From positions 1-64,000 of IMG/VR virus record IMGVR_UViG_3300033143_002031: 64,000 nucleotides of DNA. The stretch is one strand, 5' to 3'. The number at the start of each line of letters is the position of its first letter. Within the stretch, counting starts at the first letter, position 1. Source of the DNA: a virus. Below the pieces are notes generated by a model that saw only the letters and a list, made by a program, of their open reading frames with translations, searched no databases and had not been told where the DNA came from. Made by a program: the position numbers and the translations under genes. Shown piece by piece: positions 1-64,000 of the stretch.

Positions 1-1
1 A

Positions 2-238
2 GAAGTCCAGGACGAGCAAGTCGAGGAGATAGGCGCGGTCAAGGAACGGGTCAACGCCATGTCGACCACTCTCGATGTCGTCTTCCAAACTCAGGGCGCG
101 CACGGCAAGGAACTCGGTGAGATCGGACAGCAGTGTCACAAACGATTTGAGACGTGCTCTCACGCGATGAAGAAGCTCCGGGATCGCCAAGCAGGGAATG
201 AGAAGGACACTGGAAGTTGGCCAGCCGAGGCTAAGTAG
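2..238 (+). CDS. partial (5'-truncated) coiled-coil-like protein
   Basis: Open frame from window edge (EVQDEQVEEIGAVKERVNAMSTT...) to TAG 236-238; not in ORF track because it has no start in the window. Confidence 0.6.
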   Translation, partial: EVQDEQVEEIGAVKERVNAMSTTLDVVFQTQGAHGKELGEIGQQCHKRFETCSHAMKKLRDRQAGNEKDTGSWPAEAK

Positions 239-260
239 GGGGAGGGGGAAGGATGCGAGA

Positions 261-1178
261 ATGTCTGAAGATCCTCGGTGGACGATTTCAGATGTCGCCC
301 TCGACAGAAGGAAGAGGCTGACTGTGACGCCACCCCCCTCTGATCTGAAGGTCAAAGACTCGGACGGGTTCACGGCGCAGGAAGGTACCCCTGTCGTGGA
401 CAAGCAAGAGGTCGCGTGGGAGGAGATCGGCCGGATGTCCAAGAACATCCGAGGGCTCGTGCGCGCCACGAACAACCAGGCGGAGCACGTCAAGCACATC
501 CCCGAGATGCAACGGGACGTGAAGGCTGCCAAGCGGTCTTCCGACAAGGCGCTTCAGATGGTCGAACTGGTGGAGACCAAACTCGGTACTGAACTGAAGT
601 CGGTCGATCGCCGGGTCGGGAAGGTGGAGGACAAGGGGCACGATTGCGCGCAGGTGGCGGTGATATCTTCGTTGCAGGAGTCTAGCTTGGAGACGCGCCT
701 GAAGGTCGACAAGAATGTCCAGGAGGGTGTCAGGACCCGTGAGCGGCTTGACAACACTCGCAACGATCTTGAATCGGTGGACAAGGAAGTGAAGACCTTT
801 TCGACTGCGAGAAGGAACTTCTTCATGGGCCTCGTTGGGGTCGCTATCTTCATCATTTCGACGGTTGGCTCGCTCATCTGGTTTTTGTCGGCTATGGACA
901 CACGGGTTGATAACGAGCAGCGGGAACGTCGGGAGAGCGACAGGCGAGTAGAAGCACAGGTCAAGGCGATGGGGGAGACATCCGACACAGCGCCGGTCCA
1001 GGAGAAGCTGACGAATCTGACCAAGGCGGTGAAGGCTGCGAACGGGCACGAGACGACTGAGGAGTATTGCGCTGGGTTGTCGGATCGAGCTATCCGGGTT
1101 GTGAAGAGGTCCATTCCAAGGACTGAGTGGCCGAGGTGTCGTCGGTTCGGGTTAGAGCCGGTTCGGCGCTCCCAATGA
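261..1178 (+). CDS. coiled-coil membrane protein (one TM helix), unknown function
   Basis: ATG 261 after G-rich SD; heptad-like helices and hydrophobic stretch FFMGLVGVAIFIISTVGSLIWFL. Confidence 0.7.
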   Translation: MSEDPRWTISDVALDRRKRLTVTPPPSDLKVKDSDGFTAQEGTPVVDKQEVAWEEIGRMSKNIRGLVRATNNQAEHVKHIPEMQRDVKAAKRSSDKALQMVELVETKLGTELKSVDRRVGKVEDKGHDCAQVAVISSLQESSLETRLKVDKNVQEGVRTRERLDNTRNDLESVDKEVKTFSTARRNFFMGLVGVAIFIISTVGSLIWFLSAMDTRVDNEQRERRESDRRVEAQVKAMGETSDTAPVQEKLTNLTKAVKAANGHETTEEYCAGLSDRAIRVVKRSIPRTEWPRCRRFGLEPVRRSQ

Positions 1179-1405
1179 GCTTTCCCACCTTCGAGGTACC
1201 CTCGGGGGCGGTGGATGGTGTCAACCGTATCTTCTACGTCAGCACGGACTACAGATCGGGTACCCCTCGGGTGTGGCTGAATGGGCTCCTCCAGGTGAAG
1301 CACGGGCAGGACGGATGGACGGAGATCGGCGGGAAGAAGCTCCGGCTACACGAGGCTCCGCGCACGGGTGACACGGTGCAGGTCTATTACACGCCGATCT
1401 CATAG
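1175..1405 (+). CDS. small putative virion structural protein, paralog of the next gene's N-terminus
   Basis: ATGA overlap with upstream stop; FEVPSGAVDGVNRIF..VWLNGLL..GWTE matches FEVPLGVIDGVNLVF..VFLNGLL..GWTE of 1440-1898. Confidence 0.7.
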   Translation: MSFPTFEVPSGAVDGVNRIFYVSTDYRSGTPRVWLNGLLQVKHGQDGWTEIGGKKLRLHEAPRTGDTVQVYYTPIS

Positions 1406-1439
1406 ACACGTCTATCAAACTTGAGGTATAAGGGGTTCC

Positions 1440-1898
1440 ATGCCGCTGCCCCATTTCGAGGTTCCATTGGGAGTGATCGACGGGGTGAACCTCGTCTTCA
1501 ACGTCTCCCAAGCCTACAAGCCGGGCACGACGGCGGTGTTCCTGAATGGGCTCCTCCTCCGGGAGGACTACACGGACGGCTGGACCGAATCGAACCCCGC
1601 CACGGGCGAGGTCACGATGAAGGAGCCACCGAGGGTGACCAAGATCACCCCCGATGTGGTACAGGTTTTCTACATCGACACCTCTCCGGACGTCCTGGAC
1701 GCGAGCATCGTCTGCCGCCTCGTAGGCCGTCTGAGGGACGTGGAGGCCCTGGAGGGGCGCCTGGTACCCTTGACCCCGCTTCGGGCCTCTCTGGACGTCT
1801 CAGGAGCCTTGACGGGGCACCTGGTACCCGAGCCGATGCTCCACGCGGAACTCAGGGACCACGAGGCACTCCACGGGCGGCTCGAAGCGGTGTGCTGA
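1440..1898 (+). CDS. putative virion structural protein
   Basis: Paralogous N-terminal domain to 1175-1405; tail gene context. Confidence 0.7.
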   Translation: MPLPHFEVPLGVIDGVNLVFNVSQAYKPGTTAVFLNGLLLREDYTDGWTESNPATGEVTMKEPPRVTKITPDVVQVFYIDTSPDVLDASIVCRLVGRLRDVEALEGRLVPLTPLRASLDVSGALTGHLVPEPMLHAELRDHEALHGRLEAVC

Positions 1899-1917
1899 TG
1901 TACGGGGAGGTGTGGTA

Positions 1918-2304
1918 ATGTCCGGTACGACGAGCATCCTTGGGCCGGAGAACGAGATCGAAATCTTCCGAGGGTCCTCCAAGACCTACGAGTTGGAAGT
2001 GCTCGACGGCGAGAGCCACGCTGTGAACCTCACCGGGGCTCGCGTCGTGCTCACCGTGAAGTGCGCCCTCTCGGACCCTGCACCGCTCATTCAGAAGGAC
2101 AGTCAGGTCGGCGCAGCGCAGGTGGACATCACGCACCCGGTGGAGGGGATCGCGGAGATCAAGTTCGTGCCTTCGGACACACAGACCATGGACGTGGGAG
2201 AGTACATCTTCGACGTGTGGGTCGTCCTGGCAAGCGGGACGAGGGGGCCGGTCGTCTTGCCGTCGCCGTTCAGGGTGGTGGCGGGCGTGACCATCTTGAC
2301 CTAG
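1918..2304 (+). CDS. BppU-N-like / baseplate-associated Ig-like protein
   Basis: SD GGGGAGG; pattern IFRGSSKTYELEV..VNLTGARVVLTVK..GEYIFDVWVVL resembles BppU N-terminal domains. Confidence 0.55.
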   Translation: MSGTTSILGPENEIEIFRGSSKTYELEVLDGESHAVNLTGARVVLTVKCALSDPAPLIQKDSQVGAAQVDITHPVEGIAEIKFVPSDTQTMDVGEYIFDVWVVLASGTRGPVVLPSPFRVVAGVTILT

Positions 2305-2323
2305 AGCGACCATTGGTCGCAGC

Positions 2324-2932
2324 ATGAGGGCCACGATGAAGTGGACACATTGGATTCTGTACGCGATTTGTTGCCCCTGGGACCTGCTCGTGGCATGGCC
2401 GGTCGTTCTGCTCATCCGAGCCTTCTGGGGCGAGGATCTGCGCTGGGAAACTCCCCCTCCCTACGACCGGGAGAAGGGAGGAGGGGGTGGCCCTTGTCTC
2501 TCCTGCCGCATCCGTGAGAACTCGTTTCCGGTGACCAAGGGTACCTTCCCGAAAGGATGGTACCTGCACAAGGGATCGGGGCGACCGTGGGGCGGTACCA
2601 GCCTCGGCCACGGGGTGTTCTACGGCCCTGGAGGTCGTAAGGGTCCGGACGACTGGACCAGGACGCAGGCGCATGAGCACGTCCATGTGGAGCAGGCGGA
2701 AGTGGCCATGGTGCGGGGCTTCGCTGTAGGGCTTACCACGGGTATCGTTCTCTGGTCTCTGGGGCACCCTATTGCTGGCACGATCATGTTCCTGACCTTC
2801 TGGACGATCGGCTACCTGCTCATGGGGCTCGCGGGCTGGCCTACGGCGGTGCTTCGAGGTGAGGAAGCGTATTGGGGCTCGACGCACGAGGAGAGTGCGC
2901 GGGCGCAGGATGACCACCTGGCGGGGAGGTAG
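2324..2932 (+). CDS. membrane protein with HExxH motif (possible metallopeptidase)
   Basis: AHEHVHVEQ followed by two hydrophobic helices. Confidence 0.55.
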   Translation: MRATMKWTHWILYAICCPWDLLVAWPVVLLIRAFWGEDLRWETPPPYDREKGGGGGPCLSCRIRENSFPVTKGTFPKGWYLHKGSGRPWGGTSLGHGVFYGPGGRKGPDDWTRTQAHEHVHVEQAEVAMVRGFAVGLTTGIVLWSLGHPIAGTIMFLTFWTIGYLLMGLAGWPTAVLRGEEAYWGSTHEESARAQDDHLAGR

Positions 2933-2934
2933 CC

Positions 2935-3813
2935 ATGGCTAACACGCCACGGATGAACTGGCCCTTTCCGAACGAGAACAAGGACCCCTGGTATGAGGCG
3001 CTCGAAAACTTCTCGAACGCCCTCGATGCTTCTGGCTACGCGGCCCGGGAAGACCGCCAACTCATTCTCATCGGTGGCGGCACCATAGACTGGGATGCTG
3101 TCGGCTCGATCCTCCAGTGGTCGGGGTCTTTTCAGGTCGTCTCCCCCATCTCCGGTTTCCTGCTCAGTGTGCCAGCCACCTCAGTCACCATCGAAGACGG
3201 CCAAGCGCTCTACGCGAAGCTGACGCGGGCGCCGACGCGGAACCTAAATGTCGAGGTCGTGGTTGAGAACCAGGTTCCACAGACGGACACCGACTACATC
3301 CTCGCCATCCGGGTCGGGGACTCGATCTACTGGCGCAATGGCCTCTCGATGGACTCCGGCGATAGCATGCCCGGGGTCACCATTCGTAATGTCGGTGCGG
3401 GGGCCAAGGACTGGCAGGTAGATTTCGCCGATGTGTACCTCTACACGCAAGCGGTTGTCGCGGTGGAGGAGACGGTCGGCCAAGCGCAGTTCGATGGCTC
3501 CCGGATTGGAGCGAGCGCGCTTCGCTTCTTTGCCATGGTGTCGCCGACCTTTGCGGGGGCGGGGACGGCGCTAGTCCGTCTGTACGACCAAGGTCCGGCT
3601 GTTGGTCCGCCTGGGGCCGCTCAGTTGGTCTCAACGCTCTCCACAATCGTAGGTGGAGGGCCGCAGCACTTGGATCAGGTGCTCACTGTGGCTGGCGCTG
3701 TTGGGGTAAACCAGATCATGAATGTGCCTCGCATGTATGAGATACGGGTGATCACCTCGGCGCTGCCTGGGGATACAATCTTCGTCGGTGGTGGCGGGAT
3801 GGAGGTTCACTGA
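2935..3813 (+). CDS. tail fibre/appendage cassette A, gene 1
   Basis: N-terminus paralogous to 7552-9390 (TPRMNWPFP..REDRQLIL.GG); C-terminus paralogous to 9400-10032 (VEETVG..RLYD.GPA.GP). Confidence 0.7.
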   Translation: MANTPRMNWPFPNENKDPWYEALENFSNALDASGYAAREDRQLILIGGGTIDWDAVGSILQWSGSFQVVSPISGFLLSVPATSVTIEDGQALYAKLTRAPTRNLNVEVVVENQVPQTDTDYILAIRVGDSIYWRNGLSMDSGDSMPGVTIRNVGAGAKDWQVDFADVYLYTQAVVAVEETVGQAQFDGSRIGASALRFFAMVSPTFAGAGTALVRLYDQGPAVGPPGAAQLVSTLSTIVGGGPQHLDQVLTVAGAVGVNQIMNVPRMYEIRVITSALPGDTIFVGGGGMEVH

Positions 3814-3816
3814 GCC

Positions 3817-5196
3817 ATGGCGACATTCGTTAGGAATTTTCACACCCCCTACGTCGCGGCCACGAACTGCCAGATCGCGTGCCTGTGGACCTACGCCGAG
3901 TTGTTTCGGTTGGCCGGGTACACCTACGATTCGGACGATGGCGACCCTGCGTGGGCTTCTGCTCTCAACGTGCTGGTGAGTGAACCTGGTGGGGTGAACG
4001 GGTTTCAAGTGGACCCGCTAGAGCCGTTGATCATCACCGACCCATTGGCTCGGTTCACGCAGGCGATGGTGGATGACGAGGCTTCGATCTACCTCCATGC
4101 GGCCAACGACGTGAACAAGGGGGCTTGGCAGATGGCCGAGCTTCTCACAACTGGCAAGGTGAGGATCGACAGCGCAGGGCGCCCACCGGCCAACTGGGTG
4201 CCTGAAACAGGGGCTCCTGGGCGTGTCACGATCCCTGACGGCCTGTTCCCGCTAGACGGGGCTTGGATTCTTTTCAATGCTCCGGCTCCGAGCCGGTTGC
4301 AGGTCCGGCTCGTGAAGACGGTTTACAACAACTGCGCTATCTATGTCCGTCCGAAGGGACAGCCGGTAGTCGGTGTCGGGGACGACATCAACATCGCTGG
4401 CGCTCCGACCGTGCAGTTGACCGACGCGGCCGGGCTCTTTCGAGCGGAGATGGTCGGCCGGAACATCACGATCACGAACGCTGCCAACGCGCCAAACAAT
4501 GGGACCTTCCCGATCACAGGCTACGTCAGCGACACTGTGATCCAGTACACGAACATCAACGCGGTGGCCGAAGGGCCTGTGGCGACTTTCGACTGGGAGA
4601 TTGACGGGGACGCAACAGAGACCGTCGGGCAGACCACTGGGCACGTCTATGACTATCGCTACCGGATGAACATGATTGCGGACGGTCCAAACGTGTTCAT
4701 CTTCCACTTTGGCCCGGCCACACGAAAGACGGAAATGTGGATGCTCGTGGGAGAGCTAGAGGCTTCGGAGGTCGAGGACGAGACCCCTGGTTTTTTGTGG
4801 GGTACTCCGTTCAGCGTGACGGACCTCAAAGGGCCGTGGGAGTACGATGCGGAGATGCTCGACCACCTTTCGACTCCAGGGCAGTTGGCCGGGCACCCCA
4901 CCTACCTGAAAACCGGCTGGAATACCAATGCTGTCGATCAGTGGAACAAGAAAGCTCAACGGCGCCTTGTGAACGGGTACGCCTTTGGACGATCGCCCTG
5001 GGTAGTCATGGCCGACGTAGCGACCGGGGGCTATGTGAGAGGACGCCTCCCGCTGGTGGTGTTCACAAGCACAGCTTTTGCCCCGTATCAGCCTTTGGAT
5101 GGTGCCGGGCAGTGGCAATACCTGGACATGGGTCTTGCTATCCCGAGGAACGGTCCTAACGATCCTTTCATTCTCTCGGCGGCGGCGGAGGTGTAG
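3817..5196 (+). CDS. tail fibre/appendage cassette A, gene 2
   Basis: Paralog of 10042-11157 (M.x.VRN start; GGYVRGRLP vs GGFHRGRHP; G.W.YL..G..xP.NG.NDP end); contains repeat module VGRNITITNAANAPNNGTFPI. Confidence 0.7.
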   Translation: MATFVRNFHTPYVAATNCQIACLWTYAELFRLAGYTYDSDDGDPAWASALNVLVSEPGGVNGFQVDPLEPLIITDPLARFTQAMVDDEASIYLHAANDVNKGAWQMAELLTTGKVRIDSAGRPPANWVPETGAPGRVTIPDGLFPLDGAWILFNAPAPSRLQVRLVKTVYNNCAIYVRPKGQPVVGVGDDINIAGAPTVQLTDAAGLFRAEMVGRNITITNAANAPNNGTFPITGYVSDTVIQYTNINAVAEGPVATFDWEIDGDATETVGQTTGHVYDYRYRMNMIADGPNVFIFHFGPATRKTEMWMLVGELEASEVEDETPGFLWGTPFSVTDLKGPWEYDAEMLDHLSTPGQLAGHPTYLKTGWNTNAVDQWNKKAQRRLVNGYAFGRSPWVVMADVATGGYVRGRLPLVVFTSTAFAPYQPLDGAGQWQYLDMGLAIPRNGPNDPFILSAAAEV

Positions 5197-5199
5197 GCC

Positions 5200-7233
5200 A
5201 TGGCGACGAAGCACTGGGCGCGAGACGTCAATCTCCAAGATCCAACCAGCTACATCGCTGGCGGAAACCACAACCGCGCGAACGCACTTCTGTACCACTT
5301 TCTCCGTGTGGCGGGGTGGGGGTGGCTCTGGGAGTGTGACGGGGACACCGGGCCGCACTCAGAGGTTCCGAATCACATCGTGGACGGGAACGTGAGGGCC
5401 GGAGGTGTGACGAACTGGTCCGCCGTCAATGCTGGGGTCCCGACCAAGGACACCACGGTCGTTCATAGCGGTGCTCAGAGCCTCAAGATCGTGGCCTCGG
5501 CTCTCGGCGACGGTGCTATCAGCGACACCCTGCTCAATATGAAGCCCAACTTCGCTGCAACTACTGGAACAGGGGATGGTCTCAGTGGGCCGGTCAACGG
5601 CATGATGACCTACACCGATTCCTCCAGCATCTTCAGCATGGAGCTTCCCGGTGCTACCTTCTCGATGACAGGATCGACCCACCCGACGAACAACGGCGAC
5701 TTCCCGATCGTAGCTCATCTTTCTGCGAACAGCATCCTCATCTACAATCCTGTCGGTGTGTCGGAGGGCTACATCACTCCGAATCCCCCCACGACGCCAG
5801 GCTACACGACCAATATCTACGGTTGGTACAAGTACGAGCTTGAAGTTTGGGCCTACAACGCTGGAGACGCCTGGGATGTCGAGGTCGACCCAGGGACAGG
5901 GGTCTTTGCGAGCGTGGGTACCCTGCCCAACAACGGAGGTGCGTGGGTTCGGTATCACTTCGACTTCGAGGTCCAGGGCGGTGGAGGGGTGAAGGTCCGT
6001 TTCGTCTCGACAGGGGTGGGGGCACACACGATCTATATCGGAGGTGCACTCTGCTTCCGATCTCAGTTCGAGTATATGGCCAGCGATCATCACACCGGCT
6101 ATACGGCTGGGGCTCCGAATGTTCGCGGGACCGACGGAATCCTGACCAATCCTGATCGGTTTTCGACAGCCGGTAGCCACACCTGCGGAGTCCATGACGT
6201 AGGAAAGCATCTGTTCGTCTGGGACCCGACCAACAACAAAAACTCTGGGGTCTACGAGGTCATTGCTGATCTCGGAGGTGGTGTGGTCCAGGTGGACATG
6301 CGGTCTGGGTCGGCAGCGTTTGTCACTCAGAGCGCGCTCAACTGGCGCCTCATAAGCATCGCGTACCCCTCATCCGGAGGGATGATCCCGAACAGTCCCA
6401 TGCCGGTGTGGCAGCAGACTGCGGGCTTCGGCGTCGAGTCCTTTCACTCCTCGAAGTGGCGGTGGTTCATACGGCAGAACCAGTCATCCGCTCAGACGGT
6501 GAAATCTTCCGAGATGTGGTCGGCACCGGAGGACACGGACTTCGACTTCTCGGATGGGCACTTCTACAAGAGCGGCCCGTCCGTCATGCGGAACAGGGCG
6601 CAACACTGGACGCGGAACGTCGGTGGTGGAGGTCTGAACCCTGGCATGCACACGTGGCGGGGTCTGTATTCCTACTTCATCGGGACGACCGTATCGCGCA
6701 CCTTCATCATGACGGACGAGGAGGGCGCTTTTTTCCTGTTCGTCCACTACTCGACTCACGATGACGGCCATGGGTGTCACTTGAACGGGTATCTAGGGAG
6801 CAGTCCGCAGCATCCCGGGATCATGTCGTGCTACCAGTTCGCTCCTTGGGAGAGTGTGAATAGTTACAATGCGATCTTCTTCGATGACTTCTATCGTTAT
6901 TTCAGTGCGCTAGGGACTGGGTACGACTCGGATGGCCAGTCACGGCGAGCTTGCCTCGGTCAACTTGGGTATGAGAATGGGCTGCTCGATGTGCACACGA
7001 TGCCCCAGCAGAAGGCGAACCCGTTCTCAGGTCGGGAGTGGGTCCATACTCCGTTTATCGGTCTCGATCCGGAGGGGGTCGATAACATGGGAGGGGAGAT
7101 GGATGCGGACGGGTGCGGGGTCTATCAGGGCGGGACGGGCATCGTTGCAGACCTGTCCACGTTCGACAGCGAGCAATTCCTGCACTTCACCAATGGGCTC
7201 GTGATCGAGTGGTCCGGAGAGACCATCTTGTAG
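5200..7233 (+). CDS. tail fibre/appendage cassette A, gene 3, with carbohydrate-binding-like domain
   Basis: Paralog of 11170-13083 (LYHFLRVAGWGWLWECD vs LFHFFRVMGWVWLWECD; LPNNGGAW vs IPDNGGVW); DGN..GGVTNW..VVHSGAQSLKI is CBM-like. Confidence 0.7.
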   Translation: MATKHWARDVNLQDPTSYIAGGNHNRANALLYHFLRVAGWGWLWECDGDTGPHSEVPNHIVDGNVRAGGVTNWSAVNAGVPTKDTTVVHSGAQSLKIVASALGDGAISDTLLNMKPNFAATTGTGDGLSGPVNGMMTYTDSSSIFSMELPGATFSMTGSTHPTNNGDFPIVAHLSANSILIYNPVGVSEGYITPNPPTTPGYTTNIYGWYKYELEVWAYNAGDAWDVEVDPGTGVFASVGTLPNNGGAWVRYHFDFEVQGGGGVKVRFVSTGVGAHTIYIGGALCFRSQFEYMASDHHTGYTAGAPNVRGTDGILTNPDRFSTAGSHTCGVHDVGKHLFVWDPTNNKNSGVYEVIADLGGGVVQVDMRSGSAAFVTQSALNWRLISIAYPSSGGMIPNSPMPVWQQTAGFGVESFHSSKWRWFIRQNQSSAQTVKSSEMWSAPEDTDFDFSDGHFYKSGPSVMRNRAQHWTRNVGGGGLNPGMHTWRGLYSYFIGTTVSRTFIMTDEEGAFFLFVHYSTHDDGHGCHLNGYLGSSPQHPGIMSCYQFAPWESVNSYNAIFFDDFYRYFSALGTGYDSDGQSRRACLGQLGYENGLLDVHTMPQQKANPFSGREWVHTPFIGLDPEGVDNMGGEMDADGCGVYQGGTGIVADLSTFDSEQFLHFTNGLVIEWSGETIL

Positions 7234-7242
7234 GGGTGATCG

Positions 7243-7539
7243 GTGTCTACGCGGATATACGGTACTGAAGCGGACCTGCTCTCATGGGACTGGGCGAGCA
7301 CACTCGACACGCAGGTGTATGGGAGCGCTGGGACGCTCATCCGCGTCCAGCCTCTCACAGGAGAGGTCGAGTCCCAGTACATCAACCGCGTCTGGGATGC
7401 TGCGCTTGGGAACTATGTTCGGTGGCTGACCTACTACATCGACTACACCGGGCAGGAGTTTCCCGGCCCCTCCACGTGGGCGGCCGTCACCGCTTCCTAT
7501 TGCGTGGAAGCGATCAAGTTCGGAAGGAACGTCGGGTGA
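7243..7539 (+). CDS. small cassette A gene 4 (fibre accessory)
   Basis: GTG start; paralog of 13093-13434 (TGQEFPGP..YCVEAI vs TGAHFPGP..YGVESI). Confidence 0.65.
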   Translation: MSTRIYGTEADLLSWDWASTLDTQVYGSAGTLIRVQPLTGEVESQYINRVWDAALGNYVRWLTYYIDYTGQEFPGPSTWAAVTASYCVEAIKFGRNVG

Positions 7540-7551
7540 TGGAGGATCGCG

Positions 7552-9390
7552 ATGCCCACTAGCCCACGAATGAACTGGCCCTACCCGTCCGATAAACAAG
7601 AGGCGTGGTACGAGGCGTTCAAGACATTCGTGGAGTCCATGGACTCTTCGGGCTTCGCCTCCCGCGAGGACCGGCAACTCATCCTCTCCGGCGGCAACGT
7701 CGTGTCGTGGGACGGGGTCACAGGCGCGCTCCAGTGGACAGGTGCGATCAATCTCATCTCCCCGATCACAGGGTTTCAGGTCCAGGTCGCTCCTGCGGTC
7801 GTCTCGTTGGCCAACGGGCAGGTTCTCTACGCGGTTCTGACCCGTGCCCCGACGAAGAACGTCACCATCGAGGTCGTAGTCGCCGGTCAAGTGCCGAACA
7901 CGGACACGGCTATCACGCTGGCTGTGCGTGTCGGTACCAGAATCTACTGGCGGAACGGGCTTCTGTTCGACAGCGGTGATTCGGTCACGAACCTCGGTGC
8001 GAAGCAGGGCGGCGGTGGGGGCTCCCCTTTGCAGGTGGACGACGAGGGAGCACCGCTCGTCGCAAACTGCAATCTCATGGACTTCATCGGGGCTGGTGTC
8101 ACTGTTGCCCTGACCGCTCCGAACCAGGTGAGCGTGACGATTCCTGGTATTCCTGTAGGGGCTGCCGCTGGCGATCTCTCTGGGAACTATCCGGCGCCGA
8201 CCGTGGACAAGATCCAGGGCGGGGATGTCTTCGACGCCATCGCCCCTGTCAATGGCGACGTGCTGTCGTGGGACGGTCCGAACAGCCGATGGGATGCAGC
8301 GGCCATAGGGGCTGCGAGTGACAGGCGCACGGCCTACTACGTCGTCGGCAACGCGGCCAACGGCGACACTGCGGTCGTCTGCGACTACCTGGACGTTGGG
8401 GACGGGGTGCAGCTTCAGGCGGCTCTGATAGCGGCAGGGGCCGGAAGAGATGTGTATGTGCGCCCAGGTCTCTACGACCTCGGGGTCGGGGCTGCGACGT
8501 CCCCCCTGATCGTTCCAACTGGGGTACGTGTTCGTGGAGCCGGTCGGGGTCACACCTTCGTTCGGACCAAGAACACGGACCAGGGAGCTTTCCAGGTGAA
8601 CCTCGGTTCCTTGGTTGAAGACCTCACGGTGGAGGTAGCGCTCTCGAATGCGGGCGGCTGTGTCGGACAAACCTCGGTTGTCTTGCTCAACAACGAACTC
8701 GCAAGGTGCTACCGGGTAGCGGTGAGGTTCCTTGGAGCCTACACGCCTGTCGAGGCAGCCAATTCGATCCTTCTCGGCGTCTTCGGGTTGTCCAGTGTGC
8801 TCGTGGAAGACGCCAAACTCGTGGACTGCACGGTCGGGGAGAAGACTGCTCCGGCTCCACAATTCATGGCGCTCGGGAAGCTACTTCTGCAAAGCCTTCG
8901 GGCTGTCTACGTGCCCGGCATCTCTACGCTGTTGAACGTGTTGGACTTGCGTGGCTTCATTTCGCACGGTGCGGATGTTGGAGTGGAAGCCGCCTCCAAG
9001 TCCAGGGTGCTCGACTACACGATCTACGACGCCTACCAGTACGGGCTGTGGCTTCATGACACCTCTGGCTGTGAGGTCTCGGTCGGTGAGATCAACATGG
9101 TCGCCTCTGGTGGCACGGAGGCTGGCATCCGCCTCGAAGCACTCACTGACTCCGATGTGGACGGTGTGCGAGTGATCGCGTCGACAGGGGCAGCCGGGAC
9201 CAAGGCTGTGGAACTGGTGAACGCGGACAGGAACATCATTCGGGGTGTGCGAGCCTCGTCAGGGTGGGGGTACGGGGCCGACCTCGACGCGAGCAGTGAT
9301 TACAACATCGTCAATGCGAACCAACTATCGCAGGCGACGACCCCTGTTCGCGATCTTGGTGTCGGCAACGACGTGGCGCACAACTTGTAG
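7552..9390 (+). CDS. tailspike-like protein with right-handed beta-helix (pectin-lyase-like), cassette B gene 1a
   Basis: N-terminus shared with 2935; DGVQLQAALIAAGAGRDVYVRPGLYDL..LIVPTGVRVRGAG is a typical beta-helix cap, followed by beta-helix-like rungs. Confidence 0.7.
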   Translation: MPTSPRMNWPYPSDKQEAWYEAFKTFVESMDSSGFASREDRQLILSGGNVVSWDGVTGALQWTGAINLISPITGFQVQVAPAVVSLANGQVLYAVLTRAPTKNVTIEVVVAGQVPNTDTAITLAVRVGTRIYWRNGLLFDSGDSVTNLGAKQGGGGGSPLQVDDEGAPLVANCNLMDFIGAGVTVALTAPNQVSVTIPGIPVGAAAGDLSGNYPAPTVDKIQGGDVFDAIAPVNGDVLSWDGPNSRWDAAAIGAASDRRTAYYVVGNAANGDTAVVCDYLDVGDGVQLQAALIAAGAGRDVYVRPGLYDLGVGAATSPLIVPTGVRVRGAGRGHTFVRTKNTDQGAFQVNLGSLVEDLTVEVALSNAGGCVGQTSVVLLNNELARCYRVAVRFLGAYTPVEAANSILLGVFGLSSVLVEDAKLVDCTVGEKTAPAPQFMALGKLLLQSLRAVYVPGISTLLNVLDLRGFISHGADVGVEAASKSRVLDYTIYDAYQYGLWLHDTSGCEVSVGEINMVASGGTEAGIRLEALTDSDVDGVRVIASTGAAGTKAVELVNADRNIIRGVRASSGWGYGADLDASSDYNIVNANQLSQATTPVRDLGVGNDVAHNL

Positions 9391-9399
9391 GAGAAGTGG

Positions 9400-10032
9400 A
9401 TGGCGACGAAATCTCCAAGGCAGCACCATGGGCAATGGCCGAACGTCGTGTCAGCCGCACAGCTTCCGAATGTCCTGGGGGCTACGATTCAGGACGCGGC
9501 ACTGGAGATCGGGGACATCGCCTATGTCGTAGGCACGGGGCTCTACCAGTGCGACGCTGCGGGCCTTGGTGCTGCGTCATGGTCGCAGCCAGGTGGGGGC
9601 GGAGGCGGCGGCGGGACCGTCCTGACCGACGCGGACTGGGGTGGGGATCATCAGTACAGTCAGCAGGCGGCCCCGGTCGAAGAGACCGTCGGCTATGGCG
9701 TGCTCAACGGGTCGCTCGTTGGGTTGTTTACGGCCTACTTCCGGGTGGCGTGGAACCCGCAGTTCACTGTCCCAGGCTCGGCCGACGCCAGGCTCTACGA
9801 CCTCGGCCCGGCGGCTGGACCCCTGGTGGCTCCGACGCTCATCGCTACGCTGTCCAACGGACCTCCAGGAGTGAACGGGGTGGAGTACCTGGAGCAAGCT
9901 CTCGCTATCGGGGGCTCACCAGGTCCGAACCAGATTCAGAACACGGCCCGGCTCTACGAGGTGGCGGTGTATCAGTCATCGCAGGCCGGGGACTCTGTGC
10001 GCGTCGGCAGCATAGGGATCACGATTCGGTAG
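9400..10032 (+). CDS. cassette B gene 1b (fibre-associated)
   Basis: C-terminal half paralogous to the C-terminus of 2935-3813; poly-Gly hinge. Confidence 0.7.
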   Translation: MATKSPRQHHGQWPNVVSAAQLPNVLGATIQDAALEIGDIAYVVGTGLYQCDAAGLGAASWSQPGGGGGGGGTVLTDADWGGDHQYSQQAAPVEETVGYGVLNGSLVGLFTAYFRVAWNPQFTVPGSADARLYDLGPAAGPLVAPTLIATLSNGPPGVNGVEYLEQALAIGGSPGPNQIQNTARLYEVAVYQSSQAGDSVRVGSIGITIR

Positions 10033-10041
10033 GAGAAGACA

Positions 10042-11157
10042 ATGGCAATCCATGTTCGCAACGTCGTCTCGCTCGATAATACGGTCTCGACGGGCCAGTT
10101 CTGGTCGCGGGGCCTTATCCTCATGCGAGAACTATTTCTCGCCGGGAGATGGGTGCAGAGCGCGATCTCGAACGGCGCGACGTGGGATGCCAATATCGTG
10201 CTCAACAACGTGGACTGCGTGGTCAACCCTGCGTCTCCTGCTCGTATCACGTCGGTGGTCGGTGGATTCACGGGCTACGAGGACTATGGGATCACGCTCA
10301 TCGGTGGCGTGGCGGATGACGACAACAACCGAGGGGTCTACCGCATCGCTACCGTGATCGACGACAACACGATCGAGATCGAACCCCCGCCGCCGAACAA
10401 TTGGGTCGCTGACACAGGGATGACCTGTCGAGTTTTCAACTGGGGGCTCCTCTCCCCGCTCTCGAACGCAGAGTACGTCGTGATGGACCCCCCGACCGGG
10501 AACAACCAGGCCTACCTGTCGAAGGAGTCTGGGGACTACAACGGAAATTTCCACGCGCACCCTCGTGGCGACTACCCAGCCAACCCGACAGCCAACTTTC
10601 CATGTGACACCTCTTCTTCGGATCGAACCGCTAGGTGGAACGCCTATTTCGATGGGTCTACGGCGGCAATTTACTGGATCTCGGACGCCGGGCAGGTGTG
10701 GTGGTGTTTGATCTTTGGTGAGCTTGAGGACGCGGCTTCGGGAGACCTGTACCCGGGGTTTGTGTCGCTGGGGAACGGTGCAGAGTGTTTCGATTTGCCC
10801 GGTGGGGACATCAACACGCTCTACATGCTCTACGACAATGGTGGTGTTGGGCAGCAGATGGCGAAGGTGGCGAATGTCTGTCGAGGTGAGACTGTGGTAG
10901 CGAACCGCCAAAACTCGAAGGCGTTGTGCAGGGTCGTGAAAGAGAAGGTCCAGATCGTCAAGCCGTGGGTGTACGCGGTTGGGTCGAGCGGTGGGTTCCA
11001 CCGAGGGCGTCATCCGTTCCGAACGACGAACGAGTACTGGGAAAACTGGCGACCTGTGACCTCGGACGGGACGTGGAGGCACCTTGAAGACGGGGGTGTG
11101 TTCCCGATGAACGGTGTGAACGACCCGAGGCCGATTTCTGGCGTGGCTACGGTGTAG
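10042..11157 (+). CDS. cassette B gene 2 (fibre-associated)
   Basis: Paralog of 3817-5196; SD AGGAG. Confidence 0.7.
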   Translation: MAIHVRNVVSLDNTVSTGQFWSRGLILMRELFLAGRWVQSAISNGATWDANIVLNNVDCVVNPASPARITSVVGGFTGYEDYGITLIGGVADDDNNRGVYRIATVIDDNTIEIEPPPPNNWVADTGMTCRVFNWGLLSPLSNAEYVVMDPPTGNNQAYLSKESGDYNGNFHAHPRGDYPANPTANFPCDTSSSDRTARWNAYFDGSTAAIYWISDAGQVWWCLIFGELEDAASGDLYPGFVSLGNGAECFDLPGGDINTLYMLYDNGGVGQQMAKVANVCRGETVVANRQNSKALCRVVKEKVQIVKPWVYAVGSSGGFHRGRHPFRTTNEYWENWRPVTSDGTWRHLEDGGVFPMNGVNDPRPISGVATV

Positions 11158-11169
11158 GGAGGAGTCGAG

Positions 11170-13083
11170 ATGCTGCACTACATTCGAGACCTGCTCATCC
11201 CGAGGCGTCCAGCGGGGGATTACGCTGCGACGAACATGATCGCGAGCTACGTGCTCTTCCATTTCTTCCGTGTGATGGGCTGGGTGTGGCTCTGGGAGTG
11301 CGACACGCAGAACTCTCCTGCGAACCACTGCCCTGACGGAGACATGGAAACTTCCGGTGTTGCGGACTGGACCGTGATCGGAACAGCCACCCGTGTCAAG
11401 GACGCGGCGGTGAAGCACCAAGGGCTCTACTCCCTGAAGGTCACATCGGCTGCGCTCAACGATGGCATCCGCACGGCGATTCTCACGAGCACGGAGAACA
11501 CGACCGTCTACCGGGTCGCTCTGTGGGCCTCGAACAATTCAGGGGCCGCGTGGAACGTGGACGTGGACAATGGCTCAGGGGCCTTCGCGAACGTCGGTAC
11601 GATCCCGGACAATGGCGGCGTTTGGACGCTCTACCACTTCACTTTCACGACGAATGCCGGAGGCAACCGCTATGTCCGTGTCGTGGACAACAACACCACG
11701 ACGACCGATGTATACCTGGACGACATCAACGTCTTCCGAAGCTGGTTCGAGTACAACGGCGTAGACCAGAACGGATCGGATGGGGACGTTCAGAATGGGG
11801 ACGAGTTCTCGTCGGCTGCTTACACGTTCGTGGTCGGGGACGTCGGGAAGGTGGTCGTCTTCTACGATCCTACCAACCTTGGAAACTCCGGTGCCTACAC
11901 TGTCGATTCGATCAACGCAGGGAACGCGGTCCTGGCGCTGCGGATGGGGGGCTCTGAGACCCTGATCAACACGGCAGTCGGCACGCTCGTTTGGCGTTTG
12001 TTGGACCTCACGGCGGCCCCGATCAGTTCTTATGCAACAGGAGGGAGTGCCTCGGAATCGGGTGCGGGGTGGGGGCTGGAGAGCCCGCATGCGAGCGGGT
12101 GGAGGCTTTTCTTCCGGCATCGGGCTCTGGCAGGGAGCAACGCGAAATCGATCATGACGTGGAGTTCGCCTATCGACGCTGATTTCTCGGTCATGACTGG
12201 CGAGTTCATGAACTACGAGCCCTCTACGTTCCGTCCGCGTGGGGATTCTTATGATTGGGCTGGATACGCCTCTGTCGAGGGGTGGTTCTTGGTCGGTAAC
12301 GGGGGGAGCACCTCGGAGACGCACAAGCGGCTCTACGCCATGGTCTCTAGTGGTGGGGAGCTTGCCGCGATTGCCACGCGGACGGTCCCAACGCACACGT
12401 CCAACACACTTGGGATGTTTGGGTTGTCCGGTACAGATGCCAGGCACACGGCTCGTGAGTCGCACGTGCACCTGGCCAAACGAGACGGGGGGAATACCCC
12501 CTTGAACGAGATGATCTTCACCGTCTTCTCTTACGACGGTGCGTGCGGATCGGACGAGGCTACGATGCCTCCTGTCGCGCTTGGTATGTGGAACACGGAC
12601 GAGGTGTCGATCCGTGACTTGGACAACCAAGCCAACATCTATTCAGGGGAGGAGGTTCTCCAGAGGCCGATCGTCCTGCGCGATCACAGTGGGGACTACG
12701 GTTTCTACTCTGAGAAGGAGTTTGATATCGAGGACGCCCTGTGGATGTGCCGAACCAACTTGGGCGAGTTCGCCCCGTTCTCACCGATAGAGGGTGTAGG
12801 GGATTCGCTCGCGTTTGCTGCCGGGACGGTGACACTGACGGACGCGGCAGGGGACTTCACTGCGGGTATGGTGGGGAGGGAGATCACGATTGCCGGCTCT
12901 ACTACCCCTGCGAATGACGGGACGTTCGTTGTCACGGGCTACACGAGCCCGACTGTGATCGCCTATGCAAACGCCGCTGGTGTGACGGAGGCATTTCCGG
13001 GGACGTGGAGTGCGGCGCCAGGGTACTTCCACTTCCAGAACGGGGTGTGCTGGAAGTGGCCAGGGCTCACGGCGGTGGCGTAG
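11170..13083 (+). CDS. cassette B gene 3, fibre protein with carbohydrate-binding-like domain
   Basis: Paralog of 5200-7233; SD GGAGGAG. Confidence 0.7.
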   Translation: MLHYIRDLLIPRRPAGDYAATNMIASYVLFHFFRVMGWVWLWECDTQNSPANHCPDGDMETSGVADWTVIGTATRVKDAAVKHQGLYSLKVTSAALNDGIRTAILTSTENTTVYRVALWASNNSGAAWNVDVDNGSGAFANVGTIPDNGGVWTLYHFTFTTNAGGNRYVRVVDNNTTTTDVYLDDINVFRSWFEYNGVDQNGSDGDVQNGDEFSSAAYTFVVGDVGKVVVFYDPTNLGNSGAYTVDSINAGNAVLALRMGGSETLINTAVGTLVWRLLDLTAAPISSYATGGSASESGAGWGLESPHASGWRLFFRHRALAGSNAKSIMTWSSPIDADFSVMTGEFMNYEPSTFRPRGDSYDWAGYASVEGWFLVGNGGSTSETHKRLYAMVSSGGELAAIATRTVPTHTSNTLGMFGLSGTDARHTARESHVHLAKRDGGNTPLNEMIFTVFSYDGACGSDEATMPPVALGMWNTDEVSIRDLDNQANIYSGEEVLQRPIVLRDHSGDYGFYSEKEFDIEDALWMCRTNLGEFAPFSPIEGVGDSLAFAAGTVTLTDAAGDFTAGMVGREITIAGSTTPANDGTFVVTGYTSPTVIAYANAAGVTEAFPGTWSAAPGYFHFQNGVCWKWPGLTAVA

Positions 13084-13092
13084 GGAGGGGCT

Positions 13093-13434
13093 ATGGGCGT
13101 CTACCTCGTAGAGATGAGCGACCTCGCAGGTATTCCGGCAGCCCGGACCGTTGGGGACAGAATCGGGTTCGATGTCGTTTACGGGTCGCCGGGGACGAAG
13201 CAGGTGGACACGAAGTTTGGGCTTGAGGCCAGCTATGCGGACGCCTACGGAGGCGCCGGAGGGGGCTACAACGCGCAGACGCTCAACCGGGCGTGGCAGA
13301 CAACTGGCGCTCCTCACTGGGTGTACTGGCGCACGGACGACCCCGACCCGACTGGGGCGCACTTCCCGGGGCCAGGTGTGTTCGGAACCACAACGAACTA
13401 CGGCGTGGAGAGCATCGTCTACGTGTCGGTGTGA
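13093..13434 (+). CDS. small cassette B gene 4
   Basis: Paralog of 7243-7539. Confidence 0.65.
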   Translation: MGVYLVEMSDLAGIPAARTVGDRIGFDVVYGSPGTKQVDTKFGLEASYADAYGGAGGGYNAQTLNRAWQTTGAPHWVYWRTDDPDPTGAHFPGPGVFGTTTNYGVESIVYVSV

Positions 13435-13450
13435 GAGGTAGGGTGTAGCT

Positions 13451-16282
13451 TTGCCAGGATTCGGAAGCGGGGCGTTCGGCGGGGCAGCCTTCGGCCAGTA
13501 CAACTGGTCGCGGCGAGTGCTCTTCCAAGCGGCCCCTGAAATCTACCGCACGGCCGATCTGGAGCAGAGCGAATTCTTCCGCCGGTATGCCGAGGCGCAG
13601 GGAGTCTCATTCGACAACCTCCGCAACAAGATCGCTGCATTCGCCGACCTACGTGACCCGAGGGCCGTCCGCACCCGCTACGACGAAACCACCCTCCTTC
13701 GCCTTGGGCGTGTGGAGACGATCAAGGGGACGGTCGAGCAGCAAGGCGTCCTCGCTACAGTGATCGCGGGAAGCATCTTCACTACCCGACGCGGGCGCTT
13801 CACGTTCGCAGACGTCGGCAAAGAGATCACCGTCACAGGCTCCACGACCGGGACCAACAACCGCTCCGTGGTCGTGACCAACATCGTCAGCCCGAAGGAG
13901 GTTCTGACCAATCCGCCGCTCACAGTGGATGCTGGCCCCCTTCGATGGGAGCTACGAGAGGTCGAAGCCTCGACAGAGGTGGAGACGCGCGTCCAGGTGG
14001 TAGGTGGCGACGTCGAGTCCATCACTCCCGGCTGGCTCCTTTCGGACGGATTCGCGGACTTCACGGTCCTGAAGCGGGAACAGTTCAAGGCAGAAACGGA
14101 GGAGCGCAAACTTCTCACTCTGAGAGAGGGCTCGGACGGTGCGATCAGCGCGACCTTCCAGTTCTCCTCCCCTACTCTGGCCTTGACCTCGCGAGATGTG
14201 GGCCGACGCATCACCGTCGCAGGCTCGGTCTTCCCGGACACAAACGATGGGAAGTTCGAGATCGTGGACGTGCTCAGTGCGACGTTGTGCCTCCTCGACT
14301 CCACAGACATCGTGGCGGAGACCGCAGGAACGCTCGTGTGGGCACTCCTTCGGGACCCTGAGTTGATCCTCTCCGGGTCGGCCACGCTCAAAGGCGCGGT
14401 CGAGCAGGAGGACGAGGATGGGGATATCATCGCGATCGGCCCTCCTTCCGTCTTCGAGGCGATCTCCGCGACGTTCGCTTCTACGGACGAGGGTAAGCTC
14501 CTCACTCTGCACGAGCCCGGCGACCCTGTAGGGAACAACGGTACCTATGAGGTGCTGTCCGTCCTGTCGGCGAACCAGATCGAGGTAGACGCAACGCTGG
14601 CGATCCGGGTCGGTATGCGGTGGGAGCTACGAGCTTCGACTGACGTGGGCGACGAGACGCAGGTCGAGGTCCGCGCTTCGAGTTTGCTCCAGTACCTCGC
14701 GCAGGACTACGGGGTCGAGGTTGATCATCGTGAAGAGGAGGAGTGGCAGCGGCGGTGGGTCGAGTCCGTGTCTCGCTGGATAGGGATGAAGGGGCACGAG
14801 GACTGCTACAAGTACCTCGCCGAGTTGACCGGGTTCACGGCCGAGGTGCGCGGCCTCTATCGCGTGAGCCAGGAACTCTACGAGGCGGTGGCGGCGGCCG
14901 GCGCTGATACGTTTGACGTCGGCGAGGATGGGGAAGGGCGCTCTGGTCTCGACGGCAGCCTCGACAAGGTAGGGCTCCTCGTCCAGTTCTCATCCCCCAC
15001 GGCGGCGTTCGTGAACGGCGACGTCGGCCGGCACATCGACGTGGCGGGCTCAGGAGGTGGTGCGAACGACGGGCTCTACACCATCAACCGAGTCGTGGAC
15101 GAGTTCACGGTCGAGTTCCGCTCGATCGACGTGATGATTGGCGCAGCCGACCCGAACAACGGGTCGCTGGAGTGGCGCATCGTGCGCCTGTACGCCGACC
15201 AGGCCCCGCTCCTGCCTCACCACGACGAGATCATGATGGGTCTGATGGCCTATCTGAAGACGGTCGCGGTCTTCACTGTGGACAAGTACTGCTGGGAGCA
15301 AACTCCTTCCCCGTGGAGTACGCTCCTCGGGCCTGGAGACGTAGGCGACGGCCGTATCTGGATCACCACCGTGACCCCGGCAGGTCCGGCGGCCTTCCCG
15401 TCCATCTACACCGTTTCCGGACGTGGTGACTTCGAGGTCGCTACAGGGCTTGGAGGGGGCCGCTGGAGGCTCACGGACTCCGACCCTGCCGCGTACTTCC
15501 TGGAGACCGTTCCGACGCTCCACGAGCGGCACAGCGGCACGCAGGGGCTATTGCGGCACAACCTCCCGTTCATCGTCCGCCGGTTCGCGGACCCAGACGC
15601 CTCGTTTACGGCGGCGGAGGTGGGCCGGGTACTCGTAGTCGAAAACTCTGTCTACCCGGAAAACAACAAGGCGTACCTCATCGCGGCACTTGTCACTTCG
15701 ACATCGCTCGAAATGTCCGTAAGTAGCCCGGTCCGCAGCGATAGCAGCGGGACGCTTCGATGGCGCATCCTGCACCCGGACGCTACAGGGCTCACCGGGT
15801 CGCTGACGGCCCCGAGACGATTCAACTCCACAGTCCCGGTCTTCGCCCTATCGGACGAGGGCAAGCGGCTCATCGTTTCGGAGAGTGCGTCAGGGAACGA
15901 TCGGGAGTTCGTGATCGAGACCTTCATCGACGTGAACAATGTGGACCTGGCTCCCTACCAGACGCCCGCGACTCCGGACGTGAACAACGGCGCGCTCGTC
16001 TGGGCTATGTTCTCCTACGAGTTCGAGGTGGTGGCTACGGAACCCCCGAACATCGGAGCAGCGACCCTGGAGTACATCTGCCCGGAGCAGATGACGTGTA
16101 GCTACTGCCGATCGAACAAGGCGCTCGTAGAGGCCAGCACGCCCTACTTGCTGGAGAAGGGGCTCGATAGGCTCCGCGACAGGCTAGCGCAGGGGACGCC
16201 CAAGCACGTCGAGTTGATCGAAAACTACGGGTACGAGGTGAATGCGAGCCTCAACCTGACAGCCACAGTGGACTCCCCGTGA
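13451..16282 (+). CDS. baseplate wedge-like protein with multiple repeated beta-barrel inserts
   Basis: TTG start; sits directly upstream of the tail-collar gene; at least six copies of D(V/E)G(K/R)x(I/L)x(V)...N(N/D)GxFxI. Confidence 0.55.
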   Translation: MPGFGSGAFGGAAFGQYNWSRRVLFQAAPEIYRTADLEQSEFFRRYAEAQGVSFDNLRNKIAAFADLRDPRAVRTRYDETTLLRLGRVETIKGTVEQQGVLATVIAGSIFTTRRGRFTFADVGKEITVTGSTTGTNNRSVVVTNIVSPKEVLTNPPLTVDAGPLRWELREVEASTEVETRVQVVGGDVESITPGWLLSDGFADFTVLKREQFKAETEERKLLTLREGSDGAISATFQFSSPTLALTSRDVGRRITVAGSVFPDTNDGKFEIVDVLSATLCLLDSTDIVAETAGTLVWALLRDPELILSGSATLKGAVEQEDEDGDIIAIGPPSVFEAISATFASTDEGKLLTLHEPGDPVGNNGTYEVLSVLSANQIEVDATLAIRVGMRWELRASTDVGDETQVEVRASSLLQYLAQDYGVEVDHREEEEWQRRWVESVSRWIGMKGHEDCYKYLAELTGFTAEVRGLYRVSQELYEAVAAAGADTFDVGEDGEGRSGLDGSLDKVGLLVQFSSPTAAFVNGDVGRHIDVAGSGGGANDGLYTINRVVDEFTVEFRSIDVMIGAADPNNGSLEWRIVRLYADQAPLLPHHDEIMMGLMAYLKTVAVFTVDKYCWEQTPSPWSTLLGPGDVGDGRIWITTVTPAGPAAFPSIYTVSGRGDFEVATGLGGGRWRLTDSDPAAYFLETVPTLHERHSGTQGLLRHNLPFIVRRFADPDASFTAAEVGRVLVVENSVYPENNKAYLIAALVTSTSLEMSVSSPVRSDSSGTLRWRILHPDATGLTGSLTAPRRFNSTVPVFALSDEGKRLIVSESASGNDREFVIETFIDVNNVDLAPYQTPATPDVNNGALVWAMFSYEFEVVATEPPNIGAATLEYICPEQMTCSYCRSNKALVEASTPYLLEKGLDRLRDRLAQGTPKHVELIENYGYEVNASLNLTATVDSP

Positions 16283-16290
16283 GGTAGCAG

Positions 16291-16785
16291 ATGCCTGTGA
16301 ACATCGAAGCAGTCGTGACGGATATCGGGAGGCAGCGCCTCATGGAGGGCTTGGGGCAGACGACGGCCCTCGACTTCATCACGTCGTTCAAGGTCGGGGA
16401 GGGCGGCTGGGAAGACACCCCTGGGGGCCGCGTACCCAGGGACCCCACCGACGAGGGACCGAGCGCGAACAGAGGACCGACGCTGGGGGATCTCGATTGT
16501 CTCACCAACCCATCTGACTACCCGGTGGATTCCCGAGGGAACTTCTCCAAGGCGCTGGCGCTCGTCAACTTCGCGTTCACGGCCAACACGACGCTGGAGG
16601 CGACATGCTTTCTCAACTTCGGGGAGTTCAATGACGACGGGCACGGAAACTTCCCCGAGATGTACGAGATCGGTCTCTTCAATGTGTCGGCCGAGATGGT
16701 AGCCTACGGAACCTTCCCGCGAGTCGAGAAGAATCCTGGCGTCTCCCGGACCTTCACTGTAAAGATCAACGCGGACAGGAGCTAG
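16291..16785 (+). CDS. tail-collar fibre protein (P2 gpH N-terminal / DUF3751-like)
   Basis: VVTDIGRQRL..ITSFKVGEGG..EIGLFN..EMVAYGTFP..EK pattern typical of tail-collar proteins. Confidence 0.7.
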   Translation: MPVNIEAVVTDIGRQRLMEGLGQTTALDFITSFKVGEGGWEDTPGGRVPRDPTDEGPSANRGPTLGDLDCLTNPSDYPVDSRGNFSKALALVNFAFTANTTLEATCFLNFGEFNDDGHGNFPEMYEIGLFNVSAEMVAYGTFPRVEKNPGVSRTFTVKINADRS

Positions 16786-16786
16786 C

Positions 16787-18901
16787 ATGCCCACTTTCCT
16801 GGAACAGTTCGCTGACGCCGAGATCAAGGTCCGCTACAAGGAACCTCTCCTCACGGCCGGGCTCGACCAGATGCTCACCGGCATCACGCCACAGGGTGTC
16901 CATCGCGGCTTCAGGCTCGCCCCCAACATCGGGAACCTGAAGGTCACGGTGGAGGCGGACCCGGCGGACAACGACCACATCGCTGCGTATACGACGGACG
17001 ATGGCTACACGCTGCGGCTCCGGCGCACGGGCGGTGATTTCGATCTCGACCTGTCGCCCTTCATCAACAAAGAGGTCGTGATCGCAATCTTCGCGGAGTA
17101 CGGCACGGGCGTGACGACATTCGCGGAGATCCGGGCCTACGAGTACGACCCGGTGGACGAGTTCACGGGAGCGGCAGAGCGCGGTGAGTTGGTCGTCCTC
17201 GGCAAGGTCACGGTGCCGGCAGCCGGGGTCATCCCGGTGACCGACATCGATCCGACTTTCCGCACGCTCGCGTGGGACCACGTAGGCTCAGACGCCGCAC
17301 CGTGGGAGCAGGTGATCGAGAACGGGAGCTTCGAGCTTGCTGCTGATGCTGCCTCGTTTGTCGCTGCGGATCGCGGGTTCGTGCCGCATTGGGACACGCA
17401 GTACATTCTTCCGCAGCACTCGTGGGGGATCGACTCGGTGAACCCCCACACGGGCCGCTACTGCCTGAAGATGACGGGAACGGGAGTCGCCTCGCTCAGT
17501 GTCGTCCCGCCGGACAGGATCGTCGCGGTCCAGCCGGGGCAGTTGATCCGCGTCTCCTACTGGGTCAGAGGGGAGAACTGGCCTGTTATCGGTGCCGGCG
17601 GGACGATGGGCCTCCAGTTGAACTTCTTCGGCCCGAATCTGAGTTTGCTCTCGTTCCGGGTGGTGCAGGACAAGAGCCTCACCGGAACCTTCGGATGGAC
17701 CCAACTGGACGAGTACATCGAGGTGCCAGCCGGCGTGGCGTGGATGGTGCCGGCGATTACGATCCTCGACAGTCCGGTGGCAGGTGTCACGGCTGCGCTG
17801 GCCTTCGATGACATTCGCGTGTGGATGTCCAAGGGTCCGCCGACTATCCCCTACTCCTCGGTCCAGGATGGCCTGACGAACGGAGGCCACGTCGTCGGCC
17901 AACTCGGGATCGCAGAAACGAACGTCACGCAGTTCGGCATCACGCAGGACTTGGAGTCGTTCGTCAAGGGCATCCTAGCCCTGCACAAACTCGACAATGT
18001 GGCGGGGCCAGGAGTGAACCGCTACAAGTGGAGTCGGCTGGACGAGGAGCCATTCAATCTGCGGCTCGTGGAGGGTTCTGTCCATTCGACTGGGCTTGTC
18101 GGGACGACGGACGAGGCGGAGTACCCGCGCTTCGCGGCCGAGTCTCCTGACCCGCTTGTGGCTGCGTGGGCGAACATTCTGGAAGTGACTTCCGCGTTGT
18201 CGGGTAGCTCGGTACCCGCGGCTATGCGGCGTCTTGGCTGGCTCACATCGACCCACACGAAGCTGTACGAGCTTCTGAACGCTCGTAGGGATCTTACTCT
18301 CGGGCAGCACGTTCTGGACGATCCGGCGCAAGACGCGGCCGAGTTCACTGTGGCTGCCTCGAATGGGGGCGGAGCGGTTGTCGGGCTTTCCGGACATGCG
18401 GCGGCGGACGGGACACCCTTCCTGTTCATGCAGCCGCTCTGGGCTGTTTATGGGGACCCTACGGCGGCAGCGCCAAACTGCCATGAGGAGCTACGGGACG
18501 GCTACCTCAACTTCCCGCTCGTCACTGCGGCCCTGTCGAATAGGGTCGATCCTGGCATGGACAACATCCTGTGCAGCGCCAACATCGTGAAGGCGTGGGC
18601 TCATTTCCACTGCGGGGGAGGCGCGGCTGCGATCGATGAGGCATACGGGATTTCCAGCATCGTTTACGACGCCACGTCGCCAGTCTTGAACTTTCACCGG
18701 ACGATGGATTCGAGTGAGTATGTCGTCGTCATCAACTCGCTTGGAGATCCGCAGAGGACTGGACAGCCATTCAACTTGACGACAACTGGATTCAGCTTCA
18801 GGTCGCTGTATCACAGCGCGGTTGGGGCGCACTCGGTGGATGATTTCTCACTCGGTGGGGACATCTATTTCCTTGCTATCGTGATCGGCCGGCAGAGCTA
18901 G
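16787..18901 (+). CDS. tail fibre protein with CBM/galactose-binding-like domain
   Basis: IENGSFE..W..NPHTGRYCLKM..VQPGQLIRVSYWVRG; follows the collar gene. Confidence 0.65.
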   Translation: MPTFLEQFADAEIKVRYKEPLLTAGLDQMLTGITPQGVHRGFRLAPNIGNLKVTVEADPADNDHIAAYTTDDGYTLRLRRTGGDFDLDLSPFINKEVVIAIFAEYGTGVTTFAEIRAYEYDPVDEFTGAAERGELVVLGKVTVPAAGVIPVTDIDPTFRTLAWDHVGSDAAPWEQVIENGSFELAADAASFVAADRGFVPHWDTQYILPQHSWGIDSVNPHTGRYCLKMTGTGVASLSVVPPDRIVAVQPGQLIRVSYWVRGENWPVIGAGGTMGLQLNFFGPNLSLLSFRVVQDKSLTGTFGWTQLDEYIEVPAGVAWMVPAITILDSPVAGVTAALAFDDIRVWMSKGPPTIPYSSVQDGLTNGGHVVGQLGIAETNVTQFGITQDLESFVKGILALHKLDNVAGPGVNRYKWSRLDEEPFNLRLVEGSVHSTGLVGTTDEAEYPRFAAESPDPLVAAWANILEVTSALSGSSVPAAMRRLGWLTSTHTKLYELLNARRDLTLGQHVLDDPAQDAAEFTVAASNGGGAVVGLSGHAAADGTPFLFMQPLWAVYGDPTAAAPNCHEELRDGYLNFPLVTAALSNRVDPGMDNILCSANIVKAWAHFHCGGGAAAIDEAYGISSIVYDATSPVLNFHRTMDSSEYVVVINSLGDPQRTGQPFNLTTTGFSFRSLYHSAVGAHSVDDFSLGGDIYFLAIVIGRQS

Positions 18902-18910
18902 GAGAGCGCT

Positions 18911-19423
18911 ATGATCGAGATGGTGGAAGCACGTTCCCGGACCGAGGTGATGGACCTAGAGGTCGCGATCTCGGGTATGACGATCACTGTTGGGGGCGGC
19001 GGTGCCTCCGTGAACAAGGTGTCAGAGTCCATTGTAGCAACTGAGTTTGTGGCCGAGAGTGATGCGGCCGGTGTGCTCCGTGTTACCGGGTATCTGGTAC
19101 AGGGGGATGAGGACGGGAGTCTCACTATCCTCGTGGATGAGGTAGGGGCAGAGGATGAGCCCTACGTGTTCGTGCCTGGGGGTGAGTTCAAGCTCCTGGC
19201 TCGTGTGTTTTATGTTGCAGTGCCGATAGGAGCTACGAGCCTGGAGGACGAGACGATCACGGTGTGGCGGATCGTACAGGAGACGGACGAGGTGGCGATG
19301 ATCGCGAGGAGAGAGGCTTCGAGGATGGAGCCGGCTCCTGAGCAACCTGAATCTGATCCAGGGCCGACCGAGGAGCAGCTACAGCAAGGTCGGGATGCAC
19401 TGAAGCCGAACGGAGGCGAGTGA
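18911..19423 (+). CDS. hypothetical protein (possible fibre assembly factor)
   Basis: ATG with SD; position after fibre gene. Confidence 0.55.
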   Translation: MIEMVEARSRTEVMDLEVAISGMTITVGGGGASVNKVSESIVATEFVAESDAAGVLRVTGYLVQGDEDGSLTILVDEVGAEDEPYVFVPGGEFKLLARVFYVAVPIGATSLEDETITVWRIVQETDEVAMIARREASRMEPAPEQPESDPGPTEEQLQQGRDALKPNGGE

Positions 19424-19629
19424 TGGCTCGCGAGGCAATACGGGCGCGTGATCTTCCTGGTCGTGCCGAGGAGAAGGCGGAACGCCTGGCGCACGAGGCG
19501 CGTGGGAAAGCTCGGCAGGGGAGCGTAGAGGGCTCGACCTTCGAGTCCCTGAGCGCGAAGCAGAAGGATGTGCTCCTGAAGCAGCTTGCCATTCAGGCTG
19601 GTCTGATCGAGGATAGCGACGACGAGTAG
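19420..19629 (+). CDS. small hypothetical protein
   Basis: GTGA overlap with upstream stop. Confidence 0.55.
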   Translation: MMAREAIRARDLPGRAEEKAERLAHEARGKARQGSVEGSTFESLSAKQKDVLLKQLAIQAGLIEDSDDE

Positions 19630-19637
19630 GAGAGACC

Positions 19638-20045
19638 ATGAGTATACGACTGCGATACAAGATCGAGGCTTCGGTCTCATCCACGTCGGCCGAGGAGAGA
19701 GACCTCGGGAACGTCGCCTACGAGGTCGTGGACGACGATTCCGGAGAAGGCGGGACCAGGAAGACGCTCCTGGCGGCCGGAGCGACGGATGTCTCCGTGA
19801 TGCTGACCGAAATCTCAGCGGCCCGGTTCGTCCTCATCCGGACGAATGCCAAGGACCCGACCGATACGCTTGGGGCGATCACCGTCAAAAAGAACGCCAT
19901 CGGAGGCGAGCCCATCACGATCGAGCCTCTGCCGGACGCGACCGAGGCTCACCTGCTCATGGCCACCTCGGGCGTCACCGATCTGTTCGCCACGAACGGT
20001 GGGACGGTGGACACCGAGATTACCGTCATGGCAGTCGGCGACTAG
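19638..20045 (+). CDS. putative structural protein (beta-rich)
   Basis: SD AGGAGA; beta-strand-like composition. Confidence 0.6.
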   Translation: MSIRLRYKIEASVSSTSAEERDLGNVAYEVVDDDSGEGGTRKTLLAAGATDVSVMLTEISAARFVLIRTNAKDPTDTLGAITVKKNAIGGEPITIEPLPDATEAHLLMATSGVTDLFATNGGTVDTEITVMAVGD

Positions 20046-20052
20046 GGCTGGC

Positions 20053-20082
20053 TTGACGGGACGATCGAAGTTACACTAGGCT
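20053..20082 (+). promoter_or_regulatory. possible sigma70-like promoter
   Basis: TTGACG 20053-58, 18-nt spacer, TAGGCT 20077-82 in the intergenic gap. Confidence 0.4.
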
Positions 20083-20121
20083 CTGACAAGGAACGAGGCC
20101 AAGAGCCCAAGGGAGGTTCCA

Positions 20122-20460
20122 ATGATCGTAACAATGACCAACGTCTCCGGTCGCGCAATCAACGTCCCCGCCGTCGGCGAGGATGGCGTCTCGCTTCCCG
20201 GTGGGAACCACCCCGAGGAGGCCACGCACCGCACCGACCCGCTGCCCTACCCGTTCGCGCACATCGGTGAGGTCGCCATCGCCGGGACCTCCATCCTGCC
20301 GATGCACCACCGCGACTGGCGCTACAGCCGCTCGCAGATGCGCGGCATGCCGATGTCCGAGAAGTGGCAGATGATGGTCCAGGATGGCGTCGTGACGCTC
20401 GGCTACGCGGCGGAGGTCGACCTCCGTGACGAGGAAGACCTCTTCGAGGACGCGGTCTGA
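20122..20460 (+). CDS. hypothetical protein
   Basis: SD GGGAGG; ORF track. Confidence 0.65.
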   Translation: MIVTMTNVSGRAINVPAVGEDGVSLPGGNHPEEATHRTDPLPYPFAHIGEVAIAGTSILPMHHRDWRYSRSQMRGMPMSEKWQMMVQDGVVTLGYAAEVDLRDEEDLFEDAV

Positions 20461-20491
20461 GCAAACTCGGGTGTGACCTGCTCTGCGGGAA

Positions 20492-20824
20492 GTGATCCCC
20501 GAGCCTGGAGGACCGATGACCGACCTACTGAAAGAGGTACGAAGCCGCGTACTGGCCCCTGGTCCGTTCGCTCGGTGGACGCACGAGGCGTCGAACCAGG
20601 CGCGACCGAACCTGCGAAACCTGGCCGACTCGGCCAGGGCGGTCCAGGCTCAGTGCCGCGATCTTCCAGGCGTGGTTGCGATGGACCTTCGCGAGGACAC
20701 GCGAAGGGTTGCTTTCGCCGTCATGCAGAACCTCTACCCCATCGTGGAGGCCATCGACACCGATGCAGGGCAATACCTCGCGCAAGCGACGGAGGCTCTG
20801 CGGAAGGTCGGGGCGGATGTCTGA
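20492..20824 (+). CDS. hypothetical helical protein
   Basis: ORF track; start may be ATG 20516. Confidence 0.55.
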   Translation: MIPEPGGPMTDLLKEVRSRVLAPGPFARWTHEASNQARPNLRNLADSARAVQAQCRDLPGVVAMDLREDTRRVAFAVMQNLYPIVEAIDTDAGQYLAQATEALRKVGADV

Positions 20825-21164
20825 GTTTGTCCTACGGCCGGCTCGACTGCGGGAAGGGAAGTTCATTCCCGACCGTCATGGCGAGAAGGTCGAGATGGAC
20901 TGGACAGGTTTGGTGGAGCGATTCTCTCCGTCCAGGACGAGACCTAGCCTCTTGATCCTACGAGGCGTTCACCCTGGCATGTTCATCGGCACGCGGAAGC
21001 AGGGGAAGGACATTCGGACCTTCTCTTTCGATGCTGCGGGCCGTTCTCGAAGCGCCGCGCAAGTGTTGAAGCAGGACCCGACGTTCGCGTCTTCGGTCGT
21101 GGAGGTGTTCCTTGTGGACACCGTGAGTTGGGACATGCAGCTACAGGAGCTAGGCGCAGCGTAG
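20817..21164 (+). CDS. hypothetical protein
   Basis: ATG 20817 overlapping upstream stop; trimmed from track ORF 20676-21164. Confidence 0.55.
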   Translation: MSEFVLRPARLREGKFIPDRHGEKVEMDWTGLVERFSPSRTRPSLLILRGVHPGMFIGTRKQGKDIRTFSFDAAGRSRSAAQVLKQDPTFASSVVEVFLVDTVSWDMQLQELGAA

Positions 21165-21214
21165 GGGCTGTGATATTCTCGCCCTGATCAAGGCGTCGTG
21201 AAGGAGGCCGAGAA

Positions 21215-21760
21215 GTGGAAAGCTACGAAACGATCATGGGTCTCGTGGAAGAGGTTCGCGACATTCTCGACCTCCACGAGGTAGAGGGTCTCTCCGGGAA
21301 GAAGCGCAAGTCCGTGATCGCCAAGATCAAGGCATCGCATGACCCGGAGAAGCATGGCCCGGACGTGACCAAGCACGTCCGGAAGGTGCTGGGCGCCATC
21401 AAGAAGGGCCACGCCGCGTCGACCCCTCACAACCCCTTCAAGAACATCAAGAAGGGGAAGCACCTCGGCGGGACGTCGAGTTCGGTCGCCAAGAAGAAGG
21501 GGCCGAGCACCACGACTCCCGGCTCCAAGAAGAAGCAGTGGAGGTGCCGCTGCCACTCCTATCACTGCATCTGCACGGGCAAGGGCGCGGAGAACAAGGG
21601 CGAGATCAAGCACGTCGAGATCGACCGGAACTACAAGGCGACCTACAACCTGAACTACAAGAAGTGGCGCAAGGCCCACGAGAAGATCTTCAAGGCGGGC
21701 GGCAAGCGCGGCTTCAAGACGCCGGTCAAGTCCCACCACAAGAAGTATCACGAGGCGTAG
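21215..21760 (+). CDS. very basic Lys/His-rich protein with Cys cluster (putative head/DNA-binding protein)
   Basis: K-rich; WRCRCHSYHCIC; acidic N-terminal VEEVRDILDLHEVEG. Confidence 0.65.
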   Translation: MESYETIMGLVEEVRDILDLHEVEGLSGKKRKSVIAKIKASHDPEKHGPDVTKHVRKVLGAIKKGHAASTPHNPFKNIKKGKHLGGTSSSVAKKKGPSTTTPGSKKKQWRCRCHSYHCICTGKGAENKGEIKHVEIDRNYKATYNLNYKKWRKAHEKIFKAGGKRGFKTPVKSHHKKYHEA

Positions 21761-21776
21761 GTCGTTGGAGGGCTGA

Positions 21777-22607
21777 GTGCCTACCCTGGGGACGCTAGCA
21801 GCGGGGATTCAGAGCGTCTCCGCAGTACGCCGCAGCGAGGTGTACATCACCGAGCTAGGCGACGACGACCTCCCGATCATAGAGAGCGGCGTCCCCCAGT
21901 GGCGAAAGTTCCAGTATTTCCCTGAGTCTGTCGCCGACACCAAGCAGGTAAACTACCAGCCGAAGGAAGTTCCTGGTGGTTCGCTGCCTCTTTACCAGTA
22001 CACAGGCTCCGGCGAGCGGACCCTCGCCTTCACCGCGTACTTCACGACCGACGTCGATCACCTCGTCAATCAGCGCTCGATCGACTTCGACGCCCGCCCG
22101 ATCGGTGGGACCCTCGGCGACCAGACACTTCCTCTCGTTGCGACTCGAACTTCGACAGTCTCGGATGCTGTCGAGGACTCCCGAAACCGTATGGTTGCAT
22201 CGGGAGCCCAGCACCGAAATCCGTTCATCCCGGGGGCGCTTGTGTGGCTCCGGAGGTTCATGTTCCCCCGGTATGGCGAGACTGCTGAGATCGGGGTTCC
22301 ACTGACGAAGCCCCCTCACAAACTCCTGCTCCACTTCACGGGCTCGGAGATCGAACGTCTTGGCGGGGGTGGAGGCTTCAGTGTTGGGGGTGGCGGTATC
22401 CTTTGCGTCATGACCACCTGCGATATCAACATCGAGGCGTTTTTCCCCTCGGGTAACATCCGGATTGCCAGCGTGAGCCTTTCCTTTGCCGAGGTCCCGC
22501 AGCGCGGAGGATCGGTCAAGTTCCCGTCCGCTGAACCCCTCGATACGGTTGCGAACGACTGGTATCAGTTGACCGCGAGCGCATGGAACACTACGAGCGG
22601 CGGATGA
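21777..22607 (+). CDS. contractile tail tube-initiator / CIS tube-like protein
   Basis: FQYFPESVADTKQVNY..VPGGSLPLYQYTGSGERTLAF..F pattern typical of CIS tube/baseplate hub initiator proteins. Confidence 0.6.
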   Translation: MPTLGTLAAGIQSVSAVRRSEVYITELGDDDLPIIESGVPQWRKFQYFPESVADTKQVNYQPKEVPGGSLPLYQYTGSGERTLAFTAYFTTDVDHLVNQRSIDFDARPIGGTLGDQTLPLVATRTSTVSDAVEDSRNRMVASGAQHRNPFIPGALVWLRRFMFPRYGETAEIGVPLTKPPHKLLLHFTGSEIERLGGGGGFSVGGGGILCVMTTCDINIEAFFPSGNIRIASVSLSFAEVPQRGGSVKFPSAEPLDTVANDWYQLTASAWNTTSGG

Positions 22608-23035
22608 CGGCGCGAGAACGGCTCCTGAAGGCCCTGGAAGAGACGTTGGGAGCCCCCAGCCCTCAGAGGTCTTCTGCGGCCTGGAAGGGCTTCTACGGCT
22701 CCATGGGGCAGCAGTCGGTCCCCGGCAACCGAGACGGAGCCCAGCAAGCGTGGCCCTATCGGACCCAGACGGCCGAGGTGGTGTGGAAGCACGCCAGCGA
22801 TCTCATCCCGAAGCACCCTGAGTTGGACGAGAACGACATCCTGAAGATGGCTATCGAAATCTCTGGTGTGGACGCGCTCGACCTCTCTCCCGAGGACTGG
22901 CGGCTCTTGGAGATGGCGATCGAGTGGCGCAAGAACGGCGTGACAGGTCAAACCCCGCCTCGCATCGGTGGTGCTCCGGGAGGCCCGGCCAAGTTCTCGA
23001 CCACTGGCTACCTTCCGAGGCGTGGCGCTCCCTAG
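22604..23035 (+). CDS. hypothetical protein
   Basis: ATGA overlap with upstream stop. Confidence 0.6.
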   Translation: MTARERLLKALEETLGAPSPQRSSAAWKGFYGSMGQQSVPGNRDGAQQAWPYRTQTAEVVWKHASDLIPKHPELDENDILKMAIEISGVDALDLSPEDWRLLEMAIEWRKNGVTGQTPPRIGGAPGGPAKFSTTGYLPRRGAP

Positions 23036-23080
23036 CGCTTGTCGTACAATCCCCCAAGGTGGTAGGTTTCAGGGGGACTC

Positions 23081-23281
23081 ATGGCGATCAGAGCAGTAGT
23101 CGCAGACATCGACAACTTGGAAGCCGAGGCCGAAGCGGCTCCGGAGCCCGGGGAGGACTGGATCATGATTCCGTGCCCCACCCCGACGTACAAGGCCCTG
23201 TCGGATGCGGCAGCGCGCAAGAACATGACGGTGGCGCAACTCTTCGCGCGGTCCATCGCCATCGCAATCGAGGAGGACTGA
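23081..23281 (+). CDS. small protein with possible ribbon-helix-helix DNA-binding motif
   Basis: IMIPCPTPTYKALSDAAARKNMTVAQLFARSI resembles an RHH. Confidence 0.5.
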   Translation: MAIRAVVADIDNLEAEAEAAPEPGEDWIMIPCPTPTYKALSDAAARKNMTVAQLFARSIAIAIEED

Positions 23282-23282
23282 C

Positions 23283-23732
23283 ATGGCTTTTCCGACCGGA
23301 TGGCCCCCGAGATTTTCCAGTGGTAAGCGGAACATCCGCTTCTACATTGCTGCGCTGGCAACGGCAAACTTCTCCGACCGCGCGTACCTGTTCGCCGATC
23401 AGGTCGGCGCGAACCCGTACACCCCCCTGCCGGTAGTTCGGCCCGGCGGGGACGTGTCGTCTCCGGACTATCCGGGGCCGACAGACATCGGCGCCAACCC
23501 AGCCGGAACGGGGCAGCACGGTGACGACCCGCACCCGATGATCTGGTCCGAGGGGATCATGATCATCAACAAGGGGGCGACGCCGATCTACTTCTCGTTT
23601 GATGGCGCCAACATCCAAGGCGAGGTCCCGCCGACCGCTGCCGGCGTCCCGGGGCAGATTTACATGGAGCGCTCTGAGGCTGGCATCGCCATCAACGGCG
23701 CCGGAAACAATTTCGTCGTCTATGCGTGGTAG
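23283..23732 (+). CDS. putative structural protein
   Basis: SD GAGGAGG; Pro/Gly-rich, beta-like C-terminus. Confidence 0.6.
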   Translation: MAFPTGWPPRFSSGKRNIRFYIAALATANFSDRAYLFADQVGANPYTPLPVVRPGGDVSSPDYPGPTDIGANPAGTGQHGDDPHPMIWSEGIMIINKGATPIYFSFDGANIQGEVPPTAAGVPGQIYMERSEAGIAINGAGNNFVVYAW

Positions 23733-25339
23733 CTGTGGCTGAGAAGAAGCCATACACGCCCCCGCCTCTCGGGATGCTGGGCATGAAGCTGGGGCAGGTC
23801 GTTCAGGCCCTTGGCCTCGGCAAGGCCAAGGCGCAGATCGTCCAGAAGGGCGGCCCAAAGCTCAAGCCCCTGAAGGTGCACAAGCCGGACGTGAAGCATG
23901 CGAAGAGCAAGACGCATCACGCCGGACCGAAGAAGCCCGCAGGACCCCCGCCGATCGAGGTCTACCCCTACATCGACTCCGAGACCAAGAAAGAGGACTC
24001 CGGCCTCGTCACACTGAAGATGGCCAAGCACAAGATGAGCGTCGAGAAGTTTGCCGCTCGTCTGAAGGAACTCAGCCTTGGCCTCGCGGTCGGGCACCAG
24101 AAGATCATCACCGGGTACAAGGCACACGTCGCCATCGTGTCCCGGGCGGAAGCCAAGGCAGCCTCGAACGAGAACCCGGGCGCGCTCCTCGTGGGGAAGT
24201 CGTCCCCGCTCAAGCCGATAAAGAAGTGGATCTCATCGGGCTGCGTCGTCCTCGACTCTGCGGACGACCACGACCACGTCTACGTGACCAAGCCATCGAA
24301 CCACTACGGTCCGTGGTGCTTGCCGAAGGGTACGGTGGACAAGGGCGAGTCGCTCAAGCAGACAGCACTTCGAGAGGTGTGGGAGGAGACTGGCCTCCGG
24401 GTCAAGATCATGACGGGGAAGATGGCCTACCTCGGGAAGTTTGAGGGCGGCTACTCGTTCACCCACTACTTCCTGGCGGTGAAGGTCGGCGGGAGCCCGC
24501 ACCCGACGAGAGAGACCGAGCGTGTCGCACTGGTCACGTGGGACGAGGCCCTGCGGTTGTTCCGGTCGGGTGGGAACACGCGGGACCCCAAGGTGATCAG
24601 GCTGGCCCGTCGTGCGTTGAGTCTCCGCGAGGACGCAGTAGAGGAAGCGACCGAGGAGCTACAGATCACGGCCTACCCCTACTCCTACGGCGGAGAGAAG
24701 GACACGGCCCGGATCATCCTGAAGGTGCCGACGAGCCAGGGGACGGCAGAGCAGTTCGATGCCATCCTGAAGGAATTCTCGCTCCGAATGGACTCGAAGC
24801 ACCCGGCGATCGAGACGAAGGCTACGGCCCACGTGGCAGTCGTCGCCCGAGACGACCTCGCCCGAGCGGCCAAGGCTGGAATGAAGGTCCAGCGACTCGC
24901 TATGCAGGGCATCGGGAAAGCTCAGAAGAAGTGGACGTCGGCCGGTGGCGTCGTGCTCGACTCGCTCGAAGGCGAGCCCAGCGTCTACATCATTCGGCCC
25001 GCGTCTTGGCCGGGAGGGTGGGCCTACCCGAAGGGGCAGGTGGACGAGGGGGAGACCAAGCAGAAGGCGGCGGTTCGGGAGGTGTTCGAGGAGACCGGCC
25101 TGCGGGCCAAGATACTCCCCGGCAAGTCCTACATCGGCAAGGGCGAGGGCAGCTACGCCGTCGCTCATTTCTATCTGATGGTGAAGACCGGCGGCAGCGC
25201 GAAACGGACGGACGAGACAAAGGGCATTCGGTTGGTCACGCTGGACGAGGCGGAGCGGCTGTTCCAACAGGTCGGGAACACCCGCGACCTCAGAATCACA
25301 CGCAAGGCACAGAAGCTCGTCAGCCAGCGCGTGAAGTGA
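23726..25339 (+). CDS. tandem double NUDIX hydrolase with basic N-terminal extension
   Basis: Two complete NUDIX boxes: GTVDKGESLKQTALREVWEETGL and GQVDEGETKQKAAVREVFEETGL; start codon uncertain. Confidence 0.85.
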   Translation: MVAVAEKKPYTPPPLGMLGMKLGQVVQALGLGKAKAQIVQKGGPKLKPLKVHKPDVKHAKSKTHHAGPKKPAGPPPIEVYPYIDSETKKEDSGLVTLKMAKHKMSVEKFAARLKELSLGLAVGHQKIITGYKAHVAIVSRAEAKAASNENPGALLVGKSSPLKPIKKWISSGCVVLDSADDHDHVYVTKPSNHYGPWCLPKGTVDKGESLKQTALREVWEETGLRVKIMTGKMAYLGKFEGGYSFTHYFLAVKVGGSPHPTRETERVALVTWDEALRLFRSGGNTRDPKVIRLARRALSLREDAVEEATEELQITAYPYSYGGEKDTARIILKVPTSQGTAEQFDAILKEFSLRMDSKHPAIETKATAHVAVVARDDLARAAKAGMKVQRLAMQGIGKAQKKWTSAGGVVLDSLEGEPSVYIIRPASWPGGWAYPKGQVDEGETKQKAAVREVFEETGLRAKILPGKSYIGKGEGSYAVAHFYLMVKTGGSAKRTDETKGIRLVTLDEAERLFQQVGNTRDLRITRKAQKLVSQRVK

Positions 25340-25367
25340 TCGAGCGAAAGCTCAGGGAGCACGGACG

Positions 25368-25649
25368 ATGGCGTGGTACTTTCTACGGGTCCCGGGGTGC
25401 CGGGCCTTCAACGCAGTCAAGAAATTCAAGCGGCAGGTGGCCCAACTCGGGCGCGTCTACGAGTGTGATCACGGCACAGAGATCGACCCCACTGCCGGCT
25501 GGTACACGGTCAACATCGGCGAGAAGGAGGTTCCGGGTGTTCGTGAGCGCCTGAAGGCTCTGGGTATCAGCGAGCGCGTGGACCACATCGAGCCCCTGTC
25601 GCGCCCTATCGACGGTCGGAGTATCTCCAAGCAACTCGCCTTGTTCTGA
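25368..25649 (+). CDS. hypothetical protein
   Basis: SD GGGAG; ORF track. Confidence 0.6.
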   Translation: MAWYFLRVPGCRAFNAVKKFKRQVAQLGRVYECDHGTEIDPTAGWYTVNIGEKEVPGVRERLKALGISERVDHIEPLSRPIDGRSISKQLALF

Positions 25650-25712
25650 GAGCCCCCGTCAGCTATCCTTCACGCACGTTTCGATGTATGATCGCAACGT
25701 TAGAGGGGGCCG

Positions 25713-26042
25713 ATGAAGGCGCGTCTGAAGGCGTTCTGGAAGCGATCTAAGTGGGTAATCCTGAGCGTTGCCGGGGTTTTGGTCCTGGTCCTCGCCTTCC
25801 TGCTTCGAGGTCTCTTCGCTCGAAAGCTCCCTGAGCGTGACCCGCTGGACCCCAAGCCGCTGCCGCCCATAGATGAACGAGTCCACGAGCGCGTGAAGGC
25901 GGCCGAAGAGGAAGCGACCGTCGCGCGCATCGAGGCCAGGGTCCGGGCGAGCACCGACCGGGAGCAACTGGAGCGCATCTCTCAGGTCGAGGATGGGGCC
26001 GAGCGTCGGCGTCGCCTGGCGGCCATGCTACGGAGGCTCTGA
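25713..26042 (+). CDS. N-terminal TM plus coiled-coil protein (i-spanin-like candidate)
   Basis: WVILSVAGVLVLVLAFLL followed by a charged helix. Confidence 0.5.
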   Translation: MKARLKAFWKRSKWVILSVAGVLVLVLAFLLRGLFARKLPERDPLDPKPLPPIDERVHERVKAAEEEATVARIEARVRASTDREQLERISQVEDGAERRRRLAAMLRRL

Positions 26043-28297
26043 TGCTCTCCGAGACGTTCGCGAGCACCTTCGGGGTGAAGGCCCAATGGACACGGGTTCA
26101 ACGCTCGGACCTGTCCAAGGACCCCGACCTCGCGAAGGAGCTTCTGCGTCTCATCGGCATCGCTTACAAGCCGCTCGGTGGCCACCTGAAGATCAAGTCG
26201 CCCAAGGACTTGACCGGCGCGATCACGTTCATCACGGCGGTAGACGTCGACAAGGACCCCCAGGCGGATGCAACGCTCTTGGGGCGGAAGGTCGGCAACG
26301 CGGTCAAACTCACAGCGCTGGGCCAGGATGGCAGCGCTCTGGCGAAGAAGGAAGCGCTGTCGTACTGGGGCGAGCTACTGCGCCGGGGCAAGGCATACGC
26401 CGAGGTCAGTGGACCCATCGCTCACATCATGCTCACGCGCCACAGCGTGCCTACGGTAGGCGGGCAGAAGGTCGTTGAGCGTGTCCTCGGGAAGAAGGTC
26501 GAGTGGGTGGGAGAGCGCCCGGACGGCAAGTACCCCGGGGTCAAGAACTGGTACCGGCGGAAGATCGGCGGCGGGACCCACATGAAGATTCTCGTGGGTA
26601 GGGTCGGCGGCGCGAAGTCGGGGCGAACGGAGGCTGTGATGGAGTACGTTACCGAGTTCAATCACCTGGCAGGCATCGGACCATCCCTCTGTGAGAAGGT
26701 GGCGGCCGACCCCATGCTGTCGACGCTGGCCAAGGCGTTCTCCGTCAAGGCGGTCAGGCCGGTGGACGTGAAGTTCATCCGCTACCGCAAGGTCGGCCAC
26801 GGCGTCGAGTTGGAGGACGTGGCCAGTCGGCTCGGGGACATCCTCACCTCGGTCGAGTCCAAGGAAGCCGACCCGAAAGCTCTCGTGGCCTTCCTGAAGA
26901 AGCACGGCGCGAAGCCGGCCCCGAAGGTCACGGAGGAGGTCGGGAAGTCGTGGGTGAACACCGTCGTCCCGAAGGTCATCGAGGCCGGCGGGAAGGTGTA
27001 TGTGGTCCGAAGTGTGTCGAAGATCGAGGCCGGCATGGGTATGTCGCGCACGATCGACTCACGCACCGGGAAGCAGTACTACACCCACTGGCTCAGGCTT
27101 CAGCCGGTGCGGGGCAAGAAGAAGCTGCCGGAGTACACCGCGAAGACTCGCACCATCGACGCCTACCTCGGAAGTGACGGGACGATCGGGATCAAGCAAG
27201 GGCGGTCGCACCGGGCCGGCGTCCTCGGCATGACGTTCAAGGCGGTCCACGGCTTCGACGAGTCCCTGGACGAGGCTGAGAAGTCGTCCCCGCTCATTGG
27301 CTGGCTCAACGAGAAGCTGAAGTCGAAGGGCATCCACGCCTGGCACGCCAAGGACATGAGCAACGGCATGTACCATGTGGCCTTCGGCAAACTCGGGTCC
27401 AAGTACGCCGAGGAGAAGTGGGTCGTCGATCCCAAACGTGGAGGGGTTCACCAGATCGAGACCTCGGCGGACAAGGCTTATGCTGCTGTCTTCTCCCTGA
27501 TCAAGAAGGCCAGGTCGGAGATCAAGAGGTCGCCGGACCTCCTGAAGGTGGAGTCGCTGGACGAGGCGGGCAAGACCTCCATCCACGTCACCACGATCAA
27601 GTCGAAGCACGGCGATAGCTACAAGTTCGACGTGACAGGAGAGTTTCGCGGAGACCCGATCCATGTGGAGTCGCTGGCTGTACACATGCACATTGATCGT
27701 ATCGGCTCGACCCTGGTGGGCCACATCCTGCCCGACACCAAATTCCACCGTGAGAGTGGCAAGTCGTTCCCCTACGGCTTCCGGATGAAGATTGAGAAGG
27801 CGGTCCTTGCTGAACTTCTGAAGCTGGCGAAGAAGCATGGCTCGGACATCGAGGAGTCCACCGCGTCGCTGGATGAGGGTAGTCAGGTCGGCAAGACGAT
27901 CCTTCACCAGATGGGCGGTTCGGGCGCTATCGTAGCCATGCTCGGGGGCTCCTACACCTACTTGTCCAAGGGCGTCGGTATCCGCTGGCCGAACAAGCAA
28001 CGCTCGAAGGGCAACTACGTGGAGATCGTGCTCACGCCTGCCGACGAGTACGACGTGACCTTCTACAACATGAAGGGCACGATGAAGTACTGGCACCCGG
28101 AGAACTCGAAGAAGGCGGTCAAGCGATACAAGGGCCTCATGTTCGATCAGCTTCGCGAGATCTTCTACAAGCAAACCGGCTGGACTCTGAGCAAGCCGAG
28201 GGTCCGTATGGCACCAGCGTCGCCGGAGCGTGAAGAGCGGATCAAGAAAGCCAAGGCGGAGCTACGGGCGAGTTGGAAAAAAGCGGGACTCCTCTGA
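26042..28297 (+). CDS. multi-module basic protein with acidic linkers (putative processed head cargo)
   Basis: Linkers FDESLDEA, VESLDEA, EESTASLDEG separate Lys-rich modules. Confidence 0.7.
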   Translation: MLSETFASTFGVKAQWTRVQRSDLSKDPDLAKELLRLIGIAYKPLGGHLKIKSPKDLTGAITFITAVDVDKDPQADATLLGRKVGNAVKLTALGQDGSALAKKEALSYWGELLRRGKAYAEVSGPIAHIMLTRHSVPTVGGQKVVERVLGKKVEWVGERPDGKYPGVKNWYRRKIGGGTHMKILVGRVGGAKSGRTEAVMEYVTEFNHLAGIGPSLCEKVAADPMLSTLAKAFSVKAVRPVDVKFIRYRKVGHGVELEDVASRLGDILTSVESKEADPKALVAFLKKHGAKPAPKVTEEVGKSWVNTVVPKVIEAGGKVYVVRSVSKIEAGMGMSRTIDSRTGKQYYTHWLRLQPVRGKKKLPEYTAKTRTIDAYLGSDGTIGIKQGRSHRAGVLGMTFKAVHGFDESLDEAEKSSPLIGWLNEKLKSKGIHAWHAKDMSNGMYHVAFGKLGSKYAEEKWVVDPKRGGVHQIETSADKAYAAVFSLIKKARSEIKRSPDLLKVESLDEAGKTSIHVTTIKSKHGDSYKFDVTGEFRGDPIHVESLAVHMHIDRIGSTLVGHILPDTKFHRESGKSFPYGFRMKIEKAVLAELLKLAKKHGSDIEESTASLDEGSQVGKTILHQMGGSGAIVAMLGGSYTYLSKGVGIRWPNKQRSKGNYVEIVLTPADEYDVTFYNMKGTMKYWHPENSKKAVKRYKGLMFDQLREIFYKQTGWTLSKPRVRMAPASPEREERIKKAKAELRASWKKAGLL

Positions 28298-28536
28298 TGA
28301 TCTTCACCGAGGCACAGCGGGTCAACCTCCGAGCCCTTGCCGAGAAGCGGTTCAAGGACGCGCGCCAGCACGGCGGCGGGAAAGCTCCTTCCGGGGCGCA
28401 GGTCTCGAAGAAGTTCAAGACGGCCCAGCAAGCCCTCGGAGACCTCGAAGGCGCCTTGCGGTCCTCGCGCCCCGACCTAGCCCGTGACATCGACCACATC
28501 TCGGGCATGGTCCAGGGGGTCGCCAAGAGGATGTGA
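28297..28536 (+). CDS. small basic protein starting MIFTEAQR
   Basis: TGATG overlap; N-terminal motif shared with 30367. Confidence 0.6.
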   Translation: MIFTEAQRVNLRALAEKRFKDARQHGGGKAPSGAQVSKKFKTAQQALGDLEGALRSSRPDLARDIDHISGMVQGVAKRM

Positions 28537-28835
28537 TGGGCTATTCGGACGCGCAGATCATGGAGGTCATGCACAGGCTCGGAGTGAGCCAGCCGGACCT
28601 CCTGCGCGCTCAGACCAGCCAGCGAGCCCTCGATGCCCTGAAGTCCCACCTGAAGCACGCCTACAAGGCCCTCGCGATGGAGTGCCATCCGGACCGCACG
28701 AACGACGACCCGGACAAGGCCGCGCTGTTCCAACTGGCGACCCACGTGGTACAAGAGATCGAGTCCATGGAGTCCTGTCCTGACCCCCGCGCGATCAAAT
28801 GGGCCGTGAGGATACGCTCCCTGACTGTGACGTAG
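28533..28835 (+). CDS. J-domain (DnaJ-like) protein
   Basis: LKHAYKALAMECHPDRTNDDPDKAALFQL contains helix II, HPD and helix III of a J domain. Confidence 0.75.
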   Translation: MMGYSDAQIMEVMHRLGVSQPDLLRAQTSQRALDALKSHLKHAYKALAMECHPDRTNDDPDKAALFQLATHVVQEIESMESCPDPRAIKWAVRIRSLTVT

Positions 28836-28844
28836 GAGACGACG

Positions 28845-29306
28845 ATGGCGAACGCACTCGAAGAGGTCCGCAATCTCATGCCCGGCAGGGGCCACTCGAA
28901 CTGGCGCCAGCCGGAGCCCAAGGAGCAGAGCGAGTCCATCGCCGGAGCGGCCGGGCCGTTCGCAATCTCCGATGCCCCGGCTCCGACCATGCAGGACCAA
29001 GTAGCCGACCTGCTCGACCGCGTGCGGAACCCCCGGTGGGAGTACCCCTCGTGGGCGCTGCCGAAGGTCCATCTCAGCGAGGGTGGCAAACCTGTGGGTC
29101 GCGCCCAGAAGGCCATCCTCTCCCGAGCCCAACAGGAAGAGGGCAATTGGGTAGGCATTTCCGATCTGCCCTATAGCGAGACGGGGGTGGATTTCGGCCG
29201 CACGATGAGCGCGGCTCAGGCGCTCGCGAAGAAGGGCCTCATCAACTACAAGGACTTCGGTGGAGCCAGGGGCGGCTACAAGTTTCGGCTGGCCGAGGAG
29301 CGATAG
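28845..29306 (+). CDS. hypothetical protein, possible C-terminal winged helix
   Basis: SD AGGAGA; TMSAAQALAKKGLINY. Confidence 0.6.
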   Translation: MANALEEVRNLMPGRGHSNWRQPEPKEQSESIAGAAGPFAISDAPAPTMQDQVADLLDRVRNPRWEYPSWALPKVHLSEGGKPVGRAQKAILSRAQQEEGNWVGISDLPYSETGVDFGRTMSAAQALAKKGLINYKDFGGARGGYKFRLAEER

Positions 29307-29516
29307 GTGGGAACGCGCGACGAACACCTGGCGGAGGTGAAGGCTCGCCTCCGTCTTCGAGTCCCCGGCCTGAAGAAATCAATCGGCGCCGGGGACGTTG
29401 TGCGTAGGGCGACTGAGGCGCTCGGGATCGAGCACTGCTCGGGGTGCGACGAGCGCAAGGAACGGCTCAACCGCTTCCTGCGGTTCGAGGCGTACCTGGA
29501 GGAGCAAGAGGCATGA
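29307..29516 (+). CDS. small Cys-containing phage protein
   Basis: GAGDVV..ATEALGIEHCSGCDERKERLN, a recurrent small phage protein pattern. Confidence 0.55.
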   Translation: MGTRDEHLAEVKARLRLRVPGLKKSIGAGDVVRRATEALGIEHCSGCDERKERLNRFLRFEAYLEEQEA

Positions 29517-29812
29517 AGTCGAGTTTGCAAGAGCAGAAGGTGTTGGCCGGAGTCGAGACGTGGGACCGCCCCCAAGTGACTGAGGCCAGGAAGTCGGCAG
29601 GGGCTCACGTGAAGGTCGCCGTCAAGTCCCTCGTCGCAGCGATGGGTGCGTTCCACAGGGCCGACAAGGGTGAGCGCGCGAAGATGGGCGGTATGGACAC
29701 ATTCCGCGCTCTCACTCGCCTGTCGAACGATGTAGCCAAGGTCGGCCAGAAGATGGGTCTGACCTTCGAGAGCACGGAGCTACCATCTCCTCTCGAAGAG
29801 GTGGACGAGTAG
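29513..29812 (+). CDS. hypothetical basic helical protein
   Basis: ATGA overlap; SD GGAGGAG. Confidence 0.6.
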   Translation: MKSSLQEQKVLAGVETWDRPQVTEARKSAGAHVKVAVKSLVAAMGAFHRADKGERAKMGGMDTFRALTRLSNDVAKVGQKMGLTFESTELPSPLEEVDE

Positions 29813-29815
29813 GCG

Positions 29816-30370
29816 ATGAGAAAGCTCGTAGTCATGGTGGCCCTGCTCTCCTTCGGCTGTGGCGCAGCCCAGACCCCCGAGGTGCGACCATTGGTCGCCG
29901 ATGATAGGCGCCCCGAGGCTCGTGAGATGGTCCAGGACGCCCGGGACGAGTCGCTGCCCGAGGGCACGCCCCAGCACCTCCCCGAGTCCTACGTCATGCC
30001 TGTGGAGGCCGGAGAGTGCATCCCCGAGGACGGGCGCCGCATACCACCCTCGGACGAGGAGTTGGTCCTACTCGGACCGTGCCCCGAGGAGTCCGGCATA
30101 TTCGTCTCCGAGGCGCGAGCGAACCGCGACGCCATCTATCGCATCCGCTACCGCGAGATGAGGGACACCTACCGGGCGGATCGGCAGGTGTGGTCGGCGC
30201 ACCGGGAACTCTACGAGGCCCAGGTCGCGGCTGACCGGGAGGAGATTGCTCGGCTCCAGCCCACGTTCTGGGAGCAGCACGACGGGGAGATCCTGGCGAC
30301 GCTCGGTGTCATCGTCGGGGCAGCCCTCACGGTGGCCATCACATTCGCTGTGAACCAGGCATCGGAGTGA
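29816..30370 (+). CDS. lipoprotein with C-terminal TM helix (spanin-like candidate)
   Basis: Signal MRKLVVMVALLSFG-C lipobox; coiled coil; C-terminal ILATLGVIVGAALTVAITFAV. Confidence 0.6.
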   Translation: MRKLVVMVALLSFGCGAAQTPEVRPLVADDRRPEAREMVQDARDESLPEGTPQHLPESYVMPVEAGECIPEDGRRIPPSDEELVLLGPCPEESGIFVSEARANRDAIYRIRYREMRDTYRADRQVWSAHRELYEAQVAADREEIARLQPTFWEQHDGEILATLGVIVGAALTVAITFAVNQASE

Positions 30371-32388
30371 TCATGGCGGCGGTCTTCACAGAGGCACAGC
30401 GCGCCGGCCTGCACGCTCTCAGCGAGGGCACCATCGACGATCAGTGGATCAAGGGTATCCGTGCCGGGTGGAAACTCCTGGTGAAGCAGACCAAGAAGTT
30501 CAAGGGTCGCCGCTCCACCGCCCCGGCCATGGAGCAGAGCTACCTCGACGCTGCCGCTGACGGGTCCACGGCGGCCCTCCAGAACGTCCAGCGGTACATC
30601 GGACGCCTCCGTGACGACCTGCTCTTGAACAAGGGCTTCTGGGACCTCCCCTCTGATGCTCAGGGCAAGAAAGAACTGAGCATCATTCGTCGCTACAAGA
30701 CCAAGGTCATCGACGAACTCGACGCCGCAGAAGAGGCGATCTCAGACGGCCTGAGCTACGCACGCACCGTCAAGGAAGCAGCCTCGAAGGATGGGGGCAT
30801 CGGTGGGCGCGAAGGCTACATGCACCAGGAGACCTACGCTTCTCAGGATCGGTTCAACTTCACGCTGAATGGGTTCGGGGAGCGTCTCGACGGCATCATG
30901 ACCATGGCGGACAAGGCAATCTCCGGTCGCCTGTTCCGCCATCTGTCCAAGGTGCTCGCCACGTCGTTCAAGCATGTCCTCGACTACCCGACCAAGGGCA
31001 GCGAGAAGTGGCGCAGCAAGAAGCGGTACGTGAAGAAGCAGGTTCCCCTCGACTGGGGCGAGCACGAGCCCCCGGTGGTCCACCTCGGCAAGGCCACGGT
31101 CATCTTCCAGGACATGCCAGGCGAAGGGGCGGGCGGCACCATCTCTCCTCGGAAGGTCGGTTCCGAGACGACGGTGAAGAAGGGCGGCGAGGTCGTCACC
31201 ACCAAAGAGGTTACGTCGCGGACCAAGTACGGCGGCGGGTACATGCACCCGAGGGACCGGAAGGAGTTCGTCGATGGCCTGAAGGAGGCCCAGGCGAGGC
31301 TGCGAGCGAAGCGGCTCGGAAAGCTCTTCCACGGTCACTTCCTCATCGAGCCCAAGGAGCGTGCAGGGACGAACCAGTACGGGGCTCATCTCGGGGTCGG
31401 TGGGAGGTACTACCGCAAGGGCGACGCGATCCACCTCTACGGGGGCAGCAAAGGTCCGCACTCCGTCGCGGTGGTCGCCATTCACGAGATCGGGCACCGC
31501 TACTACTACAAGAACCTGACCTCCCAAGATCGGCACAACTTCGACAAGTGGTTCAAGGATGTGCCGGCGGTGTCGAGCTACGGCGGCATCAACCCTGCCG
31601 AGGACTTTGCCGAGGTCTTTACCCACTACGTGCTCGGGCAAGACATGACCAAGGACCAGATGCAACGGTTCCGGCAGTTCATGACCGGGCACAGGCCGAG
31701 GACGGAAGCAATGGAAGAGAGCGCGGCCACGAAATCTCAGGAGTGCATGTTCTGTGATGAGCCGGCGGTGTCGAGCCTCATCTGGGAAGACGGCCAGAAC
31801 TACGTGGCCGTGTGCCGGGCTCACATGGCCGAGGGCAGGATACATATCAGCCTCGAAGGAGGGTCGGTCTGCGACGTCAAGAACGTCGAGAACGGGCCGA
31901 TCGCCTACCGGGAGAGCCGATGCTACCCGGCGACTCATCCGCAGGCACGCATGGAGGCGGCCCTAGAGCCCGCTCTGGCGTTCGTGGAGGAGGAAGAGGC
32001 TGGAACCCACTTCGGCCTCCAGGCGAGCCCTGAGAGGCTCCAGAGCGCCTTCCAGGAGGCCCCAGCGCAGCCCCCGCCCCGGGCACCTATCGGCAGGAGG
32101 TCCACGCCACGCGGAGCGGTCATCCCCTCCAGGCGAGGCGGCGACGAGCCGATGGGCTTCACCAAGGGTGCGATCACGAAATACCACGGCCAGCGGGCCA
32201 AGCGCGTGAGCCAGCGGACGCCGAGGACGACGCAGCTACCGAGCGGAGTCAAGCAGGAGATTCCGGACTCCCTGATGCAGATGCTCGGGACCGACTGGAA
32301 GAACATGCGCGCCACGCGCGTCCACGACAACCGCATGACCATCAACATTGACGGTGTTCGGTTCTCGGTCTACACGAGGAGAGGGTAA
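30367..32388 (+). CDS. multi-module protein with zincin-like metallopeptidase domain
   Basis: AIHEIGHRY...VSSYGGINPAEDFAEVF; FTEAQR N-terminus; TEAMEES linker. Confidence 0.75.
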   Translation: MIMAAVFTEAQRAGLHALSEGTIDDQWIKGIRAGWKLLVKQTKKFKGRRSTAPAMEQSYLDAAADGSTAALQNVQRYIGRLRDDLLLNKGFWDLPSDAQGKKELSIIRRYKTKVIDELDAAEEAISDGLSYARTVKEAASKDGGIGGREGYMHQETYASQDRFNFTLNGFGERLDGIMTMADKAISGRLFRHLSKVLATSFKHVLDYPTKGSEKWRSKKRYVKKQVPLDWGEHEPPVVHLGKATVIFQDMPGEGAGGTISPRKVGSETTVKKGGEVVTTKEVTSRTKYGGGYMHPRDRKEFVDGLKEAQARLRAKRLGKLFHGHFLIEPKERAGTNQYGAHLGVGGRYYRKGDAIHLYGGSKGPHSVAVVAIHEIGHRYYYKNLTSQDRHNFDKWFKDVPAVSSYGGINPAEDFAEVFTHYVLGQDMTKDQMQRFRQFMTGHRPRTEAMEESAATKSQECMFCDEPAVSSLIWEDGQNYVAVCRAHMAEGRIHISLEGGSVCDVKNVENGPIAYRESRCYPATHPQARMEAALEPALAFVEEEEAGTHFGLQASPERLQSAFQEAPAQPPPRAPIGRRSTPRGAVIPSRRGGDEPMGFTKGAITKYHGQRAKRVSQRTPRTTQLPSGVKQEIPDSLMQMLGTDWKNMRATRVHDNRMTINIDGVRFSVYTRRG

Positions 32389-32392
32389 GACA

Positions 32393-35300
32393 ATGACAGA
32401 CCACCATAGCCATCTTCGCCGCCTTGTTGAGTCTCGGTCGGATGATACGCACCTGGACCCCATGGCTCATTTCCAGACGCTCTCTGGCATCCGTCCGACG
32501 CTTCCGGGCCTGACCGAAGAGGACGAGAGCGTCTTCGACAAGCCCCAGTGGGTCAAGGACTTCAAGGCCGGCTGGGAGGCATCGAAGAAGGCGAAGAAGG
32601 AGATTCCGCCGAAGAAGGCGTACAACATGGCCCGGGTCAGCAAGAAGCACGGCACCTACTGGATCGACGGCTATGCGGCGTGGGTTGATCACAAGCGTGG
32701 AGCCCACGCCCAGCCAGGTGTCCGCGACGCGAAGAAGATGGGTCTCACCGAGGACGTCGAGTTCACCGAGAGAACGGTCCTCGGAGACGTCGCGACCTTC
32801 CTGAAGCGCAAGGACGTGGACAATCTCTCGGCAGCGGACGAGAAGCACGTGGCCATGATGCTGGGGCACATGGGCAAGGGCGAGCTACAGCAGATCATCC
32901 GCGCGTGGGATCGGCCCCTGCACCACCGCAACCCGGAGAAGGTGTTCATCGTCGACACGGCCAAGGACGTGCTCTCCCACAAGATCCACTCCGAGGACGT
33001 GGACGACCTGGACGAGGGCGATCCCAAGATGCTGTCGAAGCTCGGGAAGCCGGTGAAGGTCGTCAAGGCTGGCGTCATGAAGCTCTACGTCTACCGCTCC
33101 AAGAGCCCGTACAGCAAGTACGCGGTGGTCGTGCAGGGCAAGGGAGGCAAGAAGGAATTGCCCGGGGCGAGCGGGAACACGCCGGAAGAGGCGATCGAGA
33201 AGACCAAGGCGATGCTGAAGAAGGCTGGTGGCAAAGTCGAGGACGTGGACGATCTCAGCGAACGCGCGCCACGCTACGCGGCGGGCGGGAAGTCGCTCGG
33301 CTACTTCCTCTCAGGTTTGGATCTCGTCATCGAGAACCAGAAGAAGTACGGCAGGCCGACCTACGTTGGTAGCGCCGTGCGCAAACTCACCCACGATCAG
33401 GCTCAGTGGGTCGTCAAGAGAGTACCCACTGCCGGATGGATGGAAGGCCCGAACCCCACCGAGGGGAAGAAGGCTGTCTATCTGGACGCGCACAGCCGCA
33501 AGATGTGGGACTTCCGAAATGAACTGGAGACCCAAGCCTACGAGGAGGACGTGGATGACCTCGGCGAGGCGGTCCCGCTCAACGTGGCGGCAAAGGAGGC
33601 CAACGCTATCGCCTCTGGTGCCGCGAAGCTGGCTCGCATGCTCGGTCAAGGACGTGCAGCGCAGATGAGCAAGAGCGACTACACCAAGGCTCGAAAGCTC
33701 GTCGGCGAGATGCTATTCACGGCTGCCAGGGCGATGGATGCTCTGAGCATGGACGTGAAGCCGATCCTTCACGCCTCGAAGCAAGCCAAGGGCGGGATGT
33801 CCGAGGCTAGCATCGTGCGAGGGGCTTCCCCGATGGCGGACCTTCCCGGCGGTGGCGGCGCAGGGATGTACGCTTCCGACCTCCAGGGGTTCGCACGCGA
33901 GTTGGGGCGGCATCTCGGACAGGCCGGAGCAGATTACCAGTCCAAGGCTGCGAACCGGGCTCGTGGTGCGCTCGGGTCGGTCTTGGCGGCCCTCGGCGTC
34001 ATCATGAAGAACATCGGCCTGGAAGCTGCTTCCATCGGCGTCCGCAAGTCGGCTCGGGGGATCTTCAAGAAGTACGGGAAGATGGCAGGGCAGTCCAATT
34101 GGCTCGAAGCCATGGAAGACGAGGACGATCTGGACGAGGCCGACAAGCTCGGCAAGCCGGACGTCATCACCGGCATGAAGTTCGGCACTCGCTACAAGTA
34201 CAACCACGGGATCTTCATCGACCACGTGGAGGACAAGCGCGAGTACCACGTCTCTCAGGCTGGGCGACCCTCGAAGAAGCTGGGGTACGCCAAGACGCTG
34301 GCCAAGGCCAAGGAGATTGCCCTGCGGAAGGGCGACTTCATGGAGAGCGCCGACGATCTGGACGAGCGCCAGAAGGTCGAGCCCGGCATGGGCGGCGAGA
34401 CCGTGCCCGGCTCGATCAAGATCCACCCCGGGAAGTGGGGTGACTTCGGCAAGCGTGGGCCGAAGACCGTGACGTCCAAGCCCGTGATGACCCGGCAGGG
34501 CTCCTTCAAGTTGAGCAGCCAAGCCCTGAAGATGTTCGCCAAGATGGGCGACACGCCGGACCAGGCCCTCTTCAAGGGTCAGCAGAAGATCATGAACGCG
34601 ATCCCGCGCGAAAAACTCCCCACGGTCATCGGGGAGACGGACATCGCGGGCGCTCAGGACGAACTAGCTCGCAACCCGAAGGGCGCTATCCAGAAGTTCA
34701 TGCGGAACATCCACAAGGTGTCTCCGAAGGCTGGCAAGATGCTCCGCGCTGTGCCGGAGAACGCCGCGCTGTACTTCTACATCTACGCGATGAACGTGAG
34801 CGGCCGGGACATGGCCGACGAGATCCTGAAGCGGTACCTCACGACTCACCAGGCGTTCAAGCCGGTGAAGAAGGAGGACGTGGACGACCTGGACGAGGCC
34901 ATGGGCCTCGTGAAGGGTGACAAGGTTCGAGTCACCAAGGGGAAGATGAAGGGGCTGAAGGGTGTAGTCACCTATGTCGGCTCAGGGCCGAAAGGCGACA
35001 AGGTATCTGTCCGCATCGACCACCCTGTGCATCGCATGATGGGACCTGCTCTTGTGGACCCGAAGATTCTTGTGAAGGAGGACGTGGACGACCTGGACGA
35101 GGCCAAAGAGCGGTTCGAGTTGGTCTACGGGTCCGGTGGGACCGGCGGCCCGTACTGGACCGAGTGGGCGGCCATGGAGCAGGCTGAAAAGCTCATGAAG
35201 GGCAGCCGCAGCGAGACGTGGATCGCGGTTGTACCCGCCCGGCAAACTACGGACCTCGCTAAGGCCAAGCCCACGGCCTACCTGCACCGGAAGAAGAAGG

Positions 35301-35464
35301 GTTGGACCAAGGGCGGCGGCATGACCCTGAAGCAGATCTTCAAGGGCCACTTCCGCGAGGGGGTCGACCCTGTGGCAGACGGCAACGTGCTGATCACTGA
35401 CGACGTGCGACGGTTCCGCGTTCTCGTGGGCATGGACCCGCTGCCGCGACGCCTGGAGGGTTGA
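32393..35464 (+). CDS. polyprotein of about ten small basic modules joined by EDVDDLDE-type linkers; one module has a KOW motif
   Basis: SD GAGGAGAGG, ATG 32393; seven EDVDDL(D/S/G)E-like linkers; LVKGDKVRVTKGKMKGLKGVV is KOW-like. Confidence 0.8.
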   Translation: MTDHHSHLRRLVESRSDDTHLDPMAHFQTLSGIRPTLPGLTEEDESVFDKPQWVKDFKAGWEASKKAKKEIPPKKAYNMARVSKKHGTYWIDGYAAWVDHKRGAHAQPGVRDAKKMGLTEDVEFTERTVLGDVATFLKRKDVDNLSAADEKHVAMMLGHMGKGELQQIIRAWDRPLHHRNPEKVFIVDTAKDVLSHKIHSEDVDDLDEGDPKMLSKLGKPVKVVKAGVMKLYVYRSKSPYSKYAVVVQGKGGKKELPGASGNTPEEAIEKTKAMLKKAGGKVEDVDDLSERAPRYAAGGKSLGYFLSGLDLVIENQKKYGRPTYVGSAVRKLTHDQAQWVVKRVPTAGWMEGPNPTEGKKAVYLDAHSRKMWDFRNELETQAYEEDVDDLGEAVPLNVAAKEANAIASGAAKLARMLGQGRAAQMSKSDYTKARKLVGEMLFTAARAMDALSMDVKPILHASKQAKGGMSEASIVRGASPMADLPGGGGAGMYASDLQGFARELGRHLGQAGADYQSKAANRARGALGSVLAALGVIMKNIGLEAASIGVRKSARGIFKKYGKMAGQSNWLEAMEDEDDLDEADKLGKPDVITGMKFGTRYKYNHGIFIDHVEDKREYHVSQAGRPSKKLGYAKTLAKAKEIALRKGDFMESADDLDERQKVEPGMGGETVPGSIKIHPGKWGDFGKRGPKTVTSKPVMTRQGSFKLSSQALKMFAKMGDTPDQALFKGQQKIMNAIPREKLPTVIGETDIAGAQDELARNPKGAIQKFMRNIHKVSPKAGKMLRAVPENAALYFYIYAMNVSGRDMADEILKRYLTTHQAFKPVKKEDVDDLDEAMGLVKGDKVRVTKGKMKGLKGVVTYVGSGPKGDKVSVRIDHPVHRMMGPALVDPKILVKEDVDDLDEAKERFELVYGSGGTGGPYWTEWAAMEQAEKLMKGSRSETWIAVVPARQTTDLAKAKPTAYLHRKKKGWTKGGGMTLKQIFKGHFREGVDPVADGNVLITDDVRRFRVLVGMDPLPRRLEG
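32993..35105 (+). repeat. dispersed direct repeats encoding the polyprotein linker
   Basis: GAGGACGTGGACGACCTGGACGAG identical at 32993, 34874 and 35078 (32-bp identity 34870-34901 vs 35074-35105); variants at 33239, 33545, 34115, 34343. Confidence 0.9.
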
Positions 35465-35502
35465 TCGGCGACGATACACGGACGTAGGAAAGGACTAGGA
35501 CG

Positions 35503-35916
35503 ATGGGTGTTGTGGAACGGACATGGAAGGAACTCGGGTATGAGATCGAGGCGACGGGCTGGAAGGTATGGGTCCGGACGATGCCTCACCCGAGGAAGCA
35601 CGGAAGCCTCTGGCTCCCTCCGAAGGCGGGGAGCTTTCACGGCGAGCTACCGCACCTCCGGACGGTCTTCGCGACTGTCCTGAGTGCGGGTCCCCTGGGT
35701 GCGGCGTTGGAGTTGGAGCCGGGGGATATCATAGCCTTCAAGCGCCTGGAGTTCGCGTGGTGGAAGAAGCTGGAGTCCACGCAGGCTGATGAGTACGGTA
35801 GCGATGAGGAGTTCGTAGGTTATTTGGATGCGAACCACATCGTCTATATCGTGGAGGAAGCCGATGGTGTTCGAGTCGCACGAGACGCTGGGGAAGCTGC
35901 GGCAGCACCTATGTGA
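35503..35916 (+). CDS. groES: GroES/Cpn10-like co-chaperonin
   Basis: KVWVR..HGSLWLP (mobile loop)..ATVLSAGP..LEPGDIIAF..YLDANHIVYIV matches the Cpn10 pattern. Confidence 0.65.
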   Translation: MGVVERTWKELGYEIEATGWKVWVRTMPHPRKHGSLWLPPKAGSFHGELPHLRTVFATVLSAGPLGAALELEPGDIIAFKRLEFAWWKKLESTQADEYGSDEEFVGYLDANHIVYIVEEADGVRVARDAGEAAAAPM

Positions 35917-36520
35917 GGCTGTCGGGAAGGTCCCCTTCGGCACGATGATCGGCTGGCGCACGCCGGGCGGACGTGCCTACGGTGTCGTGGTCGGCATGGA
36001 GGGAAAGGAACTTCTCGCCCTGACGACCTACGACAAGGTCCTGAAGAAGGATCGCGGCCTGAAGTACTACCGGGACGAGGCACTGTCCAACAAACTCGAC
36101 CCCCTTATGCCCAGCGTCGTGATGGACCTCCAGCGAGTGCCGGCCGCCAAGGCGTTCAAGCACGGGCGTGTCACGGGCGCGGCCCTGAAGCCCTACACGG
36201 TGGCGGCGAAGCACCTGCAACTCGGAGGGCTCGACGGGTCCATTGGCAGCGAGTTCAAAAGAAGGAGCGAGGACATGAATTTCACAGAAGCCAACGCGAA
36301 GCTGGAAGCCATCCGGGAGGCCCTGGGCAGGCCAGGAGCAGGTCACGAGGAGAGTCGTGTCCCTGAATTCGACCATGCGTGCACGAAAGCGAAAGAGGCG
36401 GTAGGCGAAGCCTTCAAGCCGCTGCGGAAGAAGCACCCGGACGAATTTGCCAAGGTCCACAAACTCTACAGCGATGCGATCGACGCACTGGCCAAGGCAC
36501 AATACAAGTTGCGCCACTAG
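35864..36520 (+). CDS. two-module hypothetical protein (head-cargo-like)
   Basis: ATG 35864 with SD GGAGG; internal MNFTEANAKLEAIREALG. Confidence 0.6.
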   Translation: MVFESHETLGKLRQHLCEAVGKVPFGTMIGWRTPGGRAYGVVVGMEGKELLALTTYDKVLKKDRGLKYYRDEALSNKLDPLMPSVVMDLQRVPAAKAFKHGRVTGAALKPYTVAAKHLQLGGLDGSIGSEFKRRSEDMNFTEANAKLEAIREALGRPGAGHEESRVPEFDHACTKAKEAVGEAFKPLRKKHPDEFAKVHKLYSDAIDALAKAQYKLRH

Positions 36521-36529
36521 GGGGCCGGC

Positions 36530-37300
36530 ATGACCATCTATAGTGACACCCTCGGCATCCTCCAGGAGCTACGGGCTCAGTTCGAGCCGCTCGAACCTGA
36601 CGCCCCGTGGGACGGCACCCTGGACGACTGGTACGAGCACTTCGAGCGCAAACTCGATCTCGACATCACCGAAGAGGAGATGGAGGAGGGCTCCCGCGCC
36701 GTCATGCACTGGGTGAAGAAGAAGTTCGGCGCTGCCAAGATGAAGGCCCACCGCGCGTTCGTGAAGATGGTCCGCAAGAACCCGTCCGCGCACCGCCGCA
36801 AGATGCGCCAGAGCGCGAAGTACCACCGGCTCCACAAGTGGCACGACAAGCTCATGCAGAAGACCAGCCGACCCGGCTGGGTTCGTCGTCACATCCGGGC
36901 TCACGAGGAGATTCCGGACGATCTGATGGCTCTCTCCGAGCGCGACCCGGGCCAGGCGTTCATGGACCTGCCCTTCGAGCTACGCACGACTGAGGGAGGC
37001 GCCACGGACTCCGGCGCCGAGTTGACGGACAAGGGCCGCGCCAAGGCGGCTCAGGCAGCCAGCGACAAGACCGGGAAGGCCGTTCCCCAGCACTACCAGA
37101 AGACCTGCTCCATGGCGTCGTTCAACGCCAACGTCCGCTATTTCTACGATGTCAAAGGGAAGGAGTGGGAGGGCTCGAAGCAGGAGAAACTCCAGCGGGC
37201 CATTGCCGCGTCCTACAGCGTCCTGAAGCGTGCTTGTGGGGTTCACCCGAAAGAGCGCATGACCCCTTCTCAGATCGTGAAGCATGGAAGCAAGGCGTGA
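36530..37300 (+). CDS. acidic/basic bipartite protein, possibly prohead-core-like
   Basis: Acidic N-terminus ending EEEMEEG, then a very basic segment RKNPSAHRRKMRQSAK reminiscent of the T4 gp68 layout. Confidence 0.5.
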   Translation: MTIYSDTLGILQELRAQFEPLEPDAPWDGTLDDWYEHFERKLDLDITEEEMEEGSRAVMHWVKKKFGAAKMKAHRAFVKMVRKNPSAHRRKMRQSAKYHRLHKWHDKLMQKTSRPGWVRRHIRAHEEIPDDLMALSERDPGQAFMDLPFELRTTEGGATDSGAELTDKGRAKAAQAASDKTGKAVPQHYQKTCSMASFNANVRYFYDVKGKEWEGSKQEKLQRAIAASYSVLKRACGVHPKERMTPSQIVKHGSKA

Positions 37301-37764
37301 GGGTCGCAGACACCGAGCGGTTCGGTAGGAAAGTCCAGAAATCAGCCGGGTGTTGGGTATGGGCCGCATACAAGGACAACGAAGGGTACGGACATTTCTA
37401 CTTCGAGGGACGTCGGGAGCTTGCACACCGTGTGGCGTGGGTTCTGGCAAACGGTGATATCCCGGACGATCTGTTCGTGCTTCACTCGTGTGACAATCCC
37501 TCTTGTGTTAGACCTGATCATCTCTTCCTCGGAACTCAATTGGAGAACATCCAAGATCGGAACGTGAAGGGTCGGACCTCGTGTGTGTCCCGGAACGTCG
37601 GAGCTTCGCATGGTCTCGCGAAATTGGATGAGGTGACTGTTCGTGTGGTGAGGGAGAGGTACTGTGGTGGAGGTATTACTCAGCGAGCGTTAGCCGAGGA
37701 GTTCGGGGTTTCTCAGCAGACCATTTCTAGGGCCGTGCGTGGAGAACTCTGGTCGCACGTTTGA
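37297..37764 (+). CDS. HNH homing endonuclease with C-terminal HTH
   Basis: GCWVW..GYG.F..LAHRVAW..VLHSCDNPSCVRPDHLFLGTQLENIQD; TQRALAEEFGVSQQTISRAV. Confidence 0.9.
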   Translation: MRVADTERFGRKVQKSAGCWVWAAYKDNEGYGHFYFEGRRELAHRVAWVLANGDIPDDLFVLHSCDNPSCVRPDHLFLGTQLENIQDRNVKGRTSCVSRNVGASHGLAKLDEVTVRVVRERYCGGGITQRALAEEFGVSQQTISRAVRGELWSHV

Positions 37765-37779
37765 TCCCACCCTTTGCTC

Positions 37780-37808
37780 TTGACTACTCCCTTCTTATCT
37801 GGTAGCCC
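37780..37808 (+). promoter_or_regulatory. sigma70-like promoter, probably leaderless, for the methyltransferase
   Basis: TTTGCTC-TTGACT, 17 nt, TAGCCC(T); ATG 8 nt later with no SD. Confidence 0.45.
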
Positions 37809-37816
37809 TTGTCTTC

Positions 37817-38470
37817 ATGAGTTCAACGAAAAGAGGGGGCCAGCGCTCACCCGCAGATCAATATCCCACGCCCCCCTGGTGCGTTCATCGTCTCATGGAC
37901 CGCGTGAAGCTGCCGACCGAGGGCATCTGGTACGAGCCCTGTGCCGGCGACGGCTCGATCATTCAGACCGTCAACACACGAGGCTTCTACCCGGAGTGGT
38001 GGGCGAACGAGCTTCGCGAGGAGGAGAGGCCGAAGCTCACGGTGTCTCTGCCACGTGATGGCACGCTCACCATCGGGGACTACCTGGACCCCGGTCTCCA
38101 ACTGCCGCCTCGTGACCTCGTGACGCTGGTCAAGACGAATCCGCCCTACCGCATTGCGTGGGAGGTGTTGCACAAGAGCCTGCGTGAGTTCCCGCTGGCT
38201 CACATCATGTTGCTCCTGCGGGTAAACTTCATCGCCTCGCAGGCCCGGCACGGCTTCATGAGTCAGTTCATGCCGGATCTGTACGTGCTGCCGAACCGGC
38301 CCGGCTTCAAGGGCTGGGGCAAGACGGATAGCCCGGAATATGGCTGGTTCCACTGGCACCCGAGCCCACGGGCACGCACGCGAGGGGCTATCGAGCTACT
38401 GGAACTGACCTCGAAAGAAGAGCGGAAGCGAGTTCCCGACGCTCCGATCGTCTATCCAGTGGAAGCGTAG
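37817..38470 (+). CDS. amino-DNA methyltransferase (N6-A or N4-C type)
   Basis: Motif I YEPCAGDG and catalytic TNPPY. Confidence 0.8.
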   Translation: MSSTKRGGQRSPADQYPTPPWCVHRLMDRVKLPTEGIWYEPCAGDGSIIQTVNTRGFYPEWWANELREEERPKLTVSLPRDGTLTIGDYLDPGLQLPPRDLVTLVKTNPPYRIAWEVLHKSLREFPLAHIMLLLRVNFIASQARHGFMSQFMPDLYVLPNRPGFKGWGKTDSPEYGWFHWHPSPRARTRGAIELLELTSKEERKRVPDAPIVYPVEA

Positions 38471-38481
38471 AATGTGCTGCT

Positions 38482-38733
38482 ATGAGCAGGCGAGGCAGGC
38501 CGGCGGACGACATGCCACCCATGATCGATCCGAGGTGGGCCGAGTGGTCTGCACCGCTCCTGGATTACCTTGTCGAGAAGCCCCGGACGTGGAAGGGACT
38601 GGAGGCGTGGCGCCGGTCCCAAGGTGTCAGTGGCTACCTGTTTCGCAACTGCCTCGCGTGGCTGGAAGATGCGGGGGTTGTCCGGTCTGAGGGCAGCGGC
38701 AAGCGTGTGAAGTGGAAGGAACGAAAACTTTGA
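38482..38733 (+). CDS. small winged-helix-like protein
   Basis: FRNCLAWLEDAGVV..KRVKW. Confidence 0.5.
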   Translation: MSRRGRPADDMPPMIDPRWAEWSAPLLDYLVEKPRTWKGLEAWRRSQGVSGYLFRNCLAWLEDAGVVRSEGSGKRVKWKERKL

Positions 38734-38746
38734 GAGGAGACGGACG

Positions 38747-47330: not shown

Positions 47331-47939
47331 ATGACAATCTTCCAAACGATCAAGAGCTACGACCCGTGCGAGCCTGACGAGCACGTGGTCATCGGACGGC
47401 CGGGTGTTGTGCGGATGGACCTCACGACCAGCCCGTCGCTGGTGAAGCGCTTCGGGAAGAAGATCAAAACGGCCGGAGGCACGTACTCCAAGTGCCGAGG
47501 CTACGCCGACTATCGCTACGTCTCGTTGCCGCTCAATGACGACACGCGGGACCTCATCAACACGCTCATTCGAGAGTACGGCAAGACGGGTGGCAAGGAC
47601 ACCACCATGGTGGCCCGTTCCACTGGCGTCTCGGGCGCTCAGGCGTGGATGGACGTCCACTACGTCCCGCACGGTGCCGATAGCCCGCTGCGCGTCTTCG
47701 AGGAGAAGTACTTCCAGGCGCTCCGGAACGCGATGGACCGAGGCATGTGCAACCTTCACGAGGGCGAGCCCCCGGTGGCCGACCCGCTCGTGTACGCCAA
47801 GCGCCGGCTGGAGAGGGCGCAGGTGAACGTGGCGAACGCGGAGACGGCGCTCCTCGAAGCCCAAGGTGACGAGCACGCGGCGCGGGAAGAGGTCGTGTGT
47901 TTGGAAGCGGACGAGAAATCTTCACGGAGGACATCATGA
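47331..47939 (+). CDS. hypothetical protein with C-terminal coiled coil
   Basis: SD AGGAGGAG. Confidence 0.65.
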   Translation: MTIFQTIKSYDPCEPDEHVVIGRPGVVRMDLTTSPSLVKRFGKKIKTAGGTYSKCRGYADYRYVSLPLNDDTRDLINTLIREYGKTGGKDTTMVARSTGVSGAQAWMDVHYVPHGADSPLRVFEEKYFQALRNAMDRGMCNLHEGEPPVADPLVYAKRRLERAQVNVANAETALLEAQGDEHAAREEVVCLEADEKSSRRTS

Positions 47940-48313
47940 TCAACGTACCGAACAGCGTTCCTCTCGCCCGTGTGGCGGACCTGCTCTGCTGTGCGTTCGA
48001 GGGCGGTGTGGGCTACTGGTGCGCCATCACCGGCTACACCAAGCCGGCCGAGCCCCGGAGCGTCTGGGGCGACGGCACCGTCTACAAGCACGTCGACTAT
48101 CCGTTGACGGGTGGGGCGGTCCTGTGCCAGGTCACAGACGAGGACGAGCCCGAGAAGCTGGTGCTCGACGGCGCCGCGATCGAGCGCGGCCTGAAGCTCA
48201 TGGCCGAGAAGTGGCCGCGTCACTGGGCGGACTTCATCGGCGAGAACGAGGACGCATCCACGGGCGACGTGTTCGTCCAGATGTGCCTGCTCGGAGAGGT
48301 CGTCTACGGGTGA
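47936..48313 (+). CDS. conserved-type small phage protein
   Basis: ATGA overlap; EGG..YW...DA..GD...Q.CLLGEVVYG ending recurrent in phage early genes. Confidence 0.65.
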   Translation: MINVPNSVPLARVADLLCCAFEGGVGYWCAITGYTKPAEPRSVWGDGTVYKHVDYPLTGGAVLCQVTDEDEPEKLVLDGAAIERGLKLMAEKWPRHWADFIGENEDASTGDVFVQMCLLGEVVYG

Positions 48314-48317
48314 CGGT

Positions 48318-48509
48318 GTGAGCCCCGACGCGAGGCTACTTCTGGAACTGAAGGAGCGCGGCCACATCGACGCCAGCGACGCCCTGGAGATCTGTGGGCG
48401 GTGCTGGCGTCGGGCCGACCGCGCGCTGCGGGAACTGACACGCGAGGGCGTGGTGAAGAAGGCGGACGGACGGCGCCGGCAGAGGTCGCGCTGGACATTC
48501 GTAGGTTGA
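48318..48509 (+). CDS. small winged-helix-like protein
   Basis: ALRELTREGVVKK. Confidence 0.5.
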   Translation: MSPDARLLLELKERGHIDASDALEICGRCWRRADRALRELTREGVVKKADGRRRQRSRWTFVG

Positions 48510-48611
48510 CAATCTTCTCGTTACCTGATACGGGTGATCGAGAAATGGGAGAGGCCGGAACGCAGCCTCTAGGATGACAGACCCCGCAGGTGCGGGGAAG
48601 GAGAACGGACG

Positions 48612-49550
48612 ATGGGCGGACAGGCATTCACAGGCGACGTCAAGCGGCTCAACGGGTTCATGTTCATGCCGGAGGATGTCGTGATCGTCGGCGGCGACGG
48701 CCCGAACGACGTGGACAAGAAAGACGAGGGAGGGGACTTCCACTTCCTCTACGACGAGCGCGTGGAGCTTCCCCTCTCCGAGGAGTTCGTGCTCAACGTG
48801 ATGAGCCTCGGCGTGAAGAAGAACATTATCATCACCAAGATCGGCGAGCAGGGCTATGTGATCGACGGCCGGCAGCGCGTCCGCGCGGCTCGCGAGGCGA
48901 ACAAGCGGCTGGCGAAGCTCGGGGAGCCCTTGCTCCGCGTCCCTGGCGTGCAGCAGAAGGGCGAAGAGCCCCTGCTCATGACCATCGGCGTCTCCACGAA
49001 CGAGTTCAACATGGAGGACACGCCGCTGGCCAAGGCGCGCAAGGCACAGCGACTCCGCGACCGTGGGCTCGACGACGAGGAGATTGCCACGGCCTTCGGC
49101 GTGACGACCAAAGCGATCGGCAACTGGGAGAAGCTGCTCGGGCTCGCTCCCCCTGTGAAGAAGGCGGTGGCGTCGGGCAAGGTCTCGGCCAGTGCGGCGG
49201 CCCAGCTTCACGACCTGCCGGCGGCCGAGCAGAAGGCACAACTGGACGACCTCGTGAGCAAGGGGAACGGGAAGGCCCCGACGATCAAGCAGGCCAAGGC
49301 GGCAGCGAAGAAGGCAAAGGGACAGGCGACGAACCAGGCCCCCTCGAAGAAGGTGCTCCGGTTCATCGTGGAGAAGCGGAAGGAGCACGAGGCGGCGCTC
49401 TCGGAGGACTTCATCGCGGGCATCGCGTTCGCGATCGGACTGCGGGACCCGAAGTCGGTCAACGGGCTCACGGCCGTCATGAAGGCAGCCAAGAACGCCC
49501 CGGCGAAGAAGAAGGGCACCAAGCCCGAGACCGACCAGCCCTCCGCCTAA
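48612..49550 (+). CDS. ParB/Srx-like nuclease-domain protein with HTH
   Basis: LYDERVELP..YVIDGRQRVRAA..DEEIATAFGVTTKAIGNW..VASGKVSASAA. Confidence 0.75.
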   Translation: MGGQAFTGDVKRLNGFMFMPEDVVIVGGDGPNDVDKKDEGGDFHFLYDERVELPLSEEFVLNVMSLGVKKNIIITKIGEQGYVIDGRQRVRAAREANKRLAKLGEPLLRVPGVQQKGEEPLLMTIGVSTNEFNMEDTPLAKARKAQRLRDRGLDDEEIATAFGVTTKAIGNWEKLLGLAPPVKKAVASGKVSASAAAQLHDLPAAEQKAQLDDLVSKGNGKAPTIKQAKAAAKKAKGQATNQAPSKKVLRFIVEKRKEHEAALSEDFIAGIAFAIGLRDPKSVNGLTAVMKAAKNAPAKKKGTKPETDQPSA

Positions 49551-49595
49551 GACCTCCTCCTCCCGACTTTCATCCACGAGCCCCCCGGATAGCCC

Positions 49596-50132
49596 ATGCA
49601 GATCAGAAACAAGGCTCAGATGTACGACATGCTGCGGGCAGGAAAACTCGGCAACACGCTGAGAACGTGGGACACGGAGACGGAGTACCGATCGTCGGGC
49701 TTCCGAGGGCGGACGAGTTTGCGCTGCCAGAAGCCTGGCGTGACGTTCCGCCACGGCATGACCTATGAGGAGGCGCTCTGCGAGGGGCGCGTGTGCTTCG
49801 AGGGGTGTCAGCCGGGCGACTTCATCTACTGCGAGGCGGCGCCTGATTGGGAGTGCACGTTCCAGGGTGAGGTGCAACGTGGGCTCTATGGGCTCGACCT
49901 CTTCTGGTCAACACGCAAGACGAACCATCGAATCGCTATGCGGAGCGCGAAGCAGGTCCACGGTGTGACGGCGATGGCGCTGCTCCGCCACTACCTGGAC
50001 CCGCAGGACTTGGACGACCTCATGTGCTTGATCGATCTGTATGAGGACCATGTAATCGAGTTTTCCGTGTTCCGTACCGCGCTCGGGAAGCTGAACCGGA
50101 CCATGTGTGTATGGGAGTGCAGGTATTATTGA
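49596..50132 (+). CDS. hypothetical protein
   Basis: ORF track. Confidence 0.6.
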   Translation: MQIRNKAQMYDMLRAGKLGNTLRTWDTETEYRSSGFRGRTSLRCQKPGVTFRHGMTYEEALCEGRVCFEGCQPGDFIYCEAAPDWECTFQGEVQRGLYGLDLFWSTRKTNHRIAMRSAKQVHGVTAMALLRHYLDPQDLDDLMCLIDLYEDHVIEFSVFRTALGKLNRTMCVWECRYY

Positions 50133-50144
50133 AGTTCTGGTCAC

Positions 50145-50510
50145 TTAGCCGGCAAACTCCACCGGCTTCCGCCGCCCGCCCCGCTCCATGAACCACCCTT
50201 TGGCCCGACCACCGAGCCTACGAACCAGGCGCCCCATAGCCTCCCGAGGATCGAGGTTCCCGCAGGTATACATGTCGGCGGAGTAGAACCCGTGCTCGGG
50301 ATAGGTGTGGATGGAGGCATGCGACTCGGCGAGCCCTATGAGCACCGTCACCCCTTGCGGCGCAAAGGAGTGGTACCAGGAGTGTAGCACCGTCGCGCCG
50401 GCCTCCTCGCAGGCGTCCTGAAGGGCTCGCAGAACCTCCTTCTTATCGTTCAAGAGTGACGGGTCTGCGCCCCACGCATCGACCACCACGTGGCGTCCTA
50501 TGATCGCCAT
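50145..50510 (-). CDS. speD: pyruvoyl-dependent S-adenosylmethionine decarboxylase proenzyme
   Basis: GRHVVVD..F.PQGVT..LAESHASIHTYPE..AD.YTCG, including the ESH self-cleavage site. Confidence 0.9.
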   Translation of the reverse strand: MAIIGRHVVVDAWGADPSLLNDKKEVLRALQDACEEAGATVLHSWYHSFAPQGVTVLIGLAESHASIHTYPEHGFYSADMYTCGNLDPREAMGRLVRRLGGRAKGWFMERGGRRKPVEFAG

Positions 50511-50595
50511 GGGCCGACTCTACCGGACGGTGAGTTTTCGGGCCAGTCCTCGGCCTTCGGCCTCGGATTCCGCGACCAATGGTCGCTGCCTGTTG

Positions 50596-50702
50596 CCTAC
50601 ACTTCCCTACAAATCGACACGGGTCCCGCCGTTTGCTCTTGACGCTGCCCCCGAAGCGCGATAGGCTGGTATTCAGATGGCGGATGACTTCCGCCAGGGA
50701 GG
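50596..50702 (+). promoter_or_regulatory. repeated promoter + 5' hairpin + SD module, copy 3, with upstream 25-bp box
   Basis: 25-bp box identical to 46857-81; TTGACG, 17 nt, TAGGCT; hairpin TGGCGGA-TGACT-TCCGCCA 50678-96. Confidence 0.8.
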
Positions 50703-50708
50703 TACCAG

Positions 50709-51206
50709 ATGGCAGCCACTTTCAACGCAATCGCCTTTACCGCCCTCGCGGCGTTCTTGAAGGGGCTCGGATTCATCCCTACCACGATCAAGACCAAGGA
50801 CGGCCACGAGGTTGTTTTCGAGCGCCGCCACCACGGCGACGACCAACTGATCGTGCTCGTCTACACGTCCTGCTCCCCCGAGGGTGGTGCGGTCCGAAAG
50901 AAGGGCAAGGACGCGATCCGCGTCTGCCTCGTGTGCGAGAGCGACCGTGTGGCCTCCGTCCAGAAGCACTACGGCAGCTACCAGCGGGACGGGCGCCTCG
51001 GCCTCGGCAGTGCGACGAGGGTGAACAGGGCGGGGACCACCGAGTCAATCTTCCAACGTATCCGCTCCCGGGCGCAGGGGATGTACAAGTTGGCGAACCA
51101 GTTGCACAGGGGCGAGCACTGCACCTGCGGCGCTCCTCGCTTCCCCGACACCGGGAAGTGCGTTCTGCGCGGCTACTGCCCCGACAAGAACGCGAAGGCG
51201 GCGTAA
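50709..51206 (+). CDS. hypothetical protein with C-terminal Cys cluster
   Basis: Directly behind the promoter module; HCTCGAP..KC..GYC. Confidence 0.65.
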   Translation: MAATFNAIAFTALAAFLKGLGFIPTTIKTKDGHEVVFERRHHGDDQLIVLVYTSCSPEGGAVRKKGKDAIRVCLVCESDRVASVQKHYGSYQRDGRLGLGSATRVNRAGTTESIFQRIRSRAQGMYKLANQLHRGEHCTCGAPRFPDTGKCVLRGYCPDKNAKAA

Positions 51207-51208
51207 CC

Positions 51209-51550
51209 GTGCCTGACTTCAACATCGAAACCTCGTGGACCTGTGCCACGAATCAATACTGGACGACCCGCGTGACGGGCTCTCAGGGCGACGTCTACAC
51301 CGTGTGGTGGGGACGCCTCCCCGAGGCCCGCGTCATGGAGACGGGTGCGCAGCACGGCTGGCAGTGCGAGTGCAAGGGCTACCAGTTCCGAGGCACCTGC
51401 AAGCACATCCGCGAGGTCGACGAGAGCGGTGAGCGCTGCGGTTGGAACGCCGCGCTCGAACCCTCGGCCGAGTGCGTGCACGACGCTGACGGCGAGCCCT
51501 GCTGCCCCGAGTGCGGCGGACCCGTCCGAGCGTACCGGGTGGCGGTATGA
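51209..51550 (+). CDS. SWIM zinc-finger protein
   Basis: CECKGYQFRGTCKHI fits CxC-xn-CxH. Confidence 0.7.
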   Translation: MPDFNIETSWTCATNQYWTTRVTGSQGDVYTVWWGRLPEARVMETGAQHGWQCECKGYQFRGTCKHIREVDESGERCGWNAALEPSAECVHDADGEPCCPECGGPVRAYRVAV

Positions 51551-51867
51551 CGCCCACAATCTTCCCAGAGTACGAGTCGGTCGAGGCGTTCGTGGAGGAC
51601 TGCTTCGATGACGAGCGCGACCACTTCACGACAGGTGACATGCAGGCGTTGAACGCGGCGACGCGCATGCGCCTCTCAGACGTCCGCAAGGCTCTGGAGG
51701 GGTACGGGCTCCTGTTCGTCCCTCGCAAGCCTCAGAAGCGTGTCAGGGGCTTCACAAGCAACCCTCATGATCGTTGGTACGGCAAAGGATCAGACAGGAC
51801 GTATGGAGGTTCCGGATGGGAGCAGATCTCAGGGTTCGCAGGTGACAAGAATCGAGGGGGCTGGTGA
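51547..51867 (+). CDS. hypothetical protein
   Basis: ATGA overlap. Confidence 0.6.
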   Translation: MTPTIFPEYESVEAFVEDCFDDERDHFTTGDMQALNAATRMRLSDVRKALEGYGLLFVPRKPQKRVRGFTSNPHDRWYGKGSDRTYGGSGWEQISGFAGDKNRGGW

Positions 51868-52238
51868 TGCGCGACCTCGACAAGATCTGTAAAGAGTGCC
51901 TTGAGTGCATCTGCAACCCCTGTGCACGGCGCGACTACGTGGAGGAGCAGCTAGAAGTAGAGGGCACGCTCGTCCTGGACGACCTGCGCCTTCAGGTGCT
52001 CCACACGTCCGCCCCGTGGGGCATGACGCGGCACCTTGTGGTCGAGCGCCACGACGGCAAGGGCGGCATCCCGTGGGAAGTCCTCCAGGCAGCCAAGGAC
52101 GAGGCTCTCGGGCCGGACGCCCTGGCCGTGGAGATTTACCCGGAGAGGGACGACGTGGTGAACGAGGTCAATCGGAGGCACCTCTGGGAAGTGCCTTCCA
52201 TGATGATCGAGGGGCTGACGCTCCGGAGGGGATCATGA
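51864..52238 (+). CDS. conserved-type phage protein
   Basis: PWEVLQAAKDEALG..AVEIYP..DVVNEVNRRHLW. Confidence 0.6.
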   Translation: MMRDLDKICKECLECICNPCARRDYVEEQLEVEGTLVLDDLRLQVLHTSAPWGMTRHLVVERHDGKGGIPWEVLQAAKDEALGPDALAVEIYPERDDVVNEVNRRHLWEVPSMMIEGLTLRRGS

Positions 52239-52462
52239 GCCTTGGGAACCCTGCTCTGGATCGGCTTTGGACGTGGGCTGTTGAAGGTTCGGGAACGGCG
52301 TGTTGTGGCGAGAGCGCGTCCTGCTACGACGCCTTCGCGCAGCGTATCGAACGTGAGGCCGGGCTTGACCCGTGGGACCCCGAGGTAGCTCGTAGGCGCA
52401 CGGGCGCGGTCAATGCAGCATGGTATGAGCAACAGGCGAAGTACGCGAAGGAGGAGTCATGA
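52235..52462 (+). CDS. small hypothetical protein
   Basis: ATGA overlaps at both ends. Confidence 0.55.
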   Translation: MSLGNPALDRLWTWAVEGSGTACCGESASCYDAFAQRIEREAGLDPWDPEVARRRTGAVNAAWYEQQAKYAKEES

Positions 52463-52722
52463 TCGGACAACGCGACCTGTTCTTCGGGTACTTGACGTGG
52501 GCCACCTGTTTCGTCGGCTTCTGCGGGCTCCACCGCCTGTACACCGGGCGGTACGTGACGGGGCTCCTGTGGTTCTGTACGGGCGGCTTGCTCTTCATCG
52601 GGCAGTTGATCGACCTCGGGTTCATCCCGTACTTCTGCGCCAATCCGCACATGAGCCAGCGCGAGACGCGGCTCCTCGCGGAGCAGCGGGGGGACGGGGC
52701 GGGAAATCTTCGCCAGGGGTGA
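52459..52722 (+). CDS. TM2/NINE-domain membrane protein
   Basis: YLTW..GFCGLHRLYTG..TGLLWFCTGGLLFIGQLIDL. Confidence 0.8.
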   Translation: MIGQRDLFFGYLTWATCFVGFCGLHRLYTGRYVTGLLWFCTGGLLFIGQLIDLGFIPYFCANPHMSQRETRLLAEQRGDGAGNLRQG

Positions 52723-52797
52723 CGTTTGCTATTGACACGGGCTCCGACCCGTGTTAGGGTGGTGCTCAGAGATCGGGGATGGATTCCCCGAAGGAGG
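52723..52797 (+). promoter_or_regulatory. repeated promoter + 5' hairpin + SD module, copy 4
   Basis: CGTTTGCTA-TTGACA, 17 nt, TAGGGT; hairpin TCGGGGA-TGGAT-TCCCCGA 52773-91. Confidence 0.8.
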
Positions 52798-52803
52798 ATC
52801 GAG

Positions 52804-53160
52804 ATGAAGTGGCCTTTCAAGTCCCTGAAGCAATCGAGCACGTGGCCGATGCAGCCGTTCGTCGTGCAGTTCGCGGCGGCCGTGCTCAGTGCGCCTCCGC
52901 AGTCGCGGAAGGAATTCGCCGGTAAGATGATCGAGAGGTGTGTCCGCATGGGCGCCCGCCTCGCCGTCGAGTTCGGCATGCCTGCCCCACTGTTCGTGGA
53001 GGTGGCCAAGGCGCAGATCATCCGCGAGGGCGGACCGTCCGCGCAGGCGGCCTTGGCGGAGGCGTTCGGCGAGGACGTGCTCGCTACCATCGACGGCGCC
53101 GACGAGGTGCTGGCGCAGGTGCACGAAATCTTCTCGGGTGACGAGGTGCCCGAGGCGTAA
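52804..53160 (+). CDS. hypothetical helical protein
   Basis: Directly behind the promoter module. Confidence 0.65.
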   Translation: MKWPFKSLKQSSTWPMQPFVVQFAAAVLSAPPQSRKEFAGKMIERCVRMGARLAVEFGMPAPLFVEVAKAQIIREGGPSAQAALAEAFGEDVLATIDGADEVLAQVHEIFSGDEVPEA

Positions 53161-53211
53161 CGCAGGGTGACAGTCTGAAATCGGCTTGCCTCCGACGGAA
53201 GACTTTACCAT

Positions 53212-53279
53212 TGCCCGGCCCGGGGGTTCTCCCCCCAGGCCCCCGGGTCCGGGCACTTTGATGCGGGACGACTCCCGCA
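53212..53279 (+). other. two strong intergenic hairpins
   Basis: TGCCCGG-CCCGGGGG..CCCCCGGG-T-CCGGGCA (53212-55) and TGCGGGA-CGAC-TCCCGCA (53262-79) just before the SD. Confidence 0.6.
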
Positions 53280-53294
53280 AGGAAGGAATGAACC

Positions 53295-53678
53295 ATGAAC
53301 GATCATCTGCTCATCACGAAGGCCGACAACCCGAGCGCGAGCCTACCCACGGGCGAGCCCGTCGCCAAGGCCCCTCAGACGGCCCCTGAGACCGTCTGCG
53401 ACCCCCGGGCCATTCTGGTCGCCGAGCGCGTCGAGAGCCCTCACGAGGTGCTTCTGGGCGATTTCGTGCAGGCTCAGGGCTGGAGTCGCCCCCGGCGCGT
53501 CGAGTTCATCGACTCGGCGGAGTCCGGCCCGGTTCTGTTCCTGGCGGACCCTGACGAGTCCCGGACGAACGAGCACGGCATCCGCCGTCTCGACGCGGAC
53601 GGCTGGGAGGGGCGCGGGGCGTGGAAGCGCTACCCGAACCTGCGCCGCGTGTGGGACGCTGCCCACGGTGGGTCCTGA
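53295..53678 (+). CDS. hypothetical protein
   Basis: SD AAGGAAGG. Confidence 0.6.
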   Translation: MNDHLLITKADNPSASLPTGEPVAKAPQTAPETVCDPRAILVAERVESPHEVLLGDFVQAQGWSRPRRVEFIDSAESGPVLFLADPDESRTNEHGIRRLDADGWEGRGAWKRYPNLRRVWDAAHGGS

Positions 53679-53716
53679 CGAGACCGCCCCCGAGGCCGAA
53701 GACCTGGAGATTGCTC

Positions 53717-53752
53717 TTGACCTTCAGACGTGCGATAGTACGTCTGAGGTCA
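53717..53752 (+). promoter_or_regulatory. promoter with overlapping inverted repeat (operator-like)
   Basis: TTGCTC-TTGACC; TGACCTTCAGACGT / ACGTCTGAGGTCA. Confidence 0.5.
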
Positions 53753-53757
53753 GGACA

Positions 53758-54000
53758 GTGGCTACACGACAACGGGAGTGGCAACAGCGCATGCAGGCGG
53801 AGGGCAGATGTATCATCTGCGGCGAGGAGTCCGTTGTGCCCTGCTACTGCGAGGCCCATCGGAACCAGCGTATGAAGAAGATCCGTGAGCGGCGGGGCGA
53901 GGAGTACCAGCCACAGCAGTGTTCGGCTTGCGGCGAAGAAGGCCATAACAGGCGAACTTGTCCCCACGCGGACAAATCCCAACTCGCAGAAGCAACCTGA
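53758..54000 (+). CDS. zinc-knuckle (CCHC) protein
   Basis: GTG start; CIIC..YCEAH and CSACGEEGHNRRTC. Confidence 0.65.
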   Translation: MATRQREWQQRMQAEGRCIICGEESVVPCYCEAHRNQRMKKIRERRGEEYQPQQCSACGEEGHNRRTCPHADKSQLAEAT

Positions 54001-54001
54001 G

Positions 54002-54036
54002 AGCGCGGCCCGGGGAAACGGACCGCGCTTTTCTTT
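54002..54036 (+). terminator. intrinsic terminator
   Basis: AGCGCGG..CCGCGCT stem followed by TTTCTTT. Confidence 0.7.
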
Positions 54037-54055
54037 GGTCTCCGAGGAAAACTCA

Positions 54056-54550
54056 ATGGGCGGCATGAGCCAGAACGACAAGAACGAGCTTCTGATCGAG
54101 ATGTTTGAAGCCCCTGTGATCGGGGCAGACTACGGGCACTACTACGACCCTCCCGAGGGGTTCGTCAAGCCCACGAGCTACCCAGGGCTCGGAGGCGGTA
54201 AGTCCATGGCGGCCATGAATGTGGGCTACGTGGACCTCGGCCTCGTCAACCCTTACGGAGAAGGGCCGAAGGACAAGAAGCTGCGCTCCACGATCCTCCG
54301 GTACGTCGTCAAACTCCTGATCGCCTCAAAGGGTAAGTCAGTCTTCATACGCGATCCGGAGTGGGCCCTGAAGGAGGTCTACCCGGGTCAAAAGGTCAAG
54401 ACCGTCCTGAAGGAGAAGGTCGAAGAAGCGCTCGAAGCCATGTTCGGCGTGGACATGCTCGTTGTCGTCAGCGGCTTCAAGGGCAAGACCGGCTTCGGCT
54501 GGCGGTTCAAGTGCACGGACCTTGCGAAGCATCCAAAGGTGGTAGCGTGA
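54056..54550 (+). CDS. hypothetical protein
   Basis: SD GAGGA, ATG 54056. Confidence 0.6.
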   Translation: MGGMSQNDKNELLIEMFEAPVIGADYGHYYDPPEGFVKPTSYPGLGGGKSMAAMNVGYVDLGLVNPYGEGPKDKKLRSTILRYVVKLLIASKGKSVFIRDPEWALKEVYPGQKVKTVLKEKVEEALEAMFGVDMLVVVSGFKGKTGFGWRFKCTDLAKHPKVVA

Positions 54551-54843
54551 GTTGGATTCGAGACGTGCTCGACTGGGACGAGTCGCAGGACCCCGCGCAG
54601 GCGCCTGCGAAGACCCTGACGGCCCCCTGGCACGCTCTAGGGGCTCGGGACCGTCAGTTGCTCGACGCGCTTGCAGACGGCACCTGGACGAAAGAGAGTG
54701 CGCTTCGGGGAGTACTTCGATGGAGTCGAGCCCGCTTCTTCCTGACGACGCTCCGGATGGTAGCGGTCGGGTGGATCAAGGCCCGGCCGGCAAACTCCTT
54801 CCTCACGAGCGAATACCAACTGAGCCCAGAGGTGTGGAAATGA
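54547..54843 (+). CDS. winged-helix-like hypothetical protein
   Basis: GTGA overlap; FFLTTLRMVAVGWI. Confidence 0.55.
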   Translation: MSWIRDVLDWDESQDPAQAPAKTLTAPWHALGARDRQLLDALADGTWTKESALRGVLRWSRARFFLTTLRMVAVGWIKARPANSFLTSEYQLSPEVWK

Positions 54844-55049
54844 TGGACATGGCGAATACCTCTGGTGGCAAACGGTGTGCGCACGACTGGCGCATCGTAG
54901 ACACCCGTGTCGATCAGATGTACGGCCTGGACAAGAATCCAGTCTTCGACGTGAGGTGCCGCAAGTGTGGGGCCACGCAGCAGGTAAAGGGGCAGGCTGC
55001 CCTGAAGGCGCTGTCCAACCGGGCTCCCTTCGCTACCAGCCTCGGCTGA
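54840..55049 (+). CDS. small zinc-ribbon-like protein
   Basis: CAHDW..VRCRKCG. Confidence 0.55.
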   Translation: MMDMANTSGGKRCAHDWRIVDTRVDQMYGLDKNPVFDVRCRKCGATQQVKGQAALKALSNRAPFATSLG

Positions 55050-55059
55050 GAGTTTGCCA

Positions 55060-55088
55060 TTGACATCTGTATAGCGCTCTGCTATACA
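55060..55088 (+). promoter_or_regulatory. leaderless sigma70-like promoter with palindromic operator
   Basis: TTGACA, 17 nt, TATACA; inverted repeat TGTATAGC/GCTATACA; ATG 7 nt downstream. Confidence 0.65.
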
Positions 55089-55095
55089 CACCTCC

Positions 55096-55281
55096 ATGGC
55101 CAAGAAGTTCGATCGTCCTCTGCTCGTCCGTGTGGATGCTGCGCTCTTGAAGCGGCTGGATGCGCTTCTGGCCCAGCGTCAACGCGCTACCCCTCATAGC
55201 GTCATGAGCCGGTCGAGCCTGGTCCGAATGATCCTCTGGGAGGCCATCGAGCGGGAACTGGAAAGGGACGAGAGCCCATGA
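55096..55281 (+). CDS. ribbon-helix-helix (CopG-like) regulator
   Basis: LLVRVDAALLKRLDAL..MSRSSLVRMILWEAI. Confidence 0.7.
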   Translation: MAKKFDRPLLVRVDAALLKRLDALLAQRQRATPHSVMSRSSLVRMILWEAIERELERDESP

Positions 55282-55898
55282 CAATCCAGACGAAAGCAGA
55301 GGCGATCGAAATCCTCGAACGCTACTACGCGCACATCATTGCGCTGGGGCGATACGAGGCTACGCAGATCGCGCTAGCCGAGGGTACGATTCACAGTCGG
55401 CGTCTTCGAGCCCGACTGAAAGAGATCGACCGGCTGCCCATCGGGGACGAGCGGTGGATGGGCGCAATCTTCTCGGCCAAGGTGTTCGAGTACACCGGGC
55501 GCATGCTGGAGGTGGAGGAAGCCTCGCCGCGAACTCGTGGTGGAGGTGGGGGTGGTAGGCCCATCCGCATCTGGCGCCTGCGCGCCGGGGAGCCTTTGCC
55601 GCAACGGCCGGCAACGTGGCAGGGACAGCGCCCTCTCGGCTTCCCGGACAAGATCGACCCCGTCACCTTGAAGCTGGCCCTCGATGAGCTACGAGAAATC
55701 TTCGATCTGGCCCAACTAGTGCGTGAGCACGTCGATGCGAAGAGGAGGCAACTGATCCTTGGTCAGGAGGGGCCGACCGAGGCTGACATCGCTGCGCTGG
55801 AGAAGAAGGTCGAGAACCGGGCCACCTACACGGGTAATCACGTGATGGAACTCACGCAGGTCGGGCTCTGGCTCGCGTGGAAGACGCGGCGGGGGTGA
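55278..55898 (+). CDS. hypothetical protein
   Basis: ATGA overlap. Confidence 0.6.
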   Translation: MTIQTKAEAIEILERYYAHIIALGRYEATQIALAEGTIHSRRLRARLKEIDRLPIGDERWMGAIFSAKVFEYTGRMLEVEEASPRTRGGGGGGRPIRIWRLRAGEPLPQRPATWQGQRPLGFPDKIDPVTLKLALDELREIFDLAQLVREHVDAKRRQLILGQEGPTEADIAALEKKVENRATYTGNHVMELTQVGLWLAWKTRRG

Positions 55899-55902
55899 TG
55901 CT

Positions 55903-56571
55903 ATGCCCTATGTGATCGGAGTGGACGAATCTGGGACGGGCGCTTGGGCGGGAAGTTTTTTTGTAGGGGCAGTCGCCGTTGAGGTGGTGCCATTCAACAG
56001 TGCCATCGGGCGCCACCTGAAGGACTCGAAGAAGCTGAGTGACGCCCGGAGGCGGAAGGCGTGCCCGCTCATCCGGGAGCACGCCGCAGCCGTTGCTGTG
56101 GTGGAGGTCCCGGTCTGGCAGATCAACCTCGGACCGAGGACGGCCTGGCGCATCGCAATCTCCAAGGCCCTCATGGAGGTCCGGGAGGCCCTGGGCATCG
56201 AGCGGGAGCAGGCCGACGAGCACGCGCTCTTGATCGACGGGCCACCCGACTCGGACCTGATCACGATGCTCGGGAGCGGCGGCTGGTACCACCCGCGCTT
56301 CGAGGTGGAGGGGGACGACAAGTTCCCCGCCATCATGGCCGGGGCGATCCTCGCCAAGACAGCACGCAACGATGCCATGGTTGGGCTGTCCTCGGAGTTT
56401 CCCGAGTACGGCTGGGAGCGCAACTCGGGGTACGGCACGCCGGAGCACTGGAGGGCGTGTCAGGAGCACGGCATCACCAAGCACCACCGCCGGATCAAGC
56501 GGCTGCGGAAGTGTGAGGGCTACAAGCCCAAGGGCAACTGGTTCGATGAAGAAGGAAACCGTGACGAGTGA
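55903..56571 (+). CDS. rnhB: ribonuclease HII
   Basis: IGVDESGTG..AG; KDSKKLS; IDG; GDDK..AIMAGAILAK..R; YGW..NSGYGTPEH. Confidence 0.9.
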   Translation: MPYVIGVDESGTGAWAGSFFVGAVAVEVVPFNSAIGRHLKDSKKLSDARRRKACPLIREHAAAVAVVEVPVWQINLGPRTAWRIAISKALMEVREALGIEREQADEHALLIDGPPDSDLITMLGSGGWYHPRFEVEGDDKFPAIMAGAILAKTARNDAMVGLSSEFPEYGWERNSGYGTPEHWRACQEHGITKHHRRIKRLRKCEGYKPKGNWFDEEGNRDE

Positions 56572-57127
56572 TGGTCGTTGGCAGGCTGTTCTGGAGGCGC
56601 ACAAAATGGGCGGACCGGAGTGGCAGCAAGAGGAGAAGTTCAAGCCGCTCGGCGCTTCGGGCGAGGTGCTGGGGATGAAGTGCGTCGAGCCTGGCTGCGA
56701 TGGGCTCCTCCACCTCATGTGGTCCGACCGCGTGCAACGCTACTGGTACTCGTGCACGAACTGGCCACGGTGCAAGGGCTCCCTGCCGTGCGACAAGGCG
56801 GGAGCCCCACGCGGGAAGCCCCGGACCAAGGAACTCCAGGGGTGGCGCAACAAGGCCCACGAAATCTTCGACACCTTGTGGAAGGACAAGCACTGCGCCC
56901 GATCGGCTGCCTACGCCTGGTTCCGCCGGGTGATGGTGTGCACGCCCGATCAGGCGCACATCTTCAAGCAGGATGTGGAGGGCTGCCAGAAGCTCATTGC
57001 TCTAGTCGAGGAGAAGGGACCTGGAACCGAGTTCTGGGAGTCGTGGTTCAGGCCAGGCAAGCGCGTGACGCCGAAGAAGGGCAGCGGAAAGAAGCGGCGA
57101 CGATCTACTTCTCAGGGGACTCGGTGA
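56561..57127 (+). CDS. zinc-finger protein (C4 ribbon plus DUF3268-like helical region)
   Basis: GTG start; CVEPGC..WYSCTNWPRCKG; WRNKAHEIFDTLWK..RSAAYAWF..HI. Confidence 0.65.
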   Translation: MTSDGRWQAVLEAHKMGGPEWQQEEKFKPLGASGEVLGMKCVEPGCDGLLHLMWSDRVQRYWYSCTNWPRCKGSLPCDKAGAPRGKPRTKELQGWRNKAHEIFDTLWKDKHCARSAAYAWFRRVMVCTPDQAHIFKQDVEGCQKLIALVEEKGPGTEFWESWFRPGKRVTPKKGSGKKRRRSTSQGTR

Positions 57128-57272
57128 TGTGTTCGAGCCAGTCCACGTTGCCGTCGATGCTAGGATCGGGATTGTCGCGAAAGATGTTCACGAGGAGACG
57201 AGGATCGTTAGGATCGCGCTTGTCACCAGGGTCCTGCGGTTCGCACGCTTGAAACCAAGGTTCCCACGGCAT
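57105..57272 (-). CDS. 55-aa Pro/Asp-rich protein (below the ORF-track cut-off)
   Basis: Minus strand AGGAGA-5nt-ATG; MPWEPWFQACEPQDPGDKRDPNDPRLLVNIFRDNPDPSIDGNVDWLEHITESPEK*; TGcTACTCT extended -10 upstream. Confidence 0.55.
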   Translation of the reverse strand: MPWEPWFQACEPQDPGDKRDPNDPRLLVNIFRDNPDPSIDGNVDWLEHITESPEK

Positions 57273-57304
57273 GATCGTCTCCTGGTAGAAGGGTAGAGTA
57301 GCAC

Positions 57305-57505
57305 ATGGGAGTGGATAAGTGTGAGTGCGGGAAGCGTCTACCGACGCACCTGCTAGGGATCATGAAAAGCTACGAGCACGTGTGCTCCTGCGAGCGCAGA
57401 TACGTGGACCGGGATGGGAAGTTTGCTCGGGACAGGACCGCTCCCAACTCAATCGCTGAGTATGATCGAGCCCACCCTGTGGACGGAGAGGTGGAAAAGG
57501 GATGA
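57305..57505 (+). CDS. small Cys-containing protein
   Basis: KCECG..HVCSCER. Confidence 0.5.
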   Translation: MGVDKCECGKRLPTHLLGIMKSYEHVCSCERRYVDRDGKFARDRTAPNSIAEYDRAHPVDGEVEKG

Positions 57506-57777
57506 GTGTAGGAAAACTTCGCCTAATTCAGTACATACGCGGACACCTCGATGCCGCTATCCACAGGTTGCTCCGACCCTACGTCGGTAGGCTCATGGAG
57601 AAGATGGCTGCCGAGGTGACGTTCGAGGGTGAGTGCGAGGATGACGACCTGCCCGACTGCGACGCTTGTGATCAGCACGGTCACTGCCCCTTCGAGGTCG
57701 GCGAGATGTACCAGGCGCCTCCCGGCTTCATGCTCGTGCGGCCGGGGCCTCCCCCGGACCCGCGCGACATGAACTGA
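57502..57777 (+). CDS. hypothetical protein
   Basis: ATGA overlap. Confidence 0.55.
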   Translation: MSVGKLRLIQYIRGHLDAAIHRLLRPYVGRLMEKMAAEVTFEGECEDDDLPDCDACDQHGHCPFEVGEMYQAPPGFMLVRPGPPPDPRDMN

Positions 57778-57784
57778 GGGCATC

Positions 57785-58174
57785 ATGGGCGAGCTACTGT
57801 TCCCGGGCATCCTGTACGGCGCACCGCTGGACGAGGAAACTCTCGGCCTCCGCAGCGGCTCGATCCACGTGTGGCGTGAGGCTGACCTCAAGACCACGCA
57901 CGTCTGGTTCGGGCGCCACGAGGGGGAGGATCGGAAGTGCGTCGGCATCGACCTGGCGCGCATCACCCACGAGGTCCCCGTCGAGTCGGAGGAGCCTCCC
58001 GGTGTGGCGATGCTGATCGACTACGGCGAGGGGCGTACCTACTCGGTCGGGAACGACGTCTGCTGGAACAGCCACGAGCGGCTCGTCTACTGCCTCGATC
58101 ACATCCTCCACGAGTGTGCCGACAGCATCTCGGAGTGGATGGACGCCGACCCTGTGGAGCTACCCGAGGACTAG
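57785..58174 (+). CDS. hypothetical acidic protein
   Basis: SD GAGGG. Confidence 0.6.
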   Translation: MGELLFPGILYGAPLDEETLGLRSGSIHVWREADLKTTHVWFGRHEGEDRKCVGIDLARITHEVPVESEEPPGVAMLIDYGEGRTYSVGNDVCWNSHERLVYCLDHILHECADSISEWMDADPVELPED

Positions 58175-58229
58175 GAGTTTTCCTCCCCGCCGGGGCGCCG
58201 CGCCGGTCGATAGGGCCATTTCCGCTTAC

Positions 58230-58336
58230 CCACACTTCCCCACATATCGACACCGACTGCAACGTTTGCTCTTGACTCTCGCCGTGTCCTATGCGATGCT
58301 GGGTACATGGTCGCGGATGGGTTCCGCGAAGGAGGG
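58230..58336 (+). promoter_or_regulatory. repeated promoter + 5' hairpin + SD module, copy 5, with degenerate upstream box
   Basis: CCACACTTCCCCACATATCGACAC; TTGACT, 17 nt, GATGCT; hairpin TCGCGGA-TGGGT-TCCGCGA 58311-29. Confidence 0.75.
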
Positions 58337-58341
58337 ATGAG

Positions 58342-58599
58342 ATGAAGACGAAATACCACAACGGTGTGACCTTGAAGCTAACGACGACCGAGTGTGAGGT
58401 TGTGGACCCGAGCGCGAGAATCTGGATCATCGTTGCGACGATCGAGGGGTCCAGAGAAGTGACGTTCGGCCCGTACACCCGCCCCCAGGCGATACGCGGG
58501 TTGAACGCGCTCGCCCCCGCGTTCGGTGCGATCGAGCAGGCGTTCGCGGATGTGTGTCTCGCGATCGATACCTTCAGCCTCAACGACCTCGGGTCGTAG
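58342..58599 (+). CDS. hypothetical protein
   Basis: Directly behind the promoter module. Confidence 0.6.
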   Translation: MKTKYHNGVTLKLTTTECEVVDPSARIWIIVATIEGSREVTFGPYTRPQAIRGLNALAPAFGAIEQAFADVCLAIDTFSLNDLGS

Positions 58600-58633
58600 G
58601 GGAGTAGAGGCCGGCAATCTTCACCGGCAGTGA

Positions 58634-58706
58634 CGTTTGCTCTTGACACGCTCCCTGCTCCGTGGTAGGGTGAGAATAGATGGCGGATGACTTCCGCCAG
58701 GAAGGA
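58634..58706 (+). promoter_or_regulatory. repeated promoter + 5' hairpin + SD module, copy 6
   Basis: TTGACA, 17 nt, TAGGGT; hairpin TGGCGGA-TGACT-TCCGCCA 58681-99. Confidence 0.8.
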
Positions 58707-58711
58707 TCGAG

Positions 58712-58918
58712 ATGCCCTACGGATACGACGACTTCGACGACGGCGCGGGCTTCGCTGACCCCGGCGGCCGGAGCGCCTTGCGCGCGGCCACCCGCAACAA
58801 CCCCCGCGACCGGACCTGCCCGACCTGCGGGACCCCCAACGTGCTCACCCGCATCGACGCGGCACGGGGCTACCAGTGCGACCGCTGCGCGGACCGCGAC
58901 GAGATGGGAGGCTACTAG
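58712..58918 (+). CDS. small zinc-ribbon protein
   Basis: CPTCGTPNVLT..YQCDRCAD. Confidence 0.7.
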   Translation: MPYGYDDFDDGAGFADPGGRSALRAATRNNPRDRTCPTCGTPNVLTRIDAARGYQCDRCADRDEMGGY

Positions 58919-58921
58919 GCC

Positions 58922-59134
58922 ATGATCGTCGCGAACCAGAACTTCACCGAGGCGCAGTCGTCCCTGCTCCGCTCGATGGTCTTCGCACCTTCCCAGTGGC
59001 GCTGCCCCCTCGTGAGCGACGAGGACCTGACGGACGACCTCGCCTGGCTCGCCGAGCGAGGGTACATCGTGGCGAGCGACTGGGACTGGCTCCCGACCCG
59101 TCTTGGGGCTCGTCTCGTGTGGTCGGTGGACTAG
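58922..59134 (+). CDS. small hypothetical protein
   Basis: SD GGAGG. Confidence 0.55.
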   Translation: MIVANQNFTEAQSSLLRSMVFAPSQWRCPLVSDEDLTDDLAWLAERGYIVASDWDWLPTRLGARLVWSVD

Positions 59135-59168
59135 GGGGTTACAATCTTCTCGTGTGGAGGGAGCCAAG

Positions 59169-59423
59169 ATGCGTATCTGTGCGAGTTCGGGGGAGTTCAT
59201 CCCGTCTGGGGGTAGCGTGCGTTGCACCTGCGGACGCCTTTGGACAAACCACGACAAGTCGGGCGAGCCTCAGTTCGTTGTGCCCCTGCACACGAGCCAG
59301 AGGGCGGTGACTGCGGCGAAGATCCGCAAGGAACTGGACATCTATTTCGATGCGTCCGTGAGCCGGAAGCGGGTTCGCGAGACGGCTCGTCGGGACAGCG
59401 AGCGGAAGTGGGCACGACGGTAG
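59169..59423 (+). CDS. small basic Cys-containing protein
   Basis: SD GGAGGGAG; CASSG..VRCTCG. Confidence 0.55.
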   Translation: MRICASSGEFIPSGGSVRCTCGRLWTNHDKSGEPQFVVPLHTSQRAVTAAKIRKELDIYFDASVSRKRVRETARRDSERKWARR

Positions 59424-59496
59424 CATTGGACGCGCTCTGAGCGCACCGGCTCGGAGCTACCAGGAGTCTCAGGTCTGAGACTAGGAGGATGAAATT

Positions 59497-60213
59497 ATCT
59501 GGGTATTCACGCCGATCGGCTTCTTCTCAGCCACGCTCACGAACAAGAGCTACAACGAACTGCCCCCCGAGATGCAGACTGGCCACATCATGGTCCGTGC
59601 CCGCGTGTACGATGACCTCGTGCGGCTCGTCGCCGAGCACCAGACGCGCGGGTTCGGGAGTGAGCCCGAAATCTTCGCTCTCAAGGGGCACGACTACCCG
59701 TACCGGATCGTCATCCCGCAGGTGGAGTGGATCGCTCTCGCGGCTCGCCTCGCCGAGATGGTCGACTACTCGAACTTCAAAAATGCCGTGACTGACAAGG
59801 CGGCGACTCGAATCGAGGGTGACGCGCGGCACGACCTCTACATGAAGATCTGGGGGGTCATGCACGGGGCCGAGGACTGGCTCAAGAGGCGCGTGTCGGA
59901 CCTCCGGCGCCCCCGGCCCAGGCAGGGCGGCCTGGGCTTCTGGCAGAGCCCTGGGCTCTACCACGGCGATCCTCGCAGCGACGCGGAGATGCGGGCCAAC
60001 TATGAGCCTGCGCGTGGCTGGGAGGCGTGGCTGTCGGACGAAGAGCGCGAGGCGATCGAGTGCGAGCCCCCGCTGGTCGACGGGGAGGACATCACCTTCG
60101 ACGAGGACGAGGACCCGTTCGACCTCGTGATCGACGACCCGACGCCCGATGACATCGCCCGGTTCGAGTTGGCTCTGATGCGGTCGGACCAGCGCCGAGG
60201 AAGGGGCCGGTAA
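59497..60213 (+). CDS. conserved-type phage protein (WxFTxxGFFS..VRAR..DYPYR); start non-canonical or at ATG 59572
   Basis: Frame open from TAG 59482; family-like N-terminus IWVFTPIGFFS lies 75 nt upstream of the first ATG. Confidence 0.65.
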   Translation: MWVFTPIGFFSATLTNKSYNELPPEMQTGHIMVRARVYDDLVRLVAEHQTRGFGSEPEIFALKGHDYPYRIVIPQVEWIALAARLAEMVDYSNFKNAVTDKAATRIEGDARHDLYMKIWGVMHGAEDWLKRRVSDLRRPRPRQGGLGFWQSPGLYHGDPRSDAEMRANYEPARGWEAWLSDEEREAIECEPPLVDGEDITFDEDEDPFDLVIDDPTPDDIARFELALMRSDQRRGRGR

Positions 60214-60219
60214 TCTCCC

Positions 60220-60519
60220 ATGTTCGATCTCGACTTCAGTGAAGAGTTCTTCATGGGCGAGGGTTACGACTACTGCGCCCTACCCGAGCCCAGCGAGACG
60301 CCGACGTCCGTCCTCCAAGCCTTCGTGTCCATGCACCCGGACGACTGGGTGACCTACTGCCGCGACGTCGTGGACGTGATGCCAGGCACCGAGGCCGCGC
60401 TACCCACAGCCATGCGGCACGTCCGCAAGGTCAACTCGTGCACGACCCTGACGCCCCCTGTCGAGGTCTGCGCGGGCGGCGGCTACGTCCTGCTCGTCTA
60501 CCCGAGCGAATCCAACTAG
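60220..60519 (+). CDS. hypothetical acidic protein
   Basis: ORF track; MFDLDFSEEFF. Confidence 0.6.
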   Translation: MFDLDFSEEFFMGEGYDYCALPEPSETPTSVLQAFVSMHPDDWVTYCRDVVDVMPGTEAALPTAMRHVRKVNSCTTLTPPVEVCAGGGYVLLVYPSESN

Positions 60520-60616
60520 AGCCCCCGCCGAGCCTACTTCCAACCCCGCGCGATCTGGTGCGTTGTCCATGAAAACTCACCCGTGGTACGCTGGCTGCCT
60601 CATGAGGGAGGAAACG

Positions 60617-61159
60617 ATGAAGAAGCTACTCGTCTTGGCGGCGTTTGCGGCCATCGTCCTGGTCCCGTCTCTGGTGCTGGGACAGCCGTGCCCGCCGGTC
60701 GATATCAACCTGTCGGTGGCCGACCAGGCGCAGGAGTGGTGGATGGTGCTCCTGGACTTCCTGGTCCAGTTGTCCGCGCCGCTCGTCACGATGATCCTTG
60801 GTGTCCTTGGCACCTGGATGGTCCGAAAACTCGGTAAGAAGTGGGACGTGGAGAAGCAGCAAGCGGCGATCACCCTGACCAACAACATGGTGGCGGCCGG
60901 CGTCTCCTTTGCGGAGGAGCAGGCCCGGAAGGCGCTTCGCTCGGACAAGGTGAAGACAGAGGGAGCCGACAAGATGCAGGCCGCTGTCGATTTCGTGATG
61001 CAGCAGTTGGACTCGTCGGGACTGCCAGGCATCGCCGAGGCTGAACTGGAAGACCTGATCGAGTCGCGGCTCCACCAAGAGCGATCGAAGCCGGACGGGA
61101 TCATCCCGAATGATCCGGCAGGGCCTCTCGATCCTGAGCCCCCACCCGTCGCTGCCTGA
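60617..61159 (+). CDS. holin-like membrane protein (LL-H-type pattern) with N-terminal signal/TM
   Basis: SD GGGAGG; TM LVTMILGVLGTW; AGVSFAEEQ..GADKMQAAVDFV..L..LIES; upstream of amidase. Confidence 0.55.
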   Translation: MKKLLVLAAFAAIVLVPSLVLGQPCPPVDINLSVADQAQEWWMVLLDFLVQLSAPLVTMILGVLGTWMVRKLGKKWDVEKQQAAITLTNNMVAAGVSFAEEQARKALRSDKVKTEGADKMQAAVDFVMQQLDSSGLPGIAEAELEDLIESRLHQERSKPDGIIPNDPAGPLDPEPPPVAA

Positions 61160-61189
61160 CTATCGCGCCCTACCACATAACGATTGCTC

Positions 61190-61219
61190 TTGACACATCG
61201 GCAAACTCCTGCCTATCCT
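61190..61219 (+). promoter_or_regulatory. sigma70-like promoter for tmRNA
   Basis: TTGCTC-TTGACA, 18 nt, TATCCT. Confidence 0.6.
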
Positions 61220-61278
61220 GATGGTTCACGGCTGGGGCGATTCTCTGCGGTCAATCAGGGGTACGCTGCCAGCCACAC

Positions 61279-61687
61279 GGGCTGGAAATGGCTTCGACAG
61301 GTACACGGAAGATCGAGGGAGCGTGCCGGGGATGATCGTCGCCCGTAAAAACGCGGTCGAACAGCAATTGCCAACAGCGATAGCTACCCGGAGGTTCGCG
61401 CAGCAGCGTGACCTCTCGTCCTGCCGGGGCTCTGCTCACGGCTTCGGGTCAGGGCGTCATTCAGTGGGCTGGTCTGTGAAACGGCGTCTCCGAAGAACGC
61501 CGGGGGTCCTGCACTGGTCAGGCGTCAGCCCCCACGGACGAGATAGGACGCGCGATCTAGCCCCTCCCAGTCCGGGTCTAACCAGGGAGTGGTGAAGTGG
61601 TGGGCATACCCCACCAGGCTCGGCTTGTGCACGGAGAGCCCCCGAACTGAAGGTGCGTGGACTCGGGTTCGATTCCCGACCAGTCCA
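61279..61687 (+). ncRNA. ssrA: tmRNA (409 nt), tag peptide ANSDSYPEVRAAA
   Basis: 5' GGGCTGG..GGCTTCGAC; acceptor GGGCTGG/CCAGTCC with G3-U70; T arm TCGGG-TTCGATT-CCCGA; pk1-like CGGG..CCCGTAAAAA; tag frame GCC 61370 to TGA 61411. Confidence 0.92.
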
Positions 61688-61710
61688 AAGGTGTTGGCAA
61701 CACCGTTGCT

Positions 61711-61739
61711 CCACCCCTCGGCTAGCCACTGAGGGGTGG
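61711..61739 (+). terminator. GC-rich hairpin after tmRNA (possible terminator or processing signal)
   Basis: CCACCCCTC..GAGGGGTGG; no U-tract. Confidence 0.4.
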
Positions 61740-61763
61740 GGCGCAAACTCCTAGAGGGGGTAC

Positions 61764-62552
61764 ATGGCACTGATCATCCGAGGCACCGAGGTCGAGGTTC
61801 CCAACCTGGCCATCCGATCCTGGCACGACGACCCGAAGCTGAAGCTCGACGGTGAGGACTACCGCGCACGACCTGATACGTGGGTGCGCGGGATCATCCT
61901 TCACACGACGATGGGCATTCCTGGCGGCCGGATCAAGACGCCGCAGGACATCCAACCCGGGCTCGGCCCTGACACCGGGAGAGACGAGCGCATGGCGCAG
62001 ATGTGGTCGGCGGACGATCGGCGCGCGGGCGCGCATATCGCTGTGGACCACGACGCCTCGATCTGTTGCTTCGCGGACCTTCAGGAGCACATGCCCTTCC
62101 ATGCCGGCAACGTCAATGCGGTGACGATCGGCATCGAGATGTACCAAAACTCCAAGGGGCGCCTATACCAGGGCCAGTTGGAGGCCGTGGTGAGGCTCGT
62201 GCACTTCCTCACCAAGACGTTCTCGATCCAGCGGCAGTTGCACCACCCCTACGGGCGCCAAGCCTTGAAGCGCGGCTTGAGGCGTGGCACCGACATGGTA
62301 GGGGTCTTTGGCCACCGCGACGTGAGCAACAACCGAGGCGAAGGTGACCCCGGCAACCCGATCATGAGTTTGCTCATGGACGCCGGCTACGAGGCGTTCA
62401 ACTTCGCTCACAACGAGGACAAGGACGTCTGGGCCACGCGGCAAGAGAACCTCGGTCTTCTGCCCGATGGCGTGCCCGGTCCGAAGACGGCGGGCGCCCT
62501 TCTGACGAGGGGACGCCCTCACGGTCTCTGGGTCAACAGGCCCGGCGACTGA
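61764..62552 (+). CDS. endolysin: N-acetylmuramoyl-L-alanine amidase (Amidase_2) with peptidoglycan-binding tail
   Basis: IILHTT, AHIAVD, FHAG.VN..TIGIEM, GHRDV, and C-terminal GLLPDGVPGPKT. Confidence 0.85.
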   Translation: MALIIRGTEVEVPNLAIRSWHDDPKLKLDGEDYRARPDTWVRGIILHTTMGIPGGRIKTPQDIQPGLGPDTGRDERMAQMWSADDRRAGAHIAVDHDASICCFADLQEHMPFHAGNVNAVTIGIEMYQNSKGRLYQGQLEAVVRLVHFLTKTFSIQRQLHHPYGRQALKRGLRRGTDMVGVFGHRDVSNNRGEGDPGNPIMSLLMDAGYEAFNFAHNEDKDVWATRQENLGLLPDGVPGPKTAGALLTRGRPHGLWVNRPGD

Positions 62553-62890
62553 TGAGCGATCAACTCAGCCTAGACACGGGGCCGAACCCCTACGCGACCT
62601 TCGAGGGCAAGACCTACCTGAAGGCCGTCATCATAGCGTCGGCAAACTCCGCCTTGGCGAGGAAGGAGTGGCTCATCTTGCCGCCCGGCGTGATCTTCGA
62701 GCCTGTGAATTCGCCGTGGCCGTGGCGTTCCGTGAAGCCGCTTCCATTCAAGGGTCGGTTCCTGGCAGAGCCGGTCGAGACCCGTGACGACATGAGCCGC
62801 CTTCACGCGCTGGCACACGCCGTCAAGTGCGTTGTGGATGTACCTGACGACTGCCCGCCGATCGGGCGATGGGAGAGAGCCGATGTGTAG
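62552..62890 (+). CDS. hypothetical protein
   Basis: TGATG overlap. Confidence 0.55.
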   Translation: MSDQLSLDTGPNPYATFEGKTYLKAVIIASANSALARKEWLILPPGVIFEPVNSPWPWRSVKPLPFKGRFLAEPVETRDDMSRLHALAHAVKCVVDVPDDCPPIGRWERADV

Positions 62891-63089
62891 CCTCTGTGGG
62901 GACCCTCGACACGCCGACATGCGCTGCCCGTGCTTTGGGTACTCAGGCGGGGAGTACAGTCCGCCGGCCGAGGCGCAGCACGGCGCCGAGTCGAAGCCCC
63001 AACAGGAGTCCAAGAGCAGGGAGTTTTCCTCCCCGCCAGCCGCGCCGCGCCGACCCTCCGCCAGTCCTCCGGACCCCCAGCACTCATAG
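62883..63089 (+). CDS. small Cys/Pro-rich hypothetical protein
   Basis: ATG 62883 overlapping upstream stop; the 3' part overlaps repeated intergenic motifs, so it may be spurious. Confidence 0.35.
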   Translation: MCSLCGDPRHADMRCPCFGYSGGEYSPPAEAQHGAESKPQQESKSREFSSPPAAPRRPSASPPDPQHS

Positions 63090-63140
63090 CCCCCGCACCC
63101 ACACTGACCTGCCAATCGACACACCTCCGATCTTTTTTCA

Positions 63141-63213
63141 CGTTTGCTCTTGACACGAGCCCTCCCCTCGCGTAGGCTGTAAGTGAGGTCGGGGATGAGT
63201 TCCCCGAAGGAGG
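63141..63213 (+). promoter_or_regulatory. repeated promoter + 5' hairpin + SD module, copy 7
   Basis: CGTTTGCTC-TTGACA, 17 nt, TAGGCT; hairpin TCGGGGA-TGAGT-TCCCCGA 63189-63207; AGGAGG. Confidence 0.8.
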
Positions 63214-63218
63214 ACAGG

Positions 63219-63539
63219 ATGCCCGGAACCAAGATCGCTACCGTCTACCACGCCGACACCGACGCTGTTCGCGCCCGGGGCGGGAGCGCCTTCGACTGCG
63301 AGGCCAACTGGCCCGAGGAGTACAACGTCGTGGCGCGCGTCGAGACCGGCGACCTCGGAACGGTCTTCGAGAAGACCAACCACATCGACCACGAGTGGTG
63401 GGACAACGACGGCGTGGAGCGCATCGGCCCCCCGACTCGCTCGACCTCGGTCGGGGACGTGGTGGTCCTGGACGGCGTAGCTCACCGCTGCGAGCCCTGC
63501 GGCTGGTCTGTGATCGGCCCTTTCGAGGTGGCTGCGTGA
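63219..63539 (+). CDS. hypothetical acidic phage protein
   Basis: TRSTSVGDVVVLDG motif recurrent in phage early proteins. Confidence 0.65.
   Translation: MPGTKIATVYHADTDAVRARGGSAFDCEANWPEEYNVVARVETGDLGTVFEKTNHIDHEWWDNDGVERIGPPTRSTSVGDVVVLDGVAHRCEPCGWSVIGPFEVAA

Positions 63540-64000: not shown

Follow-up and report, generated by a model that had tools for sequence, protein, structure and literature searches.

Organization of the Polyprotein Gene

The window analyzed here is a DNA stretch of 64,000 nucleotides, positions 1 to 64,000 of IMG/VR record IMGVR_UViG_3300033143_002031, and belongs to the 185 kb (184.7-kb) genome of an uncultured T4-like phage with 62.5% GC. On the plus strand it carries an open reading frame (32393-35464) of 1,023 codons and a stop codon, with a GC3 of 0.84. 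The true start is the ATG at 32393, given that relatives begin with M-T-D-x-H-S-H-L and the gene in front stops at 32388. The encoded protein consists of a leader, a series of modules that are each closed by an acidic linker with L-x-E, and a tail.

The earlier note on this DNA had described about ten small basic modules, unrelated to each other, on a repeated acidic linker conserved at the DNA level, and our analysis bears this description out. Seven linkers of the pattern E[DS][VEA]DDL[DSG]E were found at amino acids 201, 283, 385, 575, 651, 828, and 896 (starting at nucleotides 32993, 33239, 33545, 34115, 34343, 34874, and 35078), and the motif is absent from any other open reading frame of the 184.7-kb genome. 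The linkers delimit eight segments. Since the first of these contains two more L-T-E sites, after amino acids 42 and 120, about ten modules is a fair count. All module cores are basic with a pI of 9.0-10.4. Module-versus-module comparison revealed no similarity beyond the linker, and tblastn with each module identified no second copy in the phage's own genome at E <= 0.01.

All parts of the gene lie on the plus strand. The conserved N-terminal leader (amino acids 1-42, 32393-32518) ends in G-L-T-E and is a candidate capsid-targeting propeptide. It is 47-83% identical across 15 relatives whose cargo otherwise differs; no similarity between the leader and the T4 targeting sequence was detected. 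Module 1b (amino acids 43-120, 32519-32752) also ends in G-L-T-E. Module 1c (amino acids 121-208, 32753-33016) contains a decayed linker, K-D-V-D-N-L-S-A, at 32810-32833 and closes with linker 1 (32993-33016). It is followed by module 2 (amino acids 209-290, 33017-33262, linker 2 at 33239-33262), module 3 (amino acids 291-392, 33263-33568, linker 3 at 33545-33568), the Ala/Gly-rich and helical module 4 (amino acids 393-582, 33569-34138, linker 4 at 34115-34138), and module 5 (amino acids 583-658, 34139-34366, linker 5 at 34343-34366). Module 6 (amino acids 659-835, 34367-34897, linker 6 at 34874-34897) is a predicted all-helical domain, module 7 (amino acids 836-903, 34898-35101, linker 7 at 35078-35101) a predicted NusG-CTD-like KOW barrel, and the core of module 8 (amino acids 904-987, 35102-35353) a predicted alpha/beta domain with a pLDDT of 85-95. 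The C-terminal tail (amino acids 988-1023, 35354-35461) has the motif A-D-G..L-I-T-[ED]-D..R-x-R-V-L-x-G..P-L-P and is conserved in all family members, also where more modules come after the tail. It was predicted by AF2 to be disordered or a short helix, and has no second copy in the phage's own genome.

Every linker ends in D-L-x-E, and D-D-L-x-E is the invariant part. The bare [LIMVF]-x-E motif is not selective, since 19 such triplets are found in the whole polyprotein; it is the acidic context, not the triplet alone, that marks the joints. At the DNA level, the linkers at 32993, 34874, and 35078 have an identical 24-nt core, and a perfect 32-nt repeat (34870-34901 and 35074-35105) is located on either side of module 7. 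The chance of three identical 24-nt copies under the codon usage of the genome was estimated to P ~2e-4 to 6e-4. The remaining four linkers show synonymous differences (GAT, CTC, GAA), and for all seven linkers together 100 of 140 codons are identical compared to 82 expected, which is a modest excess. A scan of IMG/VR with the degenerate 24-nt linker returned 54 loci; only L004 was a relative, while the others were chance acidic stretches.

Exchange of Modules Between Related Phages

A phmmer search against 1.84e9 representatives gave 214 matches. For each of the 150 matches listed, which are to proteins of 71-1,858 amino acids, the best stretch was confined to one or two adjacent modules. The earlier note had suggested a cassette array, and the comparison of module content agrees with this: 15 relatives have the leader and the tail in common, while the modules between them differ, sometimes also in order. 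Among the 16 proteins with leader and tail the median shared fraction was 0.24, and 12 of the 60 pairs with at least two common blocks were non-collinear in a block collinearity test.

The individual modules were found in many settings. Among the phmmer matches listed, module 6 is the commonest, module 8 occurs in more than 30 clusters, and more than 15 clusters have module 1b, either by itself or in a different context. Module 2 has homologues in P0004 (amino acids 46-121) and P0010 (amino acids 675-748), module 3 in P0025, P0065, P0110, and P0129, and module 4 in P0018 and P0020, while module 5 is 95% identical in amino acid sequence to P0003 (amino acids 212-287). Module 8 is internal in P0003 and is there trailed by an L-D-E linker of its own. 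Stand-alone homologues of modules 5 and 6 have leaders of about 25-30 amino acids with L-x-E at the same boundary; for module 6 the leader of about 25 amino acids ends in L-x-E ahead of R-Q-K. In unrelated proteins 36 of 75 module starts were located at [LIMVF]-x-E, compared to 14% at random positions (p 2e-12).

DNA homology blocks shared with four related loci had 11 of their 12 ends at linkers or L-x-E codons. The genes flanking the polyprotein gene are 75-84% identical to those of L002, while matches within the gene are limited to the leader, module 1b (91% over 32515-32756), module 6 (87.5%), and the tail, with the homology breaking off at the leader end. The module 2 blocks shared with L058 and L004 start 5-6 nt past linker 1 and end in linker 2. 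The region of module 5 (34130-34366) is 88% identical to L058 with both ends in linkers, compared to 71-77% for the backbone. One deletion junction falls within the opening codons of a linker, and a stretch of 27 nt matches exactly in a phage whose identity is otherwise about 74%.

A second carrier gene is located at 44308-45018 on the plus strand. Its orthologue in another phage (P0033/L061) has a cassette of module 7 and linker, inserted after an L-S-E|A site; the cassette in L061 is 84% identical, while the backbone of the carrier gene is 68-77% identical. The earlier note had placed a paralog of one module at the end of the 44362 protein. There is indeed local similarity between module 4 and the C-terminus of the 44308-45018 protein, but it is weak (32% identity over 72 amino acids, pairwise E = 0.002).

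Neither tblastn nor blastn against 50,697 phage records gave a match, and no relative came up when IMG/VR was scanned for peptide patterns of the complete protein. A word search with the leader alone, which needed exact words, gave two relatives. When Pfam was run on seven long proteins with single modules, DUF2958 was the only family found, in one of them.

The modules are shown to be independent evolutionary units, and a module travels with its linker between genes. Modules in common are more similar at the nucleotide level than the backbone on either side, suggesting that the exchange was recent. That the linker DNA itself drives the exchange by acting as a recombination joint, as proposed in the earlier note, rather than selection for in-frame boundaries, is only partly supported. 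The three identical copies, the junction near the start of a linker, and the exact match of 27 nt speak for such a role, while synonymous drift in four of the seven linkers speaks against it.

The Head Protease and Proposed Processing of the Polyprotein

Outside the window, at genome positions 154019-155722, the phage encodes a Peptidase_S77 protein (PF03420, cut-off 27 bits; scores of 69.7 in the genome scan and 67 on the open reading frame) that aligns to the structure of T4 gp21 (5JBL, E 3e-7). A T4-type portal (gp20, PF07230, E 3e-72) and a gp23 capsid protein (PF07068, E 8e-73) were also identified, and the capsid protein has S-L-T-E|E at amino acids 61-65, directly ahead of the gp23 domain. 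An extremely acidic candidate scaffold (genome 152752-153774) is encoded next to the protease, whose own C-terminal extension is also extremely acidic; candidate scaffolds were largely disordered. The 42.7-kb record carrying L004 is a fragment and had a sub-threshold S77 match only.

T4 gp21 cleaves after L/I-x-E, and the T4 internal proteins have an N-terminal capsid-targeting sequence that is removed at an L/I-x-E-type site (PMC9026906). The internal proteins of T-even phages are diverse, with the targeting sequence alone being conserved (PMC3012670). The S77 enzymes of the PhiKZ type favour other P3 residues (PMC9026906, PMC10052503), and the cut rule of the diverged S77 protease found here is presumed by analogy with T4. 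With this rule, the earlier proposal that the linker peptide serves as cleavage signal is consistent with the sequences: L-x-E fits the specificity of T4 gp21 (PMC9026906), and a gp21-type protease, a T4-type portal, and a T4-type capsid protein are all encoded.

We consider it fairly probable that the gene encodes a cargo polyprotein that is loaded into the capsid and processed in the prohead to give about ten internal proteins, all of them small and basic, and that the units of exchange are bounded by the linker. For targeting, cleavage, packaging, ejection, and the roles of the modules we infer the following course. The 42-residue leader, perhaps together with the tail, would carry the precursor into the prohead core. 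A gp21-type serine protease would cut behind the Glu of L-x-E in the seven linkers and of L-T-E at amino acids 42 and 120, which would release about ten small basic proteins of 68-190 amino acids, one of them a free NusG-CTD-like KOW domain. The released proteins would accompany the packaged DNA, also on its way into the host, like the T4 internal proteins.

Alternatively, the protein could stay uncleaved, as a multidomain "polyvalent" protein of the virion or of early infection. The chain would then work as a whole, with the acidic repeats as flexible spacers that possibly balance charge or mimic DNA. Phages commonly encode polyvalent proteins of 2-15 domains, some of which are delivered without processing (PMC5512222). 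Acidic spacers among basic domains are plausible by themselves, and the linker between modules 7 and 8 was predicted by AF2 to be flexible, with the pLDDT dipping to 58. However, the invariant D-D-L-x-E is a protease motif, and relatives with other acidic contexts have nevertheless retained [LMV]-x-E followed by A/G/R. The stand-alone homologues with a removable-looking leader that ends at the same L-x-E, and the presence of a gp21-type protease in the genome, also speak against this reading. We regard an uncleaved protein as unlikely.

A true polyprotein could also be early and cytoplasmic, and be processed outside the capsid or by other means, such as the metallopeptidase encoded next to it, a host protease, or self-cleavage. 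The adjacent upstream gene (30367-32388, plus strand, 673 amino acids) has a leader with A-V-F-T-E...L-S-E, the zinc-peptidase motif H-E-I-G-H, and weak matches to Peptidase_Mx/ATLF, and metallopeptidases, embedded or adjacent, process polyvalent proteins (PMC5512222). The gene neighbourhood looks non-structural, with NUDIX, a methyltransferase-like gene, and tubulin, and the head module is about 115 kb off. The ip and alt genes of T4 are likewise remote from the T4 head genes. The orthologues of the upstream protein in relatives range from 217 to 661 amino acids; L058 is missing the H-E-x-x-H part, and the orthologue in the P0003 contig has 322 amino acids compared to 673 here, yet both have kept the polyprotein and its L-x-E joints. 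In addition, S77 enzymes are characterised by cleavage behind the Glu of L-x-E (PMC9026906), and the leader of the upstream protein itself ends in L-x-E. We find processing outside the capsid or by such other enzymes very unlikely.

Predicted Folds and Functions of the Modules

The polyprotein matched no internal-protein family, known enzyme, or anti-defence family in Pfam, PHROG, and NCBIfam; the sole family-profile match was a sub-threshold KOW (Pfam KOW2_Spt5, 24.5 bits with a cut-off of 28.9) in module 7. The predicted fold of module 7 aligned to the Spt5 KOW with a VIA-align Z of 9.0 and an rmsd of 2.1 over 59 residues, to NusG with Z of 8.7 and 8.2, and in Foldseek to NusG (1m1g) with E 2.8e-4 at 32% identity. 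On the basis of the model, module 7 is a NusG/Spt5-type KOW SH3-like barrel, which upholds the KOW motif noticed earlier despite the Pfam score. The NGN domain is absent, and module 7 comprises about 60 residues between linkers, not the full NusG architecture.

The fold searches proposed in the earlier note were fruitful for module 7, but gave no structural lead for modules 6 and 8; one of the three modelled modules has a recognisable fold. The AF2 model of module 6 has a pLDDT of 81. No Foldseek match to it in PDB or BFVD reached E <= 0.001, VIA-align scored at most Z 5.4, and the module 6 profile had no match among PDB sequences. Modules 7 and 8 were modelled as two confident domains (pLDDT 88-95, pTM 0.55), and the KOW domain dominated the match lists of their joint fold search. 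In the ESM Atlas module 8 matched only unnamed viral clusters (score 0.78).

The products might be capsid-loaded and cleaved as we propose, and yet be DNA-condensing or charge-neutralising internal or core proteins instead of effectors aimed at the host, with the shuffling reflecting relaxed constraint and not an arms race. The basic pI (9-10.4) of every module fits this, as does the lack of matches to known enzyme or anti-defence families, and the lysines of T4 internal proteins touch DNA phosphates (PMC3012670). Distinct folded domains that are 40-90% identical over many phage lineages argue instead for specific functions, as does the NusG-type KOW domain, and the greater DNA similarity of common modules than of flanking backbone suggests recent exchange. 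We hold a purely structural role to be possible, if rather doubtful.

The locus may reflect a delivery grammar in T4-like phages, with one leader, any number of modules that each bear a linker, and a tail. The linker would be both protease site and DNA joint for the insertion, deletion, and transfer of modules between genes and phages, the injected effectors would be swappable, and a free KOW domain could compete for the host partners of NusG (Rho, ribosomal protein S10). We put this forward tentatively, as one possible extension of the cargo polyprotein.

If the cargo polyprotein is real, one gene with one targeting signal would supply the capsid with about ten small proteins, all different and all in equal copy number. 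The set could be re-dealt between phages at standard joints, which would be a compact evolutionary way to vary what is injected during the arms race with host defences. As capsid cargo, dozens of dark-matter phage domain families would gain a context, which would indicate domains that merit testing for anti-defence or host takeover. The locus would also be a natural design for loading a T4-type head with several foreign proteins. The three elements involved (leader, linker, and tail) are short, defined, and directly testable.

Comparison With Known Systems

No published description of this linker-joined phage polyprotein was found in the literature. A close likeness is to IPI, IPII, IPIII, and Alt of T4 (PMC9026906, PMC3012670). 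Both systems combine small basic proteins with a portal, a capsid protein, and an S77 protease of T4 type, and in both the N-terminal leader closes in L/I-x-E and the cargo behind a conserved, here putative, targeting element varies between related phages. The layout with leader and tail is reminiscent of T4 Alt, which undergoes processing at its two ends. In T4, however, each internal protein has a separate gene and a 10-residue targeting sequence of its own, whereas here about nine modules stand under one 42-residue leader with a standardised acidic linker, and no sequence similarity to the T4 internal proteins and targeting sequence was detected in the polyprotein.

Polyvalent proteins (Iyer et al. 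2017, PMC5512222) also have many unrelated domains per polypeptide in combinatorial architectures, and delivery with the DNA and proteolytic release have been proposed for them. They have recognisable enzymatic and effector domains, often an embedded peptidase, and no standard linker, whereas the modules described here are small domains of unassigned family with one repeated site of the prohead-protease type at their joints. The protein analyzed here falls within the range of 2-15 unrelated domains and has combinatorial architectures among relatives, but the characteristic effector, enzymatic, and peptidase domains (MuF, metallopeptidase, ADP-ribosyltransferase, nucleases) were not found in it, and neither was an embedded peptidase. 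In phiKZ, 201phi2-1, and SPN3US, inner-body and ejection proteins (S77 gp175 and gp245; PMC10052503, PMC5694885) resemble the polyprotein as proposed here in being cut by S77 after Glu at several sites per protein, and in making up a large cargo of internal proteins destined for ejection. There, the multiple cuts fragment N-terminal propeptides and leave one mature protein, while each segment between sites is an independent conserved domain here.

The PeSL promoter-terminator cassettes of T4-type genomes (PMC2839356, PMC4122927) share with the linkers a short conserved DNA element at the boundaries of units that are gained, lost, and replaced. PeSLs are intergenic and regulatory and shuffle whole genes, while the boundary element here is coding, in-frame, and also a peptide signal inside one open reading frame. 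RNA virus and retrovirus polyproteins, to which there is no sequence relation, likewise yield several functional proteins from one product through a viral protease and short consensus sites. They supply a fixed replication or structural set, whereas the modules here are interchangeable accessories and the protease comes from a separate locus of the phage. We class the locus as a variant of the T4 internal-protein/capsid-targeting theme.

Organization of the polyprotein gene

The polyprotein, 1,023 aa in length, is encoded by an open reading frame at 32393-35464 (+) with a strong coding signal (GC3 0.84). It starts at the ATG at 32393, 5 bases past the stop codon of the upstream gene, and relatives begin at the same start. 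Seven copies of the linker E-[DS]-[VEA]-D-D-L-[DSG]-E, each ending in L-x-E and starting at 32993, 33239, 33545, 34115, 34343, 34874, and 35078, divide the product into eight segments. The linker motif was absent from all other ORFs of the genome. The first segment is subdivided further by L-T-E at two points, following aa 42 and aa 120, which gives the approximately ten units anticipated by the earlier note. Module-to-module comparison found nothing in common among the modules except the linker, which agrees with their having been described as unrelated. A decayed linker, K-D-V-D-N-L-S-A, is located inside module 1c (32810-32833) with 68-76% DNA identity to the live linkers, and suggests that module 1c represents two former modules fused once the cut site was lost.

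AF2 models were built with module alignments for module 6 and for modules 7-8. Module 6 was predicted as a confident all-helical domain (pLDDT 81) with no clear fold match in PDB or BFVD (best Z 5.4). In the model of modules 7-8, two confident domains (pLDDT 88-95; pTM 0.55) are joined by the linker, precisely where pLDDT drops to 58, and the tail has low confidence, a predicted pattern that fits beads on a string. A KOW motif had been noticed in one module; this is module 7, which is modeled as a KOW barrel of the NusG/Spt5 type (VIA-align Z 9.0; Foldseek E 2.8e-4 and 32% identity to 1m1g) and has weak UpxY and KOW matches in sequence.

Module content and order differ between relatives

Relatives were collected by a word-indexed search and exhaustive phmmer, which gave 214 matches at E ≤ 1e-3. 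Among the 150 matches listed, the proteins were 71 to 1,858 residues long, and in all 150 the best-scoring stretch was confined to one or two adjacent modules at varying positions. The family proper comprises 15 proteins that share a leader (aa 1-42, ending in L-x-E) and a C-terminal tail (A-D-G..L-I-T-E-D..R-x-R-V-L-A-G..P-L-P), with differing cargo between. Module content and order, the comparison proposed in the earlier note, were found to vary: the shared fraction among the 16 leader and tail proteins had a median of 0.24, and 12 of the 60 pairs having at least two shared blocks were non-collinear. Module 5 was 95% identical at aa 212-287 of protein P0003 from another phage and had a second location at aa 122-197 of P0004, while module 2 was located at aa 46-121 in P0004 vs. 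aa 675-748 in P0010. The module 8 core was internal in P0003.

In the relatives, modules are joined by acidic stretches that end in [LMV]-x-E, with A, G, S, or R as the next residue. A motif of this type was found at 36 of 75 module starts compared to 14% of random positions (p 2e-12), and shared-block ends were likewise enriched close to such sites (24% vs. 9% within 6 aa), the data points being non-independent in both comparisons. Modules 5 and 6 have stand-alone homologues whose leaders, about 25-30 residues long, end in L-x-E at the same boundary.

Module 6 is the most widespread module, present in most of the 150 representatives listed (clusters at 50% identity). In its family alignment the Q-D, P, and A-D positions are almost invariant, and the stand-alone forms share a conserved L-x-E-R-Q-K start.

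Exchange boundaries in syntenic loci

Gene order is conserved across loci L002, L058, L059, and L004 (NUDIX ... variable gene - polyprotein - 137-aa gene ... tubulin). The flanking genes of L002 were 75-84% identical, and within the polyprotein gene only the leader, module 1b, module 6, and the tail matched. Module 1b matched at 91% over 32515-32756, the ends being the two L-T-E codons, and module 6 at 87.5% with the match ending inside linker 6. Modules 1c to 5 were replaced in L002, and modules 7 and 8 were absent. The L002 junction lies in the first codons of the sequence corresponding to linker 6, at a point where GAG GAC GTG GAC, which opens the linker, is similar to GAG GGG GTC GAC, which opens the tail. 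Over 34130-34366, module 5 was 88% identical to L058, compared to 71-77% for the backbone, and the match began and ended in linkers. Altogether, 11 of 12 block ends were located at a linker or L-x-E codon.

Locus L061 is syntenic with 42255-45093 (68-77% identity). Its P0033 gene (1791-2630), orthologous to the 44308-45018 gene with 65% aa identity, contains module 7 with an E-D-V-D-D-L-G-E linker, a cassette of 84% DNA identity inserted directly after an L-S-E|A site. This indicates that a module travels between carrier genes together with its linker. The 44308-45018 protein itself (236 aa) has a short C-terminal motif, L-A-A-L..K..G-x-E-A-A-S, in common with module 4. The comparative data establish a cassette architecture with module plus linker as the unit.

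The linker had also been described as conserved at the DNA level and as a recombination joint. The linkers at 32993, 34874, and 35078 have the same 24-nt core (P ~2e-4 to 6e-4 given the codon usage of the genome), and module 7 is exactly bracketed by a perfect 32-nt repeat (34870-34901 and 35074-35105). However, synonymous differences are present in the remaining four linkers, and over all linkers 100 of 140 codons were identical compared to 82 expected, a modest excess; DNA-level conservation therefore holds for a subset only. A 27-nt linker stretch is identical to L004, which elsewhere is about 74% identical to this phage. The three identical cores, the repeats around module 7, the L002 junction, and this 27-mer favor the linker DNA as a possible active recombination substrate, but much of the pattern could be due to codon bias combined with selection favoring in-frame exchange at the boundaries of domains.

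Neighboring genes

The upstream gene (30367-32388, 673 aa) encodes the leader A-V-F-T-E-A-Q-R-A-G-L-H-A-L-S-E|G, bears H-E-I-G-H as a zinc-peptidase motif, and weakly matches Peptidase_Mx and ATLF. With orthologues of between 217 and 661 aa, this gene is likewise mosaic. Four ORF starts at 68982-71812 of the full record, outside the window, share the leader [K/H]-[T/A]-[L/I]-F-T-E..R..L-x-E, a second leader class that is unlike the polyprotein leader and similar to the start of the 30367 gene. The 751-aa gene at 26042-28297 matches phrog_9437 (unknown function) at its C-terminus; its only partial DNA match to the 340-aa L002 counterpart indicates that it is probably another mosaic gene of the same cluster. 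The region also encodes a 537-aa protein with two NUDIX domains (23726-25339; orthologues 281-667 aa) and a 217-aa protein (37817-38470) matching the middle of the DNA methyltransferase family phrog_799 (E 2e-30). The 448-aa gene at 39650-40996, syntenic with Pfam tubulin/TubZ-like genes in L002, L003, and L059, is a candidate phage tubulin in a T4-like genome.

Head genes and putative processing

The window covers the first 64 kb of a single virus record of 185 kb (184,744 bp; 62.5% GC), which has no close relative in a set of 50,697 deposited phages. The phage is T4-type in its head genes, which include matches to gp20 (portal; E 3e-72) and gp23 (capsid protein; E 8e-73). A Peptidase_S77 (gp21-type) protease, encoded outside the window at 154019-155722 of the record (L060 8020-9723; domain at aa 36-183), exceeds the curated cut-off and aligns to the T4 gp21 structure 5JBL (E 3e-7). 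Its C-terminal extension of about 380 aa is acidic, coiled-coil, and scaffold-like in appearance, and an extremely acidic candidate scaffold adjoins the protease gene. T4 gp21 cleaves after L/I-x-E, and T4 internal proteins lose, at a site of this kind, the N-terminal capsid-targeting sequence that brings them into the prohead (PMC9026906). In the phage analyzed here, S-L-T-E|E occupies aa 61-65 of the capsid protein, immediately ahead of the gp23 domain.

A role of the linker as a putative prohead-protease site, in line with the proposed cleavage signal, is strongly suggested by its motif, by the T4-type protease of the phage, and by the corresponding leaders on stand-alone homologues. The rival readings are an uncleaved polyvalent protein and processing by the adjacent H-E-I-G-H peptidase, the latter being absent from the L058 orthologue. 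By analogy with T4 internal proteins, we infer that the products would be packaged and ejected. The module cores are all basic (pI 9.0-10.4); the products may be effectors, as the earlier note supposed, or may alternatively have a structural DNA-condensing role.

No phage cargo polyprotein with a standard cleavable linker came up in literature searches. The nearest themes are T4 internal proteins, polyvalent proteins, the processing of propeptides in phiKZ/SPN3US, and shuffling mediated by PeSLs. Among T-even phages, the internal proteins differ widely and have only the capsid-targeting sequence in common (PMC3012670).
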